The position numbers and the translations under genes are program-made. Shown here piece by piece: positions 1 to 64,000 of a stretch of 64,000 bases of DNA. This DNA is from Spongospora subterranea f. sp. subterranea (Eukaryota): contig JAUGWO010000070.1 in the NCBI GenBank assembly GCA_049724395.1, positions 62,001 through 126,000 on the forward strand. The letters are read 5' to 3'. The first letter of the stretch is position 1; each line of letters opens with the position of its first letter. The notes beneath the pieces were generated by a model. The model did not search any database. It saw only the letters and a list, made by a program, of their open reading frames with translations, and was not told the origin of the DNA.

Positions 1-1199
1 GAACAACCTGCGCTTTTCCAACAACTTCCTCGCTAACCCGACCTTCCATCGCTTTTAAATCCTTTCGTAATAATCGAATTTCATCACGATTTTTGTTGCG
101 TTCTATGCGACTGCAGGTCGACCAACGCTCATTAATCGATCGGATTTCACTACGGACGTCTTGAGCAAGACGAAAGGCCTCAGAACGGGAGACAATTTCG
201 TCAAGAGAATGGGTCATGACCGATTGCAGCATCCTGGCTGGATGACCAAGACGAACGAGACGGACAGGGGAAGACGACAACCGTTCAACAATACCATCAA
301 CTGCAATATTCGAAGGAGCACAAGCAAGCACCTTTAGTCCCGATTTCACCGCTTCTGTAATCAGCCGACAGACAGCAGTTGTCTTCCCGCAACCAGGAGG
401 ACCATGAATTAGAAACACGTCATTAGTGGCCAACGCACCAAGTACAGCTTGAGATTGAGAAGTGTTCAAAGTGTCGAACGACGCCTTGGAAGTGTGGGCA
501 GACGAAGGCGGGCTGGGCGCCTGAGAAGCTAACAGGACAGAGGCAAGAAGATTACATGGAGCTGAGGCAGGTAATGATGCCAACTGATCAAGAGCATGAG
601 CGCACCGACGGAACGAGATGTCATTGCCGACTCTGAACAAACACGGGGTTGACAAAACGTCGATGAAGAAACAGTGCAAAGGATGAAATACTTGACGAGA
701 GTTAGGAATGGAGACGACGCTGATTGCGATGGATCATAATCTGAACATGATATTATGATGACCTATTGAACGTTAACAGTTAATTGATCTGAACCGTTTA
801 AGAATATCATGATATAATCATACTTTACTGGTAAGTCGTACAACAGTTCCCATCTCGACTATAATGGTATTCGAGCCCGTCCTTATCTGAACGATATCGC
901 CTGACGATAGTTTGACGCCGAGTAGTCTATCGCTATCAACTGTTGGCGCCATAACTAGCTCTATTCGCCCTCCAATAGCGGTCCTATACTCAACGATGTG
1001 TAATCGCCTGATAGCCTGCCATCATCCCATCATCATTGATAACGACCAGGGATAGTCCAGGCAGATAGTATACCAGGCCAGCCGCCTCAAGCGACCTTAT
1101 CGGCAGACCATCACCATAGGACAGCAGGTCATCAGCCTCCGCCTGGCGTTCGGCAGATACCAGCTGTTGAAGAGAGCTGATCAAGTTCGGCTCCGGCAT
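1..1199 (-). CDS. IGHMBP2: UPF1-like SF1 helicase, IGHMBP2/Hcs1 (SMUBP-2) type; 5' part, runs off the window start
   Basis: The minus strand of ~1-480 translates to LNTSQSQAVLGALATNDVFLIHGPPGCGKTT...KVLACAPSNIAVDGIVERL...VRLGHPARM (Q motif, Walker A, motif Ia). The N-terminal ORF 990-1199 (LQQLVSAERQAE...LEAAGL) resembles the IGHMBP2 N-terminus. Intron boundaries were not resolved. Confidence 0.85.
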
Positions 1200-1899
1200 T
1201 GGATACGACGATATCTAGGGCGATAAGGTCCACCGTCCCAATTCGGGCCGAATCGCGGTAAACGGGCACGGGCCGGCGCGCCCTTTAATTGACAATGACG
1301 ATGTGCGAGAAGACTGCAAATGAACCTAATGATAATAGGGAGTGATTATTATCCGTGTCCCACCACATTAATGGACGCGCTGATTGGCCCATTACCGTTA
1401 TATATGGTGTACTGCCGCTGACATTGGATAATAGGATCCCAAAGAGAGCAAGAAATCAGATTTGCAACACGGAAGATGCAGACTTCATCTTCTTTTGATG
1501 TCGGGAGAAACGTACTGACGAAATTCAAAAAGCTCCAGAGGTTGAACAGTTTATTTACATCGCAGATACAGTCGTCATAAGACGTGTTCAAACAAATCCT
1601 TTTACCGAAACCTCTGAAGCATTCTTCTAGTGGACCCTTGACCACAGTTGCCTGATTGACCCTTCCCCTTCATGACACAGAACACCATTTGGTGTTAGTC
1701 CGATAGTCCGCGATTGATCATGAACCCCGTAACGGTAATAACAATTGTCTGAGAGGGTTATTCTGTCTGTGTCATCTCGCGTGGTCAAAACACCCATCTC
1801 CTGTTACCACTTGACCGCTAACTGTGATACCGGTTTCGGTCACCTTTTCTCCCTCGTGTCGGGCTGATTTTGTCCAGCCCTGTTCCCAGAAATGACAAT

Positions 1900-2615
1900 C
1901 AAATCGTCCCGGGGTTCGCCCAGAACGGCGATGCGGGCGGGAATACAGCTCATTACGCCCCATATCCACTGAGCAATCCATGTTGGACCAGTACGATGGC
2001 AGTGCCAAAATAGAGCATGGTTGCACATCCGTTATCGCCACGGTTTTCGGCCCGGTTGAGGCGCCAATCAGATCAGAGATTTATGATCAAGCGCGTATCA
2101 CTGTTTCAATTAAAAAGGTGTCCCCAATTAAACCAGGATTGATATCATCCATATCCGAATGGGAACATATCGTCAGGCAGAGCTTAGAGGCGGTTGTTCT
2201 TCGTTCGCTTCATCCCCGTACCCAGATCGAAGTCAATCTCATCGTTGTCGGTGACGATGGTTCACTGGTATCGGCGTGTGTTCATGCCGCTTGTCTGGCG
2301 CTGATTGATGCCGGTGTTCCGTTAACGTCGATGTTATCCAGCGTCACATTGGCCATCTCTGAGACAGGGGCGGTATTAATTGACCCAACACTCGAAGAGG
2401 AAGTGGCGGCCGCTGCCCGACTTACATTCGTGTGCTCAAGTGATTGTTCTCAAGCCGATAGCATCATCGCTTCTATTACTGATGGGACGATTTTGGAGTC
2501 CACCTATTTCGAGTGCATCAAGCTAGCAAGAATAGCTGCTACACAAGTTCAAGGGTTTCTGGAACTAGCATTGCAGAATAAGGCGCGGATGGAAGTCCAA
2601 GGAAGGAATGTGTAA
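1900..2615 (+). CDS. RRP46: Exosome complex component RRP46 (RNase PH family)
   Basis: ORF 1980-2615 has DGSAKIEHGCTSVIATVFGP, LRSLHPRTQIEV, DDGSL and ALIDAGVP. The in-frame upstream sequence reads RRCGREYSSLRPISTEQS. The exact start is uncertain. Confidence 0.88.
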
Positions 2616-2943
2616 TACAAAAAGTCGTTATTATTGAAATGAATGGTTCCAACAAGTGGATTCAGTTCTTTGAATTGCTCAGGCTCTAGTTCAATTAACG
2701 AGAATTTTCATTCAACACTACTGTCGAATGGTTTGGCTGATAATTAAGGCAATTGACGTTGGGCCAAAGCGATGATACGCTGATCAACAGTAGCTGCGTC
2801 AGGTAAAACTCACAATCACATTTTCATAGGACTGGCATAGTTTGTGCCAAACTTAAAACATCAAGTAAAGAGTCGCAAAGAGAGGAATTAAAAGAACGGA
2901 TATATTGAATAGATGATGACGACCAACATTTCTCATATCGAAA

Positions 2944-5900
2944 TCAGATAATGTCGAACATTTTCTTCAATTTCACCACGCATTTCCAGTCGTCTTTCGT
3001 TAAGTAATCTTTGAAGCTTGCTTTGAGGATATCGATCGATTGCCTTGTAATCTTGCTTTGTAATTGATTGGTATGATCGAATTGCCTTCCGTAAGTAGCT
3101 GGAGCATGACCTGTTTACGAGAATCAAAAACCAACAAAACAGTCAACTCAGCGATCTACCGGACCTGGTTTGGGATCAATTTTGATACATACTTGCTGGC
3201 CTGCTCTGGCCTCATTGATTTCTTTATGATTTAGTTCAATTCCAGAGATTTCACCGATGATTACGTTATTGCGATCATGGCAGCATAAAGGGGTTCCTAA
3301 AGAGTCATCAGCGATGGCGACCCAACTGTAAGTAGAATCAAATACCTTTACGAATTATGCCTTCTTTGATATTGACACCTATGACAATGGGGTCCTTCAT
3401 TCTGAAAACATATTCCTTAATGATCTCGAGAACGCATGGGAATATAACCGCGCCTTCAGCTTCAGCTTGATTTTCAGTCTGGTACACATTGGTATAAAAA
3501 ATATATGAGATTGCAAACAAAATAATGACCTCGACTTCTTTCATATACGCGGTAAACTGGTCGAATAGGTGGTATATGATATCGGCAGTGAAAATTCGGA
3601 TACCACGATCTGTAGCGTGCTGACGAGCATCAGCTGACACCTAGAGATCATCAGTTATCAAGAGCAAATAATTGCGACACAATTGATTACCTTGACGTCA
3701 AATGCCAGGATAACTGCATATTCGGGTTGTCGCTCAAGCATGCAGGCACACTTAACAACATCTTTTTTATGAACGGGACCGATAGCAATTCCGGAAACAG
3801 GGATCTTCATGTCGCATAGAAACTGCAAAAAAAATCACGTCAGGTATGACACATTATTTGGATTTGGTGCTAACTTGTAGCAGCGCTTCCAATGACCCTA
3901 AGGTGGAAGCTTGAACGCAGACACCGCGCCCAGCCTTATCCACTTTCGATAAAATCGACGCAAGATCGGTCATAACTTCATCCTTAAGGTCCTCAATATC
4001 ATCACCAGCGCCGCAAACCAGTAACTGCGATCCTGCAACTGCATCTTCCAGACCTGATGCAGCAATCTGCATCTCGTTAGACAAAAATGAAATGCTGAAA
4101 CGACATAGAGCAGAACCGACTTTGATACCCGCTGCAGCCTTGACTTGGCTTAATCGTTGATATTCTCCTTTTACTCGTAACTCGGTCATCGGATACGGGG
4201 TAAGTAGCGCACGAATCGTAGTCACGATCGGGCCATAAAGTCCACAAACGACAATGGTGTCATTGACATTAAGGTAGCCGTTGCTCAAAATGACATCGAT
4301 TGTCGTGCCAATACCATCAACCACCTTAACCTGAAGCACAACTTTAAGCGAGAGCGCGTATTTTTTGATTTCATCAAGAAAAAAAATATTACTATAAAAC
4401 GAAACACACTAGAAATATATAGAGCGAAATGTAACAACCTCAAGAACAGTGCATTGTAGTTCCGAGATATACTGTAATCGCTCGTTCATCATGTGTTGCG
4501 ACAATTGCACAAGAAGCATCAACAAGTCAGGCAAGCCCTCTCCAGTTATCGCTGATGTTGGCACTAAGGAAATATTTTTTCGGAAATCAACGTTGCGATT
4601 GTAAAGGCAGCAATTGAGTCCTAGTATGAGATGAGACAAGATTTTGCGAACTGTAGATTCAAAGACGACCTTGTTCAGCGAATGCGACCACCGTCGACGT
4701 CACTCTGTCCTCAAATTCTTTCTGTGAGTGTTCTGCCTAAGGAGTCATGTGAAACGATGAAGCAAAAAACATGAACATAAAAACCTGGGATGCCAGCGTG
4801 GTTGAAAATGGCGCCCAGGGGATGGGTTTCCAATCGAAAATTCTGTCGATCTTATTCAAAGCAACAATAAATGGATTTTTTTTTTGCCTGACAGACATGA
4901 CAGTTAGACTCAAAAGAGAGCGGCATGAGGAAAACATACCGCAAAAGACGAAGAGATTCTAAAGTCTGCTGTTCCAACCCGTGCATGATGTCAACAACCA
5001 AAACCGCAATGTCACCTGTGTATAAATAAATGTCAAGCAGCGTATAGCATGTAAGAGGGTGATTTACACAAAGATGACCCACGCGACCTGAGGTTTGTGA
5101 AAGATTCGTGACCTGGTGTATCAATAATAAGCAGACCAGGAAGCCGATACTCAAGTTTTTTTTTCTGCAAGATTTTGAGTATAATGAGTTTCGAAAGGGT
5201 AGAAAACGATACCTGAAGAATGTTAAGCTCTGATGTCTTTTCAATGATTGAAGCCATGGGAAAGTACGATGCCCCGATCTGTTGCGTGATACCTCCTGCT
5301 TCGGCATCTTGCACCTGTGATCATGATGGGAATCAGTATTAAGAAATAGAAAAACATCAGAAACCCGAACCTTTGTTCGACGAATTTTATCCAAAATTTT
5401 TGTTTTCCCGGTGTCGACATGCCCCAGAATACAGCAGATTGGAGATCGCAAATTAGCACTGGATCTCTCTGCAAGAGCGGCCTCTTTACGCTTTGCACGA
5501 CGATTTCGCGAGTCTTGCTTTGATTGTTCTGATAAGCAGTATCAGCAATTACAGATTCAAAAGGAAGGAAAACAGCCAACCTTTGATTTGTTCTTCTTTA
5601 GAGATGCGGTCTTCATCACTGCTTTCAGAATCACTGCTTTCGGAATCGGGAGTTGCCTTTTTAACAGGCACCTTTTTCACAGAGTCATCCTGTTTTGACG
5701 TCTGCTCGCATGTTTTTTCAGCCTGGATACGTTCCAGCCTTTCTTTTTCCCTATAATAAACCAGCTCATAAGAATGAAACCTCACTGAAACTTGTGTGTT
5801 GCTACTGTTGCCGCATTAGCTGTTGCCGATGCCTCTTTAGTCGCGCTTGTTGACGTTGGTCACGCCTGTCTTGTTTCGCTTGTAACAAAGTACGCTCCTC

Positions 5901-7400
5901 TTCACTGTCCATATCCCATGCATCGACAACAGAACCGGATGACGCTTCGCTAACATACTGAAAAAAAAGAACTAAATCAAAGTAGGTGTACGATACAATG
6001 GGATGCTAACATCACTTTCGCTTAGAACGGCAGGAATTGATTCAGCTTCAATTTCGATTTCGGGTTCGAGTTGAGCGCTTTGCTCCACTTCATGAGCAAC
6101 GGATTCCTCAGAAATCACGGGCTCATCGACGGCTTCGTTGGTTGGCAATTCATCCGGATTGCCTTTGTTCTGTTGCAAGTCCGACAACAATTTCCCTTTC
6201 TGTTTTCCCGGTTTCCTACAAAAATGCATAAATCCGGCAATTCCATACGATATGCACATTATCGTCTACACCTTTTTGGTTTTGGTTTTGCCGTACTCGA
6301 AGTTCTTTCAGTAGGAACTAGACCCTGTGCCCTCATCTGCTCCAAAAACGCAGCAGCTTTGTCAGCCTTTGCCTTTTGTCCTAACACAAAATGTTAATAT
6401 GTTTGTATATTGGTTGTTATTCGTATCGAAATGACACACCTTTACTGAGAAGTTTACCCTGACGCCGTAACTCATCTTGTTTGCGCTTTTTTTCCTCAAT
6501 TCTTCGCTGGCGCTCCTCTTCCTTCCTCGCAGCCTGAATAGCGATGACAGTTAGAAAATGGAGTGTAAAAATACGTGTAAACTACCTCTTCCTCTTCAAG
6601 CTTCTGCCGCTCTTCAATTAGCCGGATTCGTTCATCTTCGGCGCGCTTGAATTCTTCTTCAGCTTTTTTTTCAGCTTCCAGGCGCTGACGAAGAAGAGCA
6701 ATTGCAGCACTGGGCTTAGATGTTGCGACGGCTGGCGGAGGCGCCTCCTACAAAGGCATCAAAAGTTGTCGGAAAGCCGCTTGGTGAGGATATACCTTCT
6801 TTTCCTTCTTTTTTTTAGGCTTTTTCTTTTTACTTTTATCAGCAGCATTATTTTGATCTTCTGGAGAAGCTAATTCTGCTAATAGGTCATCTAGTTCGTT
6901 GCGTGAACTGTTGGCAACGTCGATGGGTGAAGAAGTAGCAGCAACAGAATCGACGATAGTCTCATGGACTTGCATATCCACTACTGCGCTTTCCTGCACA
7001 TCGACTTAACCACATGAAACGAGCAATCGATTTGCATTCACATACGCCTTGCCCCTTCCCTGTGTTCTTCTTTGACTTTTTCTTTTTCTTATCAGAAGGC
7101 TTGGTGTCTAATTGAAGATCAGCAAGAAGTTGATCAAGCGAGGTATCAGCGGTTTTGGTAGGTTTAGATTGCTTTTTAACCTAAACGAAGAAGCGTGTGT
7201 TGATTATTGTTTTTTGAATAAATCAAACAATTTCTTAACATACAGGTGCATTGCTGACGATGGGGGTAACCGCTGGAGCATCGTCCGTTTCCTCCTCATC
7301 TTCATCCTCCTCGTCCAGCATGTTGAACAGATTCACTTTTGGCTGCCTTGCCTCGGGTTCCTGTTCGTCGGACGAACTCATTTCTCAACGAAACCCTGAT
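2944..7400 (-). CDS. EIF5B: Translation initiation factor eIF5B (multi-exon)
   Basis: [79 protein letters not shown] and [12 protein letters not shown] are spread over short-intron exons. The C-terminus is [15 protein letters not shown] (stop 2944-2946). The N-terminus is K/E-rich and the 5' end is approximate. Confidence 0.95.
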
Positions 7401-8907
7401 CAACGCAAGCCCCAGGCAATGAAGAGACCAGCGCAATATGACTCGAATAATAAAAAACCAGGCTAACCTTGACTATACCGTTATACCGATATCTTATCCG
7501 GTTCTGTTGTGAGTAATTCCTTCCCTGCAATCGCGGTACCGCTGCGCATTAAATAGCGCATCTCCGTACAGTCAGCATCAGCGCAGCCCTCCTCATACGC
7601 CTGTCCCTTTCCATCCACATTCAATGTTCTTCTCAATTGCAACGGGGTATGTTCTTGCTCATCAGCGGATACAGAATGATCACAAATTCCGATGCTTAAA
7701 CCCGGTTTTCTGCTCATAGTGCCCCTGATTATTGTGGAACAGAATCAAGATCATTGTTTGCGTTTGTTTTTGTTCAATAGTATCAGTATCTTATAATAAA
7801 AGTATCAAAAAAAATTGTAATCATTTTTCTCCAAGTTGTCATAGTGATCATCACCTCAGGCGTCCAAATAGCTGTGTTTGCAGTTGATACTGGCATGGTG
7901 ACAGTTCCCGAAGCATGTTTTTTTCTCAATAAGTGCTGAAAAGTTGGCTCAAGGTGATTTAATTATCAATTTTGTGTAAACCTACTGTCTGAATGAAGAA
8001 TAACGGATCCATTCAAAGACAAACTGCTGAAATCTCCTTTCGGGCTGGACAGTATCGCAGCGATTAGTGTTTAACTTTATTTGTGTCACAGCACTCATAC
8101 AAAGGTCGCACCTTATCGGAGGCAATAAACAAATGCCCCAAAGAAACCTTAAAGGGCAAAAACCACAATTATTTGCCCCTCAGTTTTAAAGAAACGGTTA
8201 AATCGGGAAGTTGCCCAGGAGTTTGGATGACCGTAGGCGGAGCTTCCTATTTTGACATGCGCTTTTGCAGACAGAGTGCGTAGTCAGGATTTTCCAGTCA
8301 ATTTGGTTGTTATTGAAGCGGTTGAAAATAATTTATTCTACCAGGTCAGACTGATGAAGCTTCTTTTGATAATATTAATCCGACGTATTGCGAAATTCAA
8401 TTCAGATTTTTCGACCGATTTGAGCGGGCGCCTGCATGTTTGTTTTCGTCCGTATACCGATAACACCATCGATACGTTGCCATTGTAGTTTTACGAGGGT
8501 CTACAACAGGAAAGTTTGCGAAATGGTCTCACATAATTAAGATGTACGTCATATTCTGAGACAAACAGAATGACGCATACCTTCGACGTTTGCAAACCGT
8601 AGAGAACGGGATGATCAGAGAAAAATGCGTCAACATTGGTTGACAGTTATTTGTCCATCCACAAGTATTGCGAGTCTCGCTGAATCAAACTTGAGGGGTG
8701 CTGAGAACGGCCGATATTGCAGTAGGGTCCGATCGACAAATGGCGGTCAAATAATCGCCTCAGGACCATTAACTGGTCTAGGTAGAGTCTGAGAGTGAGG
8801 CCGCCGCAAGTGGGTAACACCACAGTCCGTCCTGTCTTCTCCCCTGTTTCAGAACCACTTAGGCGGTGCGCTGAGCCGTAGGCGGGCGTGTATCACGCCT
8901 AACGGCA

Positions 8908-10730
8908 ATGGCGTCAACCGGCGATCATCATGAACAGCCGATCTACCAGTGTTGCGTTACGATAGGGGCTGATCCCTCATGTGAATGTCGGGTATATCAG
9001 CAGGCGCTTCATATAATAGGGCACAACCTATCTCCTGTCGCATTCACTCCATCGATATATATCGACGAATATGGGGTCGCTAATGGGTTCGCCATCGGCG
9101 ATAACGACAAGATCATTACATCGATGACATGTGACAACCCGAATGAGCTGCCACTACTGGTGAGAAAGTGGTTAGGTCTGGCGTGATGTGCTGATGACGG
9201 TGGTTGTCAGATAAGTGCTGTCGTTGATGCTCTCTGCCAGATCCACGAGAATCAAGCTGATATTTCATCATCGACCTCGCTGGGTTTTCGACATCAGGTA
9301 ATAAAAAATCGAGCAATTGTTGCGCTTAATGCTCAACTGTTTATCTGGCAAAGGTTCATCGTGGAACGCTTCATTCTGCCTGTCATCTACAAGACACTGC
9401 CCGACTAGAATTGCTGTTAAAGGAGACTGCTTCATATTCAATTGATCGCCAGTAATTTATCGGCTATAACCTTTACTAATCACCGGTGGCTGAATTTGCA
9501 TACCTCGTTCAGGGATGTCGATGGCCGCTCAGCACTTCATATTGCTTGCATGCAAGACTTCAAGTTTGGGATCGAAATGCTAGTTAAAGCTGGAGCGGAT
9601 CCTGCTCTTGCTGACACAAACGATATTACACCAGTTTATATATCATCTAGTCTAGGACATGCCAACTCCCTAACGTTCATGCTTTTATCTGCCGAGAGTA
9701 TTATTCCAGCTGAATTTTCGTCAAATGCGACCTCCCCTTTGTGGGCCGCTGCATGCAGCGGTTTGCCTCGTTCCGGTGCCTGCATTCAAATCTTGCTGCA
9801 GCAAGGGTTCAAGGGCGATATTACTGTTGATGGGATGAATATATTGCATCAATCTGCTTTGAAAGGGCGGGCTGATGCTATGGAAGCTCTTCTCGTAGCG
9901 GGAAATCTAGATCCAAATGTGGTTTCCCAGTCGGGGTTTACGCCATTGCATTATTCTGTCATGTCGGCCACAACCGATGATCCTTCTGTTGTGAAGCTGC
10001 TGCTTTACGCCGGGGCATTCCCTAATTATCCTTCTGATGATGAGCACAAGAACACTCCACTTCACCTCTGCAAATGGGAAGAGATTGCCATGGCGCTAGT
10101 GTCCTATGGTGCGAGAACAGATATGGTCAACTCGTCGGGTCAACCTGCGATTTCACAACTGTCCGAAGACTTTTTGGTAATCGGCTTACTTCGACAGCTA
10201 CGATCAGATGGAAGTTAAAGAGAGAGGTATCAATTCTGACCGCACCCAGCGCCGCCTATATCGATGGGACATGTTGCCGGCTATGTAAAGCAGGGTTCCT
10301 TCCATTAATCGGGAGAAAACACCATTGCCGTTTATGTGGCAATCTCGTCTGTGAGACGTGCTCTCAGAAGCGAGTTAACTATTCGAATCAAGCACATCGC
10401 GCTTGCGATGGCTGTTTCAACAAAGCTATCGAAGCTATTGTGACCTTCTCTATGGTGTCGTGTTCATCACCAATGCTGGAGAGTCCTCCCAATGAGCTGC
10501 TGGAGTCTCCTTCAGTCTCAGCCAGAAACTCTCCCAACCCGCTTGCACCTTTAATAGAGAGTGCTGTCATTGATCCGTCATCACTGTCAAGATCAGCTTT
10601 GGACTCACTTCACACCCGAGGTATAGTCTTAAACGAGGTCCAGGACAAATCTGAAATGCTTCGAAACAACGCTGAGGAGTTTTCAAGCCTTGCCGAAAAG
10701 CTTGCTCGAAAATTTGGAGGAAATAAATGA
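8908..10730 (+). CDS. Ankyrin-repeat + FYVE zinc finger protein with C-terminal R-SNARE/tomosyn-like coiled coil
   Basis: Ankyrin motifs (GRSALHIAC, GFTPLHYSV, NTPLHLC). FYVE: CRLCKAGF...RKHHCRLCGNLVCETCS...RACDGC. The tail is LHTRGIVLNEVQDKSEMLRNNAEEFSSLAEKL. A probable intron lies at ~10177-10220. Confidence 0.8.
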
Positions 10731-10933
10731 AAAGTTTAGAGAGTCAATATGAATCAAATTACTTCAAAAATGGTTTTTGAAAATTCTGCACATCATTTCT
10801 ACCTATTTTAACCGAACCTGAAACTGGTCAATTTTTCGAGTGCAAATATAACGTCCAGAGAGATCCGGCGGTCTTGGTTGCGCCCCGTAGATTGATTGAC
10901 TGGCGGGTGAGACAGTGATCGAGTTGGGGCTGC

Positions 10934-11484
10934 ATGTCGACTGTGGGGCCGACTGCATCATTCTCTGACTCCCCTCTGATCATGATACGACATAGCTATT
11001 ATGACATTATTGGGGTCGCATCGGACGCCACCGATGGGCAGATCAAGGCGGCATATCTGCAGAACCTGCTGCAGCATCACCCGGATAAATCACGGGAACC
11101 GGACGCGAATGACGGGTTTATCGCCCTGCAGAGGGCGTGGGAGACCCTCAGGGATCCCGCCGCCCGATCACGATATGATGCAACCTGTAAAGGTGATTCG
11201 GTTTATATTCCCATGATCGATTGTTTGAAATCCAGTGTTATGGTTTAGATGTTTCCCTGAAATCTCAGGGCGATACGGCTGGACCGATCTGGTCCGATAT
11301 CACGCTTGAGGATTGTTCCCCTCAATGGCGATCGTCCTCCACCGCAGATGATCCGGATCTCAGCCATTTCGTTTATCAGTGTCGATGCGGTGATCAATAC
11401 GTTATAGATTTCGAACGATTTTCTGAGCCAGATCAGATTATCGCTTGCCGCAGTTGTTCCCTATCAATCAGGGTACGATTATAA
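10934..11484 (+). CDS. DPH4: DPH4/DNAJC24 homolog (J-domain + CSL zinc finger)
   Basis: The J-domain (YYDIIGV...HHPDK...AWETLRDP..R..YD) is followed, after an intron, by YQCRCGDQY...CRSCSLSIRV. Confidence 0.88.
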
Positions 11485-11713
11485 TTATATCACTAAATAT
11501 TTATCTTTCTCAGATCATCATATGAACTGGTCATTGGTTTTTTTAGTATATGAAGCCGGTTTTTACTGTAGTCTCGTCCCAATTAACGATATTCAGTGCT
11601 CATTGACACGAGTAAATTAGAGACTGGTCGTTCAGTAATTGTAAACAACACGAAGGTCGTTGCCATTCGATAATCACTTTTGTTAAGCGATGGAGATACT
11701 GATTTTACATAAT

Positions 11714-12231
11714 TCAAGTCATAGAATTGTTTAATGGTATTTTCATAGTCTTTAGTGTTGATCGTATATGATCTGGGATCGTGATTGGTCGCTGCGTCTT
11801 TCCATCCACAAACACCTGTGTGTGCATGTTCCTGAGGCGGCCGGCTCTGCTCCATCGCGAGTGTAGACGCCCATGGCGTAGGATGTGGACGAGTTGCCGA
11901 TGGTGGCGACCGCCAATCCGACATAGAGAATGGCTGGATGGGATAATGGGTAATGGTATTGGCAGGAGGAGGAGACGGTGAAAGGCAGAAGGGGAAGATC
12001 CCTCTGCGAACTGATCGGTAATGAACACGATTCGATCAGGAAACAGCTGATGGCGCTATCGAAATAGCTGTAGTAGACGCTATTGGTCAGATGGCCAAAC
12101 ATGTCGTTATCGCTCCAACGCGAGTGAATCTGGGTCCAATATCGGTACGACGAGCGGGTGAGGGGCGTGGGTCGGCCGCTGATCCCGCTCATGAGCCGGC
12201 CCCCATATGCCCTTAACCCGGTCGCCGACAT
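11714..12231 (-). CDS. 4-hydroxybenzoyl-CoA/YbgC-like hot-dog acyl-CoA thioesterase (apparent 2-nt frameshift near the C-terminus)
   Basis: RWSDNDMFGHLTNSVYYSYFD motif and LAVATIGNSS. The expected C-terminal VFVDGKTQRPITIP lies in another frame (ORF 11714-12028). Confidence 0.85.
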
Positions 12232-12741
12232 GAATCAATAAGGTGCCTTTGGACCCGCGACAGGTCAACGGGTCTTTATCCCTATTTCTGTACTGAGAAA
12301 TGGGTGACGGGGCCCGCCCGCCCATGGCGCTACAACCCGCTCCACAATCTTTACACCCTTTGATGGACTAACGCCCCAGGTGTTGGTCCACAAAATCAGA
12401 ACAGCCACAGTGACGAAATGGAGATCCAATCTGATCTCATGAGGTCATCAGCGCTTTATTTTGCAATTTGGCGGAAACTCTGGTTGACGAGTGGGGAGAT
12501 ATCTCTGCAACTTCATTGCCGGTGGGGCGAATCCCAATACTGTCCCGAGGGTCCATATCGTAGCTCTCCTGGAACATGTCTCACCAAATGCCCCAATACA
12601 GGTGGATTCGTATTTATCAATCAAACTGGGTTAATTTGGTGATTTTTCTATCTCCGCCCATCCGGTGTAAATTGCTTGAGTCAAAGCGTCAATGTCTGTG
12701 AGATGAAGACAACGCGATCTGCTTTATGTATTGATCAAATA

Positions 12742-12800
12742 TACTACCTCCTTTCCAAAATAACTGGTCGATAATGGGTTATTTTGGAACGGAGGGAGTA
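12742..12800. mobile_element. Stowaway-like (Tc1/mariner-derived) MITE, 55 bp with TA target-site duplication
   Basis: TA-CTACCTCCTTTCCAAAATAAC-(13 nt)-GTTATTTTGGAACGGAGGGAG-TA. The right end is the reverse complement of CTCCCTCCGTTCCAAAATAAC, a Stowaway-type TIR; the left TIR has 2 mismatches. Confidence 0.8.
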
Positions 12801-13130
12801 TATGTGGACTCGTATTCACTGATCCTACGATCGCTCAGCGCGTCAAAACAAGCTCAAACAGGAGCGATAATGATGTGTTTGGCCATTGACCAACAGTCTG
12901 TTACAGGTTATTCCGATAGCGCCATCACCTGTTTCCTAGTACAGGTAGTTTACCAGTAAACCCTCGACAAATCTCAACATTGTTGGATGTGAAGTCCCAT
13001 ACCCGTCGCCATGGCGAACACACGGGAGTGATATGTTGTACCATGTCATGCTCTTCAATACGCTGATAAAAACGGAGGACCTATAAAACGCAATAGAATC
13101 GCTGTTGTGATGCGATAATTGGAGAGTGAT

Positions 13131-13943
13131 TTATGATTGGTTGGGAACATGATGATCAGGGCGAACGTATTCCTCGACAGTGATATTGGAGGCGTTGAAC
13201 CCAGATATGAGACTGCGGCCAAGCGGGTCGTCGATAACGATGGAGAAGTTGGATGTCGAGTCGAGCAGGGAACGGAACAGGCTGAGAAACGATTGGAACG
13301 CCTGGTATTGATCGTGATCCTCGGTCGACGACAGGTCTGATGAACCGGAAAGGTCCTGGTATATATTATTGAGGAGTGGGCCCAATTGCGAGAATCGGTT
13401 CCCTAATCGGCCATGTTCAAGCGTCAAACCGATCTCGGGGACGGATAATGAGGCGGTGGACGACTACAAAGGGACACCGGTTAAATTCCAATGACCGTTC
13501 GTAACCCGTGATCAACGTACAATTGCGGCGTCTCGCCTCAGATCAATATCCGATTCGACGGTCAGTTTGACGGAGCGGCCGCGATCGCGGATCGGCCCCG
13601 ATTCGTCGACTTGAACGAGTTTATAGGTGCACAAGCTGCATTGCCATATGAACAGGGATATGTCCAGGAACCCATCCTGTAATGACTTCCCGAGGTACCG
13701 GTCAACGGAACGCGATCTGCATTCGGGGCACGGGTCCTGGGTCGCCTCGATCGCGGCAATCTCGATCAGCAGAGCGACCGAGTTTGTGGGCGCAACGGGC
13801 GATCCGTTATCGCCACCGTCGACAAACACATCGCCACCTCTGGCGTTCTCATCGTTTTCCGACAGTTCCGCCCTGCACATCATCCCGACCTGTTCGCCGA
13901 TTATCGCCATGCGTGGATGGCGCCGGGCGGGCAGACTCGCCAA
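13131..13943 (-). CDS. ZPR1-like zinc finger protein (single ZPR1 module)
   Basis: CPEC...CSLC zinc finger, then SGPIRDRGRSVKLTVESDIDLRR. After an intron come SSTASLSVPEIGLTL and FSIVIDDPLGRSLI. The start is uncertain. Confidence 0.75.
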
Positions 13944-15950
13944 AGAGGGCCGGTTGCCTGCCGCCCGGTTCTCGTTACCAGGCGCGACACCGTCACGGAC
14001 TCCGTGGGCGATGGCGATTCATTGATTGGCGCCGCCACAAATGCCTGCAAGACCGACGTCAAATTCGGAGGGGAAATCCGAGATTGGTCAACGTTGTTGT
14101 CCTTATCGACAATGGTGAAGTTGAGGGCGTTATCAAAGCAATCAGCAGAATATTGTTTGCCCTTTTTTCCCTGATATCGTGATCCATCTCGACACATATA
14201 TAGCTGTGACCAGGGAGGATCTGTCACCCATTGGGTTGGAACTGGTCATTGGGGAGACACTTTAAGGGTTGGTCTGTCCTGGTGTTGATCATGCCAACAA
14301 TATTGACCAATGTCGACAATTCGGGGTTCACTTTTGATCTAATATCGTTTGTGACATCCCATTTCATGATTGTGGTAATCCAATAAAAGGGCTTGCCAAT
14401 GACCGATCAACGTGGTCGGCTATAGCTTCTCTCCCAGAAACCCATCAGGTAAGGACAATTGTCACTCTGTATTTCCGATCGTTTTTCTCCTTTCCTCACT
14501 GTTCTCCACGATCCACTCTTGTGGAATCTTGTCGGAATCACAACACGTCTCGCCGATAGTGAAACAGTTATTCGCCCAATAGTTCAATATCAAGAGGGTC
14601 CTCACAGCCTGTTGATATTGTTCATCACGATTATGGTCAACATCTGTAGGGTCTCACACTGTGTCTCTCTTTCCAATTGTTCTCGCCGGCCTTTCATGTG
14701 CCTGGCTTCCTTGTACGATCGGTCGGTTTATTGTGCACCCAATGGTGCTCTGTCAGTAGTAAACGATCTCCATTAATTCACAATCGCCTTGTTCAATACC
14801 CATTCTGTCTCTAAGAAGTCGCCCTAATCCGTCTCCCACAACCCATCTTGCAGCGCGGCAACGCCCTTTTCTTTCGTCAAACGGCGGCGCCTGTTGGTCC
14901 GGTACGACCGTGGGCCACATCATTTAAAACCGGAATAGACCGATCTACCTGAACAGGTATTTACCAGTCCACTATGATTCAATGGCAATGCATATTGATT
15001 GGGCGATGGGCAATGGCCCCGTTTTCCAGTCGTCACATTATTGGCGTTGTTTGTTGGAACGCTTGTTCCATTACGACAGCATCAATTCCCATATATTGGG
15101 CGATGCGGGGTGACGCCATCGGCCATCTTCATTAGAACAGTGATTGCACAGGTTTGTTGAGGCCGATCGGCCGCTGTCAATGGTTAATCTGGTGGCGTTA
15201 GTTGGCGCTTCAGATACGTGGCGGTGGTCAACCCAGCGACGATCTGGCCAATGCGATACTATAATGATGTAGCTGGCCCGCACCGGCGTTAGGCTTTGAT
15301 CGCTTGTCAATAGACTGGTCAAGGATCGTATCAGCACCAGCAATTATCATTGACCCACTGCGTTGAATTACGCCAATCATAAGGGCGCTTGGATAACGGT
15401 GCACTACTACCGGCAATGCATCTGTATAACAAATACATTCCTCTCGTAGACGTTCAAAGTGAACCGTTCTACTGCTACTTTGAGCAATGGGTCATGAACT
15501 AACCGATCAATTGTTGTTTTTCCATGATCAAAACAGGACGATGGGCAAAATGTAGAGCTTGTAATATTATGTTGAGCGCAAGATTGTAGCAGGGAACCTG
15601 GCGATACGATATCCGCCAAGGAGGACGTTGACTAGCTGTAACCCAACGAAACGGTTCCCGTCGTAACCTGGTCGGTCGTCGCCCTGATGCCGTTTCCTGC
15701 GTCAAGATGTCGGGATGATTGTCTATGGTGCTATCTACGACACCGCTGGTTATTGTTGCCTGCATTCAATTCAGGCACTATCAAAGGAATGTCGATCAGG
15801 AACCGAGATGACGAGAAGAGGTTCCAAATTCGTTCAGGATCTACGAAACAGGTCAAGTTTTCATCGGTCTTGAAATGAAAAATAAAGTAGAGCGATAAGT
15901 TGGTGAATGATCAATATATGAGTGATTTTAACGCCACAACTGCGCTATGT

Positions 15951-16884
15951 TTAGTCAAAAAGACTGAAATCTCCCTCATCATCGTCCTCGGATTCCTCTT
16001 CAGCAGGAGCGGCTTCCTCAACCTTGGCTTCGGCGACTGGGGCGGCGGCAACCTTGAACGCATCAGGGTTGGCCAGATACTCCTTGAACTTGGTGGCCTC
16101 CTTGAAGTCGAAATTGGTGGAGACGGCGATGGCCAAGCAGCTCTTGAAGGCCAGGGCAACAGAGTGGGGAATGGAGGCGGCGGTCGGGATGCCGACTTGC
16201 AAGGAGACGGCGGCCACAACGGAGACGGCCATGTTGAACTTGCTGATCAGATGGGCCTCGGACAGGTCGAGAATCTCGGACGAGTAAACGGAGCCGGAAT
16301 CGTAGATCTGGGTGATGACCAGACCGTACGAGAACGGGCGGATGTTGAGCTTGTTCAACAAGGCGACTTCGGAGTTGCCGACCTTGTCGCCCTTCTTCAC
16401 CAGGTGCACCACGTTCGTGATCTCGATACAACTCTTGACGATCTTGGTGGGGATGTTCAGGGCCTGGAAGAACGAGGTCTGGCCGGGATCACAGCCGGTC
16501 GGCCCAGCCGGGATGAACACGTCGATCGGGGCGACGACACCGGGACGAGCGGCGGCGGGCATCTGGTTCGACAGGACGATATCGCGGATCTCCTTCAGAT
16601 CGCAGTTCGTGAACACCAACCCGATGTTGGATTGGATGAAGGGCAGGAGCGCCTCGAGTTTCGGGTTCTGGACCATGACCTCACGAATAACGCGACGCAT
16701 CATGGTGTTCTTTCCCATGAGGATCGACGCCTTTCCGCGAAGGTCGATACGGATCTGCTGGAGCTGGTTCGACCCCAACATGGTCGGCGTGCACCACGAG
16801 GATGTTCTTGTGGTCATTGAGGTATGATGCGAGGCGTTCACAGAATTCGACCTTGCGCTCGGAATAGACACGTTCAGCGTTCAT
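15951..16884 (-). CDS. RPLP0: 60S acidic ribosomal protein P0 (uL10); single extra G breaks the frame at ~16773-16776
   Basis: [14 protein letters not shown]...VHADHVG continues in another frame as [30 protein letters not shown]...[21 protein letters not shown]...[16 protein letters not shown]. No intron was seen, and third positions are strongly GC-biased. Confidence 0.97.
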
Positions 16885-17422
16885 GATGATATAGAAGGGA
16901 TCTGGGCCTGAACAGTACCGGCTGTGTTGGACACTTTAAACCGATAACGGTGGCTAGTCAGTCAGAGTTTCAGAAATGAGCACACTCATAATCAGCCAAG
17001 CGCTGGTGCCGTGGCGGACTGCGTGGCTGGTGCTAATGGCGTTTTAGGGCCGCGCCCCATATCAACATGTTACTGACTGTAGGTGGATAAGTCGGTCAGG
17101 GACTCAGGGCGCAATCGTCGGACAACATGGCAATCTCGCCGATATCGGATCGATTAATTGGATAAAGTTATCGCCGTATAAATCCGATCTATCGTCGCTG
17201 TCGATTCGACGACGCGATGGAGAATTTGCAGTACCAATGTTCGATTGCGGAATTGGACTTTTGTTGGTGGTGGTGATAGCGGATACGTAATCAATGATAT
17301 CAGTGACTCTGAACAAAACCATGGGGCTTTAGTATTTTCGGATTAAATGGATAATCGCTCGCCAAGGCGTTCCTTTCAGCCGCAAACGGGCCGTCAATAT
17401 ATCAATCAATTGTTTATATTTC

Positions 17423-20400
17423 CTATAAATAGTAGTCTGGTGCACTATTCGTGGTTGATAGCAGCAGCGTATGTGGTGAATCCAGCTTATTGCCAGGAAC
17501 TTTTCTGGGTGACACTTCATTGATGACAATGGGAGCGCGGCTGTTGAGATTGGCCACCCATATCTGGTTCATACGCGTGTCAAATAGTCGCTGAACATGT
17601 GGAGGAGTGCGTTTTTGGATTTCTTTCATCTTTCGCATGCACGATTCATCTAATCCTCGAACGCGACTAGATAGAATGAGCTGTTTTCGTAAATGTTTCA
17701 GGACATTTCGTCTTGAAGTTGTTAGCCCAGCGAACCATGGAAACGCGGACCACTTTGTTCTAGCGATATGGTGTTCAAGTACAACGAGAATTGAGGCGGC
17801 ATGGACAGAGAATTTATCGGGACTTCGCCGCAGGTATGCCACTAGCTCCGTGCATGTTGGGAAAAGTAAACTCTTCGATTTGAACTCGTATTTGACCTGT
17901 TGAATTATAGACCTAAAAACTGGATCTCAGTAATGCTGATGTGACCGAAAATTTGCCCTTTACAGATGAATCAAATCGCGAAGGCCTATCGTGAGAGTCT
18001 TCGTACCCGACAGATCGCAGTCACAAATGATAGCTAGATCATCGCCGCTGTTCCGATCCAAAAGCATGAGCTTATGGACCGACGACATGGTCGCCAGTAA
18101 AGCAAACAATGCTATAACAAATGGCGAATACCATGGAACCACTGTTGGTGTTGTAGTCCCGCCTTGACCATTGACTGCTGCCTGGTGAAGGTAGATGATC
18201 GAGTCAATTATTATAACGCGTGCAGACCTCGGCACGATGCACTGAAATATTTGTAAATGCTCCTTTGGACTGTTGAGACCGTTTGCAGTTTCTCGAGTGA
18301 CAACAGCACGATGCCGGTATTGTGGGTTCCGACGATGGGCGGACGAACACTTTTTATCAGCGCGATGTTGCCAGCGGGATTCCTGAGACCTTATTCGTTG
18401 TGACCTCACAAATTTTGATGATGGAGACACGGTTTTGGAGCGGGTTAGAACAGGAACTCCTTCAAAATCAAACAACGCCTATACTCGAAATAAGCTCAAC
18501 CTTGAAGAAAACAAACCGCTGCACAACTTTGTCCACATCTTTTGTTCCGAAGCAAAGCAGTCCCGCATTAGATTGCTGCAAATGAGTAGTTATGTCTGAC
18601 AGCGATAATATTGATGATAGATCGCCCTTCAGTTGCGGAATGACGATATACTGGATATGGCCGATCCATGATGTGTTAGAGCCTGAAAGTCCCCCATATC
18701 TTTCAGTATCCCAGATAGTTGCATTTAGGCCTAACCGCTCAAGCAGCCCATTCCTTTAACGAACAAAATCAGTAATCAGATTGATACAAAGACAATAACG
18801 GCAAAACTTTACCATTGAAAATATTCAGACCGTGAGAACGTCGATGATGTGACCAAAACTGTGTTGAAATTTGACAAGGTATCGAACCTCGGTACTGATC
18901 GTATGTTGTGGTGCATCTCCTCAATTTGCTTTCCTCGCAGCAGCAGCATTGCGGACCACGAGCATTCGGTAAATAGTACAAACGCGCCATATGTGATGAC
19001 ATCTTCACATTCATTTTGATGTCGCAAGGTGTCATTGCACCAGCTAAAAACAAAAATTCCTTTGGCAATGTGATGTCAGCGATCCCATTGGACAAACCGT
19101 GAATGATTCGAAAGCGAGCGAAATGTGGATTAACGAGGTCATAATCATCATTTAGCTCCTTATGCATGAATAAGCCAGAACCTAACTGAACATGAACCTA
19201 AAATATGTGCTTACTTAGCATTTTGTCTAAGAAACGCCCATTTCGAAAATTACCTCAAGATCATTATGGAACTGGCGTCCATATGATTTTGGGCTAATGT
19301 TGTTGATGCGAAGATGAATGAGGCCATTTTCGTCCAGAGCCAATACTTTTGAATAGGAAACAACCTCAAGGCGAATAGGGAAGCGGATGTTGATTTTCAA
19401 GGGAGAGATTACAAACGGAGAAAATGGCATTCCGCGTAATGAGAGGACCGGGGTGATCCCGACACTTTTAGAATAGTGGTCGTTCGGCAAACAATCGTTC
19501 TCAGAAATTGGCGGGAGCGTGAAATGAGCGGCGTCATGAATAGCGTAATCAGAATAGGGAGGTACTGGAGGTATTGAAATGCAACCGCTAAGCGGACGAC
19601 ATTGGTCGGTACTATACGACAATGTGCACGCTATAAGGCATAGTCAGATAAAGCAGAGATGGTGAGACATGATTACCTGGAAGCGTTATTGACCCGTTGT
19701 TGCGAATCTGCAAGGATTTAATCTGAAACTGTGATCCAGGCTGGAAAATGCCGTCATCATCATCTAGAAACCGACTTGAAAAACAAGAATCAACTTGATC
19801 CGCCAATTTACCATCTTGGAATTCATAAAAGGATACAGTTGGATGATATAATTTGGGCCCTGTCTCCAAAACCCGTCCGTTCCTTTCGACAACCTTATAA
19901 ATAACGGATCCGTCACGGCCGTTTTCACCATTAGCAGCAGGATTGCCTTTAAGTCCAGGGCGGCCATCTGGGTACCAGCTAGACCTGAAGAAAAACGGCG
20001 ACGGTTTCCGCCCTCCTCGCCCCCCGCATCCTCCATTACCTGATATATAATGATAATGAGGCGATTGTCCTAATGGGGACTGATAATGTAGTCAGAGGGG
20101 GTTACACGACCTGGCTGACCCCTGATACCGCCTCTACCGCCAGACACGTTAATATCCAGTACCTGACGACACACAGGGGCCCAGTCAGCTATGGGTTACC
20201 ATCAACCAGGGACAACCACACCAGGGGACCATCAGGACCCATGGCGACACAGCACATTACCATCAATAGGCTAGGGTCGCTGGACGAAACCACTAAATCG
20301 GCACCATGGCCGCCGTTTCCTCCACACCCTGCGTTGCCACCGTTCCCCCCATCACCCCCTGCCGATCCTGGCGCCTTTGAGTTCGGATCATAGTCCAGGC

Positions 20401-20898
20401 CGTTACCCTAATATAGATCACATTATCTGTACTGCACCTGATCCATTGTGCGATGATGATTACGCCATCCCCTCCATGGCCGCCGTTGTGCCCGTTCAAT
20501 CCAGTCGCCTTCACCATGACACGCCCATTTCCGACATGCTCATTGATACGATGGCGTTCCACTTCGGCGAACCCGTTGATATACTTGTTGACCTTCATCA
20601 CGATAGCGCCATCGCTATCTCTGTCGAGCATGATCGACATCGATGGTGCATCATATCCTGGCAATCCATCGATTCCGTCTCCGCCGTCGTCCCCATGTCC
20701 TCCGGTTCCGACCTGATCGCCTCCCGGTTGCCCTGACGCCCCGTGTGGCGACCTGATCTGCTGCCCCGGCCCGTGTTCGGGGCACAGATCGATGACGACA
20801 CCCCGATCGGTATCCCGATTCCGAACAGGAGGATGTGTGTAAGGCGACACCGCTATAAAATCCCGATTGTCGCCAATAATCGCTGCATTCATACACAC
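17423..20898 (-). CDS. Large multi-exon hypothetical protein with Gly-rich (GxxG) N-terminal region
   Basis: A chain of minus-strand ORFs (20293-20898, 19612-19869, 19227-19622, 18769-19167, 17960-18475, 17423-17842) with repeated GxxGxxG runs and a DDDDGIFQPG..I..LQIRNNGSITLP motif. The ends and a single-gene structure are uncertain. Confidence 0.5.
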
Positions 20899-20967
20899 CC
20901 GATATCGAAGAGGGTATCTCCCGACAAAGTCAAATCGTCCACGAGAGAATGGTCGATATCGTTCTGA

Positions 20968-23606
20968 TCAAGTTGTATACCACAACCAGTCCCTATGATA
21001 GACAGCAGGTGGTGTGTCCCACCCCACCAAAGCCCTCAAATCGCCCTCTCGCGTAATTGTGCTAACGAAGGTCAAGGCGCAATTCGGGGGTCGGATCGCT
21101 GGGTCGTGATCAATGAAAGATGTCGCATTGTCGAAACCAGGACAGTTTATGATGGGGGAGGAATGCTGTCTCGGGATTCCTCCCTCTTTGGCTCGGGTCT
21201 GGAAATCAACGAGTGAATCTGGTTGAGTCAATGAGCAACCGTTCTGTCCACACGTTGGCGAACGAACCTTGGCGATATCAGAGGTCAACTTTGCCAATGC
21301 TGCTTGCACGTCAAACGGTTCTTGAGAACGCCCTGATTCATCGGAAACGCTTCCGCTTCTAGGACAGTTATACTTTGCACTGCAGTGGGTCAGTGACAAA
21401 CGGATCCCAGATGCAAGACATTCGACGTACACGTCCTGAAGATGGCGTAGTTTCACTTTCGCTCGGTTGGTTAATAGCTCCAAGCATTCTTCATCGTCAT
21501 TGACGGCTTCCTGAAGGGCCTTATAGGACACATACAATAACTGGCATTGCGTCTTGCTCCTGTCGAGAACGCGTTGTTGTTCAATATTCGCTAATAACAC
21601 ATTCACCAAACCCGATATACTTATAACTGCAAGGCCACGTCATTGTTTTGCTAAGGAACAGGCTGATTTCACCGAAAGAATAGCCTGGAAAACAGCCAGA
21701 TTGAGCTGAGTAACTGTTGTCAATATTGACCCGCCACCTTGCCTTGTGAAAAGAAACCTACACCCTCACCCGACTTGGCGATTTGTTGGACCGTTCCTTT
21801 AGCGACGACGTATAGCCCTAACAGATAGGGTCAATCGCAGTTCAATGAGACGGTACATCCTGAACACCTTTGCAGACCTCCCCTTCTTTGGCGATCATCT
21901 GGTTGCGAACAACGTAGAACGGGCTAATGTTTGCGACCAACTTATAATGAACATCACTGTGGGAACTTTCCAGATTCGCGAACGTTCGAGACATTCTGAG
22001 GTTCGCCTGAAATCGCTCCCACATTAGCAGGTACCGAACATCCACAGGCAGCTCATTTCTGATGGTTTCCCAATCCTCCAGAAGCGGCGCTCTACGCCAC
22101 TGGCTGATAGATTCGGGATATAAAACAAAACCGTTCGCATGAAATAGGTCCAGAGATCACCTGGACATCTGTTGAAGAACACGTTGTTGTAGGCCCTTAC
22201 TGATACCCATCGTCCGACAGAAAGACAGTAAGGCCGCCATCCGGCTTCGGAACCGGCGACCATCTTTGTCGTAATCATAAAGCAGGGAGGTCACGTTGGC
22301 CTTTGGTGGAAAAACAGACATGATCATTGAACAGCATTTGCACGCAAGGAAACACCATTTACCATCGTATCTGAGTTAAACACATAAACAACAAGGGCCA
22401 TGGCAAGTTGTGAAGAAATTGGGCAATCTTACACGAAAACATGATGACCCCGATCAGAAACAACATCATGGCGAACACTATTTCTGGACGCGTTCTTGGC
22501 GTTATATCCCCTTGGGCACCATTAAAGAGGGGGTCATCGCAATACGTGAACGAATGTACAGACCGTACCCAACGGTCGTCAGCGTTGTGAACGCAAAGTA
22601 GAGGCAGACGACATATCGCTCGAGCAAGTTCTGATCGGACACAAGATTATCTTGAGACCAGACACGAGATATCCAGCTATTTGGGTTGCGAATATACGCC
22701 CGGCCAATAAAATACCATAAACATGCCGACAGATGGCCAACCAGGAAAACGGTAAAACAGAGCTTGATTAGCCGCATTATTCCAGGATGAATTTGCGTGT
22801 TGAATTCGGCTTTCATAATCTTTCCCGATAGCCTGAAAGCTTTGAAAGCCTGAGGTTGATTGTGTTAGGCGGGTTGTGTACAACAAACAGCTATTGAAGG
22901 GGTATCAATACTTTGAAGAGACGAGTTAACCTCAGAAAGTTTACTGGCAGGAATATACCTAAAGGGACAACGATAAGGTTCCGGGGCCGGGATTTGGACC
23001 TCGACGGCGCAAACCGTCTGTTTGGTTAACATGCAGCTCAATCGCCAAAGATATATACGAATACGGAATTCCCGATATAACGTCAACCGCGAACCATCCC
23101 TGAAGATAGTAGAGCAGCGACCTTGATCGTGGCAGAATGATTTCTCCAAGGGAACTGGTGTGAATGGCCAGACACTGCACAGCAATGTCGACCAGGAATA
23201 TCGTGTCGGCCACGATATTGTCGATCGGAACAGGGTACATGGGAAGGAATGCTTGTGAATACATCAGTGAATAGCAGCAGGGCATTTCCAGTGATCATTG
23301 CCTCACCGAATTGAAATGGGATTACTGTAATTGAATACAGGACGCTGATCATCATAACCACATCCCATACCTGTTTCGCAGCACATTGAGTGTTCCGCAA
23401 AATGCTTCTCCCAATTGTTTGTTTCCCACATGCCGGGCCGACGAATCGGGCAATAAAAATCGAGTCGCCGCAACGTCAGATTCGACTTTAGCTGCGTTAT
23501 CATCGCAATTACTGAGTCGTCGGTCAGCATTGATTGGTTTCTCCGCCGGATCCGCAAGGTCAACGCGATGCTCTCCAACATCGACAGCATCCGATTTCGA
23601 TGGCAT
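20968..23606 (-). CDS. Voltage-gated/cyclic-nucleotide-binding-domain K+ channel (KCNH/HCN/Shaker-CNBD-like)
   Basis: Transmembrane segments (VWDVVMMISVLYS; YYLQGWFAVDVISGIPY; FLVGHLSACLWYFIG), the pore YFAFTTLTTVGYG|DITP split by an intron, and a CNBD-like region (TFANLESS...LVANISPFYVVRNQMIAKEGEV). Confidence 0.88.
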
Positions 23607-23830
23607 ATCAGAACCGAATGGCGCCGCCCTTAGGTCAAGTGAAACAATTATATGACGTAGCCCAATAATACACCAATAACGTTAAATCGTGGACGCGCCA
23701 TCAAGACAGTGGAGTAGCGCCATACTGCAGGGCCCACCGACGTTTTAGATTGCAACTTAAGGTCGCTCAAACGACCGACGGCTGGTCGTATTTCAGAGAA
23801 TGAAGTGTGGCCATGCGATGGTTATAACAG

Positions 23831-24441
23831 TTATTTATTGTCTGGTCTGCCTCTGCCACCTCGCGGGCCTCCACGACCGCCCCGGCCTCGGCCACGACCT
23901 CCTCGCCCACCACGGTCGGAACTGCCTCCTCCTCGCCCTCCTCGCATCGCTCGTAAATCACTAGATCGGCGTTATGGTTCGGGTTGAGATAGGAAAACGG
24001 GCATTCGAGAAAGCCATACCGCTCGGTTTCGACAACCTTATCAATAGTCGTTTCGGGGATACGAAGGTATTTGATGTTATTTCCTCGAATATAAACAGCA
24101 GACATTCGCCAAAATCTGTCACAATCCTTGGATAAAGTCAGTACACGGTAGACGGTCCATAGGATATAAAAATACTAACCCGGCTAGTGCGAACAATATC
24201 TTTTAGGTTTAGATTCATCCAGCTATCGATATTGACGAGCCGACCATTATAAGTTTCACCATTCTTTAATTCTACGAGCTAAGAAAAATGAAACCATCAA
24301 TAACAATAATTTCGCATCGGTATAGATACAGATTAGGTCGCACCATTGGACTGCCTTGGGCGGCACGAAGTAAGGAAAGAGGAAGCTAAGGAACCGTGTT
24401 AGCACGTGATATTACCAGCGAAAATACCAGGGGCGCACCAT
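23831..24441 (-). CDS. LSM4: U6 snRNA-associated Sm-like protein LSm4
   Basis: [40 protein letters not shown]...|[21 protein letters not shown], followed by an RGG-rich tail ending at the stop 23831-23833. Confidence 0.95.
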
Positions 24442-25299
24442 AACGCCGTTCGAGAAACCGACGTCGTTCAGCAGGAAACCAACGTTGGTGGACCTGGTTC
24501 AGTTGGCCAATGGCCAATACTCGAAAAGTGGAATCGGGATGAACGTTGATATGAGGCCAACAGACGGCTCGGCCTCCTTCAGTGCCGCACACCCCCAAAC
24601 TGGTGTCTGAACTGTGTTCACCTATGTGAACACATCCAGACTGTGCCATCGATAATGTCCTGATCGCGAGCACTGTGTCAAAAGGGTTAAGCGATCCGTC
24701 CAGGCAATGTGTGTCGGTTAGGCGATCATGCCATATCCTCGAACCGAAACACAAGTTGCTTCACAACAACGTGAACTGCAGTGGCGAATCGACCATTCGA
24801 GTGTCGGATTGAACTCGAGGATATCTACATTTTCAGCAGTGAAATGCGAGGAAATAGTTGGGGCCAATGACTACGCAGATGGAGACATAATAACCAAATT
24901 CTATCGCTATTTGGGGGGTCTGTTCTTGATCAAACTAGAAACTCGATTATCTTTGCAATCGGTAGTTTATTTTGATGTCGAATGCCGTATCCAGAGTACG
25001 CGCTGTGGCTCCAGAGAAGTTACTCACGATCAATCAAGTGTCCCAACAAAAAGCGCATACCTAGAACCAACTAATCGGTTCCGTATCGATTACAGAGAAG
25101 GAATCTGTGCATAGACACCGGTGTCTGCTGATTCAGGCATGCGCTTTTGAGAGCCAATTTCGCACTCGTTCCAAATTCCAATTGCATTCGCCATGTTAAG
25201 CAATCTTTCAAGATTCTTCAAAAACACATTGTCTGTTTTCGGATCACACCTTTGCCGCAAGAAGTGTTTTCGCGACACCATTGATAAGACGACGGTTTC

Positions 25300-25767
25300 T
25301 CACCCGAGTGTTGAACCACCGTGCTAGACACCTCAACAACGTTCGCCTCTTCCTCATATCAGAACTCAGCGCGACGTATAGATTGCGTTGTGCAGCTTTG
25401 ATGTCGCTGGCAGTGAAAACCGGTAGGTCACCGGATCGATCATTTCTGTGATGGAATGAGGGCGCAATATTCGATTGCTCAATTCAGCACTGGGGCGGTT
25501 AGTAGCGCTACCGGTCGAGTTTAGCCAAACATTATCCCCTAAAGCGTAGGAGGGCTGGGGCAGTCGCTTTTTATCGGGAAAATACTTCAGGCGAACATCG
25601 TTGAGGTGCTTAGCATGATCGTCGGCTCGGAGGTGAGTCACAATGGAACAGGTATAATCTCGTTGACAGCATACACTGCATAGAATGGCGTCATCTCGTG
25701 GCGGAGTGTTCGCCATTGTTGTAAGCGAATTCGGCCATGGGTAAAGAATAAACATCCATATTGACAA
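25300..25767 (-). mobile_element. Degenerate Ty3/gypsy (Tf2-like) retrotransposon remnant, integrase C-terminal SH3-like region
   Basis: YALGDNVWLNST...RPSAELSNRILRPHSITEMIDPVTYRFSLPATSKLHNAIYTS matches the decayed G-D-x-V-W-L...K-L...GPF-x-I...Y-x-L-x-LP...H-x-VFHVS pattern. Confidence 0.75.
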
Positions 25768-25945
25768 AGGGGAGCAATCTTATCAAACTTTGGGGACACA
25801 GAAAGCAATTTCCTGGGCGTTCATATATCCAGTCATATCTTGGATATCGATTAGGAACGTTGCATGTATTTTGTGTAGAAAACTGTTGGCCAATTGCTGC
25901 TTCATGTTTTGGGCGGTGTGCCAGTGCTGCTGATCAGCCCTGGCA
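25765..25945 (+). pseudogene. Truncated paralogous fragment of the adjacent AlkZ-like gene
   Basis: Direct similarity to ~26477-26625: cttatcaaactttggggaca, gattaggaacgttgcatgtattttgt and ttggccaattg.tgcttcat. It reads KGSNLIKLWGHR / GTLHVFC..WPIAAS with the intervening intron-like segment retained. Confidence 0.75.
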
Positions 25946-26210
25946 TTCCCTTTCTCTTTGTGCTTGTCCACCGCCCTGGCTACGGAAGGTCCTAGGCCAT
26001 CACACACCGTGAAGGGGAGTCGGTTACTGCCTTGGACACGACGCTGGCACCAGTTACACGTTGCCATTCCCCATCGGATAAGGCACGTGCGAGGAGGTGG
26101 TGACTTGGCCTCCTGCAGTCGCCAAAGCTGTATGAACATATTCAGTTACTAATAATCATTGTCAATGATGATCGGTTCAGTTATTGTTATTGTCAGAGGC
26201 GAATTAGGAT

Positions 26211-27467
26211 ATGGATAAGGTCCGTCAATGGCGAATGAGTGTTAATGGACTCTATGGAACCGGGTTTCAGTCACCGGAGAGTGTGGCGGATGCCCTGTTT
26301 GGGGTCCAAGCTCAGGAGCACGTATTCATAAGAGAAAATCCATGCATGAACTGTATAATTATATGTTTATGCACAGGTTGCTTCAGTCATATCGATATGG
26401 AACCGTCTTCAGGATGGATCGCACCTATGTGGCAAGAAGAATCAGCGCAACACCATCGATAAAGCAACCATACTGGCAAAGGGAGACAACCTTATCAAAC
26501 TTTGGGGACAAAGAGGTCATTATACCGAACATATCTCCAGTAATAACTTACATATTGATTAGGAACGTTGCATGTATTTTGTATAAAGGATTGGCCAATT
26601 GTTGCTTCATCATTTGGTCAAGCTTTGCTCGATCAGCGGAATAATCGTGTTGCCGATCCCCTCCAAATCAGGCGCCATGTTGGATCGTATTGTGAAGGAG
26701 TTTGAATCCAACAGCCATCAAACGAACAGAGATCGGTTTGATCCGATGATATCTCGTGGAATTCGAATGATGCTAACCTTAGAAGGGCATGGTGCATGGA
26801 GATACCATAGTCTCCCCAACAGTAAGATGGTGTCAACGGCCGCAACACAAAATTCAATGGCTTTCGCTCAATAGAAATTTGTAACCTGACGCCTCGATCT
26901 TCGTTATATCCCTCAACTTGGAATCTGCCACCCAGACTAGATGCACTTCGTGTCGCCGCTCTTCGATATTTTGCGAGCTACGGTCCAGCGTTAGAGATTG
27001 ACTTCCGGTTTATGATGGGTATCACTGCATTGCCGTCAAAGACCGTTATTGCGTCTTTGATTGAGGCTGGTGAGCTTGTTCAAATCACGATTGACGCGCG
27101 ACCATATCTTTTGCCATCCGTTCTGAAGAGGCAATTTGAATCGTTCATTGTTACATCCTCACCTGTTCGATTATTGTACAAATTTGATCCGATATTGTTA
27201 GCACATTCTGATAAATCATGGCTCATTGAACCGGAATACAAGGCAAGGGTTTGGGGAAAATGTGCTGTTGTTCATGCAACAGTGTTGATAAAGGGAAAGA
27301 TATCCGGAATTTGGAAGTTATCATGGCCAAGAAAATTGCAAGCAAAAGTGGACATCACGCTTTTCCACGATATCAAGGCATCTGATCGCAAAGCAATCGA
27401 CATGCAGATTGCCGGTATTGCTCGTTGTCTTCAGGCAGAAGAATACTGTATCGATTATCATGTATAG
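26211..27467 (+). CDS. alkZ: AlkZ/YcaQ-family (HTH_42 winged-helix) DNA interstrand-crosslink glycosylase homolog, 4 exons, ~366 aa after correcting one indel
   Basis: Predicted exons are 26211-26321, 26377-26515, 26563-26821 and 26875-27467 (GT-AG introns of 55, 47 and 53 nt). Motifs: GVQAQEH, SIWNRL, LIKLWGQRGTLHV, ALRYFASYGPALEIDFRFMMG, VRLLYKFDPILLAH, ATVLIKGKISGIWK. One extra C in CCCC 26658-26661 shifts exon 3. Confidence 0.85.
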
Positions 27468-27645
27468 AGAATGTCACAGCCTCTCTTGGCAATTCGGCAA
27501 TCAATCCGTCTCTAAATTTCAGCAATATTTTACTAAGTCGGCAATATCTACCCATCAGTTGTCATTGACCGGACAGCATATTGAGGCTCTGTCGCTGGAC
27601 CAGATTCACAATAATAACCAGATGATACGCGGGAGTTAGACTTGA

Positions 27646-29520
27646 TCACCACTTCCAGGGAGTAATCAAGCTTGACGTGCGCTGATGCCCAATGCGCTTC
27701 TTGGCAGGATCGCTCGAACTTTGATAGTTTACAGTTGATTTCTGGGCTATATCCCATGCTGTTCGTAATACTTGATCGTCCATATTAGTCATGCTTAGCT
27801 GCTTTGCAAGACTCTTTTTTTGCCTTGTTGTGGCTATTGCTGGATTATATTCAGATACGGCAAACTGAATGGCCTTTTCTAATTTTATGTTCAAGGCGGC
27901 ATCATGCGCCCCAGATTTGTTCGACAATCGTCTTTTCATATCCGACAGCTGCTTGGAAAGGTGTACAACCCTGTCGTTGAGTTCAGCCTTGGTCCGTCTG
28001 GCGTCTTCCAACGCTTCTGCCAGCTTTCGATTTTCCTCAACAAGTGCTCCTGGTAATACAGCGATTGCGGCCGAATGTTTTCCGCCGATTGCAGCTGGTT
28101 CAATCGGGTTGACAACATCTTCAGCACGTTGCACTGTTGAATGCTGATGCAGGTCAGGATCGTCTGTACCGATTGTATCATCGCAGTACCTTCCTGTGTC
28201 TTGATTATCGTCATTTATTGGGTGCTTCTGGCACTGATGTTCTTGCAACGCCCGAATCTCAATCTGCTTGGCGTCGAGCTCTCCGTTTATTGCTGCAACT
28301 TTATTTTTGAGTTCCTTGTTGAGCTCCTGTTCATTCGTCAACGAGTTCTGTAAGATTGGCACCTCATTTGCAGCGTTTCTCAGTTTGACGTTTTCCTCCT
28401 GCACAGTTTTCGTTCCGTTGTCTTTTTCCTTTGACAGTATCTGAAACATGTGAACCTGGTCATCTAAGTCGTCTTTCAGCCGATCCAGTTCATCCTGCTT
28501 TTGGGCTCCACTCTTTAGACATGAACTGATTGTCGATTCCATTGATTCTAACCGCTGTTGATCTTGAACTTTCGATGCCAGAGCATGATTCAGCTTCTCT
28601 TGTAATAGGGCGTTCTCAAGTGACAAATTGGCAAGCTCTTTTTCGTGCGAAATTTCAAGATTATGAAGTTTCTGTCGTTGTGCTTCAAACTCGTCAATTT
28701 CCTTGGTTAACCGCAACTTCGCAGCGACCTCAGTCAGCAACCGGCCCTTAACATCTTCCAGCTCCGACAGAACTTTCGCCTGGTTGCTGTGAGCCGTCTG
28801 GCTTTCCTGGATACTCCTCGATTCGGCAGTGAACGCAGCATGAATCTGCTCCTGTTTCGCCGACTGCAACTCCAATGACACACTGTATAGTTTGGCACTT
28901 AGCCTTTCGATGTTATCGCTCATCTCAAGGCAGCTCGCCTGGTCTAGAGCCGATCGGTCCTTCAACTCGGCTAGTTCTGATTCCATCGCGAGCCGTTTCG
29001 ATTGCCACTCTTCCAGATCAGCGTTGTGCCTACTTTTGGCAACATTGCAAGACTCTTCCAGGATCCGGACTGAATTCACCTGATCCTGATAATCCGAGGA
29101 GAGCGACGCCAAATTCTTCTCGATCCGCTCACGCTCCAGGACGCCTTGTGTGACTTCAGCCTGAGACAGATTCAGGCATCGCTGCAACGATGCACACTGT
29201 TCTCGTAGGATCGTCATGTCGTTATGAACATCTTTCACCATTTCCGACATTTGTTTTTGAAGGAGCTGTATCTCCTGAGAATGACCACTTATCAAGTCAG
29301 ACATCTTCTCCCGCAACGACGCTATCGTCTCGGTGTCATTGCTGGATGATATCGGGGTAAACGTGCCCAGGCGAGAGTATAAACCTGAAAGGTAGGTTGT
29401 TCCATCATTTCCAGTAGAATTCTTCGCCTTTAATACACCTGACTGGTTTTTGGCGTTTACTACAACCCCTGCTGGTTCGGCATCATCGGTACTCATTGAC
29501 AAAAAAGTGACGCGCGTCAC
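27646..29520 (-). CDS. Long coiled-coil protein (624-aa exon; probably continues upstream through exons to ~31 kb)
   Basis: Uninterrupted 624-aa ORF rich in E/Q/K/L heptads. Coding-like segments with splice signals lie at 29.5-31 kb. Confidence 0.7.
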   Translation of the reverse strand: MTRVTFLSMSTDDAEPAGVVVNAKNQSGVLKAKNSTGNDGTTYLSGLYSRLGTFTPISSSNDTETIASLREKMSDLISGHSQEIQLLQKQMSEMVKDVHNDMTILREQCASLQRCLNLSQAEVTQGVLERERIEKNLASLSSDYQDQVNSVRILEESCNVAKSRHNADLEEWQSKRLAMESELAELKDRSALDQASCLEMSDNIERLSAKLYSVSLELQSAKQEQIHAAFTAESRSIQESQTAHSNQAKVLSELEDVKGRLLTEVAAKLRLTKEIDEFEAQRQKLHNLEISHEKELANLSLENALLQEKLNHALASKVQDQQRLESMESTISSCLKSGAQKQDELDRLKDDLDDQVHMFQILSKEKDNGTKTVQEENVKLRNAANEVPILQNSLTNEQELNKELKNKVAAINGELDAKQIEIRALQEHQCQKHPINDDNQDTGRYCDDTIGTDDPDLHQHSTVQRAEDVVNPIEPAAIGGKHSAAIAVLPGALVEENRKLAEALEDARRTKAELNDRVVHLSKQLSDMKRRLSNKSGAHDAALNIKLEKAIQFAVSEYNPAIATTRQKKSLAKQLSMTNMDDQVLRTAWDIAQKSTVNYQSSSDPAKKRIGHQRTSSLITPWKW

Positions 29521-32145
29521 TTGAATGATATAATATCTCTAGTTGTTTATATTGCTTTTCGAAGTAGTGATTTGACGTGTGATCAGTCCCACGTGAAATA
29601 TTCAGAAACTGAGACGGTGCGGAATTGTTGATGAAGTAATACCATACGCCTCGATACTTGCCTACGCCATCGGTTAGCGTCAATCAACAGTTTCCATCCG
29701 CTTGACTTTACCTCCCATAAAGAATATGTCATTGTAATGATTGACTGATTAGGGTTAAGTAGGCCTTGCTTAAGCTCATCATCGTTGGGGGGAGTTTGAA
29801 AACTAACGTACAGCTCTCCCTCCAAGGTTTTGAACTCGGCGCGACCATTTCCAACCTAAATGGGAATAATTTAACTGAAGGATTACAATTGCAAACAAAC
29901 TACCGAACCAGAAAGCTAAGGTCGAACAGATTTTCAATTGTCTGTACAAAAGAGTCCGGATTGATGATGAGGTTAAACACAGTGGAAACCCACGATGATC
30001 AGGAGCCATCTTCTCCAAAATCTTAAGAAGCAACGTGACGCGACTCTCGGTCTGGGTCTTCAGCAGCGTTTCATTTGATTCGATTTTTTCGACTTGCTCA
30101 GTCTGATAAGCAAATATCAGTTTACAACGCGAATGAGTCCTTATGCTAATCTGAATACCGGAACGTTGATATCACGTTTCCGGGAGACGCTGGCTTTTTT
30201 CTTGGCCCCCGATAATTCGATATCTAAAATATTGGAAAGGAAATCTGCAGTAGACGTGGCTGCAATTTTGTTTTGGGCATGAGTACCCAATGCTTTCCAG
30301 TCTAATTCAAAAGGTAGATTCGCTTCTGGAATCGAATTAGCGCAGTAGTAATATCAAAACACAAAATCACCTTCATCGGACTGGCGGGCAAGAGTGAAGT
30401 GCTCCTTGAGTTTATCACTATATCCCTAAATGAGCCAATCTTTCATCCATTACATTTTCAATCAGCTTAAAATCTTCTCACATCGACAGATACGACATTG
30501 AACTTTTGATGTAAATTCTTGGTTGTTTCAGAAACAAATTCAGCTAACAATGAAAGTTGCTGAACGTCAAGATTAGCTTCAGATGTGTACAAAACTAATA
30601 CCCAATAAAGAGAAGAGTCAGTATATCATCGACCATTATATAATGCCAACAATACTCGATTCATGGATCTTATCATGTTCTGCATGAATTTTTCGTAAAG
30701 TGTCACCATCACCACCTGTGATTGCGCTGCGAGATTTTCGAGTCTTGTCAATGAGCTCTGCATAGATGCGTTCAAGTTTGGTATTCACGACGTCAATAAA
30801 TAGTGTTCGTACTTCTAAGAGACTGCCTGATAGCTATGCGTTCTTGATCGCTGGAAGCACAGAGCAGAAGTTAAAATCCTAAAAACATTCGAAAGCGTCT
30901 ATCTACGCTTGTTGTCCGAAAAGTCCCAGTTTCTTCAGACGTTCCTTTTCTGCAAGTTTCTTGGCCGAACGTTTAAGTTTTCGCTGACGGTAACGTAAGC
31001 AGGTTGAATCCCAGGCGGCGTTGAGGAAAAACCTTTATCTCTTGGTCAGACATCCGAACAGGGATCCGCGACAACGGCTGTTCAACTGGAGAGATGGGAA
31101 TTATTACTGGGGAATCGCCTTCGGGGGATTGCCAACAGTTAGAGCAACCCGCAGTCAGCCAGGCCAGTCAGCCACGCCACGGTCCATGGGCCACTGGGCG
31201 CGCAACAATCGCCGAAATGTAACGCGGTCCCGCCGGGGCCAGCAACAATGTTGGCACTCACAAGTGTCAATGCAGCCCCCATCGGATTGTTAACATGCAT
31301 TTCTGTGAAATTTTGAATTCTGGTTGTTCAACGCTTTGTCGCATTTCTGATATTCTCAGTCTGGCAGTGGCGAGAACGTAGAATGTTGAGTCGATAATTG
31401 TTTGTCTTCTTGCGTGACCTCAGCAGTTGTGACAAGAGGATCGAAATCCAATCCATTCCCGTAACAAATCTGAGGGAAATTATGGACAACGTCCATGATC
31501 AACCTTTTCATTTTCGCTATCGCAACAATATCTGCAGTCTTGGCAAGCTAAGGTTTTGGTGTCATTATTTCCAGAACGTTACACTGGGCTCGGATACTGT
31601 TTGGGACACCTCAAGCCTAGATTCGTCTTCATACCGGTGTGTTCCTTTTAAGTCCAGCTTTTGTCGGAAATTGTTTCGGCTCAACTCTGTAAATCTTTGC
31701 AAATCCTACTCATATTCGTCCGTCCTCTTGTTCGCCAATCATCAAACTCCAACACTCGTCGAACTCTATTTGCTCCTTGTAGATTTGACTTTGATGGCTC
31801 GCTGTCTGACGACAGCGTGTTCACTGTTGAGCATTGTGAAACCGTGAATACTGTATTGCCGCTTTTTTTATCAATGACATCCCAGTTCTCAAACCAGATC
31901 AAGAGGGGTGGGTCAAACTTCTTGCTTCTACCATGGGTTTAACGTCACTAGCAGCTTGGTGGCCATTTGCCCCAATGATAAAATTTCTCGCATGGCCGGA
32001 TAGGGGTCAATATCATGAAGGTACGAACATAGGGCAAAAGACCAAATTACGCAAGAATATTGGCATGGCGGAAGTTTTTGCTGTATCGTCTGATTGTTGA
32101 CGAAGATATTACTTATTTGCATATTTATCTATACACCATATCGAG

Positions 32146-34621
32146 TCACCGTGTCAACTTGTTGAAACAGGCCCCGCAAACGCGAACAGGAGTAGCCAAA
32201 CCCTTCCGCAAAATAGCTGAACGGTTAGAGCTACACGTTGCACAGAATATTCCACCACAGCAACGGCAATGATGGCGCCGGCGAAATCTGGTGAACTGCA
32301 GCTTGCACGACATACATGCGGTGCAATGCTGGTCGTCGATCCAGCTTTCATTAACCAGGATACAGGAAAAGGTTGCTGCACATGCAACCTGTGATATACC
32401 CGTTTTCGGGAATAATTTAGATTGGCGAAGATCGTAAGAACAATCATTCGGCAGGGTGTCGACTCCGATCTGACCGAACGTGTTCGAACCTGTAAACCAT
32501 AAACCTCGAGGGTAGGTTAACAACGCCAGATGAAACGCGCCGCAATCTACAGCGACCATTGAGCTCCCGTTTAGCGGAAAGTTAACTCGGGTTGGTTTGA
32601 AAATATTTGAATTTCCCAAATTGTGTGGATGTCCACATTGCCCAGCACTACGTTGTTCACAGAATCATTGCGAGCACTGACAAATTTCACGCTGGACAAT
32701 ACCTGTTTGCTCCCCAGGTGTATAGTTTCATATTGATCAGATTGACGGTGATGAAGAATGGCTGCAGAATGTGCTGACCCACAGCTGATGTCGACAATAG
32801 CGATGCCGCATTGAGACGAAGACGATTCTTCGCCGCTCCCCTGCTGAACATTATTCGCACGTAACAGAGCTGCAAACGTGTCAATCTCTTTGGGTACCCA
32901 AATATCATTAGGTTGCCCATGGCCCAACTGCACATAACGCGTTGGTGAGAACAAACGGTACTTTTAGGTAAGTTTTACCTGGCCATTCACGTTCCACCCC
33001 CACGAGTAAATAGCTTGGCTTGTAGAAGCCATCATATGGCAATGCCCGCCTTAAAAAGTATAGAGCTGGTAATATGTAAGAAGGACAGATAAAAGATACA
33101 GTAATTACCGGAAATCATAAGAGCTGGATTAGATGGACCGAAATCGGGCAACGCCAAAGGCATTGTCAAGTCACGGTCGTGCCCATGTCCAGTAAATCCG
33201 AGATCCCCTTGCCCGAACGTCCAAATGGCACCAGTTGAATCAATGAAGGCGGAACTGGACGATCCGCACGCCAGATTAACAACTTCGGCGGCAGTGTCAA
33301 TTACTGTTGGAGTGTTTCTATCTGCAAGGTCACCGAGGCCCAGCTGACCCCGGTGATTGGCGCCCCAGGAAAACACCCGACATGTTGATGTTCTCTGTGC
33401 TCAAATAGAGTTCACAATAATTGCCAAACAGTTAAGCGGCGCATACAGCCAAGTTATGATACGATCCGCAGGCTATTTGAACGATTTCAATTTTTTGAGG
33501 AAGAGTGATCTAAAAAAGTGTTTTGAGTCAAAAGGTCAAGCCTATAGGCAGGGTTGACTCAAAGCACCTGCATTAGCGTGCATGTGTCTACAGGAAGTCC
33601 TGTTCCAACGCGGTTACCCGAGGTCCACACCTCGCCAGATTCCATCAGAAAAACACTATGAGCCCAGCCACATGCTAATCCTGTGACGCCTTTGCCAACA
33701 GCTCCTTTAACAATTTCCGGTTTCATTCTCGATTTCAGGTCACCTAACTCACTGATAAGTGTGGACTGAACAGGAAAGTGATTTCTTACCATGTGCAGTG
33801 GCGCCCCAATCTCCCGACCCCCAGGGAATAGACTTGACTGACATCGTCCGGATTGTTTGCATTACGAGAGGAAATGATTGATGGACTTTTGGTGCTGATA
33901 AGTTCATGAGCCCTTTGCAAAATTGACTTCGGAATTGTCTTCTGGTGCAGACCCTCTATAACGGTGCGCCACATGTTGAATTCATTCTCATCTATGGCAG
34001 CGGGAATAAACGTTTTGTTTTGTTCTCGTTTATTTACGGCGTGCTAACCTTTACAAACCAAATCCAGCGTCTCAAAAAGGCCTCTGTTCGAGGTGCTACC
34101 GCCTCGCACAGATATAGAGGTTCTGATCGGAGATGTTGATGATCTGAATGACGATCTCGATGGCGTTGGTGCTGGTGTCGATGGTACGTCTGTAAAAGCC
34201 GTGATCAGATTGAATTGGCCAGGAAGTAAGATAAGTTGTATCACAATTCACTGAGAACGAAAGATGGTCTAAATCTGGTCTTCGGTCTCGTATGTTCTTA
34301 TTCTCTTTCTGTCCGAACTGTGTGGATATAATGTCGGAAATAAGCACTGAGCACGAGTAAGATCACGAAAAGAAGCAACTTCATCAAGGTACCTTGGGAT
34401 TCATTTTTGGGAGTTATCCAATGCAAGTGCTGGAAATCATTGCTTAGGTGAAACTTGTGAAATTTAGGCTACACCAATGATTCTCAGATATTGCGGATAG
34501 AGAGCATTCACGGTCGGGTCCAGACTTTGTTCGATTTTCCATAGTGCAGCATTGGAATCGGCGTCTGGAGAGCCATTAGCGCTTGGATTAGATCATTGTC
34601 GTCAAGGAGCGGTGCCGACAT
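32146..34621 (-). CDS. PH + RCC1-repeat + FYVE protein (PRAF/RLD-like architecture, no BRX domain seen)
   Basis: N-terminus MSAPLLDDNDLIQALMALQ..MLHYGKSNK|PKFHKFHLSNDFQHLHW...FGQ..RPDLDHLSFSV...TLDLVCK..EFNMWR. RCC1 repeats (VFSWGANHRGQLGLGD, ACGWAHS, CGSAHS). FYVE: WIDDQHCTACMSC...RRRHHCRCCGGIFC..CS...RVCGAC. Confidence 0.88.
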
Positions 34622-35220
34622 GACCAACACCGCCGCGGAAACCCAAATGAGGAATACCTCGACAAAAGGCGAACGTTAAGTGCGTGTATTGGGGGGAGGG
34701 GGGGCACATTCGTTGACGCGGTTACAGTCACGGCGTTAGGGTCAATAATGACCCGCGTCCATTATCGTCTGTTGACGCATGCCCCAGTGAATGTGCGACT
34801 TGTGCGATTGAGTCGAAGACGATCCCAAGGCATCGTGATGTTGAAGTGAACTCGTTCGGTTCCGTGTATTTGATAATTCACTTTTGAACGCGACTTCCTC
34901 TCTAGCAGTCGGTCTTCCAATTATATCCCTGTTATGACGGGTTTAGAGCCAGGCCCACAATAGCTCGGCTGGAGACTATGCAATCTATTCTGATATCAAG
35001 AGGTGCTTTGACGTTGCTCATCGATTGATTGATCGGCGAATGAAAGCTTTTGGTCACATGAATTGTTGAGACAATCGGTGAAGTAGCATTATATTCAGAT
35101 AACACGATAACCGCAGCTCTAAGTCGCTTTAGTTCGGACGATCTCACCAAGCGATTCTCGCAGAGCCCCACGATCAATGACCTCCCTTCCGGATATCTAA
35201 TCAGTACAACGATCAGCGCA

Positions 35221-37183
35221 TCACAAACGACCAACGGGTTTCGCACAAACCTGCTTGTTGGCAATCCTAGTCCCGAATTGAATCGCACGTTTCTGTAGGG
35301 ACGATGTCTTGATCAGCCCCAGACTATGCGCCAACGACCTTAGAATCTGTTTATCTCCTCCTTGTCCCGCCTCGAGATCCAACCGACAAATCTAGCAAAT
35401 TGATCAATGCATGTCAAAGGTTTGACAAAAAAAAACATGGGATCAAAGGCAGAGCAACCTCTTCGATTGGGATAGTACGAACTAAATCTCGAAGCTCATC
35501 GTCAAGGAATGGGTACATCGTATCCCTAAACCGAGATTAACACCAGAACTCAATCAGTTTCAATAACAGACCGACCTAGCATTATCGGAACAAAGCCGGT
35601 CATCTCGGCCCAGATTCCTTCTGTATAGGCGACGTTGATCGAGGTCGAGTTCATCGCGGGCGCCTTGCCATCCGCCTCGGCGATAGGCGGTCCGATGCCT
35701 ACTGTATCCCCCGAACAGCTCGTCGGCGCCGAGCCCCGAAATTAGGACACGACATTGCGATGTGTATTCATCCCAAACCTGCGATCAATCGTCAGAAATG
35801 CATTGGATGTGCAGACACACAAGCCCGGTAACCACCTCGTCTTCCGAGTAATATTTCTCGACGACTGTTTTTGCCCCTTGCTTCAAGTCGCTTGCATAAC
35901 GGCAGTGCTGGGAGACGATGGGAACAGATCGCTCGTCATCTCTCAGAACTACCCCTGTCCCTCTGCTGCTAAACCATAGCACCTGAAGGATAAAAATTCA
36001 GAAGATCGCAGAGCCGAAGTAGTGGAAAGTTATCACCGATCCGAGGTTGAAGTCCATCACTGTTTGGCACGGTCGGATCAGATTGAATATATGCTCGGAA
36101 TGGTCACGAAGATTGTTGATATCCACGTTGACCTCAATCAGTCGGAAATGACGTTTCGGGCACACCGTCCTGAGCTCTATCAACGAGTTGATCGCTGACT
36201 GCCTATCGGGAACAGTGAGCGATGATGCGCCAAACGCGAAATTGATCAAGTCAATCGGCTCCGACAGCGGTACATGATCATGCGCCAATGCAGCTACATA
36301 AACACCATCAGGAAACTAAACAGGGGATGCATTGACGTGAATAGAACGCACCGATAATAGTGCAATCAAGCCCGCCAGAGAACAGAATCCCTACCCTCGC
36401 TGGATCCGAGGAGGTTTCGTCTCGATCTGCGTTATGACTAAAGGCCAGACAAGAAAGGCGTCGGCGAACTGCATTAGAAAGAACGTCATGGAGGGCCGCG
36501 ACGTGATTGACGTGCGAAAACCGGCGGGAACTTGGAGGAAGCGGCGGATCAGGCGATGAATCACCCAAAATGTGAGGCCAAACGTGCAATGTTGGTTCGG
36601 AAATACGTGAGAGGTCAATTGAAAACACGCCGCTGCACGACACCTCCGACCACGAGTCGCCGTCAGAATTACACGATGAGGCGATCTGATAAGGTCCAGT
36701 GCCCCAGGCGGTGTGCACCAGACTCCTTCGTCCTAGGCGATGCCCGATCAGTTGGCGGCCAGCACTGCACAACAATCACGAGCTGCGATTACCAAGGGGA
36801 TCCCTGCCGAAATAGATGGTCTGGCGCTCGCGCTGGTAATACACAAACGCGAATGGACCTTCAAACCTCAGTAATGCGCTTTGTATGTCGCCAGCATTAT
36901 CACACCGCGATAGGATATCGGCGACCAACTCAGTATCACAGATAGGCTGATCGTGGAATATTTCCCCATTGAACGCGAGCAAATTGCCTGAACTGTCACG
37001 GAAAGGTTGCTTAGTAATGGTGGCGCCTTGGACATGAAGAGTTGATGCAAAAAGCACGAATTTTGATTGATCGTCGATAATGTGTTGGCATGAATCTGGA
37101 CCCCGACGTCGAATCCATGACGGAGGCACCGCTTCGTGTAAATCTACGGACACCGGATCAACCAACAACAATATTCCGCACAT
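35221..37183 (-). CDS. ASNSD1: Asparagine synthetase domain-containing protein 1
   Basis: MCGILL start, LLAFNGEIF, FGRDPLG|RRSL, VGILFSGGLDCTII, IDLINFAF...PDRQSA, TVMDFNLG, GLGADELFGGYSRHR, RRNLGRDDR, GDKQILR...KRAIQFGTRIA. Confidence 0.92.
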
Positions 37184-37319
37184 ATTGATCAATGTGGCGA
37201 CATTCTGTATTGCGCGAATTGACCCATTCCTAATTCGCCGGCACATCAAGTATTTTGACCGGAACAATGGTGTATAGATATAAATTATACGAATGATAAG
37301 CTCCAATAATAAAAAATCA

Positions 37320-39672
37320 TTAAGAGGTTCTGTTCTTCTTGGGATCTGCCATAGTTGGGGGTAAATCCGCTTGTTTCCGCTTTGGACCAGTCTTCGTGCC
37401 GTCGTCGAGACTGCTCAGATAAGCCGCCGCAGCTGCGTCTAGATTGGACTTGGGTGATTGCTTGGCGGTGTCTTGCGGTTTACATGCCTGATTCCAGTTA
37501 GGTGGTGGCTGATTCCAGAATGGCGGAGGAACGGGCGGGTACGCCATGAAGCCTCCTGGAGGTGGGTAGAAACCCTGAGGAGGAGCAGGATGTGAAAACT
37601 GTGGCCCATGACTTTGGAACGACCCTTGAGGAGGCACCTGGTACTGAGGCATTCCTGCAAATTCTGTTGGCGGTGGTGGTGGTGGCCTCTCCCATAGGTT
37701 TGGTTGTTTACTAATTTCAGGAGATGCCATATGTGATTCAATGTTGGGTCGAGACTGTCTACCCACAGTACCGCTATTAGCTTCAGGATTCGGAACACGA
37801 GGTTCTGTAGCATCCCATTTGCTTGTTCTCTGCGTTGGCGGGTTTCGATTGCTGGGCAGCGATCCGAAGTCATTTTGGGAACGAGCATCGGGACGGTTCC
37901 AAGGTGTCGAATAAGAATTTTGGATATGTTCATTAGGCACTGGTTGGAAACGACTCAAATTGTTGTCTGAACGATAATCGTCGGTCATTGGTCTATTGCC
38001 GTGTAGATCAACGTTGATGTCCGCTTGGGGATAACTGCTTCTATTGACCCATGGCGGAATCTCCCTGTTGGGCGGCATCTGGTGTGCAGGCGCTCCAGAA
38101 GTATTAACACGAGAATTGTTGCCCATTGCATGAACCGAGGCAGTTATGCGGAGCTCATTGGGCTTTTCAAGCACCGATTCCGCGACCATACCAACGCCTG
38201 GCCGTGACGAATGAGATGACCGCCATAATACAGGAAACACTTTTCATACCTGTTCGGTTATCAAACCCCTCCTTATTGACGCCAATCCCTGTTTCGTATC
38301 ATGAATATTTGCATTCTGGCACATTGTGAAACTCTTACCTTTTCCCCAGCCGATTTTGAGATCAGGGCGATAGCTGCGGACAAGGTTGCGAGCGCTTTCC
38401 GCTTCTTCTCGATCGAAATAGCGAACAAATGCAGAATCAACAACTGGACCATTAACAATGCGTATCTGATGCCGCTATTAGTTAAAAAATGCTGGAGAAC
38501 AATACAGCCTAGCCTACTTCATCAATTTTCCCAAAAGACGCAATTTGCGAACGAAGTTCCTCGATTGAAGTTCCCGAAGGAACACCACCAATATATAAGA
38601 CGCAAGATAGGACTCGGACCAGACCTAAACTATTAGCGATCCGTTATCACGAGAAACATGATGTCAGACCTGCGGGAACATTCTCCTGGTCGGGATGGCG
38701 AACAAACCCTGTGCGCTGAAGATTATTTGCAGTTGAGTCTGGCGATTGTCCCAAATCATTCTGTAGTGTTTGCTGCGAACCCTGACTACTTATGGCAACT
38801 GACGCAGCACTCTTTGTAGCAGCAACCTTTTCGGATTCAGCGATTCTACAGCAGTATTCAATGAACAGCTGAAAACAATGACTTACATGTTTACCTTTCA
38901 GCCTCCAATCGCCTAGCCTGATCTTCAAGTCTTTTCGCCTGCGCAGCAAGCCTTCTGTCATCGTCTTCCTCTGAATCATCGCCGTAGTCAAATGTGTCAA
39001 TTTCCTCTTCCTGCACAAACGTAGCTTCTTCATGTTTGTCATGGGTAACAGTAAATTCCCCCCCTTGCAGCTGCTCGATGCTATCCAGCAAACGCGAGGT
39101 TGTACCTGCGACAGGAACAACAGTGGGGATAGACGAGCATGTGCCATCTAAATCAATATTATAAAACGAAGGTTAAACGTCAGCACAAGAGGTACCTGCT
39201 CGGTTTAATTTATCACGAAGAATTTCTAATCCATCAGCAGGTAAGAGACGGCTGACTTCCCAGATACGAACAATCCGATAAATCTTAGTTTTATCGGACT
39301 CATCACAGTCAAGTATAGCATCCAGGGTAGTCCCTAAGTTCTTTGTGAACCTTTCTGGGAACGGATTTTTATCGCCAAATTGTTCTTTTGATTTTCTCAG
39401 AATTGCGTCGATGATACAGCATCCTTGAAGGCGCGAGCGGCGATCTCCATGACGAATGTGCCTTTCAATAGCGTGGACAATAAACTTATAAAACTGAATA
39501 TAGAAAGTCAGAAAAAAAAAACAAAGTTCACAACTTAATCACCGTAAAACAATCCTACCTTCGCTGATCGAACAGCAACTTTTGCGATGGAAGCAATTTT
39601 CGAGGAGGATATCCCAGAAAGCTTCTTGAGCCTAGAGTGCAATTCGGCCTGGCCGGGCCATTCTTCCGGCAT
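37320..39672 (-). CDS. CTD-interacting domain (CID) + RRM + Pro-rich protein (SCAF4/SCAF8/Seb1/Nrd1-like)
   Basis: CID: ISSSKIASIAKVAV...YKFIVHAIERHI...IIDAILRKS...RIVRIW. DTFDYGDD. RRM: LYIGGVP...AFVRYFDREEAESA...LKIGWGK. The last exon (37320-38240) is Pro-rich. Confidence 0.82.
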
Positions 39673-40074
39673 CGCTAACCAAGCGGCACCGCGACTCCCT
39701 CGGTTGTCGATTCTGTATGATCGGACCAAATGAGATGGGTAACTGCGCAGCAGCCAGCGAGTCTCAGGCTGGTTGCCTCAACCTGACTCAAACGCTGTTC
39801 AGGATCAACGTGCGCCATCTTGCGTTTTCAGTTTTGATCATACAAACGACGTGAAAAGGGATTATGATTTCAACAACCTGCATAGTGTTACCCCGATACA
39901 TTCCCATATACGTTGTGCTGCTCTTCGGCTGCGATGTATGACATTGTTAACTCATGCTGTTACCACATGAGCTATAGTGTTCTCGTGTGTGGAGACGTAT
40001 AACGTGTGTACGTGTATCGTATAGCATGACCGAATCCTCCCCCCCCCCCACCTTTTACCGTTTAACGTCATTCG

Positions 40075-41900
40075 TTGATTCACAATGCAATCCGTCTTGG
40101 TATGAATTCAACAAAAGTATCGCCTGGAAGCGTGATCATCATCGACCTTCATCAGAGCCTTGAGAAGCAACCGCCAGCAGAGTTCACCAAGTCCTTCATC
40201 TCCTCCATCCAGACATGTCTACGGAGCCAGGTCAAATCTATTAACGTACCCTGGCGGAATCAACGATTCACCGAGTTTAGTAGTTCGTTTTCGAATGTCA
40301 AGAGCAACATTGGCATACCGCACACAACAAGGATTACTGTGAGGCAACAACCTTTTTAGGTCCAAGCCTCAGTTTAATGGTTTGCCTCAACGGCGAAACT
40401 GATAATCATGTAATTTTATCACCGCCATATGCAATCCATCAAGCTTATCAAGCAGTGGAATGGATCGCGAGAGCAACGAAACAACCCACTTCAAGAACAC
40501 ATGCCGCGCTGTCCTGTAGGCAATGAGAACCGCTCGATAACTGGGTTAAAATACGCACATTCATGTTTATAGATACTTCTGCTTTACGAAATGTAAGCAA
40601 AATTCGACAAAATCTGAAGCGCTTATTGGGAAACGATGTAAATACTGTTTTGTTTATTTCCCCATTTATCGCACATAGTGGGTTTTTATCGAACTCCTTG
40701 CGGGAAGTACTCGCAGAGCTGCGAGAACAAGCTGTGAACGTTCGGCTGGCTGCTTGTGTGTCTAATGCGGCATTCAGCCAAACTGTTGGCAAAATTCTCG
40801 CGCTGCGCAATGAAATGTGGCATTTAGAAAATGTTGATATAGTTTGTATGAAAAATAGTAAGTGTGAAACCTTGACCCGTATAAATCGGGTGATTTAAAT
40901 GGTGATTAGACCTCAAGAGCATCAGAGACTTGTTCGCCGAATTAAATGCAATGAATCTGTTTCGAAGAAGTACGCAGTTTGAGGTATCGCTAACAGAAGA
41001 TCTTAAATGCTCATTGCAAGGGCGTCCGATTTCTCGCAATGTAAACTGCTCCAACCTTGCATTTGTGTGTAAATGCCATCAAAAACCATTGGCGGGTTGC
41101 TTTTCGCTGAAGTCTAACGATTGCATTCGGTCTATCGACAAATACGTCCTTATCAGCGGTCGTCCCTGCTCTCTACTAGAATCGTCGTTGATGTCTACAA
41201 ATCAGATCGGCTCGATCACATCAGCTGCTGCCGTTGCCGTCATCAGTAAGAGCTTGGTCAATCCTGCTTTTATTAACGGAGAAGTAATCCTGGATGAGCC
41301 GAGATGGTCTCTGATCACAAACTCACAGCAATGACAGGGGATTATCTTGACGCCGAAACCTGGAACGTCACAACTAGAAGACGGCGAAGTCGAGCCGAAC
41401 GAAGCGCTTTGGAGAAAATTGCTTATGAGACTACAAGAAGCTAATCAAATGCTAATCATCCGCTTTCAGCGACCATTGTTCGAAAATGATCTTCCGCCTT
41501 CGTTAATGCAAGACTTATTTACCGATCTAAATGTTCCCCAAATATTTGCCGTCATGCCCATTTGTCCAATTGATGCGAAAGTCAACCCTAGGTCCAGGGG
41601 ACCAAAGGCAACGCCCTACTTCGCGATTATGAAAGTGAGCCCACACCTCTCAAATATATTCATTTACATTTGTTTTGTCAGAAGGTGGCTTGCTTTGAAG
41701 AAATCAAATGTTTACCTCTCAATCTGCAAGCGATTTGTCCCGAAGACTTGGGTGAAGATGCGCCAGAATTCGAAATGTTCAACAACGTAATCAGTCCATT
41801 GAATCAATGAATGTTTTGTTAATTAATGCATAGATCTCAGTTATGCAGTGGAAGGACTGTACAATGTTAGCAAGCAGTGCCCATGGTAATCCAGATCGCA
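40075..41900 (+). CDS. Hypothetical multi-exon protein
   Basis: A series of co-oriented ORFs (40075-40359, 40563-40898, 40930-41334, 41347-41790) separated by intron-sized gaps. No family was recognised. Confidence 0.45.
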
Positions 41901-42084
41901 AATATTTTGATTATAGGATGACCAACTGTATACACAGAGTCTGTTGTGTCAATGGTTCAGAAAGATTTTCAGCGCCCCGCGAGAGCGGGTATAACAACTT
42001 CATCGCAGAGAAAGAAAAGGTTCCGTCTGCTAACCGAAAAACAGTTTTCTCGCCAATAAACACATCGATCGAGCTTCTTGACTT

Positions 42085-43342
42085 CGCGTTATATGAGAAA
42101 ATAATCTATATGCCGAGACTCTGCTACATTGCTTGCTAACGTCAACCTGAATACATATCTCCGGTGACCAAGAATCTCGTTGCCGCTGTGTATGTCGGTA
42201 AAATTTATTCCTAGAAAGGAATGTTTTTTCTCTGCATCGCATCGTGAATCAAGCACTTACCCTGGACGTGTTGCTCCAAAGCGCCGATCCCTGCAATTAT
42301 CAAGTACCCATAATCGGCCGGCACTGCGCGAGATCGGTTGAGTTGCATCTGTTTGAACAATGTTGCCATCAGTAACCAAGCGGTTTGAGATTATACTGTT
42401 TTGCGATAATAGTCAGTGGTAAAGCAACCTTTGACGGCGCTCGCAAAAGAAGTTTAGCGATCATGCTGCCCGAACTGTCTCTTCAAAGGGAACAGACTCA
42501 GCGGTATAGTGCCACCTCTTTTTGCAAACATGAACTGAGGATTCATGGCAGATCGGCACCCAACAGACATTGTCCTTGAAGCACTTCAGTCTTAGAAAAC
42601 ACCACTGGTTTACCCATGTGTCCCGGTCGAGAACACGTTCAAACGCACACCGCGGAAAATACAGAAGATAATCCTTCTATACTAAAGCAAATAATTCAGA
42701 ATCAAGTTGCTCATTCCCCATTTCCAGCTTTCGTGTCGTTTCCAGTTATGGTCTTATATGTTCTGCAACACCTGTCTCGGTTTCTGCATATCTGCAGTGA
42801 AGTTTCGCCACCGACGCCTTGGCTAATAATGAAATCCAAAATACATTGGGGATTCAGACATTTGATGGGGCACGGGCGGCAGTCTTTGCCAACAGGCATG
42901 TAATCGCCAATAATCACGAAAGTCCAGGGCTCAGTGCGAATATGATAGAATCGAACTGAATATACCTCCAGGAGGATACTACACGTTGGTTAAAATAGGG
43001 GTCGAATATATGGCGAAGCGTTCAAGGATAAGAGCGATGCTGCTTTAATAACATTGAGAAATCCTGTACTGTCGATTTCCAGATCTGCCATGGATCATGC
43101 AACCTGGTCAATCTCACATGGATTAGCCTGCCGTATCGGAATACCCAAAACTGATCGAGGTTGATTGCCCAATGGGATGATTTTGATGGGGAAACTACCG
43201 GATCAATGAACAGAATTTCATTCTTTTCACATTGCCTGACTGTGTCCTCATATTCATCTGAGAATTTTTGCCCTAAGGCCAAGGGTGCAGTTTTCCAATC
43301 TGTTCTCTGGGTGGTTGACCCGATCAAGGTCTGTTTAGGCAT
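42085..43342 (-). CDS. Hypothetical multi-exon protein
   Basis: ORFs 43022-43342 and 42711-42917, plus a splice-joined terminal segment (…GIGALEQHVQ|GINFTDIHSGNEILGHRRYVFRL…). No family was recognised. Confidence 0.35.
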
Positions 43343-44308
43343 TCGGGGGTGGTTTTGAGAAATGAGAACAGATACCGATTACACGACCTCTCAGGCTAGG
43401 TCGATCTGACGAGGATGATCATGAACACAGGGAACAAGAAATTTGTGTCAAACAATACTTCGCGCTACGCTAACCCCATTTCATTGAACGCTACTTTTGA
43501 TGGCAATCTGTCAAATTTACGAGAATTGCACGATGAATATGGCCTGAATCAAGAGACATTTTATGTAATCAAAAGAGTGCTGTAGCTACCTAACGGGGGT
43601 ATTGTAAATATATAGAATCATATCAAATACCACAGAACGGTAGCAGAAACTTTAATGTAGCGACTTTTTCCTCCTAATAGTGTAAAATCCACATATTAAT
43701 GAGATTCTGCATCGCGAGAAAACACACTATGCAAAAAGCTATCATAAGGAATTATATCGGTTCTGTATGATAGCAGATTCTCATGGCATATTCTTCATGT
43801 AAATTATCGTAATGTCTGCAGATTGCGACGGCCATACAATCACTAATCAATCCAATCTTTGATTCATTGATATAAACTGATTGATAGTACGGCGCCATAT
43901 AACTACATGTCCTTGTTTGCACTAATCTGGATGCCCGTAATGATCATCAAAAGACCAATCAGGATGTATGATGTGCGATAACGATTTCAAATAGAGGAGT
44001 GATTGTTGTCGATCGAGCGCCGAGATGACACTGTTGCCGGTCTTGAGGCTACGGTCACCGTCACGGTCTTTGACGTTCCGCAGCATTCTCCGTTAGGGGG
44101 CGCATCATATATTTTTGAGAGCACTTGTAATACTTACGAGGTGACAGGAAATTTTCGTGTTTCCGAGTGGATCGAGTAATTGCACTGGCAAGCTTGAAGT
44201 TGGATCATATCGAGAGCAACGTGTCCGTTAATGATGATGGACATTGGTATTGCTGTTGATGGTCAGATTTGATTGCGTGTAGAATAAGTAGGAATATTAA
44301 ACTATATA

Positions 44309-47300
44309 TTATGATGGTGATTTCGGGATTATATTGTGCGGCGAAATATTATCGTTTGATTCAAATCCCGACAATGGACTGTGCGTTCCGCCAGCCCTTC
44401 CAACGATTGATTTCAGAATATTTGATCGGCGAAGTGTGGGCTCAGTTTCTGTTGAATCATTATCTTTATCACGTTCTGAGCTGTTCCGTCCGGATGTTGA
44501 CTCCCTCCCTATGCTGCCTGTCGCCTTGGCCGTTGATGAAATCGTTGGCGGTGGTACTTGATCTGTCGGTCCTGGGCTGCCTGCAGGTTGAAGCCGTCTC
44601 AAGAACACCTTGGCCAGATTGGGAAGTTGCGGCAGGATATCAGTATCGGGAGCTGGTTGTGGAACATCTGTTCCTAGGTTGTTGTCGTTCTTGCTAGCTG
44701 TTTTGATCGCCATGAATGTCCTGGCGATATTGTTGGCCCTCTTCGATCTGCTGTTCACCGGGAGCGGAATAGCGGGTTGTTTCTCATTATTGTCTGCACT
44801 TAGTGACCTGTTCATCTTCGCCTGACCTGTTGTCGAGAAAGTAGTCTCCAGTACGAATGGATTGAATACAGAGAGTGATGGAGGTTTCTTTGACGAGGTG
44901 ATGGCGGCAGTCGCCAGAGCCTTTAGCTTAGATATTGGGGACGATGGTGATGCCAGGGAAGAAGCTGCACTATTTCCTGCATCCTCGCTGATGACTGGGG
45001 ATCTGGTGGACATTATTGAGTCGGGGGAATTATTGATGTCATGTGCAGATGAGGGAGTGGTATCTTCATCACCGTAAGCCCCGATAGCAGATGTTTTCTC
45101 CCTCTTGGACGTTTCCCATCGTTGTCGCCACCAGACCAACATCTTCTCCAGTTTACTAATGTCAATGTAATCAATCAGACGGTGCCCTGATACAAGTTAA
45201 TGTCCATAGTAGGATTGCCAACCTGATCCGTTTCCTTAGTTCAGCGTCGGCTATTGACGGAGTCCTGAGTCCATCGCTGATCAGATTGGCGACCTTCTCG
45301 CCCTCGTTCTCCATTGAGTTGGCGATCTGATCGCTTAACTCCTGATTTTCGGACAATAACCGGGTCCTCTCTTTCCTCAACTTGATATTATCAGCTCGCA
45401 GGTCTAATATGACCGTTGGGCTCCGCTCAGATTTGATTTGATGTTGTAGATCAATGATCGACTCTTCAAGTGTCTTTCTAACCGTCTCCAGTTCCCCAAC
45501 CTGTTTCCATGCCTTTTCAAGGTCTTTGTCCTTCTCCAGAAGACACTTGGTTAACTGTTTAGCGTCATTAGCAGCCGTCATTAATGGTATTGGTCCTGGT
45601 GATGATTGCCTTGACCGATGCATTTTGCCTGTTGTCGACTTGATCAGGGGTTTTCCGCTCGATAGCGATGCCGGCTTGCGCCGTCCAATTGTGTCATGAT
45701 TCTGCCCTTGACCTTGCTCTCCCGTCTCCACATTCTCGTCGTCCTCAGCTCCTCCCCCTATATCCATACTGCTGTCGCTGCCGCTATCTTCATTACTGGG
45801 GTTCGTCAACTCGAACTCTGCATTACTATCCTCCAATTCGCCATCAACGTTTCCGTGTGCCTCAACGCTTGCGATTGTCGAACATCTTATCAACAGAGGT
45901 TCCGTAATCAAACTATTTTCTGCTAAGAGTTGTGCTGCATTGATTGGCTCATCAAAAATATGGTTGGCTTTTGATGTTTCTACAGCGACGATGTTTGGTT
46001 GTGGGGGCATTTCTTGGGGTGTCGTCTTTTGAGGTAACGCCTCTTGAGGTGTCGTCTTTTGTAAAATCGTCCCTTGGGGTGTCATCTTTTGCAATATTGT
46101 TTTTTGGGGTGTCGTCTTTTGTGAATTTCGGGACGTCCTTGGGGGTACAGTCTCGTTTACTTTTGTCTCTCTGGACGTCTTTCTTTGAACTGGCACCTGT
46201 TCAATGCTTGATGTTGTTGATGAGGAATTCATGTCTGTGTGCAGCTGCTCGCGGCCTGTTATCGCCGTATCGTTTCTATCGTTATGAACAACGACCGCCT
46301 CAGTGTTGTGTTTCAGTTCATGATCATCATCAACCGTATCGCGTTTTCCAGTTAAGTCGTCAATATTTGGGATTGCCTGCGCCTTAGTCAAGGATGGATC
46401 GACTTTACTCGTGTCGTCGGTCCCAAAAGATGATGCAGTATTGATTCTAACAGGATTACTGGATTGCTGTTTAGGCTGGCCATAAACCTGCCGATTCAAT
46501 CGATCTTGACCCGCCTTCGGATGTGTCATGGTCCCGGCGATGACCCTTTTGTGATCTTGCCCCTCTTTCAGTTTCCTTGACGCCCTCAATCTAGACTCCA
46601 TCAATATGTACCTGGCTACCAATTGCATGTGTCGCCCTAACAGCACACCGTATTTCCTTTCCACTTCCTTCAATCGAGTATTGCTCGCCTTGTCCGGATG
46701 GGGTTTAAGCGTCTCTACCGCCTCGTGTTTATGGATAACGACAATCTCCTTTGGAGCAAACGGTTCTGTCTGTATCCCTTTCTCATCTGTGTTGATCGCC
46801 CATTTTGACGTTTTCCCGTTCTTTTTCCGCGAGGACCTCCTTCTATCAGAGCCGACAACTTTGCGACCTAGACTCTCGTTTGTCGCCACAGCTGACTTTG
46901 CCAACTTGTTTTCGACAATTGTGATATCGGTGGGTTGAGCGGGTCCGCCACGATCGCTTTCAGAGTTCATATCCTTCCTCACAGTATCCATATCATCGGT
47001 GACTTCATCCGCTTTCGCTTCCTGAACATTGCCTTGTTCGGCAATATCCACATCGAGATCGTCGCGGTTTTCGTTGTCAGACGAGGGATCATATCGATCC
47101 GGTTCAGCGCTTTCCCTACCATTGCTAGACCAGTCCATTTCTCCGGCGCCATTATCGTCATCGCCGGGATCATCCACTAACGGCGGCCGATTGTCAATAA
47201 TGACGACCATCGCATTTTGTCCAGGATGAGGGACCGACTCCTTAAACACGATTAAACGACATCAACTTATACTAATGCAGTCAAGGAATACCTCTCGCGA

Positions 47301-49373
47301 CGACCGCCTCGTCGAGCTCGATATCACAGGGAGCATTGTGGATATAGGTAATTGCCCGCCGTGCCTTGGAGCCCGTTCATGATCGATACGATGATCAATA
47401 CCTCCTGGTTTCGTTGCCAATGACCGGAGTTGCTCCAGATTGGCCCGAACCTCAGCGATGTTCTCCTCGAGACTCATGCGGATCCGCTGTTCAGAGTTGA
47501 GATGATCTCTAGTCTTTGACAGTTCTGCTTGAGCCTCGCTGAGATGCATCTGAAGAATCACGGGGTCACATTCATCATTGTCCTGACTATTCAACAAATT
47601 GTTTATGATGATATCTGTGGCCGCAACCTCCCCTCGCTGATGTTGTCGTATTGCAACTTTCAAGCTTCGTACTGTTTCATCCAACGCCTCAACTTCATCG
47701 TGCAACCTCTCAATCTCAGCCTAACCAATATTCTCAACCCCATTTCTCAGGGCGAAATATAATTCGATTGACCATACCTCAGAATGTGCTTTAGCCTCCT
47801 CCAATGAATGAACGTAGCTCATGATCTGCTTACCCTTATCGGTGGGTTTCTTGACATCAGCTCCATTACCTTTTGGGGACATCCATTCTAAAGCTGCTGT
47901 TCCTCCTGTGAACGATGGATCAACTTGAAGCAATCGCGACTCCAGCTCGGCTATCCGTTTTTCATATACTGCATTGACCACCTCGTTATTGATGATAGAG
48001 TTATCGGTGATCGGTGAGTTATTATCGTCGAGCGGGCGACCTGATGTGATGAAAACCGAATTTCGGAAATGGTTTAACCGAGCTGACCGCAACGATTTCA
48101 TATGGCGTGTTAAAATTTTCTTCTTTGATAAACTGTTGATGACTCATGTATTCAAGCAGGTCTTGGCGCGATATTGAGACCTTATTCTCTTCATCGGCTG
48201 CCGATAATTCCCTAAAACCGTCACCACATTATTAATTTTCTGTCAAACGCCATTAAAATTCGATTTTACATCATAGAAAGGCGTCGCTCCTCGGCTTTCT
48301 CATTGTCCCTCGAACGCTCTAGGATTCCCAGCATATCTGCTCGCAGATCGTCGCCGTTCGACGCCGAATGTTGCAACGACTGCAGCATATCGAATATGTT
48401 GGCGCGAAGCATTAGAAAATCATATTCGGTGATCGATGATGATGAGGCTTGGTCGTCAAATTCATCCTGGAGAAATGCTATGGTTGCCGTCAGACGAGTG
48501 ATCAACGCTCGAATCACTGTAAAAAAGTGGTGTCGCTTTGTTGTCAGCGCCTCCCACGTTTGTTTTTTGGTTAATGCAGAGGCAAAGAGCATGACATTAG
48601 CATCATCCCCAAATTCACTGTGAAAGTAGGTCGCCAAGAAGTCGTTCAGACGCGCTGAGAACGCAGATGCCTCCCAGCTTAGGAGGGGATTTGGTTGTGC
48701 TAGAAATTGGTTCCAGGTCAGGTTTTGTAGATGTTTCTTGTAGAGGTGTCACCTCAGTTGAAGGATCTGGCTCACATTCCATGACGGGCTCAATACGTAT
48801 TGTTATTGAGTCCAACTGTTTTAATGTCGTCCGCGATAGCGAATCGTCATCATCATTAGCGACACCTTCAATTACTCTTCTCCTTCCTTGTTTCTTCTTC
48901 CTTTGTTTCCTTTGACTCGTTTTCGCTCTAACCGGTTCCCGCCCCCCATCGCCGCCTGCGATCCCATGGGTGATGGGATCCCCATTCTTTTCCGTCGCCT
49001 TGCTGTTAATGGCGAACCGTTCTTCCCCTTCACGAGATGCCCTGGTGCGCCTTTCGCGATTTCTACTCTGTAATGGTGACATCCTCCGCCCATCATGATC
49101 CCTTGATTTTGGTCTTGGCTTATCAGATGGTGCAGTCGGCTCCTTCACTGGGGTGTAAATCGGATCGCGAGCTGCCTGGAGAAGTTCATTCATGTTGGAA
49201 TGCGTATTTTCGAGGACCGAGAAGACCGGATGAAGCTTGGAGACGTATTCTTTATCAGCATTGGGTAGAGCCGAGAGGCGTTCCAATCGCCTTAAGGACT
49301 CATTTCCGGGTTGTGCCTCCAAGAAAGTCTGATTCATATAATGGTTGACTTGGATGGGCCAGTTAGATTTCAA
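44309..49373 (-). CDS. Very large low-complexity/coiled-coil protein (multi-exon)
   Basis: Long co-oriented ORFs of 252, 123, 126, 147, 692 and 277 aa separated by short gaps, with coiled-coil and S/T/P/D-rich disordered stretches. Confidence 0.7.
46011..46145. repeat. Coding minisatellite, 30-bp unit x ~4 (10-aa QKTTPQxxLx repeat)
   Basis: Recurring ttggggtgtcgtcttttg at 30-nt spacing; protein SQKTTPQKTILQKMTPQGTILQKTTPQEALPQKTTPQEMPP. Confidence 0.85.
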
Positions 49374-50757
49374 CAGTTTGGGGTTCTATTTGTACTGTCC
49401 CGTTGAAATATCTCCACCAAAATCATGGTACTTTTCCCGAATAGTTTCCAGACCAGATTACACTGTGCTCCACAAAAGCCAAACACATACCGACTCTGAC
49501 AGTGAGCTGGGAGTCATGAGCGAGGAGGAAAATGAATCCGATAACCGAGTTATGTCCATGAATTGTCTAAGCCCAGGGCGTCTGAGGGTCAGGCAGATTT
49601 GGTGATTCTGTATAGTACTGAACGTCAAGAGACTCTACCTAATGATATTCAAAAGAGAGTGACGACGGACGATACGATAACTCCAAATTAGACCAAATCA
49701 GTAACGCATGTTTATGAAACATTAACAATCCGCAGTCGAAATGAAATGGATTCGGAACGGGGTGGCGGTTTCTCTTTCTTTTTTTGTTGAGCTGTGAAAG
49801 TGGGATTTCGTTAGAACATGTCACGGGATGCTGGATGGTATAGTACAGGCTGCATTACATCATAAATGATCGACGATCAGTCACAAGTTCAAGTCCAGCC
49901 CACCGATTTCTCAACGAAGGGGCATGTCAGACTGGGCAGCGTTGTTGATACCAGTGACTGATCGTGGATCATATGATGTGATGCAGCCTGCACTGAATTC
50001 CCATATTTGTCTCAACCTCATAAGCATCTTTCTGGACAGCTGTACAACGGTTTGGGTGATTCCAGCTGGCGGATACAAGAGACAGACATGTCAGCCAACG
50101 CCGCTTCTTGTTTCATACAGCGTCGAATATGGAGAGAGATATTGGGCTTCCTGCCAGCTTTTGATCCAACTGCAAAAACTGCTAGCAGCTGTACCGTTGC
50201 AAATGTTATGACCAGGGAATCGTGGATCCCCCATCACATTTGGCGTCAAAACGGTGTGCTAGGAAACCAAGGCTCGTCCTGGTGCCGCATGAAATTATTA
50301 GTAACTGTTATTCACTTAAATAAACAAAAATTTCTATCAAGCAAAAAATTGAACGGGTATGAAACATTGGAGACGCTGGGATACAGCAGGTTTAACGTCG
50401 GAGATCAATCTCGCCCCCTCATCGATGTCAAAGGATCATCGTGACCTTCTCTAGGACATTCCACAAGAAATCTCAGTTGCCGATCCATCAAGCGATACCC
50501 TTAGTACCAGGAACGAGCGTAGTTGCCCATCCATCAGACAATACCCGCTGTATCAGGCAATAATACCCGATTTATGATTGAGGCCGCTCTGTGAAACTGT
50601 ACTGTACCTCAGTACACTCATATTGCGTCACGGATGGCGCCACCGCACCATGGTGATGGGCTCTCCAATCAACCCCCTGGTATAATCAGTGTCATTGCTT
50701 ACTGCTTTTTCAATTGAAAAAATTCAGTTAAAAACGACGTAGGCATTGGAATTTATC

Positions 50758-51566
50758 ATGGCGCCGCGAATATCTATCATCGACTTAGGCTCGCAATGCA
50801 TATTGCGACAGCTGCGTATCGAGGAAGCTCTTCATAGATACGGAAAGGGAAATTATGTCGTCTTAAACAGGGGTGCCGGCAACCGAAAAGTCTATTGTTC
50901 TCGGCACATCAAGTAAAATATCGGATCATGTTGAAGAAGGTGCGGCCTATCGAGATAACGTTCGACTGATCAGAAGGTTTACTGGCGGCGGCACTGTATT
51001 TGTGGACGCCGATACGATGATGGTTAGCTTCATTATGGGTGGAATAATTCATCCATCCCCCTTCCCCCGTGCTGTTATGGACTGGTCTAGGCTGTTCTAT
51101 GATGACGTTTTTCAGAAATGCTCCACATCAACGTTTTGCCTTGTACGTTTACAATTACTTTTCTGTAATCGTCAAACGTGCTAATATGGTTTAGCGCGAT
51201 AACGATTATTGTTTTGATGATCGCAAATTCGGTGGAAATGCTCAGACTATAAGTGGTGACCGATGGGTTCACCACACATCGTTTCTTTGGGATTTTCATC
51301 GTCCTTCAATGTCCAAATATCTGCACCAGCCGAGGAAGCAGCCACAATACAGAGAAAACCGGGATCACCATAGCTTCTTATGCGGAATGAAGGATCATGT
51401 CCCCGGAGGAATATCGTCATTTGCCAGTGCCCTTCATTCAACGCTTAACAAGTTTTTCGATGTGGAAGAAGACAGCTATGATTATATGCATGCGGTTCTT
51501 TTGCCACATCGAAAATCAACGATTGTTATTGAACGGGATCACACATCGAAAGCTGCGTTAATGTGA
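50758..51566 (+). CDS. Lipoate-protein ligase A-like (BPL/LPL catalytic domain) protein; apparent 1-nt deletion in GGGG 50870-50873
   Basis: ILRQLRIEEALHR...NYVVLNR / SIVLGTSSK...LIRRFTGGGTVFVD...|DYCFDDRKFGGNAQ...RWVHHTSFLWDF...MSKYLHQPRKQPQYRENRDHHSFLC. Confidence 0.88.
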
Positions 51567-51606
51567 GAACCGAAACTATTCCTGCAACTTTGACAATATC
51601 ATACAT

Positions 51607-54486
51607 TTATTTATTAATATTTGTCTCGTTTGGTCTATCGCCATCATCTGCTGTAGATAAATTTGCGCTATTGACATGGATTCCTTCATATATATTTTCG
51701 GAATTGCGTTCAATCGGGGGGCCACCGCCATATAACCGAACGAATTCCTTCCAAACGGGGTAACCTACTGGCCGGTAATGTCGAAGTGATACCAAATCAG
51801 GTTTTGGGGTGAGCCCATCAGCCTCCAAAAGAACCGAATTGTCTATACTACTAGGCAACGGTCCTGAAAAATAAGTGTTTGAGAAGTGAAACATGTTCGC
51901 TAAAGCCCGCATTACCTCCCTCCATGAAAACTCTCCAACTTTTTATCCATTGTTCTGAAACAAAATAAATGGGATGTGATAGTTGCGATTCATCATCCAA
52001 CATTGATATCCGACTGAGCAATTTCTTAATGACAGTTAACCGGTATAGGGCGCCATAATACCTGCTTTCAAGCTTCCTGCGACACTCCAAGCATTCACTA
52101 CCGGTCTGAGACCGTCCATCGGCACTTGGATCAACAGTTAACATTGGTCCCCCACCAAACCTGCCATGAAGCGTCTGGCAAAGTATTATCAGCGCGCAGG
52201 ATGTTCGTGCGCGGATATTACTTACGTCCCATGCTGTTCTGCTGATGGGAAGAGCTCTTGATTTTATCTGCTCGACAGGTAGTATCGTGCCATGTTCGCA
52301 ATACAAACTCCAATTGATAATAGGGCCAGGGTGTAGGAACAACTGCAACCATTTAGAGCAAGCCTCAATATTGAAACGTGTAAGCGCCTACTTCTGCTTT
52401 CTTTAACCAATATAACGATAAAAATACTTGAGGAAGATCATCCTTCAAAAGTAGAGTTTGTTCAAAGAACTGGTCATTAGCCTTACGAGAAATTGATGAC
52501 GTCTTAGTATAAATGAGAATATAAGCTTCTTGAGTCTTGACTGTGTCTTCTGAGACCTCAGTTACTTCCCGATCATCAAACTCGAACCATTTTCTCGATA
52601 AATGATGTTTCGCATAGCTAAAAAGTAAAATAAGACACAAACGAAACACATTACGGTGAATATGCGAACTGACGCGACGTAATGACCTCCGTGTACAGAG
52701 CCCATGTGCTTTACAACAGATGTTAAGTCATAAATAAAGGACTCTGTCTGATGATTCGCGGGGGCGACATCTTGAGATGGAGCTTTCTTTACAAAAGACG
52801 ACATATCAAGTCCTCGTAATGGGAATTCAACGAAGGTATTCAACTTAGAACCCCAGTATGAATTATGAGCAAACCGTTTGATATGAAGTGACAAAATCTC
52901 AGGGCATCTTCCAATGGAGAGGACCTTCGATGCATTAACTTTCTTATGACACTTATCGCAGTTATACTGATCAAGCCGAACCAAAGATTCCATTGAGCAG
53001 AATGAATGTAAACATGTCTCTAAGCTAATTATAGATGTTCCCCAGCCAAAAGGTAGAAGCATGCTTAGCAGACTTGAACTCGATCCGAACCGGAAATCAT
53101 TTTCTTGGTCCGATAATTTTTTCAACTGTTGCTTAGTTGGAATTTCTAAAGATAAATCCATGAAAGGGTCGTAAACCTCAGAAACATTTCCACATAACTC
53201 ACACGACACCTAGCAGAATTTGAGATGAAAGCAGACTAAACATGGATCCCAAATCACCTGAGACAAAAGCAATCCTTGGAACAGGTCCGTTACGAGCGAG
53301 ACTTCTGTAGGACGACGTTTGACACCGTCAGAATGTTTTTTAGGCGGAATAAAAACTTTCATAGATTCATGCAGACTGTCAATCAAGGACCGGATAAATT
53401 CCTGTGTATCCTGTTGGTCATAGCCCCTGAAAACTGGGTTAATGACAGAAATGCTTTGAACAACATCTCGAGGGGCAAAAACTCGGTATTGCCCTTCCCA
53501 AATCTGCGCATTTGCGAAAATATGTAAATTTGCGATGCATTGAGATGAAGCATACCTTGCGCACAAGGTCTGCAAAATAGATGCGTAAGGTTTCGTGGTT
53601 CGACGTTCTGACCAGAAATTTGTTAACAAGCTAAAGTTTGCGATTTAAGTCCGAAAAATGGGTTCCTGATACAATCTGCATACATTCTTTTGGGCAAATA
53701 CATCAATAATTTGTGGAATGTGGATGAGTGCTTGAATTCCGGAATTCAGGAAACAAGTATTCCCCAAATTAACAAGCCCTGAGCGTCCGCCAGAGACATT
53801 GTTCGAAAAAATAAAGGAATCATCCTCTATACTTAAAGTCACTTCAGATAGCAGGCGGGATGCAGGGCATATACCAACGTATCCTTGCCTATTTTTAAAT
53901 TCAGCGATCGGATTTGGAAAGTTCCTTCCAACTGCTGAATCAGGCGATTGTGAACGCGAATTTGAGGTTTCGCAATTAGGTGTATCATCACTGGAAAAAT
54001 TTGAATCATTAGAAATCTACAATCTTGCTATATAACGGATCAAGCATGCACATGGAATCAATGCTTGAACGGCACTCTTACTCAATAAGAAAAACTTCCT
54101 CATCGCATGAGTAGCACCACACTGCAGTAGATTGGAGGTTACAGCAGAAATTGTGCCCAGTAGCTTCAAAGTGAAGCAGCCCATGTTTCTGATGGTACCG
54201 GCCACAGCGAACAATATCATTAGGAGCACACTGAGTGGTTATTAATACAGGGAAAAAAGAAGCAATATTTTGTCGAATTCCCATACATGTAAGCATACTC
54301 TTAGCTCTGAACTAGGCATTGGTTTGTCGCAATCGATACACCTATAAAGTCCATCGGTGACATTGGCATCGCGAACCTGTGCATTGGTGGTTGAGCGTAA
54401 TCAGGGATTTCGACGCTAAGAACCTCAGACCTGAGCCAAGAACTGGAGCAATTCCGATCGAGTCGAAATGGGATTGGATTCGACAT
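51607..54486 (-). CDS. Ubiquitin-specific protease, USP20/USP33-like (zf-UBP, UCH catalytic domain, tandem DUSP)
   Basis: zf-UBP (CGRYHQKHGLLHFEATGH...VWCYSCD). Cys box GLVNLGNTCFLNSGIQAL, FRGYDQQDTQEF, His box VKHMGSVHGGHYVA...WFEFDD. Two DUSP-like ends (HGRFGGGP; RLYGGGPPIER). Confidence 0.9.
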
Positions 54487-55871
54487 GAGGGCAGCAATCC
54501 GTGCCCATCTGACCCGGCCGGAAAGTGAAACCGGCGCCAGCTTCTATGCGGAATGCTCCGCACTTCCGAGTCTACACAAACTACAACCACGACTCCTAAT
54601 CAGTGCTCAACAGGTTTTCTACACGTACGCACAACGCATGAGGCGCGCAGCCCAGCCATTGCACAAGTGTACAATCAGCACATGATGGGTTGGTGCTGGA
54701 AAAACACAACTGCACAAACGACACCACAAAGCATAGTGTTGAGATTCAGAAACTGAATTGGAGGATTTTTTTTAGTTTGCGTCAGGGTATTTGAAGACGA
54801 AGAAAGTTACATGGGAAAAACCACGATTTTTTAAATAGGTTCTCTTGCATTTGACGGAGATTCCAAATCTCCGTCAAACGGGTTGTTAGGGAGGGGTTCA
54901 TGGGGCTGGACGAGCTAGAGCTAGAATGCAATACTCTACATCGCATTCGAAAGGAGCTATGCGACCAGCTCACAATTTTAGAGGTCGCCACGTGCAAGCT
55001 CTTTCATCACATAGAGCGTCTTATTTTTATGTAGGATGATGAAGCTCGTATAAGGAAAGCGATATCAAATTCCGTTGACGTGTCCCCGGATGCACCCCAA
55101 GAAATTTTAGCTGCACAATTGGAAAGTGTCAGACAAGCAGTCAGCGACATTATAAAACTAACGAGCCAGTTATCATGAATGATTTTATTCGCGTTGAATT
55201 TGTATTGTTCTGTCAGTATAGATTTTTTTTCATTTCTTGTCGTTCTGTGTTTTTCCACGAATTTCTTAATTAAAACACTCTCTCTATATCTCAAATGCTA
55301 GAAAGACGATACTTGCTGTCTTAATTGTGTCTTTATGGTAAAGCCATGCGTTGGTCTGTTTTGTTCCTAGAGTACCGTATTTCACTATTTCTCGGTGTCC
55401 TGTACCAGTCAAATGTGCTATCAAGAGCACAGGACACCGAGCTATCAACCCTAGCTTGTCGGGAGTTCGCCCGACGAGAAACCTGCGTTCTTACTGAATA
55501 GACAATGTTGTGCTGAACAATTGAGCCACGAAATCTTCGATAGATTCTTCCCAGTCATCGTCACCTCATCCCTCATCTCCATACCTTAAGCGCTCTTTAA
55601 TTCTTTCACCAGACTATACACCTCAGAATCCTACAAAAACTGTTCTCTGTTATTATTTTTTCAAATTCATCAAACCTTGTTGCTTTAATTTGATGTTTTC
55701 TCCATTTCTGCTATTTCTATGTTGTATCTTTCGTTGCACAATTTTTGGTTTCCGTTCTGTTAAACTGCATGGAACGAATTCCCATCTGTCTTTCACATCA
55801 CATGTTGACCCACACCCAATTGCCCCCAATCAGGTGCGGGAATCGCGCCCGCACCGACTCAACGATATTTG

Positions 55872-56020
55872 TGTCACAGATACACGGGTGAAGTACCAGG
55901 TGACACATTGCTTTATTTTATGACGTTCAAGATAGAGAACACGGAACAAGAGACCACAAGAGAATGAATTTTATTAGAAGCGAGAGAACAGAGAGGGCAC
56001 GAGACCAGTACAATAACGAT
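55872..56020 (-). mobile_element. Putative LTR 3' end of a decayed retrotransposon
   Basis: On the minus strand, a pyrimidine-rich stretch with AATAAA signals ends ...GTATCTGTGACA (LTR-like CA terminus) just downstream of gag remnants. Confidence 0.4.
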
Positions 56021-56389
56021 CAATCGTCATAGATCCCGTACTCGTGGCAGATATCCCTTGATGAAGTGAAGCAAGGTCGAGAGATCAATTTCGTTCGCTC
56101 AAAATGAAATCAATCGTTAAAAGATGTTTCATCTTTTCATCTTTGAATGATTGATCTCATTTTATTTCTGAATTGATTGCTAGCAATCAAATCCATGTCG
56201 CGTATGTTCCTCCGAAAATTCTGCAGATATATTTTCGAAACTCCTTGGAAAAATTCAATTCTGGGAGTTACAAACTAAATTTCAATGCATCTCTCGACCT
56301 TCCTTCACTTCATCTTTCGCTTCGGTCGAAGGAGGAATTAGTGCCTAGATTTGATATATGCCACGAGTACTGGATTCATGACGATTGAT

Positions 56390-57520
56390 CACAACGAGAA
56401 AGCCCCTTAGATGAGCTCACTGAGCGATTTGGAAGGCGCCAGGGACAATAGCAGGTCCTTGATGTCATCGTTCAAACCTCGACGGAATACATCGAGAGCA
56501 GCAGCGTCATCGCCGGTGGATTCAAGACAGCGATATTACAGTTAATGTCAAATATGAGTTCTCTTTGGGAGAAGAACAGTTACTGCCTATGCTACGAAAG
56601 TTCAAAACATCTTGCCTGAGGCCCGAAAAGAATGTCGCTGTCACCCAAGAGAACTCATATTTGACATTAACTGTGTCTTTCCAATCAACATCATTTTACT
56701 CTATGGGATGCGGAATGTACTGTTTTGGCCAGTGCCGTCGACACATCGGCATTTGCGATCTGGGATTGTAGGATCATATTCTGCCACTGTTGAAATGGAG
56801 CGACCGGCTGCGTCAGTCGGGATTCCGTATCCCATAGAGTAAAATGATGTTGATTGGAAAGACAGCGATATTACAGTTAATGTAAAATACGAGTTTGCAT
56901 TGGGTGACAGCGACATTCTTTCCGGGCCTCAGGCAAGATGTTTTGAACTTCCATAGCATAGGCAGCAACTGTCCTTCTTCCCTGATTCAGAGGAACTAAC
57001 CGATTAACTGCAGTTTGCTGACGGTTGGATCACCAAATCAGTCGTCAAAGGTTTTGATAAAGCCCTTGAAATCGGTAAGCAAAGGGTCATCGCGTTAAAA
57101 TAACGGCTTGAACCATCTTGAAGCGTCGCCACTAAGGAGTTGTCCCACAAGGGCCACCTTCTGGGCGTCAAGCGATTGTAGAAGGTTTTTGCCAGATGAT
57201 CAACTTGATTTGATCAAAATTGAAACCTCGAAGAGTCACGGCCGCCATGGAATGCAGGTGGATAATGCACTTTTGGCTCCTTTGGTGCAGAGACAGCAAC
57301 CTGATGATCAGCTGTCGGTGATGACTATCGTGAGGTATCTGGTTGCTGTGGTTGTGGTTGCTGCGATGGCAGATGGCTGGAAGTGCTGGCTGAGTTGCTG
57401 TTGTGGGTGCTGCTGCAGCTGCTGAGCGACTTGGTCCTGGAATTGCTGAAGTTGTTATTGCTGCTGCGTCCTGAGTGCGACTAGACGTTCCTCGACGTTG
57501 AACGGAGCGTCTGGGCCCAT
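56390..57520 (-). mobile_element. Decayed and internally rearranged Ty3/gypsy gag
   Basis: Minus-strand fragments with stops: Q-rich N-terminus, APKVHYPPAFHGGR, KVALVGQLLSGDASRWFKPLF*RDDPLLTDFKGFIKTFDD*FGDP, DDAAALDVFRRGLNDDIKDLLLSL, and a degenerate knuckle CCLCYGSSKHLA. Confidence 0.75.
56567..56982. repeat. Imperfect inverted repeat, ~150-bp arms (56567-56716 / 56821-56982)
   Basis: For example aagttcaaaacatcttgcctgaggccc pairs with gggcctcaggcaagatgttttgaactt, and tctttccaatcaacatcattttactctatgggat pairs with atcccatagagtaaaatgatgttgattggaaaga. Confidence 0.92.
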
Positions 57521-57719
57521 AACCAGATAGAGATCACGAAACACGAGAACACGAATTTCTCGGTGTTCTGTACGGCTGAGTCCAAAATGATCTAATTTTG
57601 ATCTAACAGTGCGGAAGTGTATATATGAACATATAATATATACACTTGTACAAACAGAGCGGACGCTATGATAGTTGGTTGATGTCGGTAGACGTTGACA
57701 TGTTTAAAACCCTTACGCC

Positions 57720-58500
57720 AAGTATTATCGCTGTTCGAAATGTCGAAGCTCTAGGCTGAAAGAACAAGGGTGCTCCTCAAGGCTTGTATCAGTCCCGACG
57801 GAAAATCATCTGACCCGAGCCCGCACCTTTGTCAATTTCTCAATGATGAAGGCGAATTAGTTGACCTTGAGCCAAGAGTAAATATAACAAGGAAACGTTC
57901 ATGGTTTCTTCAAACTTAACTACTCTGGTATATGCGAGATATCGTAAATGAGTTGGCGCATTCTGCGACACAAATCTGGGCAGATATCAGCGAGAACTTA
58001 TTATCGCGTTTCAATAATATCCCTGTTCATGTGATGAACAAACAATCAGTTTTCAAACGAGCATATTTCTATTCGATCGGGAGGACGGTCAGCGGATCGT
58101 TTGCGAGACGTTGAGGAGAATGATCTTGCTCTCTCCCGTGACCGCATGACGTCGTTTGTGTTATTCAACGGTCCTGTCTTTTACGGCGTCAATAAAGGCA
58201 GAGTTTCCGCATGGGACTCCCAGGTCTGGCAAATATCTTGAAACGATCAGGGGTAACGCTCTTTCTGGATCGAACATTTCGTTGTGGGCCAGAACCAATT
58301 GTGCAACTTTTTGTTATAATGTCGTACGACGCTGACAATGATTTATACCTACCGGTCTTATGCTATTGACCGCCCTCGCAGTTGTGACCGATTTCGCCCA
58401 ACGATTGGCGAGACTGCAGTCGTCCATACCCATTGATAGGTGTCTGCATTACACTTCATAAAGCCCATTGCAAGTCTGAGATGGCGAAATGGAAAAGTTT
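57720..58500 (+). mobile_element. Degenerate Mutator-like (MULE) transposase remnant
   Basis: KYYRCSKCR (WRKY/FLYWCH-like). LFLDRTFRCGPEPIVQLFVIMSYDADNDLYLPVLCY at ~58259-58370 is a decayed D-G-T-F...Q...Y-x-P motif, followed by VVTDF. Stops and frameshifts are present. Confidence 0.65.
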
Positions 58501-59394
58501 ACAAGAGCGCTTCCGAAACAAGTCACGGCGCAAAAGGAGGAAGTTGCAGATCTACAAACACAAATTACAACGCGAAGGGAGGAGTGCCAGATCTGAGTTC
58601 ATAACAAAGCAATAAAGTGATATTCGATATTCTTGTTTGGCATAAGTTAAACAACTCTGTTCCATCTTGAGTTTTTCAAGGGACTGGTGAACACGCTCCC
58701 AATTGCGTTGACCAGTATGACAAGGACTGCAAAATAGCGGCGAAGAAGGAATGAGTGCAGCTATAAACCTGTGAATATGCACTTGTATTGATGTCTGTGT
58801 TTCGGGTTTGTGGTGGTGTTCTTTCGATTTTTTGTAATGCGATTTTGAGGTGTTATTCAACTGGAAGAAGGACACACAAATTACGGCAGCGCCTATACTT
58901 GTCCAATAGTACAGTTGGATAGGCGGTTATTTCTTGATCACATCAATGGCGACTCGATGACTTCATCCCACGTTCCAGCCAGCCCGCACAACCATGGAGG
59001 TTTCAGGTACCGACGGAACCTAAACCCCCAGTTCCATCAGTTTGCCCAGCCTTTGTCGCCGGATGGCCAAGCGGTACTACAGGCAGCCCTTGCCTGGCAA
59101 CAGTTCCAACGACAGTTCCAACAAATGTCGCAGCACTATCAGCAGCAGCTGACCGACCGACATCCTCCTCAGCCTCCTTCATTGGACGATATGATCTGGC
59201 CGGGAGTAAACAACACTTCGTGGGTTGCCTGGAATTGGGGCTGTAATAACTCCCTAAACGCTGGTTCATACTACTCTTTAGGGTCTTAATGAAGGTACTT
59301 TTTGTTAAAGTTGGGTTTAGAGTCTTGAAAAATGCGATAAAGTCATATTGTTGTCAAGTTGGTGTCTGGGGATGGCCTGTTGTAGGTTAATTTG

Positions 59395-59460
59395 GAATGA
59401 GTTGCGCACGAGGTGCCCCATTAGACTCCCATAACTCGCAATGGCATCTAGATTGGCAGA
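59395..59460 (-). mobile_element. Degenerate SWIM zinc-finger (MULE-associated) remnant
   Basis: CQSRCHCELWESNGAPRAQLI is a decayed CxC...GxPCxH motif; the last C and H are each one substitution away. Confidence 0.45.
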
Positions 59461-60029
59461 CGAGATTCGAGCCCTGTTTGAACTTCTCGAAGACGGCCAC
59501 ATTGCAGCTGCCGAGTTTCTTGAAATGACGCAACTAGTAATCCAACGGTTTCGTAAAGCTGGTCCGTTCATTTAGAAGTCCTTTTTATTTCGCCCCAGTT
59601 TGGTCTGATATCAGATTGCGGTAAATGTGAAGTCATTACAAAAAACGGGGTCTCTCATGATGAGACAGGCGTGCACCGACCCTGGCCTCTGAGTAAGTGT
59701 TTTCCGAATTAGATCTATTTAATTGATTGTATGGAAGGTTCGCACACTCCTACGATTGATTTGTCTCAATTACGCCTATGCCTGCGACATCCCAGTCGCC
59801 TCTCCATATGTATTTTGATCCATCGCTGTTGAAATCGAGGACATCGGGCAAAACCTTTATTTCAGAAGAATGTCCACTAACGGTAAACGATGGGCGGGAT
59901 GCCGCAGAAACTGCAAAACGCAACAAGCCTTGATTACTCATGCAAAACACATAATGCCAAACAACAAGGTACTTTTGCATTGTTTGTACGTTGGCTGCTA
60001 ATCAGACTCAATAGCGCCAAAAGTTGGTG

Positions 60030-61420
60030 ATGAAAACAATCCGAAAAAGCCTCGGCAACGTTTTTCATACAGTTCAAAGTTCGAGATTATCAACCACGAC
60101 CAGGAGTGCCAAAAAACACTGAAAGCAACAGGAGTGAAGCGCACACGTTCGCAATCAGTTGCGTTGGTTTCTTAAAGAACCTGCATTTCTGCAGTGACGA
60201 TTTTGAAATGGATGCAAGACGAGGATTTACTTCGGAATCAAACTTCGTCATCGCAAAATGGTGCAAAAATGTCCAGATTCAATCGGGTTTGGTTGAGAGA
60301 TCTGCGTTACTTGGAAGAAATTCTAGCGCATGAGGTTCGCAAGCGTCGAAAACTTGGTATTGTATTTTTTGACCTGGTGGCGATCGTTCTGATACAGTAC
60401 TCACACATGGGATTGAAGGTCGGTAAACGGTGTGTCATTCTGAGAGCGAAAAACCTCCGAAAAATGCCGATTAGTACATAAAGCTTTTTCGCTCTTGGTA
60501 CTATGCAGGTTTTCTTCCACGGCAAGGGTTGTCGATCCGCCGATGGAACAATCGCAAGAAAGTGGATGTTACTCTATTGAAACCCAATCTCCACCAACAA
60601 TAGAGGATCTGCAATGCCAAAACCTGTTACCGTCTTCAATATTTGATTTCGATGAAGCACACCAATAGCTTTTTCCCATTCAAAGCTAATAAGATGCTAG
60701 GTACCACGATGGTGATAAGGGAACGGTGGACGAAAGTGGCGACGAAAGAGTCAAAGGTATTGGTGTGCCTCATCGAAATGAAATATTAAAGACGTTAACA
60801 GGTTTTGGCATTGCAAATCCTCTACTGTTGGTGGAACTGAAAATAGAGTAACATCCAATTCCTTGCGATTGTTCCATCGGCGGTTCGAAAACCATTTTTC
60901 GCGGAAGAAAACTTTCATAGTACCAAGAGCGAGAAAACTTTATGTCCTGATCGGCATTTTTCGGAAGGTTTTCGCCTTTAGAATGACCCGCCGTTTACCG
61001 AACTTCAATCCTATGTGTGAATACTTATCAGAACAAACCAGGTCAAAAAATGCAATACCAAGTTTTTCGACGCGTGCGAACCTCACGCGCTAGATTCTTC
61101 TATAACGCAGATCTCTCAACCAAACACCAAGAGCGAGAAAGTCGTGGTCGTATTGACTGAACGAAATCAACTGCTTGCTCAGCGGTTTCCTGCCGCGAAA
61201 GCTGCGCTTCGTGTGTTGCAATACGAATTGCAAGACGATTCGCCACAAGAAACATACGAAATTGACTGGTCTTTTGCGAGGGGTCTTGTGACGAAGCGAC
61301 GGATCGATTCGGCCTGCCCTCTGCTATGTTCTCCCATCGTGGACGGGAATCATTTAGCGAGATTTTAGAACAACTGCTCCAGAGGATTTTGGAGACCCGA
61401 GAAGTGGGTTTGGCCATTTC
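60030..61420. mobile_element. Degenerate pogo/Tigger-like (CENP-B HTH, DDE) transposase remnants in both orientations
   Basis: Plus strand: RQRFSYSSKFEII, TILKWMQDED, YLEEILAHEVRKRRKLGI, LRAKNL, PSSIFDFDE. Minus strand 61100-61417: FLVANRLAIRIATHEAQ...AVDFVQSIR. Confidence 0.6.
60291..61121. repeat. Large imperfect inverted repeat, ~370-380-bp arms (60291-60672 / 60753-61121), ~80-bp spacer
   Basis: ggttgagagatctgcgtta pairs with taacgcagatctctcaacc, and caatgccaaaacctgtta with taacaggttttggcattg. The ORF track shows the near-identical peptide (IVPRAxKLYVLIGIFR..FAxRMT.RLP.FNPMCEY) on opposite strands. Confidence 0.95.
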
Positions 61421-61906
61421 ACACGCGGATGGTCGTTGTCAAGGCGGGCCAAATTGATCCGTCGTTCAACAGACAGATGAAGACTTCAAATTATTAATGC
61501 AGAAAAACTCAATGTTTACGGTCAGTCTGTATAAACCCTGGGGAACATATTTTCGTTTATCTGCTCAATACAGTTTCTTTCAAACGCCAAACTTCTAGCA
61601 CCCCCTTCCATACACCGGTCGATATTTGCTTAGCTACCGCAGTTTACAGTTCCCGAGCATTATTGATTGTCGTCATTGCTTGGATTACGAACCCTACCGA
61701 GGACGACGAAGAAGCCCCGACAGCGACGCATTGTAACATACTAACTGGGAAACTTGTGTTTAACGTATCCGATACCCTATCGGGAACTGTAGCGCTCGAC
61801 AGCTTCACACGGAGTTTAGGGTTTTGGGGGTACAAAGTTCCGAGGAATACGGTAGGTAGACTGTAGGTAACACTAGCAGTAACACATGATGACCGATCCG
61901 GAGATC

Positions 61907-62003
61907 CCGTGGTGTCGCCAACTCGCTGTACGCGTACTGTACGCATTAAACCAGGTCCAGCCGTGGTGTCGCCAACTCGCTGTACGCATCAAACCATGCC
62001 CAG
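61907..62003. repeat. Short direct duplication (27-bp exact core, 54-bp period)
   Basis: ccgtggtgtcgccaactcgctgtacgc occurs at ~61907 and ~61961, each followed by a similar taaaccaggtccagc/caaaccatgcccagc. Confidence 0.85.
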
Positions 62004-63493
62004 CGACCGTCCAAGGTTGCTTCATGGCATCTTCAAAAGCCCTGACCTTGAGAAGGAGGAGTACTGAACGTCGCTGATTATGCATTCCGTTCTCCCTCCT
62101 GAACTGCCAACAGATGTGACACAACTGGACCCTGACATTACCCGGTTCCGGCCTACACTACAGTCCACCCTCCCCAATGCTGACTAGCGATGTTGGTGGA
62201 CTACAATGTTCCGTCATTGGAGTTCTTTTGATCTGAAAAGTAAGATCATGGGCCAGTTGTCTCACATCTGTGAGCAGTTCAAGAGAAAATCGGGACGCGC
62301 TCGTCCATGCTGTAAATTTCTGACGTCCAAGGCATACGTGCTGAAGAAGTTTCATGGCATATGGCGACATCGCACGCAGCGTCAGGTCGTTTGCTAGTAC
62401 ATTGCGGGAAACCTGAGCTCGCTATTCAAAGAATACGACCTCTCCCTGGGTGAAGTTTCACCCACCGTTGACCCACGGAGCCGCTTGTCGGATCCACCTT
62501 CTCAATTGTAGTTGAAACCTAAAAGGAAATGTGAATCACCTTTCCAAACAGTTCAGATCGATCACAATCCCATCCTCAACCAATCTCAACAACAGACCAA
62601 CCCCACCTGATAGACCAAACTGGATTAAGGTAGACCAGCTCAGACCATTCGGCCTATATCAAAACTCGGTTAGATCTTATGTTAGTCCCGAGCCATCTGC
62701 GCCAATCGAAATAGTTAATCGGCCAACGAACGACTCAACCAAGGCTCAAGCCCAATAACCTTGGGAATATAATAAAAGCAAGGCCGAATAATCCGGTGCA
62801 TTTCTGGTCAGTCAATGTCCGCCTTATACGAAGGGCCATCCACAAACGTTGAAGTCGCCCCATGAATAGATGAGCTCTATTCTGTAGATTGTACAATGGT
62901 TCGTCAAAGATTATTTCTTTTGAAGGCGGTACTTGTCAAGAAATGCTGCTGGCAGAGATGTGGATCATTGACCAGGCATAATTTTAACGCATGCCAAAAG
63001 AAGAATTCGAGTTTTGTTTTGGGGCAAATCAGCAATTGCTAAGTACAAATCAATCTGGCATTTTGATTGAATTTACAACTACAATAGAGTTCGCCGGAAA
63101 AATGTATCATCATGGGCTGCCGATTGACTGTTTGTTTTCGGTTGTCTCCTTCGAAATTGTGGTCCACTTGCACTGGACATGATTCGGTCGGCCCGTCGAC
63201 CTCGTCTAGCGCCATCCCTGTCAGTCCTGTCACGGGGCAATCTGATTCCCGACCAGACGGGGTCTCGCCGTCCGCAATCCAGCATATCTGTCTCGTGATG
63301 CTCTCCATCGCCGCCGTTATTTGATTCGCTAAAACGTCGCCATCGTTATTGGCCTAAACACCGCGATATTTTTTCGCCTTCAGCTCATCTTCCTGTACAT
63401 TTCCTGATCCAATTTAGATAGTATTTTCATGTACGCGCGCCCTTGTCTGTAGGTTCATTAGCTATACTTATTTAATAGAGTGGGGGCTGTATT

Positions 63494-64000
63494 ATGATAT
63501 CTAAGTGGCTGGTCGGTGCTGTCATCAATATTATCGGCAGCATTACTATCAATTTCGGGACGAACCTAGTGAGGTTGGCCCATTGCCAGCAGGAGAAACT
63601 CGCTCAGGAAGGTTGGGTTCGACCCTTATATAAGTCCAAGATTTGGTTGGCCGGCATCGGTTCCTTCTCGCTGGGCAACATCGCAAATTTTATCTCATTT
63701 GGGTTCGCTGCGCAATCCCTATTGGCAGCTCTAAGTTCAGTGCAATTTGTCTCGAATGTCGTGTTTTCCGCCTATTTATGCAAGGAACGGGTCACGAACA
63801 GAGTCATTATCTCAACGGCTTGGATCATCGCTGGCAATTGCGTCATTGTCATATTCTCTGATCCATCAACAAACGACTTCTCCGCCCAGGAGCTATGGGG
63901 TCTCTATTCCCGTCACGATTTCGTCGCCTACCTCTCGTTCTTATTCGTATCGGTTGTCATTCTGCAAGTCACTTATATCCGATTAGATCATGAGAAAAGG
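63494..64000 (+). CDS. NIPA-family (DMT) magnesium transporter, 5' part, runs off the window end
   Basis: Open frame from ATG 63494: MISKWLVGAVINIIGSITINFGTNLVRLAH...IWLAGIGSFSLGNIANFISFGFAAQSLLAALSSVQFVSNVVF. Confidence 0.88.
   Translation, partial: MISKWLVGAVINIIGSITINFGTNLVRLAHCQQEKLAQEGWVRPLYKSKIWLAGIGSFSLGNIANFISFGFAAQSLLAALSSVQFVSNVVFSAYLCKERVTNRVIISTAWIIAGNCVIVIFSDPSTNDFSAQELWGLYSRHDFVAYLSFLFVSVVILQVTYIRLDHEKR

What the first reader, a model, noticed from the sequence alone, without database searches (positions are those of the whole stretch)
26211..27467. Spliced eukaryotic AlkZ-family crosslink-unhooking DNA glycosylase: candidate bacterium-to-protist transfer
Seen in sequence: joining four exons over canonical 47-55 nt GT-AG introns and removing one C from a CCCC run gives ~366 aa. 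The protein has the ordered HTH_42 motifs QAQ (codons 26307-26315, residues 33-35), W..R, WGQRGTLH, RYF.SYGP....DF, LL.KFDP.LL.H and VLI.G.I.GIW. Established knowledge: AlkZ (Streptomyces sahachiroi, azinomycin B self-resistance) and E. coli YcaQ are predominantly bacterial glycosylases that unhook N7 interstrand crosslinks. AlkZ uses a Q-x-Q catalytic motif and YcaQ-like proteins use Q-x-D, so this copy is AlkZ-type. Inference: an intron-bearing copy between normal eukaryotic genes argues against contamination. It suggests a domesticated horizontally acquired gene that gives a soil or plant-associated protist base-excision repair of crosslinks or alkylation, for example from actinomycete genotoxins.
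Basis: partly seen in the sequence, partly recalled or inferred. Interest (0 to 1): 0.9.

Follow-up and report, generated by a model that had tools for sequence, protein, structure and literature searches.

The report
Eukaryotic branch of AlkZ repair glycosylases
A potato-parasite protist carries an intron-containing gene for an AlkZ-family protein, predicted to cut alkylated bases out of DNA, and it groups in family trees with copies from a red alga and an amoeba, so this supposedly bacterial repair enzyme likely entered eukaryotes long ago rather than recently.

Summary
The gene is real: four exons, three GT-AG introns (55, 47, 53 nt), QAQ at 26307-26315. It matches a deposited 366-aa Spongospora subterranea protein (P0001), Pfam AlkZ-like (E 9e-32) and the AlkZ fold (Z 34.3, against 25.9 for YcaQ-type AlkX). 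Two corrections. (1) The one-base shift lies at 26680-26683, not in the CCCC run. No reads could be checked, so assembly error or a null allele remains open. (2) It is not a private transfer into this protist. It sits in a supported clade (99/95; 44 rows) with named Rhizamoeba and Pyropia proteins and 41 unnamed ones. That clade is nested among bacterial AlkZ-like proteins; a separate bacterial origin is rejected with fuller sampling (AU p 0.0004). Another intron-bearing copy (L137) falls outside it, which suggests repeated entry into eukaryotes. Most likely a monofunctional N7-alkylguanine glycosylase; crosslink unhooking is untested. Ten literature searches found no description of this clade, though PF06224 is tallied in macroalgal genomes.

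The parts
26211..26321 (+). Exon 1 (residues 1-37), includes the catalytic QAQ motif
   Evidence: identical to P0001
26307..26315 (+). Codons of Q33-A34-Q35 (AlkZ-type QxQ motif), followed by E36
   Evidence: aligns to the GVQAQ stretch of AlkZ 5uuj; Q33 and Q35 invariant in 68 of 68 rows of alignment A1
26322..26376 (+). Intron 1, 55 nt, GT-AG, phase 0
   Evidence: junction present in P0001
26377..26515 (+). Exon 2
26516..26562 (+). Intron 2, 47 nt, GT-AG, splits the WGQRGTLH motif
26563..26821 (+). Exon 3; holds the one-base frame discrepancy
26680..26683 (+). Place where the window's frame departs from the deposited protein P0001 (one base more than the protein needs); premature stop follows at 26703-26705
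26822..26874 (+). Intron 3, 53 nt, GT-AG
26875..27467 (+). Exon 4: third winged helix and beta-sheet subdomain, including the loop near residues 289-304 that is inferred to match the AlkZ DNA-binding hairpin; stop codon 27465-27467
   Evidence: PF06224 E 4.4e-24; 100% identical to P0001; alignment to 5uuj; model
25076..25148 (-). Inverted relic of intron 1 and the start of exon 2 (70% identical over 73 nt to 26335-26405): piece 1 of a decayed upstream duplicate
   Evidence: E 7e-6 in a two-sequence search
25241..25287 (+). Relic of exon 2 (77% identical over 47 nt to 26416-26462): piece 2
25387..25539 (-). Tf2-like retrotransposon SH3 fragment (PF24626) inside the roughly 460-nt insert that splits the relic
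   Evidence: E 1.3e-8; residues 81-131 of window:25369-25779:-
25748..25912 (+). Relic of exon 2, intron 2 and exon 3 (78% identical over 166 nt to 26459-26617); intron-2 donor lost, Q82 codon changed to His: piece 3

Best explanation
This is a spliced nuclear gene of the plasmodiophorid Spongospora subterranea for an AlkZ-like protein with the QxQ motif, likely inherited from an old entry of a bacterial gene into eukaryotes and predicted to act as a monofunctional glycosylase that removes N7-alkylguanine lesions. Mechanism, inferred from AlkZ and AlkX: the C-shaped basic protein (pI 9.6; three winged helices plus a beta-sheet subdomain) would clamp duplex DNA without flipping the base. Its loop near residues 289-304 would enter the minor groove, and Q33 and Q35 would hold the backbone and a water molecule so that the N-glycosidic bond of the cationic base is hydrolysed. 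The abasic site would pass to the host's base-excision repair. With no biosynthetic cluster nearby, its role is likely general protection against outside or metabolic alkylators, not self-resistance. It may also unhook N7 crosslinks (about even odds). The one-base shift in this assembly is most likely a sequence error (about 60%), since an intact protein of the same species is on record. Shown: gene structure, family, motif, predicted fold, tree position. Inferred: activity, substrate, location in the nucleus, age and direction of transfer.
For: Family and fold: PF06224 E 9.3e-32, full length; phmmer to 5uuj E 4.7e-8; model pLDDT 89.3; Foldseek 5uuj E 4.4e-20, TM 0.74; VIA Z 34.3, rmsd 3.3, 340 aligned, against Z 25.9 for AlkX. 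Clade: 10 of 10 candidate eukaryotic rows on one side, 98/94 under the mixture model (46 rows); 44-row clade at 97 (205 rows); 20-row clade at 99/95, P0001 paired with P0160 (39% identical) at 100/96 (42 rows). Named members: Spongospora, Rhizamoeba saxonica, Pyropia vietnamensis. None of the 28 named prokaryotic loci in the 205-row tree lies inside. P0001 held with the bacterial sister rows is rejected: p 0.028, p 0.0004. Clade marks: QxQ followed by D or E in 36 of 44 rows against 0 of 11 sister rows; basic NLS-like terminal motifs in 30 of 44 against 2 of 10 sister and 7 of 120 other full proteins. PF06224 is counted in 32 of 126 macroalgal genomes (PMC13676742 Table S2C). Chemistry: PMC7367128 section 13, PMC9040887 passages, PMC13303869 sections 8 and 10.
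Against: No activity was tested. Only 3 of the 44 clade rows are named; the other 41 are called eukaryotic by inference. With sparse sampling and LG+G4, a separate origin from the bacterial sister group was not rejected (p 0.214), nor was a pairing with the actinobacterial row P0083 (p 0.109). AU groups were named after trees had been seen. P0001 has an unusual letter make-up in every tree. P0001 itself has no NLS-like motif. The trees cannot tell one ancient gain with many losses from eukaryote-to-eukaryote spread. The sister group has one named row (an Acidobacteriota bin, L001), and another Acidobacteriota row (L018) lies elsewhere, so no donor is named. The macroalgal counts may include bacterial contamination. 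As assembled, this copy is frameshifted.
Confidence: 0.62

Rival explanations
1. One reading: a separate, fairly recent transfer from a soil bacterium into the plasmodiophorid line, kept as a defence against actinomycete genotoxins.
For: Not rejected in the first, sparse test (p 0.214 with the Acidobacteriota-type rows; p 0.109 with P0083). The best single-sequence hits were bacterial (P0003, 32%). Separate entries into eukaryotes do seem to occur (L137).
Against: Rejected under the mixture model (p 0.028) and with fuller sampling (p 0.0004 alone; p 0.026 together with P0160). The closest relative is P0160 at 39%, above any named bacterial protein. No column was shared by P0001 and the Acidobacteriota-type rows to the exclusion of the other eukaryote candidates and bacteria. 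Grouping with Chloroflexota rows is rejected (p 0.0002).
Confidence: 0.12
2. The copy in this isolate is a real null allele or young pseudogene: the extra base at 26680-26683 truncates the protein at 130 residues, as part of local decay that has already ruined the upstream duplicate.
For: The assembled sequence has the shift and a stop at 26703-26705. A rearranged, retroelement-split duplicate lies 300-1100 nt upstream. The family is patchy, and another relative is broken (L128).
Against: This is the only difference from the intact deposited protein over 366 residues. All splice sites are canonical. The fold and catalytic residues are kept.
Confidence: 0.27
3. There is no shift: a fourth intron, 26617-26671 (55 nt, GTCAAG..CAG), is spliced out and gives an open 348-aa protein.
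For: It is of typical size and gives one open frame.
Against: P0001 reads through this stretch letter for letter. Eight GT-AG pairs would open the frame, so one is expected by chance. The W94-G158 spacing would be 46, against a minimum of 64 in the 157 of 191 rows that could be measured and 58 in P0160 (counted by hand). The stretch is predicted to be helix.
Confidence: 0.08
4. The eukaryotic proteins keep the fold but have become DNA-binding or lesion-sensing proteins, or act on a different lesion, and do not excise N7-alkylguanine.
For: Only 19-20% identity to AlkZ. The second winged-helix region is the shortest among the 157 rows measured. The inferred DNA-binding loop differs from the bacterial forms. 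The same fold occurs in the Lhr C-terminal domain (Z 16.6). PMC9040887 allows for regulatory or protective roles of some AlkZ-like proteins.
Against: QxQ is kept in 36 of the 38 clade rows that span it, which points to selection on catalysis.
Confidence: 0.15

Closest known systems
AlkZ of Streptomyces sahachiroi (PDB 5UUJ) and the AlkZ-like (AZL) subfamily of HTH_42 / PF06224
   Same: Full-length PF06224 match, QxQ motif, the same three-winged-helix plus beta-sheet architecture (Z 34.3, 340 of 366 residues aligned).
   Different: Eukaryotic, three introns, no biosynthetic gene cluster among the neighbours examined. 19-20% identity. D or E after QxQ, a different loop in the DNA-binding hairpin region, a short second winged helix. 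It belongs to a branch whose named bacterial relatives are mostly Chloroflexota and Acidobacteriota bins, not Streptomyces.
YcaQ of E. coli / AlkX (YQL subfamily; PDB 9ZD6)
   Same: Same fold (Z 25.9). Like YQL it lies outside biosynthetic clusters, which suggests general protection.
   Different: QxQ, not QxD; no BLASTP similarity to YcaQ (best E 2.1); 13-14% identity in the structural alignment.
NEIL3, the known eukaryotic crosslink-unhooking glycosylase
   Same: Would be a glycosylase route to crosslink repair in a eukaryote, if the activity is confirmed.
   Different: Unrelated fold. NEIL3 needs a fork-like junction and acts on abasic-site and psoralen crosslinks, while AlkZ and AlkX act on N7-guanine links in duplex DNA (PMC13303869 section 10).
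Lhr helicase C-terminal HTH_42-like domain (PDB 7LHL)
   Same: Related fold (Z 16.6).
   Different: Here a stand-alone 366-aa protein. The search of longer proteins (344-2000 aa) with exon 4 gave 2 hits of 357 and 366 aa among 2256 candidates, which is weak evidence against fused forms.

Membership tests
HTH_42 / AlkZ-like family (PF06224) | Full-length match above the curated cut-off | tested here: met
   111.4 bits against a cut-off of 25.9; residues 28-353 against profile positions 3-328 of 329
HTH_42 / AlkZ-like family (PF06224) | Three winged helices plus beta-sheet subdomain, as in AlkZ | tested here: met
   Predicted model, pLDDT 89.3; 5uuj TM 0.74; Z 34.3, rmsd 3.3, 340 aligned
AZL (AlkZ-like) subfamily | (Q/H)-aliphatic-Q catalytic motif | tested here: met
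   Q33-A34-Q35, aligned to the AlkZ motif; definition from PMC9040887
AZL (AlkZ-like) subfamily | Falls in the Streptomyces AZL clade of PMC9040887 in a tree | tested here: inconclusive
   AlkZ itself was not available as a row. The protein groups with a QxQ branch of Chloroflexota/Acidobacteriota type, apart from the more distant QxQ rows used as outgroup
AZL (AlkZ-like) subfamily | Typical (not obligatory) location in or near a genotoxin biosynthetic cluster | tested here: not met
   20 open frames within 18-33.4 kb scanned: hits were RCC1/FYVE, ion transport, coiled-coil, Tf2 SH3 and DUF7932, plus an LSM exon; no biosynthetic family. The six shared bacterial neighbours that Pfam named, of 14 scanned, were not biosynthetic either
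AZL (AlkZ-like) subfamily | Monofunctional excision of N7-alkylguanine; for AlkZ, unhooking of N7 crosslinks | not testable with these tools
   Needs an in vitro assay
YQL (YcaQ-like / AlkX) subfamily | Q-aliphatic-D catalytic motif | tested here: not met
   Third position is Q
YQL (YcaQ-like / AlkX) subfamily | High sequence conservation with YcaQ | tested here: not met
   No significant BLASTP alignment to E. coli YcaQ
AZL2 clade | H-aliphatic-(S/T)-(D/E) motif | tested here: not met
   Motif is QAQE; definition from PMC9040887
Lineage-specific bacterium-to-plasmodiophorid transfer | Nested directly among bacteria, apart from other eukaryotic copies | tested here: not met
   Rejected at p 0.028 and p 0.0004; not rejected in the sparse test, p 0.214

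The most novel reading that the evidence does not exclude
An undescribed, mostly nucleus-targeted clade of AlkZ-type glycosylases runs across at least three eukaryotic supergroups (Rhizaria, Amoebozoa, Rhodophyta) and gives them a fork-independent way to unhook N7 interstrand crosslinks in duplex DNA. That would be a third eukaryotic route beside Fanconi/NER incision and NEIL3, and the same bacterial subfamily would have entered eukaryotes at least twice.
Probability: 0.33. Interest if true: 0.75.

Novelty: new variant of a known kind. Interest (0 to 1): 0.52.

Why it matters
The papers read here treat AlkZ/YcaQ as bacterial (with 12 archaeal members) and contrast them with eukaryotic NEIL3. 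A eukaryotic clade that keeps the catalytic motif, often with nuclear-import-like motifs, widens that picture and can be tested at once with existing 7-methylguanine and nitrogen-mustard crosslink assays. It could also help find the unknown everyday substrate of AlkZ-like enzymes that lie outside toxin clusters. The single gene is already in UniRef with its Pfam label, so the news is the clade and its history, not the gene.

Tried and rejected
Frameshift in the CCCC run: opens the frame but leaves 7 mismatches to P0001. Fourth intron 26617-26671: disfavoured. Viral vector: 22 stretches in viral contigs matched the patterns, 0 confirmed. Plasmids: 18 records, all 21-32% identical. NCBIfam: no family for 4 of 4 proteins. 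Conserved bacterial operon: no neighbour cluster in more than 10 of 80 loci; of 14 representatives scanned, 6 were named by Pfam, none a repair or biosynthetic gene. A loop signature W-x-[RKNS]-[NCG]-A-x-[IV] split 10 of 10 eukaryote candidates from 0 of 181 other rows, but it was designed after seeing them and weakened with wider sampling (A300 in 30 of 42 clade rows, 1 of 11 sister rows, 44 of 146 others), so it is not relied on. The ESM Atlas returned only mainly bacterial clusters for P0001 and P0010; it searches only clusters of 50 or more members. Supplements of three Plasmodiophora papers gave 0 hits for the family terms (two PDF files of PMC4815078 could not be read), so presence in P. 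brassicae is neither shown nor excluded, and P0160's organism is not determined. An upstream exon adding a basic N-terminus was looked for by eye in 26000-26210 and not found; an in-frame stop lies at 26205-26207. My first exon model of L138 had boundaries off by one base; the corrected model moved it out of the clade. No whole genome is held, so copy number outside the window is unknown. No read data were obtained.

Full report
1. Observation. The window shows a four-exon gene on the + strand: 26211-26321, 26377-26515, 26563-26821 and 26875-27467, with GT-AG introns of 55, 47 and 53 nt. Exon 4 alone hits Pfam AlkZ-like PF06224 at E 4.4e-24; the four shorter pieces scanned gave nothing on their own. 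The plain join is 1102 nt, one base off frame, with a stop at 26703-26705. A search with exon 4 returned P0001, 366 aa, 100% identical, named Spongospora subterranea in UniRef (A0A0H5QNI1, CRZ03137.1) and EukProt. PMC4471660 (passages) says that S. subterranea protein models were made from a de novo transcriptome without a genome, and gives about 60 bp as the mean intron length in the related P. brassicae. That CRZ03137.1 comes from that transcriptome is my recall, not a call result. If it does, the gene is expressed and spliced in at least one isolate. No reads were examined.

2. Surroundings. The flanks are eukaryotic: an LSM exon at 24180-24278, an ion-channel exon, an RCC1-FYVE gene and a coiled-coil frame (7 of 20 frames had hits other than the Tf2 one). 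GC is 0.446 over 26001-28000, within the window's range of 0.415-0.519. Just upstream lies a decayed duplicate in three pieces (25076-25148 inverted, 25241-25287, 25748-25912; 70-78% identical), split by an insert with a Tf2-like SH3 fragment. Contamination is therefore very unlikely. No biosynthetic family was seen among these frames.

3. Family. P0001 matches PF06224 over nearly the whole profile (E 9.3e-32), and AlkZ is its only hit among 177,635 PDB sequences (E 4.7e-8). The model (pLDDT 89.3, pTM 0.90, 68-row alignment) matches AlkZ at TM 0.74 and Z 34.3, AlkX at Z 25.9 and the Lhr C-terminal domain at Z 16.6. The motif is QAQ, the AZL form defined in PMC9040887 (passages) and PMC7367128 (section 13). 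There is no BLASTP similarity to E. coli YcaQ.

4. Relatives. Searches gave 83 and 57 hits, among them Rhizamoeba saxonica (P0007) and Pyropia vietnamensis (P0089), and seven unnamed proteins that I took as eukaryote candidates from their extensions and likeness to these. The GTDB scan confirmed 112 of 152 pattern matches and kept 80 loci, mostly Chloroflexota bins with some Acidobacteriota, Verrucomicrobiota and others. From 191 rows, non-candidate rows were thinned at 58% identity to give 71 (P0084-P0087 left out). The 10 candidates formed one side of a branch at 95 (FastTree), at 98/94 (46 rows, mixture model) and, in smaller sets, at 90/83 (7 rows) and 86/79 (6 rows); the core without P0005 scored 98/95 and 98/92. 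The sister is a small bacterial group whose only named row is an Acidobacteriota bin (L001 = P0003), joined at 100/100. A profile of the 10 candidates against 1.84 billion representatives found 284 proteins at E up to 1e-30; the best 150 were listed. Adding 133 of the 142 new ones (9 under 280 aa dropped) gave a 44-row clade at 97 that holds the three named eukaryotes and none of the 28 named prokaryotic loci (205 rows). A careful tree on 42 of these rows gave a 20-row clade at 99/95, with P0001 paired to P0160 at 100/96 and P0167 joining at 97/91; P0005 attached at only 89/64. Within the 44 rows, 36 show QxQ followed by D or E (8 are fragments or differ there), against 0 of 11 sister rows. 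Basic NLS-like motifs at a terminus occur in 30 of 44, against 2 of 10 sister and 7 of 120 other full proteins. P0001 has none (41.6 kDa, pI 9.6). The clade is called eukaryotic on 3 named rows and these marks; 41 rows are unnamed.

5. Tests of origin. Holding P0001 with the bacterial sister rows was not rejected in the first sparse set (p 0.214), nor was pairing with the long actinobacterial row P0083 (p 0.109); grouping with Chloroflexota rows was rejected (p 0.0002). Under the mixture model the sister-row constraint was rejected at p 0.028, placing P0001 outside both groups at p 0.043 and with the outgroup at p 0.003. With P0160 and others added it was rejected at p 0.0004 (P0001 alone) and p 0.026 (with P0160). 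The groups were named after trees were seen, and P0001 is flagged for letter make-up, so these values are somewhat optimistic. The root rests on more distant QxQ rows; AlkZ and YcaQ were not in the trees. The reading is an old entry of one bacterial AZL branch into eukaryotes, followed by descent with losses or by spread among eukaryotes; the data do not separate these. The metagenome scan (57 of 130 matches confirmed) added two intron-bearing genes, L137 and L138, outside the clade. One clade of all was rejected at p 0.006 and p 0.023, which points to at least one more entry. No viral copy was confirmed.

6. Mechanism (inferred). By homology to AlkZ and AlkX (PMC13303869 passages and sections 8 and 10), the basic C-shaped protein would clamp duplex DNA without base flipping. 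A loop in the beta-sheet subdomain would enter the minor groove (residues about 289-304 by the alignment; the AlkZ hairpin numbering is recalled). Q33 and Q35 would position backbone and water for hydrolysis of a cationic N7-alkylguanine, leaving an abasic site for base-excision repair. With no toxin cluster nearby, and no conserved neighbour in more than 10 of 80 bacterial loci, general protection is more likely than self-resistance. Nothing here points specifically to actinomycete toxins.

7. The frame shift. My odds: assembly error about 60-65%, real null allele about 27%, rescue by a fourth intron at 26617-26671 about 8%. The last is disfavoured because P0001 reads through it, eight such GT-AG pairs exist, and the W94-G158 spacing would be 46 against 64 (minimum of 157 rows) and 58 in P0160 (hand count).

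8. Literature. Ten searches: AlkZ + eukaryot (11 papers, 9 listed); AlkZ-like/YcaQ-like/AZL/YQL (6); Spongospora + horizontal gene transfer (15); HTH_42 + algae (0); PF06224 + eukaryo (5); ycaQ + horizontal gene transfer + eukaryot (3); AlkZ + algae (4); Spongospora subterranea + genome assembly + DNA repair (3); interstrand crosslink + glycosylase + red alga (2); AlkZ + protist (0). None of the listings or passages describes a eukaryotic AlkZ clade. PMC7367128 calls HTH_42 a superfamily of bacterial proteins. PMC9040887 mentions bacteria and 12 archaeal members and has no 'eukary' in its main text or six supplements. The 2026 review PMC13705206 lists only bacterial phyla (passages). Against novelty: PMC13676742 names PF06224 among temperature-linked families in macroalgae (passages) and counts it in 32 of 126 genomes (supplement row), and the Spongospora protein is already in UniRef with this Pfam label. 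PMC4815078 and PMC6823432 were seen only as listings and supplement term searches (0 hits; two files unreadable). The original AlkZ papers were not read. Subscription journals and bioRxiv supplements were not searched and may hold a mention. The scan's own notes had nothing on this family by sequence or place. The word search showed two notes on other glycosylase families; e1-7242909 describes a parallel case and was not tested.

9. Verdict. A real, native, AlkZ-type gene. It is not a private recent transfer but one member of an apparently undescribed eukaryotic branch with its catalytic motif intact. New variant of a known kind; interest 0.52, rising to about 0.75 if crosslink unhooking is shown.

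Noticed in passing
window 25076-25912: Decayed, rearranged duplicate of the same gene in three pieces (one inverted), split by an insert of about 460 nt that holds a Tf2-like SH3 retrotransposon fragment. It keeps the position of intron 2, so it arose from DNA-level duplication after the introns were gained.
   Followed up: yes
L137:1-1496: Unnamed metagenome contig with an AlkZ-like gene split by four GT-AG introns of 68-139 nt (open 365-aa join, QSQ motif). It falls outside the main eukaryotic clade (AU p 0.006 and 0.023), which suggests a second entry into eukaryotes.
   Followed up: partly
L138:606-1564: Unnamed metagenome contig with the C-terminal part of an AlkZ-like gene and four GT-AG introns of 128-144 nt; bacterial-type loop; unresolved in the tree, outside the main clade.
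   Followed up: partly
L128:1-708: Broken (stops and a frame change) copy close to P0010, 47% GC.
   Followed up: no
protein P0160 (377 aa): Closest relative of the window's protein (39% over 375 columns), with a basic MKRKRP start that P0001 lacks and the same short second winged helix; organism unknown.
   Followed up: partly
window 23770-24278 (-): LSM-domain gene with an RGG-rich tail (LSm4-like by recall); exon 24180-24278 hits PF01423.
   Followed up: no
window 27646-29538 (-): 630-aa open frame, coiled-coil-like, with only sub-threshold Pfam hits.
   Followed up: no
window 32146-33400 (-): RCC1-repeat plus FYVE zinc-finger gene.
   Followed up: no
window 22502-22864 (-): Exon of an ion-channel gene (PF00520).
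   Followed up: no
PMC13676742 Table S2C: PF06224 is present in 32 of 126 macroalgal genomes and correlates with minimum sea-surface temperature (r 0.41). The authors make no functional or evolutionary claim in the passages seen.
   Followed up: no
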